Shown here: positions 1 through 64,000 of the stretch, piece after piece
Numbering within the stretch: the stretch's first letter is position 1
Layout of the letters: the number at the start of each line of letters is the position of its first letter
NCBI RefSeq assembly: GCF_035084215.1
Contig: NC_090344.1
Location: 43,958,001-44,022,000 of the forward strand
DNA length: 64,000 bases
From: Heptranchias perlo
Lineage: Eukaryota
Direction of reading: 5' to 3'
The notes under the pieces: generated by a model
Databases searched by the model: none
What the model saw: only the letters and a program-made list of their open reading frames with translations
Told to the model about the DNA's origin: nothing
Made by a program: the position numbers and the translations under genes

Positions 1-1298
1 CACTTCCAATGTCAGTAACAATCATCGCATGGTTAATAACACATGGTGGAGATTGGCACAAACGTGCCACAGTGATTTAAAAAGTCTGCCTTAGTTGATT
101 TTCCTGAGTTAATTAACTTGTTGGGAAGGAAGAATGGCTAAGTTGGTTAGACAAAAAGTTGAGAGCTGGCAACACTACCAGCTGCCTGTAAAGTGTTTCT
201 CATGAAAACAAAGCACTGCTTACAATAACAGTGATGGAAAACAGTTCAGATCCTGCCAGATCGTACATTAAATCGGTCTCAATAAAGGGAAGCATCTGCA
301 GAGATGGATACATGGCAACCATCCGCAGTTTGTGCGAACATCAGTATTTTGCAGTCGGGGTCAGTTTGTGCAGACTAAAATTATGCTCACTCCTGGGTCG
401 GTCCCTCAGGGCTCCGAACTAATGCTGCTCACAGTGGAAAGGGAATTAGAGATAATCTCATAAAACTATTACAAGAATTCCCGCCCATAGTGTGCAGCAG
501 AATGCCATCCCCCACAGCGGTGTCAGTAGGAGCCGGGGAATGGGGAGGAGGTAAGTGTTAATGGAGGGAAAGGGGGGAGGCAACCGTATACATTTAACAA
601 AATCAGATGTAGGGTACCACAATTTCTTCAAGGAGAGAAAATCCCTGCAACTTTTTTCACAACCTTCCACTGTACAAATGACGGAATGTTGAGGAAACTG
701 CATCTTTATGATGCTTTGTGTGTATACTTGCAATCGACCTGTTTTTATAGCTATCAGTCAGTTTACTGGTTTTCGACGTTGCCAAGTATGGAGATTTTCA
801 GCTGTTCTGCCAGTTAGTTATTGTAAATTTCAGTCAGCTATTACTGAACATACTGACACATCAACAGCAATAATTTTGCACATCAAATGGCAGGCAATTA
901 TTGCAGCAACAATGATAAGAAGTAGAACTCGCACTTGTATCATCTTCAACAAACTGAAATGGCCCAAAACTCCTCACAAAGAGGATGGGGGTTGGGGGGT
1001 GGGGGGGGTGGGAGGAGAGAAAGAGAAGGGGAGAAACTAGGAACACCAAACTGAAGTTAAAAGGAAAGTTTCGGGAGGTGACCATGAGATAGGTCAAAGA
1101 GGGAGGTTTTGAGAAAAATTTTGGAAAGAGAAGGGAAAGTTTAAAAAGAGATTTTCAGAGTGCAGATCCATTATGACTGAAGGCCAAAGACCCCATTTTC
1201 AGTGACTGAGGATTTCAAAAGCGGTTTAGCTGGTTATTGAACCTTTCAAACAATCTCCCAATTCAAATTCTGCTAAACAAAGACAACTTGTCACTTAC

Positions 1299-1364
1299 CA
1301 GTCCATGCCAGTGATCCCAGCCCATGGGTACGTGGGCCGTTCCACCAACTGTAGGGTGCCCATA
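1299..1364 (-). CDS. GNS: GNS-like exon 4
   Basis: TGATAG acceptor, GTAAGT donor, 66 nt, [22 protein letters not shown]. Confidence 0.88.
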
Positions 1365-4300
1365 CTATCAGAAAATAAAATCACAATCAGCAATATGGAA
1401 AGATCAGGCCTAAATTCTTCAGCTAAGTGACCAACCTCTGTCACAACATCTGGAAATGAACATCGGTCCATCAACTGGAAATGCAGTGTTGATATCTGCA
1501 GAAAGGAATCCTCCCGCTTCTGTAGCGACTGTAAACTGGGAATAGGTTTATTTGAAGGCTTGAATATGCACTGGCCTGGTCGAATAGTAACACTGTGCTG
1601 CCACCCTAGTGGGTGGGGAGGGAAACAGAAAAGGAAAAAGAGAATTCAGACATTTACCCCCCACCCCCACCCCCACCATTAACCATTACCACAACATTTA
1701 TCTGGGACAATGGTTTCAACTTGGAGGCAGATAAAAGCTCAGACATAAAGAAGAAGATAAAATTTAGGATTTACAGATTGAGGCATCAAATAGATCTTAC
1801 CCTGCCCACCTCCACCCAACTCAACCAATAGTCAATCTCTTTCATTACAGCCAGACTGGACAAGCTTCTAGATTGAGCAGCAATTTACAGATAGTCTGCT
1901 GCAGTTTCACTTTCATTAAGAATAATTTACAGAGCCACTGGCTCAAGAATATGGCACGAGGGAAGAATCTGGTGGGCCCGGTATATAAAGACCCAAGTAA
2001 GGGATCATTTAGCTGAATGGCCTTTTCATTCATTTCCATCTTAATTTCAAAGTGTAGAGTTTATAGACAGGTTTAGAGTTCAAATTACTTCTAAATTGCA
2101 TTTGTGTTTGAAGAAATAATTACTGCATCCTACATGGACAGTCTTTGAAGTTAAACGTTTACGAATGGGATGAGCAGCGTTGCAAAGATGACAAAGCAAA
2201 TCTTAACATTACTGATTGCCCCAGTGATATCTCTCACAGATCAAAGTCCGGGGGGGGGGGGGGGGGGGGCGCAGACCACCAGGAGTGAAGCTAGCAGATG
2301 ACCTGTGTGTCAATAAGGAGATTAATCCACCTTAGTTAAACAGGTAACTTAGGACAAAGTGCACACAATAGTGTTGGCATGTTTAAACACCTCTCTTTTC
2401 CCTCAAAAAGAGACATACACAATGCAGCAACTCACCCCACCCTGTGAATCACTGTGATAGTGCAACCAACATCGTCAAACCTTGATTACCCAACCAGTTC
2501 ATGACAAATATTTGCGCTGTTTGATCTGCTCAATATTTCTGAGCATGGGGCTTGGCTTATGAGCCTTTTCTCATCACCCTTTATGCTCTGAAGATGCTGA
2601 AAATGCAACAGGTAGAATTTCTTCATTGTGTAAGACTTCAAAGCTCATTGGATCTAGGGAATTGAACCTGATCCCTCCAACATACTACACCACCAATGCC
2701 CCAAGATTACATGCAGCTACAGCCACAGGTAGCCTTCATTTATGTTAAGATTTTTCTGCTGATTTTCTGCCCTCCTCAATTGTAGGGGCTGACTCCTGCT
2801 GGGGCAAGGTTTCACAGGTGCCAGGCACCTTCCAGTCTTTTGCGCAAGTGGCCATTCATCACATGAGTTGAGCTAGCAAGTGTCAGCAAGCTGTTCGACC
2901 ACAAGGGGGAGTTTGGATTAGAGGCGAGAACTCAGCAAACCCAATCCCGTTCTCACCCAACATCCACACACATGCATTGTCAGCAGGAGTCGCTGGATAC
3001 AAACCAGAGCTAAATTTTCCTCTCAAAACTAGCACTGAGACCAATCATAGCCCCCTACCACCACCAAAATCAGCTCCGACCAGGAGATGGAGCCTTGGAC
3101 TTTCCTGCTTTAACCAACTGAATTGTCCAGGGAGCCCCAGAGATAACTTTTGTTGAAATGAAGCGGCACATTGTCAGACTAACCAATTCCAGAGCACAGC
3201 TCTTCGTTCAAACAGTGTTACCTTATTGAGGTATTTGCCTGCGTAGAAGGTCTGGTAGCCTCGATTCTTCAAGTAGACAGAGAAGACCTGCGGCTCCATG
3301 ACCTTCTGCCACTGCACACTGCTGCAGTTTCCATTCAGTGAGTTGTTGCGCACCAGGTGATTGTGTGGATACTTCCCCGTTAAGATGGCACTGCGGCTCG
3401 GACAGCACAGCGGGGTGACCACAAACTGTGGAGAAAACAAATACATAACAGCGGCAGGAAGAGTCACATCTTATATTTCACCTCAACAGGTCTAAGAGGA
3501 AACCAGCAGTTACAGCTTTCATTGCCGTGTTTGAGGAAGGCAATTTAACTTTTCTAAACGATGCAAAAGCTGAATCTATTATACCCAGCTAATCTCACTT
3601 TAAAAACACATACACCTCGGCGAAGGCCCATAGTGCAGGTCACCAGCAAAAGAAACTGATAAACAAAAGGATCTGGTAATGATCAGGTGGCCTCAAGCTT
3701 GGGTTTTAAAAGCCTGCCGATTGTAAAAGAAGGAAAGACTGAGGGAGGTGAGGAGGTGCACAGTCTCAAAGTCATGGGAAAGAATGAATTAAAAATAGGA
3801 TAGTGCAAAGAGTCTGGATTTCAACAAAGCAAGTCAGCAGGGAGAAGCAAGAAGGTGTAGAACGATATATTTGGAGTTTTAGAGGAATGAGAGAGAAGGG
3901 AAAAGCACATCCTCCAACAACACAACCCGTTCTCTCTCACCATCAGTGACCTTCCAGATTTGGCCAGCACCATTTCAAGGTAACTGCTAGTTTCTCTTTG
4001 CCTCCCGACAGCACTTCCCGCTGCCACGTGATGTTTCGTCCAGAAGCTGCACTAAGAATAGATGAACAGCACCTGCATACCGTGCATAGCTGGCAACACA
4101 GTCCACTTACTGTACATTCAGACCATACAGGAGAGCACACCATCTATACAATATACCTGTTCCATTGAGCTACAGCATGCAAGATACGGGAAAAACAAGG
4201 CTCCATCACAGATCTGTCCTCTCAAAACACCCAACTTCTCACTGCTAACTTGGGCTCACAGCAGTTGGCAGGCGATTGGTATAGAAGCCGTACCAAGCCA

Positions 4301-7300
4301 TGTTGTAGCAAATCTGAGCAAATGGTCAGTGCATGCTGAGCAAAAGTGATCACTGAGGTCCTGGAACTTGAATCAAGCAGTAGACACCACACATAAGCTA
4401 TCGGCCCACTGAATGGTGTGAACCAACAAGTGATAAGACGCACAGTAACAATGAGTTTACTTACTGCATTGGTGAAGGTAACCCCCGCATTTCCAATTAA
4501 AGCCAGAGTCTTCTTCATGGGAGTCTGAAACAGCAGCACACGACACAGTGAGTGACATTACACAAGCATAGAACATTACAGAAGCAGGATTTACTCTGAT
4601 TAAACTTAGGACCTAAACTATGCAGAAGTTGAGAATTCCTGTAATACAGATCACTCATATGCATTTTTTGTAAACGCGGTGCCACTTCATAATTCTGCAT
4701 CTACTTTGTAAATTACAATACAAGTCTTTGCCATCTTATCATCAATTCAGACCTGGGAACTGAACTGCAGTTATTGAGTGTAGATACATGCAGGGATAGG
4801 CTCTGCCACACTTATGCCACAGAAACACTGAGCAGAAGTAATACTTCAATACCCTGGTCACAGAGTGCCATGGAATCCAGCCCCGAAGTATTGCACACAG
4901 GCTGTTTGTAAGTTATGATTTGCCACTCACCTGGTTGCTGGACCTCCCCGATGGCTCGGGGGAAGGTTCATAGGACAGCAACAGTAATCCTGCATCACTG
5001 GCCGGTTCATGTTGCTGCTCTGACACCTGCTGCCGACAAAGGCTCTAAGGGAAACCACCTCCTCAGCACTGTCACAGAAAGTATCATTTCATAGCATTAC
5101 TCCTGAAGATGGGAAGCAGCTGGTATCAATGCTGAGAGATCAGACCAACAGTCCTGGAGTCCCAGATGTTTTGTTGCCACCCAAATGCTAGTCTTTACTA
5201 AAGAGAGCAATATCATCTGAAATAGATACATCATCATGTAGAGCCGTACATTCAACCATAAAATTGGGGATGGGGACAAATGTGCATTTATGAAATGTAG
5301 AAGCACAACATTTCAAATACTGCCACTTATTCTCACCGTTTACAGTTTCAAGAAACAGTGTGAATGCAAAAATGTGGTGTTGCAGACACTGGAGATAACT
5401 GCAAGTATCCAGATTACGACTGCTGCACCACAGTGTGTCACAGCATGAGGCCATTCAGCCCCTCCAACTTGGTCCATCCACAGAGCACACACAATCAAAC
5501 TCATCAGGACTTCACCTCACCCATTTAATCTTCAGAAAGAAAATTCTACATCAATAATCTGATTTGCAAAACTGATCAGAAACTGCAGAATTTTCATCCA
5601 TCTGCCCTATTCAACACTGACCTGTTTTCCACGGACCGCTGCCACCACACAGGAAGCATGTCCAGTGTGTAGTGAAGTATTTGATGATCTCAGTCTACAC
5701 CCATCCTTATAACCACCAATGTAATTTTCAGCTGGATAATATTTAATGTACAAGGACAAAGTAAAAAGCAACATAAAAAATCTGAACACAATACTCTTTG
5801 TAATGCGAATAACCTTGGAAATTCAGCATCAAATATCTGGGTTTACAAGTTCCTTTGCCTGTGATGAAACAGCAGAAAGAAAACACTGAACTGTAACTTC
5901 CTCGCATTAGAGACACAGCAACCCTTGGAAATCAGCACAGTATCAGTGCCGAGTAACCATGTGGAACTTGAAATGTCAACACGTTTCTAAACTGCAAAAA
6001 CAAGAGATAGTTCTGCCTTTTACTTGAGAACAGCAGTTGTACAAGGCTAGCATCACTTCATAACAGTCTTGTGGTATTACGCCAAGGCCTGCGAGGACTC
6101 AGGTGGTTCTCTCTAATTCAGAATAAAATAGTCTGTTGGAAACAATGTGTCTTTACCTTGCAGTGGCACAGCATGACCCTCCCCACCCCACTCCAAATCA
6201 CTTTGAGGTCGGCCAAATATGTATTCAGGGCTCCGCCAAAACTGACTGCAAATAATTTACTGACTTAACTTTTAAAAAAGTTGCCGTTTTGAGTAACTTT
6301 TATAAATCACTGGTTTGGCCCCGGCTGGAGTATTGTGTCCAATTCTGGGCACCACACTTTAGAAAGGATGTCGAGGCCTTGGAGAGGGTGCAGAGAAGAT
6401 TTACTAGAATGGTACCAGGGATGGGGGACTTCAGTTATGGAGAAAGACTAGAGACGCTGGAATTGTTCTCTTTAGAGCAGGGAAGGTTATGGGGAGATTT
6501 AATAGAGGTGTTGAAAGTTCTGAAGGGTTTTGATAGAGCAAATAGGGAGAAACTGTTTCCACTGGCAGGAGGGTCGGTAACCAGAGGATGCAGATTTACA
6601 GTAATTATAATATGAAAGTAACAATTGTAAATTAACTTAATGGGCACAGGGTACAATAATTGACAGCTATGGTACTTCAGAGTTTATGGAGTTGAAGTAC
6701 AGATCAGCCATAATCTAATTGAATGGCAGAACAGGCCGAAGGGGCTGAATTGTCTACTTCTGTTCTTATCAAAAAAACAGCAGGCATAGAGGGAGACATT
6801 TTGTGCTGGGGAGGGGGGCGGGGCGCGGGGAAAGAGTAAAGAAGGGGAGTTTTGAAATAGTCTGTTGACAGAAGGCCTCAGTTTTTGTTTAAGAGCTAAA
6901 CTAGGAAGGGATTACATCACATAGCATCCCTCTCAACCATCCAATACCCTGTACAAATACACTTGAAGCATTTCCCTCCCCTTGAATGAGGTTAAGACAC
7001 AGAGTACAATGACAAAAACATTTGAAAGTACAGTTTAGAGGTTGTGTTCCCAATAGCTCAGTGACAATCCCTACCGAGTATCAGGGCTGAGAGGCTGATC
7101 AGTTTGGAGAATGCTTCATTGTATTCGGATCAGTTGTTGATAAGTGTTTGAAGTTCCTACCTATTCCTCAGACCCACAATAAAAGCCTGAATTGCAAAGA
7201 CAACTTCAATAAAACATCCTGAGCCACAGCACAAACAATCGAAGCACTAACAGGAACACTCTGGAATGCAATTAAGAGCAAACATGGATTCCTGTGTAAC

Positions 7301-10063
7301 TGAGGAACTGGAGGGAGAGGATAGATAACAAAGTAACTGAACACTAGGATTAGATGAACTCTATCAGCTAAAGGATTTTTCTCTTGCAAACAAAGGCTTC
7401 ATCCAGTAGTTCACATGTAGGGTTCTCAAATCATCTTTTTTTAAAAAATGTAACAATCTCATTCTGTATTTATCTTACATGTGACTAGTTTGGCTCAGTT
7501 GGTACAATTCTCATTTCTGAGCAGGAAGGTTATGGGGTTCAAGCCTTGCTTAAGGATTGGAGCACATATGCTGTCCGTTAGAGCTCGAGTGCACTGCACC
7601 AGTGACAGGATGTGGCCGTGTGGATAGGCACAACTCGTAGGAACTAAACTTCACATCTACAGAAGAAATGGGGGGAGGGGGGGAATGAAAGGGAGAGATT
7701 TCATTTTGTGACTTTTTGTGCTCAAAAAAGGTTATTAGTGCTGGGAATGGAACACTTCATTTCAGCATCAAGCATTCCCAGGTAAGGTACAGCACAGTTA
7801 TGTACAAAGTAAAGCTTCTCCTTTGTCCAAACAATGTGCCTCAACTCCAATCTCAGAAGGGTCCTCCATTGCACCAGTGTGACCCTTCTCCATTTTACAC
7901 ATGAGCCATCCAGTGACCTTTTTGGGAGGAACGTTGCCAATTTAGTCCCAAACTCAGATTCTCCACATTAAATATGGCAAGTTGACATATCTATTAGGAA
8001 CAGTTTTTCATTGAGACTGCCCAATCCTAAAGAACGTGTATTTATATAGCTCTTTGTCACATCCTCAGGACATTGTAATCACTGTTGTAAAGCAGGCGAA
8101 ACACTGCAGCCAAATTTGCACACAGCGAAGTCTTATAAACAGCAAATTAGATAAATGATCAGTTTTTAGTGGTGTTATTTGGGGTATTAAATGTTTAACC
8201 AGGATAGTGGGAGAACTCCTTGAATAGTACCAAAGGATCTTTTATGCAGAATGCCTTGTTTTAACAGCCTGGTTGTGCTCAAGTGGTGCTTGAACCCATA
8301 ATCTTCTGACTCCGAGGTGAGAGTACTACAGACTAAGCTACGCTAACACGCATGACCTTCACAGGCATCCGAGGTGGAAGGCCAGTGTTGAATCCACTCC
8401 ACCAGCAAATTCTCGCCCCAAAAGAAGATCATATCCAATGGTGAATATTTAAGAGAAAACCTTCTTAAGCTACAAAATGGGAAATGAAGAAACTTGAAGT
8501 ACTTCTGACTCATATGGTGACTGGGCTTCAGCACAGAGCAAGTCACAAGGCCACTTCCATATCATGTGAGAAAGTAAATTCTTCATGATCAGGGGTCAAT
8601 GCTCTTTATTTGGAAATAAATATAAAGAGCTGAAAAAATGAACACTTAGTTCAATTGACAATAGTTACACATTGCCCAGCTTTAATGTTATAGATTTGGG
8701 CCAGCAGATTCCTGGACTGAAAAGGAAATATTAATAATCTTATTCAAAGCAAAAATAAAATTGCTGGACTATAACTTGGTGTTGTAAAATTGTTTACAAT
8801 TATTCAAAGCTCAGTAACTACCTCTTTGGAGCCAACATATTGCTCAAAGTTGCCCTTAGGAGTTCAATACATATTTCCTTCCAGTAGGCATTCCCTTTGT
8901 TTCCAGCACCTGTCTTTGGTCTGAGTTTAAAGAGCCCTGGAAGCAAAGCTTACATTGTTTACACGGAGGGCTGTAAAACCTCGCTTAATCGGCCATCATT
9001 TTGGGGCTTGGTAAAACTGCTTCATTTGGCTGGTTGGGTGATCACACACAACTCATGAAGTTTCTTCCAAGATTACAAATTTTAATTGCAGCAACATCTG
9101 AATTGCATGTACTAACTTTTAGTCTGCATCAGACACACACAAGGGGACAAGCAACAAGGGCAGTGACTGTGTTAACCACATGAAGATGAGTGAGAAAGAT
9201 TGTACGCTTCATCATTTAAAAGACACCTGTGATTCAACAATGGCAAGAGGCAGCAACTCGATATCAGCACCCACCAAAAGGTCTCAGTTCAGTTTACAGT
9301 GAGTAATGGTATTTGAAGAGCGGGGTGAACTTGATCACAGTTTAATGCTATAAACTGGAGCATTTATCATAAGTATTCCTTTGGTTTAATGTTTTATTTC
9401 TTTGCTCATTTTCCATCAACATCCCACAACTTTTCAAAAGGAGAAAATATAGCTTATCCACCATTTAGTTATCAATTAGTAACAACGTCAAACATTAAAG
9501 CTAATGAAAACCATCGCAAATGCTGAAAATCTGAAATTAAAAACAAAATGCTGGAAGTACAGGGCATGTCAGTCAGCAACTGTCTAAGAGAAAAGGCAGA
9601 TTTTAATGTTTCAGGTGTGAACCCTTCATCCTAAAGGATGTCAATAATAATTGAAAGTTTCCATACTGTATGTATTGTCTGATGTCCCGGAAAACCCGAA
9701 GCAAGAAAAACTTGGCAATGCAGTTATGGTCAAAGTTTGAGGTTCAATTTGTAAGCTCCACTGCGAGAGTTACTCAACCAATCAGATGCTGACCCCCTGT
9801 CAAATGCAGAAGTGCAGAGAGAGGGACTGGAAGTGAGCGATAAAAAAGCGGGAGGCTGCCCCTAGGGACTGAAGCTACTGTTCGAGTATGTTTGTAATTC
9901 TCAGCCAAAAGAAGCGAAAGTTCAACCTGCCAGTTCATTTGAGACCTACCATTCCTCCCAACTCTATGTCCTGATCGTCCGTTAGTATCAGCACGATATT
10001 CCGCCTTACGCAGGTTCCGAACGAACAAGATAGGATCAGGAGCAAAAACGCTGCCAACTTCAT
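1299..10063 (-). CDS. GNS: N-acetylglucosamine-6-sulfatase (GNS)-like gene, 5' part (coding exons 9950-10063, 4465-4524, 3222-3425, 1299-1364); continues beyond the left edge
   Basis: The spliced translation reads [38 protein letters not shown]|[20 protein letters not shown]|[23 protein letters not shown]...[12 protein letters not shown]|[22 protein letters not shown]. It has a signal peptide, the sulfatase NIVLILTDD motif and the CxPSR active-site motif. All junctions are GT-AG, phase 0. It may be a paralog rather than the ortholog of human GNS. Confidence 0.88.
2250..2269 (+). repeat. Poly-G tract (20 nt)
   Basis: Direct read. Confidence 0.9.
3222..3425 (-). CDS. GNS: GNS-like exon 3 (CCPSR formylglycine motif)
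   Basis: CCACAG acceptor, GTAACA donor, 204 nt. Confidence 0.93.
4465..4524 (-). CDS. GNS: GNS-like exon 2
   Basis: TTTCAG acceptor, GTAAGT donor, 60 nt, [20 protein letters not shown]. Confidence 0.9.
6290..6770 (+). mobile_element. CR1 LINE 3' fragment
   Basis: [37 protein letters not shown]. Confidence 0.88.
8751..8799 (+). mobile_element. 49-bp PLE 3'-end micro-insertion with an 11-bp TSD
   Basis: Matches 13606-13653 with 2 mismatches; TTATTCAAAGC at 8740-8750 and 8800-8810. Confidence 0.85.
9950..10063 (-). CDS. GNS: GNS-like exon 1 (signal peptide + NIVLILTDD)
   Basis: ATG at 10063; 114 nt; donor GTAGGT; not in the ORF track frame. Confidence 0.9.
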
Positions 10064-10079
10064 GATATCGGAAGGAAGA

Positions 10080-10450
10080 GCAGCAGCTCCGCAGTCGGAA
10101 GACTCTTAGGGAGAGCCGAATGGGATAACAGCTGGACGCCGGTATGCACACGTAGTGATCAGACACATTTATCTCCAACAGCTGCGGTTTTCCTGCTTCT
10201 CACAAACTTTCTGTATGGCTGTTGACCACGCACAGTTTTAATAAAGCGACAGGAGGTGCATATAATTGACAGGTCACCAAACCAACCAACTGATCCAAAC
10301 ATACTTCAGTCTCTCAATCGCGTTGGAGGTATCGTCCCGCCCCCTTATCGCCCATTAGCATAAAGGGCGTGGCCAGTGCAACATGTATCAGGAGTTTAAC
10401 CCAAACAGCGCTGTCAACTTCAGCAATTCTCAAACACGCCTCCCCAACCA
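10080..10450 (-). promoter_or_regulatory. Probable GNS-like promoter/5'UTR
   Basis: CpG-enriched region directly upstream of the ATG, with GC-box-like CCCGCCCC (~10336) and GGGCGTGGC (~10365). Confidence 0.5.
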
Positions 10451-10589
10451 GGTGGCCATTTTAAATTTTTTTAAAAACCTTTATTTAAAAATCTAAAATA
10501 AATGCAAACAGTTATAAAGCCATTACTTCTTGGATCCAAGTTTCAGGTGAGATGTTAGATTGCAATCTAGTTTGTTGGTTGTGATGGAC

Positions 10590-10948
10590 ATCAAATCCCT
10601 CCATGGCCTCACTCATCCCTATCTTTGGAACCTCCTGCAGCCCTCCAAGAACTCTGCATTCCTCCAATTCTAGTCTCGTGCATCCCCGAATTCCTTCACC
10701 CCACCATTGGCGGCTGTGCCTTCTGCTATCTAGTCCCTAAGGTCTGGAATTCCCTCCCTAAACCTCTCCACCTCTCTCTTTTCCTTTGAGTCGCTCCTTA
10801 AAACCGACCTCTTTGACCAAGCTTTTGGTCACGTGTCCTAATGTCTCCTTTGGCTCAATGTCAATTTTTGTCTCATTACGCTTCTGTGAAGTGTTTTGGG
10901 ATGTTTTACTATGTTAAAGGCACTAAATCAATACAAGCTGTTGTTGTT
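10590..10948 (+). mobile_element. L2-like LINE 3' end with a (TTG)n tail
   Basis: CTCTTTGACCAAGCTTTTGGTCAC...TGTTAAAGGCAC...GTTGTTGTT, shared with other copies in the window. Confidence 0.75.
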
Positions 10949-11046
10949 AAAGTAGCCATGATGTGGAGATGCCGGTGATGGACTGGGGTTAACAATTGTA
11001 AACAATTTTACAACACCAAGTTATAGTCCAACGATTTTATTTTTAA

Positions 11047-11092
11047 TCCCACAAGCTTTCGGGGGCTTTCCCCTTCCTCAGGCGGTGTGGAA
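11047..11092 (-). ncRNA. Minimal hammerhead-ribozyme-like motif (left-arm mirror copy)
   Basis: Reverse complement of 13558-13603. Confidence 0.65.
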
Positions 11093-11302
11093 ATGACAAT
11101 TTCGAATCCTTCGCATTTTAAGATCACATAACAATGCCTGGTGATTACTGCCCGTTGCCAAGGCAATCACAGTGAGCAGACAGAAAGGTGTCATCTAAAA
11201 GGCCACTGAAGAAACAACCCCCCCCAAAAAAGAGAGAGACAGAACGAAGACAGTCAATGACCCGTTATATTAAAAACAGATAACATTTGTTCGCTGGTGG
11301 GG

Positions 11303-12286
11303 TTACGTGTAGTGTGACATGAACCCAAGATCCCGGTTGAGGCCGTCCTCATGGGTGCGGAACTTGGCTATTAATTTCTGCTCGACGATTTTGCGTTGTC
11401 GTGTGTCTCGAAGGCCGCCTTGGAGTATGTTTACCCGAAGGTCGGTGGCTGAATGTCCATGACTGCTGAAGTGTTCCCCGACAGGGAGAGAACCCTCCTG
11501 TTTGGCGATTGTTGCGCGGTGTCCGTTCATCCGTTGTCGCAGCGTCTGCATGGTCTCGCCAATGTACCATGCTCTGGGGCATCCTTTCCTGCAACGTATG
11601 AGGTAGACAACGTTGGCCGAGTCACAGGAGTATGAACCGTGCACCTGGTGGGTGGTGTCCTCTCGTGTGATGGTGGTATCTGTGTCGATGATCTGGCATG
11701 TCTTGCAGAGGTTACCGTGGCAGGGTTGTGTGGTGTCGTGGACGCTGTTCTCCTGAAGGCTGGGTAATTTGCTGCGAACGATGGTTTGTTTGAGGTTGGG
11801 TGGCTGTTTAAAGGCGAGTAGTGGAGGTGTGGGGATGGCCATAGCGAGGTGTTCGTCATCATTGATGACATGTTGAAGGCTGCGGAGAACATGGCGTAGT
11901 TTCTCCGCTCCGGGGAAGTACTGGACGACGAAGGGTACTCTGTTGGTTGCGTCCCGTGTTAGTCTTCTGAGGAGGTCTACGCGATTTTTCGCTGTGGCCC
12001 GTCGGAACTGTCGATCGATGAGTCGACCATCATATCCCGTTCTTACTAGGGCGTCTTTCAGCGTCTGTAGGTGTCCATCGCGTTCCTCCTCGTCTGAGCA
12101 GACCCTGTGTATTCGCAGGGCCTGTCCATAGGGGATGGCCTCTTTGACGTGGTTAGGGTGGAAGCTGGAAAAGTGGAGCATTGTGAGATTGTCCGTGGGT
12201 TTGCGGTAGAGTGAGGTGCTGAGGTGCCCGTCTTTGATGGAGATTCGTGTGTCCAAGAAAGAAACTGATTCTGAGGAGTAGTCCAT
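11303..12286 (-). CDS. PLE ORF C-terminal part (RT thumb/linker, Cys-rich knuckle, GIY-YIG endonuclease), left arm, 327 aa
   Basis: FLD...LYRKPT...SSFHP; CHGNLCKTC; NVVYLIRC...WYIGET...RMNGH...EHF...EQKLI...GLN. Confidence 0.85.
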   Translation of the reverse strand: MDYSSESVSFLDTRISIKDGHLSTSLYRKPTDNLTMLHFSSFHPNHVKEAIPYGQALRIHRVCSDEEERDGHLQTLKDALVRTGYDGRLIDRQFRRATAKNRVDLLRRLTRDATNRVPFVVQYFPGAEKLRHVLRSLQHVINDDEHLAMAIPTPPLLAFKQPPNLKQTIVRSKLPSLQENSVHDTTQPCHGNLCKTCQIIDTDTTITREDTTHQVHGSYSCDSANVVYLIRCRKGCPRAWYIGETMQTLRQRMNGHRATIAKQEGSLPVGEHFSSHGHSATDLRVNILQGGLRDTRQRKIVEQKLIAKFRTHEDGLNRDLGFMSHYT

Positions 12287-12363
12287 GGTGAGCTTGATGG
12301 TGGGATGGAACTTGTTGATGTTATCGTGTTATCAACAAGTTCCATCCCACCATCAAGCTCACC

Positions 12364-13347
12364 ATGGACTACTCCTCAGAATCAGTTTCTTTCTTGGACA
12401 CACGAATCTCCATCAAAGACGGGCACCTCAGCACCTCACTCTACCGCAAGCCCACGGACAATCTCACAATGCTCCACTTTTCCAGCTTCCACCCTAACCA
12501 CGTCAAAGAGGCCATCCCCTATGGACAGGCCCTGCGAATACACAGGGTCTGCTCAGACGAGGAGGAACGCGATGGACACCTACAGACGCTGAAAGACGCC
12601 CTAGTAAGAACGGGATATGATGCTCGACTCATCGATCGACAGTTCCGACGAGCCACAGCGAAAAATCGCGTAGACCTCCTCAGAAGACTAACACGGGACG
12701 CAACCAACAGAGTACCCTTCGTCGTCCAGTACTTCCCCGGAGCGGAGAAACTACGCCATGTTCTCCGCAGCCTTCAACATGTCATCAATGATGACGAACA
12801 CCTCGCTATGGCCATCCCCACACCTCCACTACTCGCCTTTAAACAGCCACCCAACCTCAAACAAACCATCGTTCGCAGCAAATTACCCAGCCTTCAGGAG
12901 AACAGCGTCCACGACACCACACAACCCTGCCACGGTAACCTCTGCAAGACATGCCAGATCATCGACACAGATACCACCATCACACGAGAGGACACCACCC
13001 ACCAGGTGCACGGTTCATACTCCTGTGACTCGGCCAACGTTGTCTACCTCATACGTTGCAGGAAAGGATGCCCCAGAGCATGGTACATTGGCGAGACCAT
13101 GCAGACGCTGCGACAACGGATGAACGGACACCGCGCAACAATCGCCAAACAGGAGGGTTCTCTCCCTGTCGGGGAACACTTCAGCAGTCATGGACATTCA
13201 GCCACCGACCTTCGGGTAAACATACTCCAAGGCGGCCTTCGAGACACACGACAACGCAAAATCGTCGAGCAGAAATTAATAGCCAAGTTCCGCACCCATG
13301 AGGACGGCCTCAACCGGGATCTTGGGTTCATGTCACACTACACGTAA
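12364..13347 (+). CDS. PLE ORF C-terminal part, right arm, 327 aa
   Basis: Identical to the left arm except for one residue (YDGR vs YDAR). Confidence 0.85.
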   Translation: MDYSSESVSFLDTRISIKDGHLSTSLYRKPTDNLTMLHFSSFHPNHVKEAIPYGQALRIHRVCSDEEERDGHLQTLKDALVRTGYDARLIDRQFRRATAKNRVDLLRRLTRDATNRVPFVVQYFPGAEKLRHVLRSLQHVINDDEHLAMAIPTPPLLAFKQPPNLKQTIVRSKLPSLQENSVHDTTQPCHGNLCKTCQIIDTDTTITREDTTHQVHGSYSCDSANVVYLIRCRKGCPRAWYIGETMQTLRQRMNGHRATIAKQEGSLPVGEHFSSHGHSATDLRVNILQGGLRDTRQRKIVEQKLIAKFRTHEDGLNRDLGFMSHYT

Positions 13348-13557
13348 CCCCACCAGCGAACAAATGTTATCTGTTTTTAATATAACGGGTCATTGACTGT
13401 CTTCGTTCTGTCTCTCTCTTTTTTGGGGGGGGTTGTTTCTTCAGTGGCCTTTTAGATGACACCTTTCTGTCTGCTCACTGTGATTGCCTTGGCAACGGGC
13501 AGTAATCACCAGGCATTGTTATGTGATCTTAAAATGCGAAGGATTCGAAATTGTCAT

Positions 13558-13603
13558 TTCCACACCGCCTGAGGAAGGGGAAAGCCCCCGAAAGCTTGTG
13601 GGA
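13558..13603 (+). ncRNA. Minimal hammerhead-ribozyme-like motif in the PLE pseudo-LTR (right arm)
   Basis: CTGAGGA-AGGGG(AAAG)CCCCC-GAAA-GCTT, with flanking CCACA/TGTGG pairing and palindromic AAGCTT in place of stem III. Confidence 0.65.
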
Positions 13604-15947
13604 TTAAAAATAAAATCGTTGGACTATAACTTGGTGTTGTAAAATTGTTTACAGTTGTTAAAGTAAAGCACTCACAACAATCAAAAAACATTTGTACACT
13701 TTTTTTGTTTTAGCAACAAATGCACATAAAGGTTAAGGTACACATGCATATGATCTGCGAATATGAGTATTGAGATCGCATGCCCTATGACGGTGTCTAT
13801 TATTGAATTTTATTTTAATGCCATTCCTTTTGACCTTTTCCCAGTACCGACAGGTTCTGATTCCATAAACCTCCCTGACTGCCACCTCAGACTTCGAAGA
13901 TTTGGAACCTCAACATATTGCTTGAACTCAAATTCAGCTTCTTCCCCCACATCCATTCTGTTGCTGACTGCTTTCTTTCATCTCCACAACACTAACCACC
14001 AGCACCCCAATGCTGCAAAAACCTTAGTCCACGCCTTCAAAACCTCAAAGCTGAACGTTTCTAACACTCTCCAAGTGAGCATGCCCACATTAATCCTCCA
14101 CATTACATCTCAAAATACCACAGCCCTCATCCTCATCTGCACAAAATCTTGCACTGTCATGGCCCCCAAACACTTTGTGGCTCAGTTAATTGACTTAAAA
14201 AAATTCTAATCCTCGCTTTCAAATCCCTTCATTGCTTAATTTTCCCCTCCCCATCAAGTGATCTCCTCCAGTTTTATGTCTTGTTGCATGCATCCTCGAC
14301 TTCTCTAACACTGGACCTCTCTTTGTCCCCCCACTGCACTGTTAGTAAGCCATTATGCCCCTAGCCTCTGAAAGTCCCTGCCTAGTTCTATCCTCTTCAC
14401 CGTTTTCCTTCCTGCTTTCAAAAATTGCCTCAAACCTCTTCTCTTTAACTGTGCCTTTGACTCATCCCACCATAATCCTCTCTTTTCCCTCTTCTGATGT
14501 TTTGTGCCTGGAATATAAATTGATTTGAGATATCTTCCTGCACTTGAAGAAATATGTTTTTTGTGGCCTTTGTGAGAATGTCCACGGAAACACATTACGT
14601 GGAGCTTTTATTATGGTTCAATGCATAAATGCACTGGCCCCTGTAGTCCTGAATCAAAAAGATCAGAAGGTCTCATGTTTGATGTCACTACTTTGCTGTA
14701 TTCGGTGATCTCAGCCAGTAGCAGAGTTGAAATTGGTCTCAATGACCTAGGCTAGGGAGGCAATAAAATACAGCTAAGGTTCACTACCCATCGACCCCCC
14801 ACTGGAAAGTATATGCGTGGATTTTGGGAAGCATGGGATCTGGCTCGACTTTGATGCTGCCCATGGCAAGTAGGCTGGCAATACTCATTGTTTGGGCACA
14901 AGCACGAAGAATGGTCACTAGGGAAAGGCACAAAGAGGGGCCAAAGATTGGTGCGACCCATGGAACTGTACCCCACCAAGAATCATTGCCTTCAAAAGAG
15001 GAGGGCAGGAATTTGGACAAGGAAAATTATTAAACAAAATGGTATTTTACTCGGAATTGTAAAACTTGTCTCCCTCTGCCCCAAATCCAAAGTACTAATA
15101 TGTCTTTCCTTGCATGAAATTATTGCTTTGACCAATATTATATTGCGTGCTCTGTTCAGATTTCTCACATGCTGACCTAAGAGCTGAAATGCAGCTTTTT
15201 GTGGGCAGTACCATGCAGAAGTGTATTGGAGCACGAACACATCACATCTATGACTGCCGACACTGAGTCGCCAATCTCAATTACATTTCGATGGGGAGGC
15301 ATTGAGGACAGCCTCCTTTACTTCTCCACAGAGGGGAAAGAAAGTTGGAGGGAGAATCACTCTCAATCTTCTCTATTGCATCCCTACAGCTGGCTCAGTG
15401 ATACTTGTCAAGATCTGGGCGCTGCTCACCCACACCTCCTCAGCCTGTAGTTGTTGCAAGGCCTGGGAAGACCAAATAAAAAAGGGGAGGGAGGAAATAC
15501 CCTCACAATAAGAAAAATATTCTGAGTCTAATATTAATTAGAAATGTCATAGAAGGAAACATTGGAAATAGCAGCAAGAACCAACTCAGAATACCTGACC
15601 TCAAAATAAATGTTTTTAAGAAACATCCTGTTTGAACGTGAATAATTCGGGCATGAAAAAACATGTTCAATTTTTCCAATGCGGAATCAGATTCAATCAA
15701 TTTTCTGGTCTGTGCTAAGGATTGTCCAAGGATTGTCCAAAATAAGTCCATACTGTAATCTTGGACATTGAATATTACTTTGTTAAACTGTTATATTGTA
15801 ATTCAGCAAAACCCAACTAAGGCTGAAAGATTGTGATACTTACAATTAAGTTTACTGCTGTGCTTTTACTGATTTAGATTTTGTTGATTTACAAGTAAAA
15901 GTACCAGTTTACTTTTACCACGATCATCATTTTGAACTCTCCACCAT

Positions 15948-16487
15948 TGCCTTTCCACCATCTACAAGGCACGAGTCAGGAGTGTGATGGAATACTCTCC
16001 ACTTGCCTGGATGAGTGCAGCTCCAACAACACTCAAGAAGCTCGACACCATCCTGGACAAAGCAGCCCGCTTGATTGGCACCCCATACACCACCCTAAAC
16101 ATTCACTCCCTTCACCACCGGCGCACCGTGGCTGCAGTGTGTACCATCCACAGGATGCACTGCAGCAACTCGCCAAGGCTTCTTTGACAGCACTTCCCAA
16201 ACCCGTGACCTCTACCACCTAGAAGGACAAGGGCAGCAGGCACATGGGAACAACAGCACCTGCACGTTCCCCTCCAAGTCACACACCATCCTGACTTGGA
16301 AATATATCGCTGTTCCTTCATCGTCGCTGGGTCAAAATCCTGGAACTCCCTACCTAACCGCACTGTGGGCGAACCTTCACCACACGGACTGCAGCGGTTC
16401 AAGAAGGCGGCTCACCACCACCTTCTCAAGGGCAATTAGGGATGGGCAATAAATGCTGGCCTTGCCAGCGACGCTCACATCCCATGG
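15948..16487 (+). mobile_element. Short 3' fragment of the same LINE family
   Basis: MEYSPLAWMSAAPTTLKKLDT... followed by the GGGCAATTAGGGATGGGCAATAAATGCTGGCC 3' end. Confidence 0.9.
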
Positions 16488-16689
16488 ACTTCATGATGGT
16501 ACAAATTGTAGTATAGTAGTTGTTTTTAATGAGAATATTACCAATTAATGAAAACTGAAAATGCTGGAAATACTCAGCAAGTCAGGCAGTATATGTGCAG
16601 AAAGAAACAGGTCGATGACCCTTGGTACCAGTTAATACAGCCTAGTGTCTGATGTAGGATATTTGCAATTTATGCATGATGCATAAACT

Positions 16690-17100
16690 GGATCGGCGGC
16701 AGCAGGTCCCAAGCTGGAGCTTCAGACCATGGCGCGAACCCCGTCCAGTCCCTCGGTGATTGACAGGAGCTGCCGCCTTTCCCCGGGCGGCTGCCAGAAG
16801 GTGGCGCGCTGCGCGTGCACCGACTCTCCGTTCAGGCTGAGAGACCGCGCGTGTGCGCGCGCAGAGGAAGCGGGCCCGAGCACGGGGTGAACTCCAGGTT
16901 ACTGACCAACCAAAACATTTAACAGCAGCAGCAGGTTTGTTTAAATTTCAGGTCTCGCCGCGGCCTGGAGTTCCCCCGCTGAACTGGGCCTATTTAGTGT
17001 GAGTCATTGTTCTTCGTTTTAAACTCTTGTTGAGAAGTGGCTTCTTTGGAGGCGCCCGGTGCAGTCCCGGACTGACTGCCAGTCAGTCAGTAAAAAGACG
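16690..17100 (+). promoter_or_regulatory. CpG-island-like POLM promoter / first non-coding exon region
   Basis: CpG-dense stretch with GCGC-rich (NRF1-like) tracts at ~16803-16863, upstream of the acceptor at 17241. Confidence 0.6.
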
Positions 17101-17272
17101 CCCTCTAATATCAGCCCCATGAATCAGCAACTTACAGCTCTTGTGCCTTTAAGTGGGTTTGTGTTGAATTTCACTCCTGAGATTGACTCCATGTTGTGTT
17201 TCTCCAGTAGTTGACATGTTTGCCTCTTTTCTCTCCCTCAGACTGACAGACCAGACCCTCTCTCATCCCGCC

Positions 17273-34905
<17,633 letters not shown>

Positions 34906-34936
34906 TCTGCTGAATTCAAGCTGCAAGATTACAGAG

Positions 34937-34942
34937 AATAAA
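34937..34942 (+). terminator. Candidate proximal polyadenylation signal for POLM (distal candidates at 36638 and 36750)
   Basis: AATAAA 32 nt after the stop codon. Confidence 0.4.
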
Positions 34943-35169
34943 CTGTGAGGTCATCTCAAGGATACCCGCTCGCAAAATGTTTGTTGCACGTTTATCACTT
35001 TATGCAGTGCACCTGCGCAAAAGCTGGCCATCCACCCATGTCTGATTCTGTGTGGCTTATACATATCTCCTGTAGAATTGGTAAGTTGTATGTTGATGGA
35101 ACAGATATTTTCGTATGTCTAGCATCTTGGGCAGTGGTTTCTATATGATGCATGATAATATACGTATCC

Positions 35170-35600
35170 TATCGTCTCAGTTGTAGCACTCTCGCCTCTT
35201 GAGTCAGAAGGTTGTGGGTTCACATCCCACTCCAGACACTGAAGCACCTTATCTAGGCTGACACTTCAGTGCACTACTGAGGGAGTGCTGCACTGTTGGA
35301 GGTGCCATCTTTCGGACGAAATAGTAAACCGAGGCTCCGTCTGCCCTCTCAGGTGGATGTACAAGATCCCAGGGCACTGTTCGAAGAAGAGCAGAGGAGT
35401 TCTCCCCAGTGTCCGAAACCAACCTCAATAAATACAGATTATCTGGTCGTTGCTGTTTGTGGGACCTTGCTGTGTGCAAATTGGCTGCCGCGTTTCCGAC
35501 ACTACAACAGTGACTACACTTCAAAAGAACTTCATTGGCTGTAAAGCACTTTGGGATGTCCTGAGGTCATGAAAGACTATAAATGCAAGTTCTTTCTTTC
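35170..35600 (+). mobile_element. DeuSINE (SacSINE/AmnSINE-like) tRNA SINE with an L2-type tail; further copies at ~8030-8340 (-), 41400-41795, 50735-50965 and 63635-64000
   Basis: GAGTCAGAAGGTTGTGGGTTC head; CTGAGGGAGTGCTGCACTGTTGGAGGTGCC and GAAGAAGAGCAG..GAGTTCTCCCCAGTGTCC Deu-domain-like core (consensus recalled from memory). Confidence 0.75.
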
Positions 35601-38129
35601 TTATATGGAAAGTCTTATTGTATGCAGCCTAATATCTACTTTTTATACAGCACATGTAACATGCATGCTCACTCAGAAAGGAAATTCCTGTCCATCTGCC
35701 TTTCTTTTGCTGTGAAATAGGGAAGCAGTTTCACATTCCAGTGTGTTGACACTATCACTGAGAATTAACATCCTCTTTTCAGCTTCCAAATGTGGATGTG
35801 TGGTTGACATCATTTAGATACAGCGTACTGGTTCGTAGATTCTTTCATTTGCCTCATTCTCTCTACTTTTTCTTTGCCATTTCTCTTCTTCCCTCCCCTC
35901 CCAAATGTCTTCTGTTACCTCATTCATCTGTGAAGCTTGACAGTGAGTGTTGGCAGGCTGTGCTGCAACAGGCACATTACTTTGGAGCCTGAAAATTAAC
36001 AACAGTCTGCAGAAGTACATTTCCAGCGGGGTTTGCTGGATATTGATGAAGAGTAGAAACTCTGACTGAATTTTTCTTCCCTCTCCCCAACTATCCAAAA
36101 GGGCGCTGACCCCAATTGGAGCATCCCAACTGGATCAAATAACTCCACTCAGAGGATCCTTCCTCATCCTTATGGCTAAGCTACGCAGTGCTTGAACTAG
36201 CTACGCCACTGGGGAAGCTGGTGAAGGTTTTAATAAAACACACACCATTTTAAAATACTGCTTTGGTTAAAGATTTAACGGAGTGCGCAAGGTTTAAAAA
36301 TCATATTCTAAATCTGCTCTGAAATAAAACAGTCAAGATATTGGCTACGGAATAATGAGTAAAAAGTGATAATGCAAGGTATTATTTTGGGTTCTGTCAT
36401 GCTGATGTTTTAAGCTTGTATTCATGTGTGCTGTCGTCAGTTAGAATTTTGATGCATCAGTGGATTATATCTGTGGAAAAATGTGAAGACTACACAATGT
36501 TTATCTGAAGGTCATGTCCTTACAACACTAAACCCAGTAAGTGACGAGTGCTGAATTCAAACTACATATTCCTAGATTCAGTATATTGACTTTGTTTTAA
36601 TTTTGTATGTTAAATATTTATCAAACACTATAGTGTGAATAAAAAGTGCTGGTAATCTCAGTTTTGATAGCGTAGAAAAGATTCCATCAGTCAAGATTTA
36701 TTAAAGATAAAATAATCCAAGATCATTTAATTGTGGAATCACCTGAACAAATAAAAGTATTTATATATCTTCAATAAGCTGTTGACTCAGTTTTTGATGC
36801 TGTAAACTTTAAAGGTTTACTTTTCATCATTGTGGAAAGAGGATGAGAGCGTAAGTTACAGAATATACAAATGCAACGGTATGTACAGGAATAACTTAAA
36901 ATCCAATTTGGTTTTAAGTGGTTAATGGATTATTGCACACTGATTATCAGTGTTGCTGGGTTTATTTTTAGACTGTGAAAGTTGTATCCAGTAACTCTAA
37001 CCCTAGGTTCAATCGACGTTCTCTTGAGTTAATAGATCTGAGCAAGAGCAGTAGCTGGGGTGCTACAATTAGTCTCGGTGCTGCTGGGGTAAGAAGGGAA
37101 AAATCAGCCAGACTTCCCTCTCGTGATCACTATCCAGTGACCAACGTGTTGTGTAAGGACAGGATCAGACTTGGCTATGATGCCCTCCACAGTCAAAGAG
37201 ACTGCTAACTATTGTTGTTTAGGCTCTTGCGTGAAGAACGAACAGTGGGCTACTGGTGCCTCTGGAACTGTACCCCAGCAAGACTATGCCTTCAGAGAGG
37301 AGGGAAGAAAATTGAACATCAAGAACAAAATAATGCTCATGAAATTATGGAGGTCTTGCCCGCAAGTGGCACAAATTCAATAACACCACCGTTGTAATTA
37401 TTCTGATCTATTGCACGAATTTTAATTTTATTATTTGGAGAAAAGACAAAATTTTCTACTTTAATTTATAAAGCTATTTTGTCATGCGACATGGATGTAT
37501 GTAAAAGTCAGCATTGCCCATGAAATCATGTCTGCAAACATAGATTCTCACTATCACTCACCATGGGGTCTGCCTGGCTGGCACAGATGATGTTGCTCCT
37601 TGTTGATACTATCACACCACTTGTGTTTACAGAATATATTATATACAATAGCAGAGTAAAGCCATCTTCACTCTACACCATTATGTATGACTGACAACCA
37701 TCTTGGCAACCCCTTTTTATGAATTCACTGAGTGTCTGCAAATATTTCAATCTTAACTCATAGTTTCAAAACAATTTAAAGCACAATATACATATCAAAT
37801 TGTGGGGGAATGCACCTTTTTAAAATGTGCCAAATATATTCTATGCGGAAGGAGGTCAGTTCTGATAGTTACATGCAGGATGTGGTATGAGGAACTGCGG
37901 TCTGGTTCCTGTTTGTTCTCTGGTGTCACTAGAACACAAGAAAAACCAGGAATGAGAAAAGACCATTCAGCCATCAAAGTGCATCTTGCAGCACCCTCCT
38001 ACCGACTGGAGTCCTTAATATTTTTATTACTAGTATCTTGTCTGGCAGATTATTACAAAAAGTTGAGTACTCTTTCGAAGTTCTGCATAATTTCAGTTTT
38101 TAAATGTGATTTTCTAACTTCCACTTATT

Positions 38130-38426
38130 CTTACAATTAAAAACATTGTTACACCTTAACATCACTGAGACAACTTGGAACACTTCTTCACCTCCTCGCT
38201 ATGTCTCTCTGTGCGCACTTAGTGGAAGTTGCTGGATAATCAGGAATGAGAACTCAGTCTGATTTATTTTTACCTCTTGTCCCTAATCTGAGCTGATGAG
38301 GCTAATTTCAGTGCCCCTCTCAGAACTGGCAGAACTCAGCATAGACCAGATAACAAGGGAAAAGAAGTGAAGTGTGTTCCAAGTTGTTTCACTAATGTTA
38401 AGGTGCAACAATGTTTTTAATTTAAG
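38130..38426. repeat. Imperfect ~60-bp inverted repeat pair
   Basis: 38135-38190 AATTAAAAACATTGTTACACCTTAACATCACTGAGACAACTTGGAACAC vs the reverse complement of 38366-38422. Confidence 0.8.
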
Positions 38427-38532
38427 ACGGGAGGTTTCAACGAGTATGTGACTTTTCAAATTGAATTTAACTGTTTGGGTGAATGAACACTGCATATCCA
38501 CTACATCCCTGACTGTGGTCCCTGCTGTAGTC

Positions 38533-38845
38533 ATTTATCTTAAATCTGTGTCCTCTGGTTACCAATCCTCCAGCTAGTTTCTCCTTATTTACTCTATCAA
38601 ATCCCCTTATAATTTTGATCACCTCGACTAAATCTCCCCTTAGCCTCTCTGCTCTAAGGAGAACAATCCCAGCATTTTTTAGTCTTTCCATGTAACTGAA
38701 GTCCCTCATCCCTGTTATCATTCTGGTAAATCTCCAGCACACACTCTCCATGGCATTGACATCCTTCCTAAAGTGTGGTGGCCAGAATTGGACACAATAT
38801 TCCATCTGAAGTCTAACCAGTAATTTATATAGGTTTAACATAAAT
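38533..38845 (-). mobile_element. CR1 fragment
   Basis: LYKLLVRLQMEYCVQFWPPHFRKD. Confidence 0.85.
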
Positions 38846-39203
38846 ATTCCCCTTATTCCTTAAATATGAGGTCTTCCAATAAAAATTGTAAAATAAACTT
38901 TTATTAACGAGACCATGGAGTGCTTTTCCCCCTAGGACCTCAGCACTGTTGAGTGCTGTCTTCCTTTCTTCCTACAAAAAAGGAAGACAGATGGGTTTCA
39001 CACATTTCCTCTATCCTAATGGGCATTTGATTGAAGTTTAGTACAAAGTATCGGTGGGGCATTCAACTGGGGGAGGGCGTCACAGTTGAGCCCAGACCTG
39101 TATCACCTGGCCCTCCCAGCCACAAGCACAACATAGCAGTTAGGAGCAGGTTTCCCCATCCTCCATTCCTGTTGTGGTCACAGGCCAACTGTGGCCAACT
39201 CAC

Positions 39204-39532
39204 AGACCAGGCACCTTGTGTACAGTTCAGGACCACACCATGGATTAATAACCAATTCAAAGACCAGGCACCTTGTGTACAGTTCAGGACCACACCATGG
39301 ATTATTGACCAATTCAAAGACCAGGCACCTTGTGTACAGTTCAGGACCATACCATGGATTATTGACCAATTCAAAGACCAGGCACCTTGTGTACAGTTCA
39401 GGACCATACCATGGATTATTGACCAATTCAAAGACCAGGCACCTTGTGTACAGTTCAGGACCATACCATGGATTATTGACCAATTCAAAGACCAGGCACC
39501 TTGTGTACAGTTCAGGACCATACCATGGATTA
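39204..39532. repeat. Minisatellite, 57-bp unit, ~5.8 copies
   Basis: AGACCAGGCACCTTGTGTACAGTTCAGGACCATACCATGGATTATTGACCAATTCAA starting at 39204, 39261, 39318, 39375, 39432 and 39489. Confidence 0.97.
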
Positions 39533-42139
39533 ACAATGTGGAGATTGGTAAATCCACAGTACTGAAAGCACTGACTTGGTCTCAGCAAATGTTTGTAACT
39601 GTGAACTGATATTCCACTCCCCTTTCTGGAGTTCATGATACTATTTTATAATGGTGTTTGTGATTTGATTAACGCTTCTGTCCATTACTATATGATCATT
39701 TAATTTAATGATAAGCACATTATGACTGAATTAACATGAGTGATAATTCCACTCATTATTTCTCTCTGGCTTTGTCTCATCTCCATACAGCTTGCCCCCA
39801 CCCCTTTTTTTGATTGTATTAATATGGCCATCTACATCGTCACGTTTGGACTAATTTATAATCAAAAGATTAATTGGTTTGTTTTCCCTTCAGATGTTAA
39901 CTGACCTGCTTCCAGAATGTTCTGCCTATTGTATAGACTTCCAGCTTCTGCAATATTTTGCTTTTTCTGGAAATTCATGGTAAGTGGTTTTTAAATGGTT
40001 AAGTTGAACTCAGCTTTCTGTGAATCAAAATACTGTACCATCATTGTCCACTTGAGGGAATCTGTAAGCACAGACCACAATAGCAGCTGATAGCAAGGTC
40101 CAGATGACTGGAGTCATCCTTGTTGAGGACAAATTTTAAGTTGGATTAGAAACTTCATTATATTGAAATTAGAAGCAACACAAACTCTGTGCAAATCTGA
40201 GTAATTATGCAAAAGTAGTAGAAATAAATACAGATGAGGGAATTCATTTGACACATCTGGCTTATCTCTCGACAGATATCGACAGAAGCCCTCCCTCCTC
40301 AGTCACAGCATTATCCTGGTTATTGAGTTTTTGCTTCCATGACTCTACCCAAAAGTCCAGTCCAGGTAGTGATCGTTCTTTGTGAAGTGCTTCCTGATTT
40401 CAGTTCTAAAGCCTTTCTAAACCCTCTGCCTCCTTTTTACTTGGATCCACCTTTGTCCCAGTGTCCTGCAGATATATTGTAACTGAATAGTGCTCAGGAT
40501 TAAGTGTTCCTATTTCCATTTCTATCCTGTATCCATCTTTTGGAATACATTGACAAATCAAAGGTAGAATCGGTGTGAAGTGCTTTGGCTTCACGAAGTC
40601 TCAATTTGGAGGATAACTGAAAGCAGTACCAGGTCCCAAAGAAACCGGAGGCAGTTTCAGGCTCTGTACTTTGGTCTGGGAATGTTTTTTGGCTTCTCTG
40701 ATCAGATAAATGGGGCCACTCATTATTGAGTTAAGATTGGCAGGGCCTCCACATCCCCGGCCTTGCCGGGATTTCCACAACCTACCGCGCTCTCCCGCAC
40801 CCTCCCCACCTCCCCATTAATATCAGGCCATTACCTCCCTCTCCTGTGACCTCTGCAATCAAAAAGGACAAGAGCTGCAATCTCGTGGGAACACTATCAT
40901 CATCAACAACAACAACTTGCTTTTAACATAGGAAAATGTCCCAAGATGCTTCACAGGAGTGTGATCAGACAAAAATTAACACCAAGCCAAAGAAGGACAT
41001 ATTAGGATGGATGACTGAAAGCTTGGATAAAGAGGTAGGTTTTAAGGAGGGTCTTAAAGGAGGAGAGAGACGGAGAGGTTTAGGAAGCAGGGGGATGATT
41101 AGCTTTTCCAAACCTTGAGACCCATGAAATTCAAACGGGCCAAACCAGTGAGTAAAGTAATAAGGGCCATTGGAACCGAGTTGCTTGGGGTTTGCAGACT
41201 GGATTGCTTGGGCTCGTGAGTCATATGTGGCCCTTGGGCAGTAGTTTGGACATCAATGCACTAGATTCAGCCTTGACTCACGTGATGCACCAAATGTTCT
41301 GGAACAGAAATTACACAAAAAAGAAAATCAGTAAGGTGGAGAAGATAAGTACAGGAATTAGCAGGGGTGTAAATTGATCATAATTGTCACCTTGGCCCAT
41401 GAGTCACGCTCTTGTGGTAGCCTCTTAGTCAGATGGTTGGAGGTGCCATACCCCAGTTCGGCATTTGAGCACATAATCTTGGCTGACACTGAGGGAGTGC
41501 TGTGTTGTTGAGGATGCTGCCTTTCAGGTGAACTCTGTTTAGGCAGATGTGAAAGTCCCCCATGGCATGATCTGAAGAAGAGCAGGGGAGTTCTCCAGGT
41601 GTCCTGGTCAACATTTATCCTTCTTCATCACTATCTAGCAGCAACATCAGATTATTTGGTCATTGATCTAATTGTCTGTGTGGAACCTTGCTGTGCACAA
41701 ATTGACTGCTTCAAAGAGTAATTCGTTGACTGTGAAGTGCCTTGGGACATCCGAAGGATGTGAAAGGTGGTGTGTAAATGTAAGTTATTTCTTTCTAATT
41801 GTCACTGGTTTTAAACAACACTGAGACTAGCCATTTTTGCTGCAAGTGAGAAGTACAAGTGGAACATACTTCTTGATCTTGCAAATGGGATTTCCAAATA
41901 AAATGTCGGCTGAAATGATTAATTATTATTTGTACTGCCAATCTCCAGCTTTTTCGACAGTACATAGTAAAATATTGAAGAATGAAAAAAATATACTAGG
42001 TACAAGTATAACCGGATTGTTTGCAATAAAAAAAATGCAACTTTGATATGTGTTTTTCTTTGTTGCTGTAAGGTTTTCACCAACCTATTCCCATCACCAG
42101 GAGCTTATTATGTTCTGATTGTTGTCTAGGAACTTTTAT

Positions 42140-42334
42140 TTCGGGGCGAAGTGGTAGCCGGAGGAAGTTGTTGCGGTGGACCTGCCGGAAGTGCTTTGGA
42201 TGGAGAGAGCTACCGCAAACGGGAGAAATTTACAACAATAAATCCACTCGGGACCGGATTCAGGGTCTGAAAGGCAGCACGGAGGAGGGGACCAGCCCGG
42301 CCGGCGTTTCACTGTCCCCGGCGGCGGCGGCGGC
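42140..42334 (+). promoter_or_regulatory. NUDCD3 CpG-island promoter/5'UTR with ETS sites
   Basis: CpG-rich; CCGGAAGTG at 42185-42193 and GGAAGT at ~42163. Confidence 0.65.
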
Positions 42335-42532
42335 ATGGACGGGCCTCCTGAGATGACCGAGATGTACGACCAGGCGCTGCTGGGCATCCTGCAGCACGTC
42401 GGAAAGATCGAGAACTTTCTGGAAGTTTTCTTCGGGTTCCTCTACAGGAAGACCGACTTCTTTCGCCTGATGGTGCTGAAGGAGGACAGGCTGGGCTTCC
42501 CGCCCGGGGTGGCCGAAAAGCTGGCCCTGAGG
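42335..42532 (+). CDS. NUDCD3: NUDCD3 exon 1
   Basis: GGCATGG start, donor GTGAGT, 198 nt. Confidence 0.93.
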
Positions 42533-45500
42533 GTGAGTGCGGCGGCCGGTGGCTGCTCGGGGGTCACTGGAGTCTCCCCTTTCGGCGCATATCAGTGCTC
42601 CGGGTGTGGGTTTGTTCCCCAAACGCCTCCAAATTAAAATTCACATCCTCCTGTTGAAATCAGTTCAAGGTCTCACCCCTCCCTCTATCTCCAAACCCGC
42701 CCGCCCGCCCGCCCGCCCGCCAGCCACTGGCCCCAACTGCCACCATGCTAAGACCAGCAAACTCAGCCCAGACTGGGAATCTCACCTGGGATCTTCCTGA
42801 TCTGTGTGGTTCAGCTATTTACTGGATGGGGAAAAAAATCATTTCCACATAAACACATGGCGAATTGAAGCTGTCATATTATTGGGGGCTTCCGAGGTGA
42901 GAAGTATTGAAATTTTCACAGACTACAATTGGAGGAGATTATTTGCAGCATGTTCAAGAGCAGCAGAGTTCACTGACGTGGCTGTCAAGCATCCCATTGT
43001 AAAGAGAGCCCAGAAAAAATGACAATTCTAGGGTAACGGGAACAATACTGACCTCAAACTGCAAGCTCTGTAAATGGTTGGTTTATTGTCAGAATTGCCA
43101 ATGTGCATCATTGGAGTCAAAGGGCCTGGGCCTGTCCTGTCCAATCTTCATTCAAGTTTGCACCAGTGAGTGCCCAGCAGAGCTATTCAGGCTGAGGGCC
43201 TTGTACCCGTTCACTGAACCATGACAAGGAAAAAACATTCACAAGTATTTCCCGACAACAAAGAGAGTCGTCTTATTCTCTGAGCTGTTTTTCAACACAT
43301 CTGAATCCAGAGATTGTGTTGACAGCCTTGGCTTGTGCCAGTTGCCCAGGGCAGTATCGACCAGCAAACAAGGGACGGCCAATTAAATGAGCCTTCTGGG
43401 TCTGAATTGCTTCTCACTATGGGCCCTGAAAGCTAGAGAAGTGGATTTAATCCGTCATAAACCCATTGAGGGTCTTGAGCCATTTCAGAACACGTTCTCA
43501 ACATGAGGAAAAGGTCAATTAAAAACTTTTTTTGAAAACCTGTTCCTGCAAATCACAGTCACTTCTATTACCTTTGAGAGTTTAGAAATAAGCGTGTGCT
43601 TAATTTACTAGGACTGTTGTCAAAAAAATTCCTTTGGAATAGTCATTATTCTGTGACGTCACATTATTTTAGATCCTGTGTTCTTGTGTTTCCCCATAGC
43701 ATTTTGTATTTTCATTCAAACCTTTTGCGAAATTCTGCTTGCCTTTTGTCCTTTTGGTCTCCAGCTCCCTCACACAATCACCAGTTTTTTGTAAATTTCT
43801 GTTTGGATATTAGTTACAAGTTTAACCCAGTTGAAAGCCATTATGTTGAATGCACTTGAGGTCAAGCACATTTAGGATGCAGCTGTTCCCACATGCAGCT
43901 TCAAAGACGAGCACGAGATTGCTAATATGACTTCAATAATACATAAGTGGCTTCAAACACAGAAATAGGTGGTAATTTTATTGAGAGAGAAGCTCGCACA
44001 GTTTAAATGAATGCTCCAACATGCTTTGCTAAAATAAAAGCGTATTGTTGATTCATCGTGTACTTCAGGCAGGCCGTAAGCCGTAGGGAAAATTGGAGGG
44101 CCAGTCATGGGGTGCTCTTGAGCACTTTCTGGAATTGGGTTAAAGCCAAAAGCCCAGAAGAACATCCCCCTATTGCACCAGTATTGTGATTTCAATTCCC
44201 ACAGCAATCATCTTTGTGGAATAAGGTACTGCGTTATGGCAGTCTGAGACAGTAAACTGACACCCATGGCGATCTGGATTTAGGTTTCCTAAACTCATTC
44301 TGCATTGGGCTCCATCACCTGATCGAGGTTTTCATCTCTTCAGTCTTGGCCGTAGCTTCCACAAGGAAAAGGGCAATGTTCTTGCTAACTGTATCAGCCA
44401 GTCCCACAGCAACAAAAAGTCCTTCAGTGATTTTACTTCCTATTAACTGGATGTCCACTGTTTCAGGAACAGGAGTAGGCCATTCAGCCCCTCCAACCTA
44501 TTCCGCCATTCAATTAGATCATGGCTGATCTGTACCTCAACTCCATTTTCCCGCCTTAGCTCCACATTCCTAACAAAAATCTATCGAACTCCGTCTTGAA
44601 AGCAAATGGGGCCAAGTGCAGCCAATATTGTTACAACTCTTTGTTTTGTTTTCAAGGCTTTCAAGAAGTTTGAATATTATTCCATTCAAGACAGTGAGAG
44701 ACGGATGAAAGAGCTGGAACAGAAACTGAAGAACAGAAAAATGGAGGAAGACAAGTCATGTGTCCCACCTCCTGCTCAGGAGGTGGAGGTTGGTTCAGCA
44801 GCAGAGGAGCTCCCCGAAGCAGTAGCAGCAGAGGTGGCTGAACAGAACGCCAAGAGCACAGAGAAAGCCGATAGAGAGATGCCAGCAGGTCCACAGCAGC
44901 CAGCCAGTATTGATGCTGTTTCTGAACAGCTAGAGGGCGCTGCTGCTGCACCAGACGCAAAACAGAAGCACTTTGATCCTTCCAAGTACGTGTGTGCATT
45001 TGTTCTTAGATAAAATTGGGAATAAGAATCAACATCCAGCTCCGAGACTGATAGTTCTGAGGACATGGGTAACAGCAGGAGCTCTTTTCTGGAGACCAAG
45101 ATGGGTTGGTGTCTCTGCACTCGAGTTCCATCCCACTACGCTAAGTAAATGTAGCAGATTCTCTGCTGCATTGCAGATATGTTCTGTCACGGGGTTGTCT
45201 CACTGTCTGACTGCTCTCTTCTTAGTGTTTATACCTGACTGAATCTGTGTCCACGGCCTCACAGCTTGATTTACTCTGAAAGGATAGGAGAATAGAGATT
45301 TTTTTAAAAAAGTAAACTGGATGCATTTTGGAAGGAAGACTGAGAAGAAGCTATATAAACTAAATAGTACAATTTTAAAGGGGGTGTAGGAACAGAGACC
45401 TGGGGATTCACAAACACAAATCTTTGAAGGTGACAAGACAAGTTGAGAAAGATGTTTTTAAAAAAAAAAGCATACGGGATTCTGGGCTTTATCAATAGAG

Positions 45501-48500
45501 GCATAGAGTACAAAAGCAATAAAGTTATGCTAAACCTTTATAAATTACTGGTTCGGCCTCAGCTGGAGTATTGTGTACAATTCTGGGCACCATACTTTAG
45601 GAAGGATGTCAAGGCCTTGGAGAGCGTGCTGAGGAGATTTATTAGAATGAAATCAGGGATGAGGGACTTGAGTTACGTGGTGAGACGAGTGAAGCTGGGC
45701 TTGTACTCAGAGCAGAGTGGTTAAGGGGAGATTTAATAGAGTTGTTCAAAATTATGAAGGGTTTTGACAGAGTAAATAAATAGAAACTGTTTCCACTGGC
45801 AGGAGTGTTGGTAACCAGAGGACACAGATTTAAGATAATTGACAAAAGAACCAGAGGGGAGATGAGGAGAAATTTTTTTACGCAGCGAGTTGTTTTGATC
45901 TGGAATGCAATGCCTGAAAGGGTGGTGGAAACAGATTCAACAGTAACTTTCAAAAGGGAATTGGATAAATACATGAAAAGGAAAAATTTGCAGGGTTATG
46001 GGAAAAGAGCAGAGGAGTGGGACTAATTGGATCACTGTTAGAAAGCACGATGGGCCAAATAGCTTCCTTCTGTGCTGTATGAGTCTATGGAGAACGGGAA
46101 GGTAATACCAGTACGGTGGTGCAGCTGTCTACTGCTCCAGAAAGTGGCTGCACTTGTGTACCTGGTAAGCTTCTGCTTTTGGTTGAGCAGTCAGGCCTGG
46201 TATGGCACTTGGTAGATGCAGGGTGTTTCCCCACAAGAGGATGGTGAAGAAACCAGAGGGCAAGTCAACTAATGCTGCTCTTGCGCGCCTCTGATCAGTG
46301 GCTTGTCGGAGGCCGCTCAGCTCCCTTCTTGGATGGGAAATGGTGTGTTGTTGTCTGAACAAGAGTTGAAGAATGGACGATGCATTGGCAAGCCTTTTCT
46401 CTTCCAAGGGAACTGTGGTCAGACTGTGGTGTTCCATTATCCACACTCAGATTGTATGCCAGATTTTTCGCAGAAGAAAGTCTTGCAGCAGGCCGCCAGC
46501 ATCAACGCTCTCTCCAACATAAATCAATATCTCCGCCCCAAGAAAAATTAAATTCAGTTTGTTATTTGTACTGCAGTTGTTTGCATTCCTGTGTCAAGCA
46601 TGTCGCTGTACCATAAAGTTAAGAACAAAAAGTTTTGACAATCTGCCAGTTTCCATCATCCATTTTGATAGATCATGGAGCTTCTGCTATACTAGATTTT
46701 AGTGGAATGACTTTTTGATAGCTTTCAAGTAGAATGAATTGGACATGCGCTTGGAAAGAGTGGGACTAATTGGGTAGCTCTTTCAAAGAGAAGGCACGAC
46801 AGGCCGAATGGCGTCCCTCTCTGTTTTAAGATTCTACGATCAGTCTGTGCCTCGTTTGTTCGCCCCGTTGTTCCTCGTGAGTACTTCCCTCGTTAGACCC
46901 AATGGAAGTGGTTGCAAGCTGCTGACAAAGAGAATGCTGAGCAGCAAGACATCTTGTGGCTGCTGAGTGGGTATAGGAGCCTGGGCACAGATCAGTTACT
47001 TAACCTGTCAATTGGGAATGATGGGGAGGGTCTCCGAGGAAGGAAAACGGATATGAAAGGAGATAGCAGGAATTTGCTAATTATTAGCATTTAAACGACA
47101 AAAGAAAATTTTTCACAGTTGGTTACATTTATAAAATGAAACCCCTACACAATAGAACATTGCTGCCAGGTTTAAGTAATTGCATACTCAGTGATTTATG
47201 ATGTGTTGGATGTCTAACTATTGACTGATAAAACCATTAAAAATACATTATTGGAGCAGACAAAACGATTAAGATGATATAAATGTTTTATTTTGTGTTA
47301 AACTCTGCTAATGCTCTTGCATTATTCATGATTTTTTGGGGGTAATGTTTTCTGAGTGCCTTGTCAACTTTCTGTTCAGAAAAAATACAAAGTAAATGGC
47401 TAAGCTTTTTGAGGAAGATTGAGGAAGAAACAAAAACACAGACCCAGGCCCATTCATAAAAACAAGTGTACATCGTATCACAATGATGAGATAAGCTTGT
47501 CTGTGCAACAATTGAAATTTCCATTGCCCTCCTCTTCACCTCCCCCCAAACTAGGCATGTAACCTGTGCACATATTTCTGTGAATCTCTTCATGCAGATG
47601 TTAAGCCCCCATGACCGGAGCAAGGGTGGTCCACTTGCTTTAAAAGAAAAACACAACTGGGGAATTGCAGTGAGTTAGTACACTGTTCTTTAACCTCTTG
47701 GTCCTGGGTTTGCATCCAGCCCAGACTGATGAGTTGAAGCTTTCCTTTCTTTGCTGGTCGTCAGGGTGATCCGTGACAGGAATTTGGGCAGCGCCAATAT
47801 AACTCTTGGTTGGTGTGGGTCCAAAGCACCAAATTAGCTCTTTGGCACCATCTTGGTAATCTCACTTTGAGGAGCCCCAAGGTAAGAAATGGAAATGTGC
47901 AGTAGGGTTCCTATGGCTTTTTTCTTCAGCTGGTTGTGAGATATGTAGAATATTTGTAGACACTGGGTGCTTGAAGTGGGAAAGTCTCAGTCTGTAGTGT
48001 TATCATCACCTTGGTAGACTTTTAGGAATGATGTGTTGCATATGATTAATTGTCTATTGGTTTGTTTGCAGGAAATGTGAGGAAAATTCCGACAGCTACA
48101 ATGGGGCTGTGAGGGACAACTACACTTGGTCCCAGGATTACACTGACCTGGAAGTGAAAGTACCAGTGTCCAAGATGATCGTTAAAGGAAGACAGGTAAT
48201 AGCCAATCGCATGCAGTCAGCACCAGATTCCAACTTGTTCGAATGAATAACCTATTTGTGCAACAGATGTAAACTTTGATTGGTTTAGAATTTGGTGCCG
48301 TGAAAATCAAAAAACAACTTGGCAAAACTCCCCGATGGCTCACTGGGCCAAGGCTCTGTCCAATGTAACACTGAGCCATCCCGCTGAAAGTCCCAGTTTG
48401 ATCCCTGATCTTGGCTGCAGCACCAGTTGGGGTGCTACAAATGGCTAAGAAGGAGAAAGGTTCCTGCTCCTGAACGCTATCCAGTAATGTCTGTTAGAAA

Positions 48501-51500
48501 GCGTGTGTGTGGACGTTGGGTATAATCGGAATCGAGCTTGGTAGTGATGTCCTCTGTGGTAGAATAGCCTGCTGATATTCACTATTTAGGCAGACAAAAG
48601 AATGGTCTCTTGGGGGTAGGTACTGAAAGTCTACCAGTGCCCAAGAAACTCTACCCAGGAGAAATTGATGCCTTCAGGAGGCGAGGGGAGAAAACTGTGG
48701 TGGAGTAGATCAGCGCCAAAATCTAACTGATCTGAGCTGTAAGAATCCATTCCAAAATACCTCCAAATAAGAAAATGATTGTGTCATCGACAGTGCTATC
48801 AAGCGGCACTTACCAATAACCTGCTCACCGATGCTCAGTTTGGGTTCCGCCAAACCGCTCCAGACCTCATTACAGCCTTGGTCCAAACATGGACATAAGA
48901 GCTGAATTCCAGAGGTGAGGTGAGAGTGACTGCCCTTGACATCAAGGCAGCATTTGACCGAATGTGGCACCAAGGAGCCCAAGTAAAAATGAAGTCAATG
49001 GGAATCAGGGGGAAAACTCTCCAGTGGCTGGAGTCATACCTAGCACAAAGGAAGATGGTAGTGGTTGTTGGAGGCCAATCATCTCAGCCCCAGGACATTG
49101 CTGCAGGAGTTCCTCAGGGCAGTGTCCTAGGCCCAACCATCTTCAGCTCCTTCATCAATGACCTTCCCTCCATCATAAGGTCAGAAATGGGGATGTTCGC
49201 TGATGATTGCACAGTGTTCAGTTCCATTCGCAACCCCTCAAATAATGAAGCAGGCCGTGCCCGCATGCAACAAGACCTGGACAGCCTCCAGGCTTGGGCT
49301 GATAAATGGCAAGTAACGTTCGCGCCAGACAAATACCAGGCAATGACCATCTCCAACAAGAGCGAGTCTAACCACGTCCCCTTGACATTCAACAGCATTA
49401 CCATCGCCAAATCCCCCACCATCAACATCCTGGGGGTCACCATTGACCAGAAACTTAACTGGACCAGCCGTATGAATACTGTGGCAACAAGAGCAGGTCA
49501 GAGGCTGGGTATTCTGCGGCGAGTAACTCGCCTCCTGACTCCTCAAAGCCTTTCCACCATCTACAAGGCACAAGTCAGGAGTGTGATGGAATACTCTCCA
49601 CTTGCCTGGATGAGTGCAGCTCCAACAACACTCAAGAAGCTCAACACCATCCAGGACAAAGCAGCCCACTTGATTGGGACCCCAACCACCACCCTAAACA
49701 TTCACTCCCTTCACCACCGGCGCACTGTGGCTGCAGTGTGTACCATCCACAGGATTCACTGCAGCAACTCGCCAAGGCTTCTTCGACAGCACCTCCCAAG
49801 CCCGCGACCTCTACCACCTAGAAGGACAAGGGTAGCAGGCACATGGGAACAACACCACCTGCATGTTCCCCTCCAAGTCACACACCATCCCGACTTGGAA
49901 AAATATCGCCGTTCTTTCATCGTCGCTGGGTCAAAATCTTGGAACTCCCTTCCGAACAGCACTGTGGGAGAACCTTCACCACACGGCCTGCAGCAGTTCA
50001 AGAAGGCGGCTCACCACCACCTTCTCAAGGGCAATTAGGGATGGGCAATAAATGCTGGCCTCGCCAGCGATGCCCACATCCCATGAACAAATTTTTTTTA
50101 AACATGAGGCAAAGCAAGGTTAGATGGCGCAACATGTTGCTGCTCCCACACCATGAGCTTCAGAGTGCAGGAAGCGTCAGTGCCCGGGCCACCGTTCCAT
50201 CTTCGTAAATGTTCTGTCAGCTGTAGTGTACATTTTCATCTCTGATTGACAGCAACCCTGATCCAGGCAATATCTGCTGAAAGCATGACAGTTTTTAGTA
50301 AACCACCTTGTCAGGGTTAGATTGTATTTGTGACCTTAGTGGATTTCTTTTAAATGGGCAGTTGTGATTCATGGTTCAGCGTTGAGAGTTATCTGGATCA
50401 CAATGCAATTGGACCACAAGCAAACAGCCCGTAAATTGTTTGCAGTGCAAGAAGCTAAATGTTCACAGGTCGGTAAATGGTGTCCCAAGTTAATCCTGCC
50501 ACAAAGGGCCTTTTGCTTTTAAAGATTTCTAGCTGCTATCTGTTGGTTGGAGGGGACAATGTTAGTTTGTGTATTTAATATGAAATGTGTAATTCCCAAA
50601 TCCTCTACTTCCAGTATTCCTGCAGACACGGCACATGAAGGTGATGGGAAGTGTTTGGTACAGCTCATTCAATAAGTATTGGTGTTTTTGAGAGCCTAAC
50701 ATGTCGGAGTTTCATGAAATACTAGTTCTGATGTGTCAACTTGGCTCAGTTGGTGACACTCTTGCCTCCAGGTCGTAGATTTGAATCCCATGACACAGTC
50801 TGGGTTTGAGCTCATAATCTAGACTGTAGTGCAGTACTGAGGGCATGCTGCACTGTTAAAGGTGCCGGCCTTTGGATGAGACTCAGATCTGATGGTTCAG
50901 GTGGGCGTTCAAGATCCCTTGGGATGTTTTGAAGAAGAGTGGGGAGTTCTCTCTGTTCTGGCCAAATGCCGGCTCTGAATGCTATCGTCAAAATGATGTT
51001 GTTCTTCCACTCCCAAATGCTATGCTACACACCAGTCCCCAATATGTGGTGGACGAAAGGCTGGTTCTTAAGCTTCTGGTAATGTTCTTCTGTTGTTGGC
51101 TGCTAGAGACTGATTTTTTTTTAAATTAGATTTTCTTCCATTCCACTTGAATGAGGAAGTGCTTCGCTCCAGCTTGCTGCCTTACTCTCACCCCCTCGTC
51201 AGATCCCCAGTAGAATGCTAATAATAGATTCAGAACGTGGCAGAGGCTGGGAATTTATCAGAGCTCTGAAAACTGAAGATTAATACGAAATTGCGCTACT
51301 GCGTGTCAAGGCAAACTAAATCTTTTTTGCCTAGCGTGAAACATAATTGGGATGTGTCACTGATGTGTAAAAATGGCACTGGAGAGAAAATGGGAAAGGC
51401 TGCGGTTTCATTTGGTCACCTCGGTTTTGTTATTTTTGTTTGTACACAGGTGTCTGTAGACATACAGAGCAACTGGCTGCGCGTGGCTGTGTTTGAAGGA

Positions 51501-54500
51501 GGGAGCGAGCGAATCCTTGTGGATGGAAAGCTGACACACAAGATCAATACCGAAAACTCCATGTGGAGCTTAGAGCCAGGGTGCTGCATCTTGGTAAGAC
51601 TGCTGACACATTACGTGGAATGTACACCACAGAAACAGGCCATTGTTTATGCTTCACATAAGCCTCCTCCCACCGCTCTTCAACTAACCCGATCAGCATG
51701 ACATTCTATTTCTTTCTCCTTCATGTGTTTATCTAGCTTCCCTGTAAATGCATCTATGGAATCAAGAGTGGGAAGTGATCAATATGTGTCTTAAACTCAA
51801 TGTGGATCCCTGGCCTGAATCACCAACAGCAAAAGTAGTTCTAAATTTCGGATTTTTTCCTGATATTACCGACTCTCGAGTGTGGTAGAGTTTCACAGCT
51901 GCCACCCTCCAGTACCTTGCCCAAGTGGCTACTTTCATGCCAAAGCATCGAGTGTCAGACCATGGAGGGGTAGCACAAGTGAAATAAGTCTGTCCTCACC
52001 TGATATCCACGTACGTACAGTTTCCAGCAGGGTCACAAGCTAGTGTTTGGGAGTGGCAACCCATGCTGCTGATCTCATTCCTAACTCGGGTGAGCTGAAG
52101 TGAGTTGGAGCACCCCTTCTGCAGCTAACTTAACACAAACTGAGCGAACCAAGCCATCTATCTATGTGGCTCACTGCTACTGACTAGTGCCTGTACCCAC
52201 TGGGACAGCAAGGCAGCTTTTATTTTATAATGATGAGCAGTACATTTATTATTTAAACAACACCATTCAGAGGTTTGAAACCATACAAACATGGCTTGGT
52301 TTGTATCAATAAACATAGTGCTCCCTTTGTTCACAGTAGGATGAGATGAATTGAATCTCTGCTTGCTGTGGGTTGTCTTTTCAAAACATGTGACTTCCTC
52401 CACTGGAACATTTAATGTGAAAATTGGAGGCTGGGGGTTGGGATGGGGGAAGGTAGAGATTATAATTCTGGGAATAATTATGGCTTTCAAGTTATGGCTG
52501 CAATTGAATTCCTTAATATAATATATGCTGGGCTCCTCTAATGATTGAGTGAGTTTATCCTGTGATTAGATTAGGAAGGTCCCAGGTTTGATTTCTGGTT
52601 TGTGCTGAGTTAGCTGATCTCAACTAGTGTGGTGGTCAGGGCATTATAATTGGCCTCACTGCCCTTGGGCGAGGGAGGAGAAAGTGAGCCCTGGTTCTCC
52701 AACTATACGGTGACCCCCTGCTGGAAAGTGCACGTGTCTAGCTGTCAGGTGAGGACACCGTCTCCAGTCGTCGAATAGCCTGACCGTGCTCACTGTCGAG
52801 GCTTGCATGTGAATAATGGCCATTTGAGCGAGTTACCATAGGGTGCCCTGCACCAGGGAATCCAAGCCAAAAAAATAGCGAACATATTTGGTTTAGCTGG
52901 AATTTACCCTCTGATGAATTTCCAGTGAATTGTCTGCATCTGAAATGTTAACCTATCTTTGCCTTGTCGTGAATGGGTCTTTGTATTTCCAGCATTTTTA
53001 GTGTGTGTTTTTTCTCCCAGATTTTTAATTTTTCTCTGTCTCTGGGATGTACTTTTTACTGATGGTTCTTTATGATTCGAGCCTTGCTGGTTCTTCTATT
53101 CACTGACAAAAGCTCATTTGCAGAACTTGCAAAAATGCACCTTGGCGGTCTGGTATTGATCTATTGATACAGCTTCTTTGTTTTGGAGGGGTTGAAAAGG
53201 ATTCAGCTACTCAGCACACTCATTAGATTGCATTTGAACTCTTGAGTGCGCACATGCACCTTTTTGCCAGCTCTCACTCTGCTCCATTCCCCTGATGAGT
53301 TTGTTGACTCGTTAGGTTCTGTTACTGTGGAGGAAATAAACTGAAATGTGCGGCCGTGTCAGCGGGAATGTTTAAAAATAACCCCGGTGTGGACACACTT
53401 TGCATCTCTCGCTTGTTGAGATCTGGATCCAAATCCAGACCTCAGAATATTTTTGTATACTGATATGTGCAAGCCTTTGTTGACTTGACACAACTCCAAT
53501 TACACAAAGATGCTCAGATTTGTTTCAAGAATAGATTTATGTTATTGGATTGGCATTTTTATTGTATTTAAGATCATTGGTTTGATGCCACAGCAGTGGC
53601 AGGTGTATGCTTGTCTTCCATGCTCCCAGCCCAGCTGTACAACCATATTGAGTTGCCAAGCAGTGAGCAGGAGCCTCCCTTTGGGGAGCAAGGAATATCA
53701 GAGGGAGAAGTGTTGCAGGTCATTTTACAATGAGTCGCGCTCGGCGCAGGGAAAGCAGAGGCATTTGGGAGAGAGTGACATATGGATTTGTGCCATTTCA
53801 CAAAAGAAAAACAGAAGTTAATAGATTGTAACACTGTGCATCTCAGATAGATTCCCTTGTGGAGAAGTGTGTCCCATAATTCGTGTTATTGTCCCCTCCT
53901 TCTGGCCTTCCCAGACAGCCTTTTTTTTAATGTGTGTGGCGGGACCCACTGAATAAAAGTAATGTTTTTGTTCACAGGACATTCACATTAAGCAACTTTT
54001 ACTGTGATACAGAACCTACAATAGCTTAAATAACTCATGGTGATAGTGATTAAAAACTGACCAATTGGGAAGCATCAAGCTAATATGTATTCTGAAGTAA
54101 TCTGCACATTTCCCTCCAGTTTCAGTAAGAAAATGGACAATCCCACTATCAGAAGTCACCAGCAGAACCCACAGCGGATTCTCGGTTTGTGACGAGCAGT
54201 GTATGTAAACAAGTGTCTGCTATGCTTCTGTGAAGAGACATAGTGTTAAAAAAAACACTTTGTTTCACTCTTAAAATGACTGCACCGAGAAACCGTGTCA
54301 ATTTATTCCCCGAGATGAGTTTCAGCCATTGCAGAAAGGGACATGCTTTGAAATTTCATTTTCAGTTGCTTGCCACATCTTTTGCTGGGTTTGATTTTGC
54401 CGCCTCCTGTTAAAAACACGGAGAGGTTTCTTGAAATGACTGATTGACAATATGCACGCTAAGGAGCACTCCAAGATGAACCCTTTGAATTGCATTGGTA

Positions 54501-57500
54501 ACTTTCAAAATACAGGCATAACAAAGCTCCAAAAATACCACTGCAGCTGCATGCCCATTAAATGCCACTTGTTCATAGTGCATGGGTGCTTCCCCATAAG
54601 GAGGGAAAGTTGGCAGGGAAATCCTATCACCCATCTCCCAGTGTCCTTAGTCCTCTCCAAGCAACTGGCTGAAGGCTATTGGCATCGGCCTACTTGTCCA
54701 GGTGGTTTTTCAAATTGGAAAAGGGTCTGGAGAGACATTGGGGAGGGGCATTATCTTTTTAAAAGACAGAGAGGGAGAAGTCCTTTGCTGGCTCATTGGT
54801 TAAGCAGTACTGAGCCAAACAGACAGGCGCATTCAATCTCTGGACAACGGCAAGGCAACAATGGGATGCTCAAGTTATCCTTAATCATCCAGGGTTGAGG
54901 AGGGAAGAAATCAGCCAGGGTTCCCGATCCTAATCGTTATCCAGTGATGCCTGGTGGAGAGTGTGCAGTTGTGGAAGTCATTTGAGGATAGGGACAGGAT
55001 TGACTATCTTACCCTCGACTTCTGTGCTTTTTTTTAATCGTTCATGGGATGTGGGCGTCGCTGGTGCGCATGTATTGCCCATCCCTAATTGCCCTTGAGA
55101 AGGTGGTGGTGAGCCGCCGCCTTGAACCGCTGCAGTCCGTGTGGTGAAGGTTCTCCCACAGCGCTGTTAGGAAGGGAGTTCCAGGATTTTGACCCAGCGA
55201 CGATGAAGGAACGGCAATATATTTCCAAGTCGGGATGGTGTGTGACTTGGAGGGGAATGTGCAGGTGGTGTTGTTCCCATGTGCCTGCTGCTCTTGTCCT
55301 TCTTGGTGGTAGAGGTTGCGGGTTTTGGAGGTGCTGTCGAAGAAGCCTTGGCGAGTTGTTGCAGTGCGTCCTGTCGATGGTACACACTGCAGCCACTGTG
55401 CGCCGGTGGTGAAGGGAATGAATGTTTAGAGAGGTGGTTGGGGTGCCAATCAAGTGGGCTGTTTTGTCCTGGATGGTGTCGAGCTTCTTGAGTGTTGTTG
55501 GAGCTGCACTCATCCAGGCAAGTGGAGAGTATTCCATCACACTCCTGACTTGTGCCTTGTAGATGATGGAAAGGCTTTGGGGAGTCAGGAGGTAAGTCAC
55601 TCGCCGCAGAATATCCAGCCTCTGACCTGCTCTTGTAGCCACAGTATTCTTCGGCTGGTCCAGTTCAGTTTCTGGTCAATGATGACCCCCAGGATGTTGA
55701 TGGTGGGGGATTTGGCAATGGTAATGCCGTTGAATGTCAAGGGGAGGTGGTTAGACACTCTCTTGTTGGAGATGTCATTGCCTGGCACTTGTCTGGCGCA
55801 AATGTTACTTGCCACTTATCATCCCAAGCCTGGATGTTGTCCAGGTCTTGCTGCATGTGGGCTCGGACTGCCTCATTATTTGAGGGGTTGCGAATGGAAC
55901 TGAACACTGTGCAATCATCAGCAAACATCCCCATTTCTGACCTTATGATGGAGGGAAGGTCATTGATGAAGCAGCTGAAGCTGGTTGGGCCTAGGACACT
56001 GCCCTGCGGAACTCGTGCAGCAATGTCCTGGTGCTGAGATGATTGGCCTCCAACAACCACTACCATCTTCCTTTGTGCTAGGTATGACTCCAGCCACTGG
56101 AGAGTTTTCCCCCTGATTCCCATTGACTTCAATTTTACTAGGGCTCCTTGCTGCCACACTCTGTCATATGCTGCCTTGATGTCAAGGACAGTCACTCTCA
56201 CCTCACCTCTGGAATTCAGCTCTTTTGTCCATGTTTGGACCAAGGCTGTAATGACGTCTGGAGCCGAGTGGTCCTGGCAGAACCAAAACTGAGCATCGGT
56301 GAGCAGGTTATTGGCCAGTGCCGCTTGATCGCACTGTCGACGACACTTTCCATCACTTTGCTGATGATTGAGAGTAGATGGATGGGGTGGTAATTGGCCG
56401 GATTGGATTTGTCCTGCTTTTTGTGGCCAGGACATACCTGGGCAATTTTCCACATTGTTGGGTAGATGCCAGTGTTGTAGCTGTGCTGGAACAGCTTGGC
56501 TTGAGGCGTGGCTCGTTCTGGAGCACAAGTCTTCAGCACTACAGCCGGGACTTTGTCGGGGCCCATCGCCAGTGCACTCAGCCATTTCTTGATCATGTGG
56601 GAGTGAATCGAATTAGCTGCAGACTGGCTTCTGTGATAGTGGGGATATCGGGAGGAGGCCGAAATGGATCCTCCACTCGGCGCTTCTGGCTGCAGATGGT
56701 TGCAAACGCTTCAGCCTTGTCTTTTGCACTCACGTGCTGGACTCCGTCATCATCGAGGCTGGGGATGTTTACAGCGCTCCTCCCGTTAGTTGTTTAATTG
56801 TCCACCACCATTCACAACTGGATGTGGCAGGACTGCAGAGCTTTGATCTGATCCGTTGGTTGTGGAATCGCTTCGCTCTGTCTATAGCATGTTGCTTCCG
56901 CTGTTTCGCATGCATGTAGTCCTGAGTTGCAGCTTCACCAGGTTGGCACCTCATTTTTAGGTACACTTGGTGCTGCTCCTGGCAAACTCTTCTACACTCC
57001 TCATTGAACCAGGGTTGATCCCCTGGCTTGTTGGTAATGGTAGAGTGAGGAATATGCCGGGCCAGGAGGTTACAGATTGTGCTGGAATACAATTCTGCTG
57101 CTGCTGATGGCCCACAGTGCCTCATGGATGCCCAGTTTTGAGCTGCTGGATCTGTTCTGAATCTATCCCATTTAGCACGGTGATAGTGCCACACAACAAG
57201 TTGAATGGTATCCTCAGTGCGAAGCCGGGACTTTGTCTCCACGAGGACTGTGCGGTGGTCACTCCTACCAATACTGTCATGGACAGATGCATCTGCGACA
57301 GGTAGATTGGTGAGGACGAGGTCAAGTAAGTTTTTCCCTCACCACCTGCCACAGGCCCAGTCTGGCAGTTATGTCGGTCAGTCGTGGTGCTACTGAGCCA
57401 CTCTTGATGGACATTGGAGTCCCCCACCCAGAGTACATTCTGTGCCCATGCTACCCTCAGTGCTTCCTCCAAGTGGTGTTCAACATGGAGGAGGACTGAT

Positions 57501-60500
57501 TCATCAGCTGAGGGAGGGCAGTAGTTGGTAATCAGCAGGAGGTTTCCTTGCCCATGTTTGACCTGATGCCATGAGATTTCATGGGGTCCAGAGTCAACGT
57601 TGAGGACTCCCAGGGCCACTCCCTCCTGACTGCATATCACTGTACCGCCACCTCTGGTGGGTCTGTCCTGCCGGTGGGACGGGACATACCCAGGGATGGT
57701 GATGGAAGCGTCTGGGATATTGGCTGAAAGGTATGATCCTGTGAGTATGGCTATGTCAGGCTGTTGGGACAGCTTTCCCAATTTTGGCACGTCCCCAGAT
57801 GTTAGTGAGGAGGACTTTGCAGGGTCGACTGGGAATGGTTTGCAGGGTCGACTGGGAGTGGTCCGTCCGGTTTGATTATTATGACTTTTTTTAGCGTGCT
57901 TTGACAACTGAGTGGCTTGCTCGGCCATTTCAGAGGGCAATTAAGAATCAGCCACATTGCTGTGGGTCTGGAGTCACATATAGGCCAGACCGGGTAAGGA
58001 CAGCAGGTTTCTTTCCCTAAAGGTCATTAGTGAACCAGATGGGTTTTGACGACAATCCGGTAGTTTGATGGCCACCATTACTGATACAAGTATTTTAATT
58101 CCAGATTTTATTTAGTTAATTGAATTTAAATTCCCCAGCTGCCGTGGCGGGATTTGAACTCATGACTCCAAATTATTAGTCCAGGCCTCTGGATTACTAG
58201 TCCAGTATCAGAACCACTATGCTACCGTACCCATCCACCATTGAAAAATTTGCTCACTTTCACTGTTACACAGAATGAATAGCCACTTAGGAGAGGTATA
58301 GCATTGCCTTCAGAAGAGAAGGGGGACGAAATAGAAAGGGAGGTCTATCTACATTTTTTAAGAAGGTTACCATAGCTCTTTCCCTTTCTTTGATCTTGCT
58401 GCACCATACAGTTTTCCCAGGTGAGCAGCAGCCTGCTCTGAGCCATCTGCCAATGCTGCTTTTGCTGACCTCTTGGAGAAACATTTCTGGGTTGGATTTT
58501 TGAATGGCATGTATTTATTTTAAACTGGTTTGATGACTGTGTGAAAATAGCGCAAGCAGGAATTCACACGGATACACTAAAAATAGCACGTAGAAAATTA
58601 AACCTTCTGTTTGCACTTTTTTTTCTCAGTCGACAGGATGGCTATGATTGGCAATTAAGCATGTTGGGCATCTCTCATGTAGACCTGTGCAACCTGTCCT
58701 GCTGGCTGCATGACTGCCTTTAAAGAACTGGATTCATATTTTTGAAATGAGCTTAATTCAATTTTCAGTTGCCAGAAATTGAGTTTCAAACAGAATATAT
58801 TCTGAAAGCAGGAAGCAGTTTAAGAAAATGAACAGAGAAGGGGCCTAACAGGGCTGGTTGTACAAATGCAGCTTGCAAGCTGGTTGGTTAGTTCTAATGC
58901 TTGATCTCAGCAGAGCTGGTAATTACCCATTCTTTGGCTACTTGGCAGCTGGAATTTTGTAGCCCTATCATACAAGCATCTGAATTTGGACATGGCAGTG
59001 TCACTGGGCATCCCTTTTCTGTTCACCTTGTCATTGTATTTTTACTGTCTTATGCTAGCCTTGATTTTTGTTGTTATTTAACAGCAACATTGTTTTAGCT
59101 GAAAAGTTTACTGCCATATACTGTACCTAGTGATGAAATGGGATTTGTGAGTTGCTGTGAGGCATTATTACACATAGCAGTCTGTTCTAAAATCCACCTG
59201 CGTGGAAAATATATCAGTTTATGAAAGCCACAAAACCCCAATCATAACAGGTTTCCCACCCACTGATAATTAGTGAGCTCAAGACGTGTCTGGCTGCCAC
59301 ATACATCAGTTGTATCTGTTCGAGGAAACCTTAATAACAGTTCTTTTAAATCAGTTACAGAGAATTATCTTTAATTGTAACGTCTTTTTCCTTTCCTGTC
59401 TTTAATTTTCTTTTTTGTTGCTGAGAGCTTGAGTTCTGGTGGCAATCTCATTGAATGAGACTGAATCTGCTGGTGTTGAAGGGCTGAACTAACATGTCCA
59501 GTTGAAACTGCACCATCCCAGGTTAATGTCTCCACTGATGCTAAATTAGTTCACTCCAGCCAACCCCCTAGGCGGTGATGTCCAAATGTGTACAACAGGA
59601 AAATGTTCCCAAAAAAAACACATTATAATTATTTCATCTGTTAGTATTTTTAAAATTCAGTTTGTTATTGTGACCCAAAGTTTTTCAAAATGAGAAAAAA
59701 AAATTGCCTTCCTCTGTTACCTTGTTGTGAACGTCGTTCTTCAGTCAGGGTTGTTGCGGGGGTGTGGAGGGAAGAGCACGTAAGCTGTTCTGAGAATACA
59801 CTATAAACCACCAGTCAAGAGAAGTGCGAGAGAGAATTTGGGTGCCTATTTCATCTTATTACTTCACACTAATGCTAAAGGTATGTCATGTAAATCCAGA
59901 GTTAGGTTTGTATTTTAACAATGGGGGATAATTTTCCAATTACGGGCCAGCGCTGAGGACTCTCAGCATCACCAGTGCATCTCGCAAAATCACAGGCCAG
60001 CTCCCTGCAATTTTTCATCCCTGATTTCAGCGGACAAAAAAAAACACCTGGGCTATGCATGGGTAATGGGCAAGGTCCATCGCTTCTTACTGGGGGATGC
60101 AACACAAAACCACTTCACCTGACACTTGGAGGTGTACTGGAAATGCACCAGAAGAAACACTGGGATCAAGATTTACTCTTGTGTCAAATATTGTTAAGAA
60201 TGGCCAGCTGTAAACAGAATGGTCAAAGCTGCCTTTTAGCAGTCTTCAGAGTTTGGAACATTTCTATTCAAACCCAACTTAATAATGTGAAGCTGAAGAT
60301 TTCCATCAATTGCTCTAGCCTTTCCATTTGATTTTCCAATCCCACACGAGTTGTATAACCTCCTACAAGAGGACTGGATGACTTGTACCCAGCTCTGAGG
60401 TTGATTGATTTTTTTTTTCTGTGCATTTGTGATTTCTATGGGTGTTCCTTGAGAAAATAAATGGTTCATTTTACACTTAACTTTGAGTTTTGTTTTTCTC

Positions 60501-61782
60501 TCTCTAATATTCCCTACCTCCCAAGATATATTGCATTCCTTTTGGTCACTGAAAGAAGTTCTAAGACAGAAGACCCAATTAAACATTTAAGCACATAAAC
60601 GCAATAGCTCTCAGCAAGAAATGTCCCACAATTTTGTACAAAACGCTTGGGCTGGCAGAAATTATCTTCAGAAGGACTGGGCAGAAAAGTACTTCTGAGA
60701 CTCCGGCTCACGAGGCTGAATGGTCTACTCCTGTTTCTATGTTCCTAGTTTCCATTGAACGTAGCTGCAAAAGAGCTCAAGCAGGGCTTATGTGGCAGAG
60801 TTCAAAGGGAGTCAAATGCTCAAAGCATTTAACCCTTTAGAGTCACTTGATGCTTAAATGTTGGGATCTTATTTTTGACATTTATTGATTTGTTTATTCC
60901 ACTAAATGGAATTAAATTCCCCCACAGCTGAAGACATAGAAAAGTATAGAACAACTTGCTGCAAATAACACGAGTCCATCACTGTAACAGTCAAAAATAT
61001 TCATTTTTCTCCACATTATTTTAAACCTGTGGGAAAGAGGAAACATTGGTCAAGGAGAATCCTGACAATGCTCACAGTTCAGTCTAGGTACATTGACCTT
61101 GTCTATGGTGAACTTTTCAAGCTTATCAATCCCATCATCCTTGCAATGTGGATTGGGAAAGGAGGACCTGAACCAACAATGCCCATTTTGTAGATTTCCC
61201 AGTCATGCAATCTATGCATTCTGAGCTGTTGTTATTTCTGTCTGGGGGAGAAAATGTACACGTTGAAAATAAAGGACTATGTTTTTACTTTGAGCTGCAC
61301 CTTTCCCTTATTTTTAAACAAGCCAGTGTTTTCATTTGGATATGGAATGCCCAAGTGATACTCTGATGTTTTGTTTAAATGGCCCCTAATAAATACATTC
61401 CAAGTGGAGAAGGTGCACGGAAGCTGTCCCAATGTTAAATTTCTTTGAATGCTGTTTTGCTTGTTTGTCTCTGCCTGCTCAGGTGGATCATTCCAACCAA
61501 GTTGGGTATATGCACCCTTTACTCTCAGGCACCTTTAAGTGTTCAGTTTTACAAAGGAAATAATAACTTTTAAAATGTTTCTTTTGTTAACAGATTAACC
61601 TGAATAAAAATGGGGAATATTGGTGGAACGCAATTCTAGAAGGCGAAGAGACTATAGACATCGAGAAGATAAACAAAGAGAGGTCGATGGCAACAGTAGA
61701 TGAGGAGGAGCATGCGGTGCTGGACAGACTAACCTTTGATTATCATCAGAAAATGCAGGGCAAACCACAGAGCCACGAAACG
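42335..61782 (+). CDS. NUDCD3: NudC domain-containing protein 3, exons 1-5; last exon lies beyond the right edge
   Basis: N-terminus YDQALLGILQHVG...FFGFLYRKTDF; CS/p23 domain SYNGAVRDNYTWSQDYTDLEVKVPV...WSLEPG...WWNAILEGE; DRLTFDYHQKMQGKPQSHE. Phases are consistent. Confidence 0.95.
44657..44985 (+). CDS. NUDCD3: NUDCD3 exon 2
   Basis: AFKKFEYYS...KHFDPS, donor GTACGT, phase 2. Confidence 0.88.
45330..46090 (+). mobile_element. CR1 3' fragment
   Basis: [24 protein letters not shown]; TRGHRFK...NFFTQRVV. Confidence 0.88.
47659..47885 (+). repeat. Degenerate LF-SINE-like element
   Basis: ACCTCTTGGTCCTGGGTTTGCATCCAGCCCAG head and TTGGCACCATCTTGGTAATCTCA...CCAAGG resemble the LF-SINE consensus as recalled. 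Confidence 0.45.
48072..48195 (+). CDS. NUDCD3: NUDCD3 exon 3
   Basis: KCEENSDSYNGAVRDNYTWSQDYTDLEVKVPV...KGRQ. Confidence 0.93.
48780..50100 (+). mobile_element. 5'-truncated copy of the same LINE family; 372-aa RT ORF (48920-50038)
   Basis: LDIKAAFDR, VPQGSVLGP, FADD, YKAQVRSVMEY; same 3'UTR as the 55-kb copy. Confidence 0.92.
51450..51593 (+). CDS. NUDCD3: NUDCD3 exon 4
   Basis: VSVDIQSNWLRV...HKINTENSMWSLEPGCCIL. Confidence 0.93.
55028..58232 (-). mobile_element. Near full-length non-LTR retrotransposon (CR1/L2-group-like; APE + RT), degenerate, with a tRNA-like 5' head
   Basis: APE motifs (PDIAILTGSYL, HRQDR..GGG, VGDSNVH), RT motifs (LDIKAAYDRV, VPQGSVLGP, FADD) and several frameshifts. 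A-rich tail at 55028-55035; A box at 58214-58224; B box at 58150-58161. Confidence 0.88.
61594..61782 (+). CDS. NUDCD3: NUDCD3 exon 5
   Basis: INLNKNGEYWWNAILEGEETIDIEKINKERSMATVDEEEHAVLDRLTFDYHQKMQGKPQSHET. Confidence 0.94.
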
Positions 61783-64000
61783 GTAAGAAAGTGATCATCG
61801 GGAGTGGGGAGAAAGTTGCTGACCCTTTTGATCCCTAAGCACCCATCTATTTATATATTATTAATAATCTTCCATATTACACATGCTTCCTGTTCACAAT
61901 CCTTAATTCCTGTAACACCTTGCATGTCAAAATTTATAATGGAAAAACCCCATAGGAACATGTCAACATTTCGGAGTCATGGTTTGTTGAGGAACTGGTG
62001 GAATCGCTCAAAATTTTGCAGGAAAAAATCTTTGTCTCCCATTTTTTGCCGAGTAACTGAAATTTATAACGTCCAAAATAAGTTTTAAACACCATCAAAA
62101 ATAGTTATTTCACAGAAGTATTATGAATTTTTTTGTGTCTTTTAACACCTTCATTAAAATTTTTCCCTTGAAGGTGTCAGCTTGTCCCAAATGCCAGGAC
62201 TTGGACTTTATATTTTTGCTCAGAATTGTGACACTACTACTTGAATGCAGTTCCTACAGTCTGAGCATCTGCAGTGTGCATCAAAAAAAAGATTAAGCTG
62301 ATAGAATTCCTTCATTTCCTCCTATGATTTCCCTGGCTTGCTGTGCAGATCACGAGAATTGCAATTGTATATTGTCAGTAAATGGGAAATGCAGGCATCA
62401 CTGCATAAAATTTGAGTGTTAGATAATCAAGTGGCCCATTGTAACGAGTCTTCGATGTAATTGTAACTCAAGCTCCACATTATGATAACATTGAGAGTGT
62501 TTTTTGAAGATAAAAATTGAAATGTTTATGTTCAAATAGATAATATACCCCCACCCCACCTTGTGATTTATTCCCCTCTTTAGGTCCTCCACATTTCATG
62601 CACCTTTACCTGTCTGGAGAAATAACCTGTCATTCGGGCTGTCACTGTATCATTTGGGGAATCCTGTATTTCATAATATAGCAGACAGGAGAATGATAAA
62701 CCTGTGGACTCTGCTAATCATTGAGGTCAAGCTCTCTGGGGGCGAAGACCGCACTGGCACGGGGTAGATTCAAATCTTTTCTTCCTGCAGCCACCCCTGT
62801 ACTGTTGGTGTTAGAAATCCCTCACAGACCGATTAACTGGTTACATATGTCTTTTATCTGTGTGTTGAAATGGTGAAACCATTGTCTGAAAACTGCATGG
62901 GCTGTCACAAAAGTGAGAGAGAAGAGATCCAAAATGAGCAAAGAAATGGGATGGGGAAGAGGGCAAAAAAGGAGAGATATCATAAGAGAAAGAGAGCAGT
63001 GAAACAAAAAGAGTGGAGGGAATACATGAGGAAAATGCAGTCCAGGGCAAAGTGAAAAATTAAAAACAAAACCTTGCTGGCAAACTTCAGATTTTTATGG
63101 AATAAATAATTTTCTATATTTTGTTCGTAGTTTTTCAATACACTGGAGTGGTTCAGAATACAGGTGCCACTACTTGTCCAGTTTGATTGCGAACTGGTAC
63201 CCCTGCAGAGATGCTCTTGAACTGCTGGGAGGTGTGCAGGAGTGGTGCCCGTTGAGTTTCCACCTCTCCCCTGCCCCCCGCCCCTCCCGCACCCCCCCCC
63301 CCCAACTCCAACAGTCGTTTCTGAAAAGTTACATCTCTTGGGTCACTCAGCTCGCCAGATGCAAATTCCTTTCAAGCAGAGAACCAGCTCGTGTGAATCA
63401 GGAATTTAAAACTCTTCAGAGAAAACTGGGGTCTTTGTCCCTCCCACACGCACTAGTTTTCTGAAGAAGACGCTTCTTAAAAAGCTACCTCTTTGACCAA
63501 GCTTTTCGTCACCTGTCCTAATGTCTCCTTGGGCTCAGTGTCAGTTTTTGTCTGATAATGCTCCTGTGAAATGCCTTTGGATGTTTTACAATGTTAAAGG
63601 TGCTATATAAATGCAAGTTGTTATTAATTCCAGTGTTAGCTTGCCTCATTTGATCATGCACTTGCTTTCCAGTCAAGAGGTTGTGGGTTCAAGCCTCACT
63701 CCAAGAATTGAATCCAAACTCTAGGATAACATTTCATTGCTGAGGGAGTGCTGCACAGTCAGAAATGTTGACCAAGGCCTATTTGCTTTTTCTTGTGGTT
63801 TAGGTACATGTGAAATATTCCATGGCACCATTTGAAGAGGAGCTGGATGTTCTCCTCATGTCTTGACCGACACCACCAATAGCAGATGAACTGGTCATTG
63901 ATTCTCTTGCTGTTTGTGGTATTTTGCTTTGGGCAAAATGATTGCTACATTTGCCTTGAACAGCAGTTACTGCACTTCTTTACAAAAAAAAAGTCATTCT

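Follow-up and report, generated by a model that had tools for sequence, protein, structure and literature searches.

The window analysed here is a stretch of 64,000 nucleotides of Heptranchias perlo DNA, in which a long palindrome, made of two head-to-head copies of a Penelope-like element (PLE), lies between two genes (Table 1). To its left is a sulfatase (GNS-like) gene, whose first exon is defined by a contig from a guessed-RNA run that matches it exactly and continues elsewhere. The exon lies 650 nt from the element, in agreement with the preliminary description, which had placed a GNS-like promoter less than 1 kb away. To the right, a Pol mu/TdT-like gene begins about 3 kb from the element. 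The name POLM, given to it before, is based on synteny; a neighbour of the Pol mu/TdT type is indeed present, but its BRCT exon scores slightly better for TdT (6e-11) than for Pol mu (3.6e-9).

Structure of the palindrome and its target site

Position-by-position pairing aligned the two arms (10997-12319 and 12331-13653, 1323 bp each) at i+j=24650, a register in which 1326 of 1330 positions pair, against only 328-400 of 1330 in other registers. The arms differ at exactly three places (11999/12651, 12027/12623 and 12200/12450), so that the palindrome was reproduced with the arms, coordinates and mismatches first described for it. The mismatches had been placed near the centre, which holds in the sense that they lie 120, 293 and 321 nt from it, in the inner quarter of the arms; were mismatches uniformly distributed, such clustering would have P=0.014 in a test chosen post hoc.

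A detail that is new concerns the centre, for which a spacer of 11 nt had been given. Contigs from four sequencing runs were compared with positions 9300-12362, a range that includes one arm only, and in all four runs the family contigs matched through 12329 and then diverged. From this loose end, the left arm is read as 10 nt longer at its 5' end, which assigns ten of the 11 spacer bases (12320-12329) to the left-arm element and leaves T12330 alone as extra. This base is likely a non-templated addition or the result of slippage.

The unit is enclosed by a 12-bp target-site duplication (TSD), GTTGTTAAAGTA, which occurs twice in the 64 kb, at the two ends of the unit, and on the minus strand nowhere within the window. 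As a single TSD surrounds the whole, the earlier view of one insertion event is borne out. The flanks to the left and right are unrelated to each other, and excision of the palindrome in silico leaves a LINE 3' end, a short TTG tail and then unique DNA, as in three other copies of this LINE end. The element had been said to sit in the (TTG)n tail of an L2. The TSD does begin inside the three-unit TTG tail, but it extends 6 nt beyond, and L2 (or L2-like) is the label of the preliminary description, a name that no search returned.

Table 1. Features of the palindrome locus, in positions of the 64-kb window
Feature	Position	Strand	Basis or remark
Second family insertion	8740..8810	+	49 nt of pLTR end (8751-8799) within an 11-bp TSD (8740-8750 / 8800-8810); same tail-less end site
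First exon of neighbouring sulfatase (GNS-like) gene	9950..10304	-	Contig of guessed-RNA run, 0 differences; translation
Older LINE 3' end with short TTG tail	10590..10948	+	74-84% like three further window copies; element inserted at tail end
Left TSD copy, 12 bp	10943..10954	+	Two copies only in window
PLE tail, 42 nt, left arm only	10955..10996	-	Ends with ATG of next ORF + 2 nt
Left arm, 5'-truncated PLE copy	10997..12329	-	3' UTR/pLTR and 3' part of ORF (11303-12328)
Candidate minimal hammerhead motif, left pLTR	11049..11085	-	Descriptor scan
Single base outside both arms	12330		Strand undefined; pairing of arms, loose end of family contigs
Right arm, 5'-truncated PLE copy without tail	12331..13653	+	Open frame 12331-13347 (end of RT, linker, GIY-YIG)
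Candidate minimal hammerhead motif, right pLTR	13565..13601	+	Descriptor scan
Right TSD copy	13654..13665	+	Bases 2-8 are the element's own continuation (7-nt microhomology after one mismatch)

Identity of the element

Each arm has an open frame of about 340 codons, whose product is 93% identical to the C-terminal 338 amino acids of the Heptranchias perlo protein P0001, which carries RVT_1 (5e-9). It is 93-98% identical to the 15 listed members of a 54-member H. perlo cluster and 83-85% identical to four Scyliorhinus proteins, and this homology to shark PLE proteins supports the original assignment of the arms to a PLE and points to a shark as the host. The GIY-YIG match in the arm is weak (E=0.0019, 18.9 bits, under the Pfam cut-off of 22.6), and the columns of the YxG..R motif are conserved in a 7-sequence alignment. 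Compared with the shark PLE proteins annotated in Heptranchias perlo, Scyliorhinus and Mustelus (the P0001 cluster, P0002, P0018 and P0019), the window has only the last 338 residues, and the RT core is missing from the truncated copy. As the unit has no complete RT, it is a dead copy, and most likely it has no selected function. A MITE or foldback DNA transposon was also considered and rejected, since the arms consist of a retroelement ORF and the two ends differ by the tail.

The features that mark endonuclease-bearing (EN+) PLEs were found in several forms. A single ORF with an RT followed by a C-terminal GIY-YIG endonuclease is indicated by the homology to P0001 and by the motif; an inverted 5'-truncated copy adjoins the first, with a TSD round the unit; the tail from a tandem template is at one end only, with 42 nt on the left; and the pLTR holds a hammerhead motif as predicted by a descriptor scan. 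On the sequence evidence, the palindrome is one insertion of an endonuclease-bearing PLE in the known head-to-head layout.

The extra tail of about 42 nt had been noticed on the left arm only, where it was located again, and it had been likened to the beginning of a following ORF in a tandem template. Its translation, VHHRHLHIM, corresponds to the residues that lead up to the ORF-start Met of P0018, the residue at which P0019 begins. This match up to the start Met of shark PLE ORFs agrees with the proposal and implies that the template RNA ran from the pLTR into the next ORF. The hammerhead descriptor (the core, an unpaired base before G10.1-C11.1 and a palindromic 15.2-16.2; features from an excerpt of PMC4209133) matched once per strand in the 64 kb, both times in the pLTRs. 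Rfam gave no hammerhead in the window, and the full three-helix hammerhead fold was absent from the minimum-free-energy single-strand folds.

Junctions and arm alleles

The ends of the unit recur elsewhere in the family. The end of the right arm is 1-3 nt away from that of the independent 49-nt copy in the second insertion. Among the matches listed, joints at other loci fall at two places, three rows at 10996-10998 and three at 10958-10959, which coincide with the tail-less and the tailed site of the palindrome. At the right end, one mismatch is followed by a 7-nt match, TTGTTAA, between the TSD and the continuation of the element. At the centre, the 5' ends of the arms are 10 nt apart with one extra base at the join, and the repeat GTTATC-GT-GTTATC allows a reading in which 4 nt were copied again and an ATC/GAT stem formed; the 3-bp fold-back stem is unfavourable (+1.1 kcal/mol). 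A one-base T insert also occurs elsewhere in the family where a cDNA end meets the tail (11761 to 10959; a joint of unspecified kind). Two opposite-strand joints of the family, among the matches listed, have no shared letters (both=0), and asymmetric family joints are found at 12159/12329 and 11425/11937.

It is extremely improbable that the palindrome is an artefact of assembly or of a fold-back read. Neither a spanning read nor, among the matches listed for the contigs of four runs, a contig bridging the palindrome's own junctions was seen, and the contigs cover one arm only; yet the flanks are different unique sequences and no mirror images, the TSD is exact, the arms differ at three places, and both ends fall on the two natural start sites of the family. 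The left flank (9300-10624) is also matched with 0 differences by a DNA contig, which comes from the same sample and hence is not independent. An empty-site contig was not found among the matches listed for organisms D and E or the same sample.

At ten positions, both arms share a minority allele that makes up at most 0.8-10% of the family depth, which is summed contig depth and is not taken as copy number. Two alleles are private to the left arm, 12027 at 0.006% and 12200 at 0.07% of family depth, and at both the right arm has the family base; mismatch 11999 is outside the 40 of 200 allele rows listed, so that privacy refers to two of the three mismatches. Gly98, which results from a left-private change, is present in 0 of 19 homologues. 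None of the three arm mismatches is a CpG transition (P about 0.04-0.24), while 11% of arm sites are CpG, and the CpG observed/expected ratio in the arm, 0.86, suggests youth. If the mismatches are copying errors, the palindrome may be very recent. If they are germline mutations, at the epaulette-shark rate of 7e-10 per base per generation (PMC10587355, excerpt), it would have persisted for about 1.6 million generations between two promoters, contrary to the preliminary description of such a structure as deletion-prone.

Origin of the palindrome

We put the chances at about even that reverse transcription was primed from each of the two nicks in a cut staggered by 12 nt, and that the resulting two cDNAs were joined end to end. 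From the one TSD, the two truncated copies of one subfamily, the tailed start on the left and the tail-less start on the right, we infer all of the steps of synthesis. On a tandem RNA running from the pLTR into the next ORF, the top-strand nick would have served as the primer for synthesis from the tailed site, and the bottom-strand nick for synthesis from the internal site, which lies 42 nt further upstream. With a single broken RNA read by both, the two copies would stop almost together. The cDNAs would be fused, with one base added, by a template jump or by end joining, and each cDNA would then serve as the template for the other's second strand. Double priming would account for the left-private changes, the two natural start sites and the TSD. 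It needs the assumption of a single RNA, because stops that were independent would fall no more than 10 nt apart with a chance of only about 1%, and it also needs a high RT error rate, near 1e-3, to produce 3 errors in 2646 nt. The left-private changes, of which there are two, may instead be later mutations or assembly errors, and the missing bridging contig among the matches listed counts against this origin as well.

A more specific form of this reading, which we put forward tentatively and with some doubt, is that the unit is the clean footprint of a PLE dimer, in which both nicks acted as primers on one RNA, one per RT start site, and the cDNAs were fused by a template jump. In work with a purified PLE protein, each of the two strands was nicked and extended, with the tail lying between the two start sites on the RNA, and the protein is predicted to be a dimer (PMC11167929).

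The published reading of such junctions is self-priming (PMC3846280, excerpt), which stands against double priming. In the corresponding model for this locus, only the left nick acted as a primer; the cDNA stalled, slipped, folded back and was copied back. The element's endonuclease, or a flap cut, would then have shortened the sense copy to the tail boundary, and 7 nt of this copy would have paired with the right overhang. The near-equal arm ends follow directly from such a fold-back, and both self-priming and endonuclease resolution have been suggested in print (PMC8557442 and PMC3846280, excerpts). Both the TTGTTAA match of 7 nt on the right and the central repeat, with its slip, 4-nt re-copy and ATC/GAT stem, count in favour of slippage and fold-back and fit them as well as they fit double priming. 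However, the stem is unfavourable, and the two opposite-strand joints of the family, among the matches listed, are without shared letters. Only the top strand carries the unpaired loop in antisense, which in a fold-back would make the left arm the first to be synthesised; errors of the fold-back would then be shared or confined to the right arm. Yet the two mismatches that could be placed are confined to the left arm; they would have to be later mutations, and none is at a CpG. We regard the fold-back as unlikely, and the ten minority alleles common to both arms, set beside the two left-private mismatches, mildly favour double-nick priming with an end-to-end join.

The centre may also have been altered after insertion. 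Central revision of long palindromes is known, with yeast inverted repeats as a general case. The centre would originally have been longer or perfectly symmetric; cleavage of the hairpin tip or a central deletion would have given the 10-nt asymmetry, the extra base and the mutations near the centre, and arm-to-arm conversion would have kept the outer arms identical. The clustering of the mismatches in the inner quarter and the asymmetric family joints are consistent with this, as is the finding that 6 of 28 metagenome PLE loci (5 distinct elements) have a partial copy in inverted orientation, the gaps measuring 218-4165 nt; all of these loci are distant PLEs on short contigs. That sample, however, consists of short-read assemblies, which collapse symmetric units, and at the shark locus no trace of a second allele was seen and the arm CpG ratio speaks for youth. 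We consider such a revision quite improbable. In the same metagenome set, the palindromes at loci L005 and L011 are (AT)n runs and those at L010 and L020 are 26-36 nt long. Among 39 candidate viral contigs, none was confirmed.

Possible transcription and silencing

The preliminary description proposed that any transcript running across both arms of the palindrome would be a source of dsRNA that could restrain the family, an idea compatible with any origin. A transcript through both arms is predicted to form a very stable hairpin, and the sulfatase promoter is close by. To cross the unit from this promoter, however, a plus-strand transcript would have to extend over 3.3 kb and pass two poly(A) signals, AATAAA (10497) and ATTAAA (11269). 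On the opposite side, minus-strand signals are present at 16525, 14607 and 13809, and the two pLTRs are oriented outwards. The hairpin-siRNA idea for inverted Penelope copies is already published: siRNAs map to inverted Penelope regions in Drosophila, but they were judged unable to silence Penelope efficiently (PMC3681739, excerpt). The Penelope promoter is internal to its 5' region (PMC2377424, excerpt). For the shark palindrome, we consider silencing of this kind very unlikely.

Of 24 sequencing runs, none is recorded as RNA and four (X5-X8) were guessed to be RNA; one guessed-RNA run was compared with the locus, as contigs. Family sequence is abundant in the contigs of X5, with no link to the palindrome locus. 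Contig cover in X5 is zero at 10330-10535 and the locus alleles at 12027, 12182, 12188 and 12200 have no depth, which is not counted as silence, since contigs drop rare variants. MicroRNA models from Rfam at the centre of the palindrome were rejected, as they score below the gathering scores and match any hairpin.

Discussion

The palindrome is a known inverted PLE layout in a near-symmetric form. An inverted 5'-truncated copy adjoining the 5' end, with a tail at one end, is typical of PLEs (PMC8557442, Craig et al. 2021, excerpt); inverted units occur inside TSDs of 8-10 bp, and head-to-head is their commonest arrangement (PMC3846280, Arkhipova et al. 2013, excerpt); and inverted pLTRs are a routine feature (PMC8969392, excerpt). 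The earlier remark that PLEs often make inverted structures thus agrees with the published layout, and the unit is ordinary for a PLE. The EN+ PLE units in the excerpts of PMC8557442 and PMC3846280 share with it the inverted 5'-truncated copy, the head-to-head order, the one-end tail, the enclosing TSD, the junction palindrome and the simple-repeat target. In contrast to these, both arms here stop no more than 10 nt apart, which makes the unit nearly all palindrome; the TSD has 12 bp instead of the 8-10 bp of the rotifer examples, and the tail 42 nt instead of the 30-40 quoted.

Poseidon of Anolis (Frangieh et al. 2024, PMC11167929) has in common with the shark element the two RT start sites bounding the tail, the nicking and extension of both strands and a hammerhead in the pLTR, which here is a candidate motif. 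In Poseidon, the ORF begins at hammerhead stem II and includes the tail, whereas the shark element has its start codon at the tail end. No homology between RNA start site and target is reported for Poseidon, in contrast to the 7 nt at the right end here, and inverted units are undiscussed in the main text of that paper. The inverted Penelope copies of Drosophila (PMC3681739, excerpt) likewise have long inverted repeats able to form dsRNA; siRNAs were measured there, whereas for the shark unit transcripts and small RNAs are hypothetical. A literature search on Penelope, shark and palindrome found nothing relevant, and the excerpt of bioRxiv 10.64898/2026.07.22.740005 has nothing on an inverted PLE layout.

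In twin priming of LINE-1, both ends of the target act as primers and two different, non-overlapping parts of the RNA are copied. Priming from both target ends is also what we propose for the shark element, but here both arms copy the same part of the RNA.

As a structure, the palindrome is of little weight; its value is that of a young example with readable junctions. In the open-access literature that we found, partly as excerpts, the PLE layout is explained by self-priming or endonuclease resolution. Double priming by a dimer, if true, would bring under a single mechanism three features that the field still lists as unexplained, namely the inverted copy, the tail on one side and the TSD around the unit. 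With its pair of start sites, its one added base and its alleles private to an arm, the unit turns the origin of inverted PLE copies into a question that can be tested by counting on a long-read shark assembly.

Related sequences at other loci

Comparison with contigs from sequencing runs revealed opposite-strand joints at other loci, one at 12159/12329 in run X5 (presumed RNA) and one at 11425/11937 in run X12 (window coordinates), which are additional inverted junctions within the Penelope-like element (PLE) family of the palindrome. The X5 joint stops at the very position where the left arm of the palindrome stops, possibly only because the element sequence in the compared stretch stops there. 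Over the same stretch (window 9300-12362), run X11, labelled as another organism, gave a 1115-nt contig differing from the arm by 13 letters, together with LINE pieces; its contigs did not cover 9609-10535. This material looks more like trace shark DNA than like horizontal transfer.

Pieces of the PLE ORF also occur inside several shark gene models (P0006, P0008-P0011, and P0031), including septin 5a, XRCC5, PPP1R12A-like, and others, reflecting either exonisation or annotation error. In two metagenome contigs carrying distant PLEs, (AT)n runs form the contig ends (L005:3685-3735 and L011:1911-1952), in line with the known targeting of simple repeats by PLEs.

Repeats and orientation within the window

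A second PLE insertion, 49 nt long, is intronic to the sulfatase gene.

Further repeat features in the window
Feature	Position	Details
Insertion, same PLE family as the palindrome	8740-8810	49 nt; 11-bp TSD (target-site duplication)
Inverted pair of LINE copies	48781-50088 and 55040-56346	92.7% identity across 1.3 kb
Third piece of the same LINE	15939-16489	
Tandem repeat	39192-39532	units of ~57 nt; several frames open

Both pLTRs of the palindrome (10955-11100 and 13550-13653) face outward, each in the same orientation as its adjoining gene. Given this arrangement, the pLTRs could serve as upstream promoters, instead of producing hairpin RNA.
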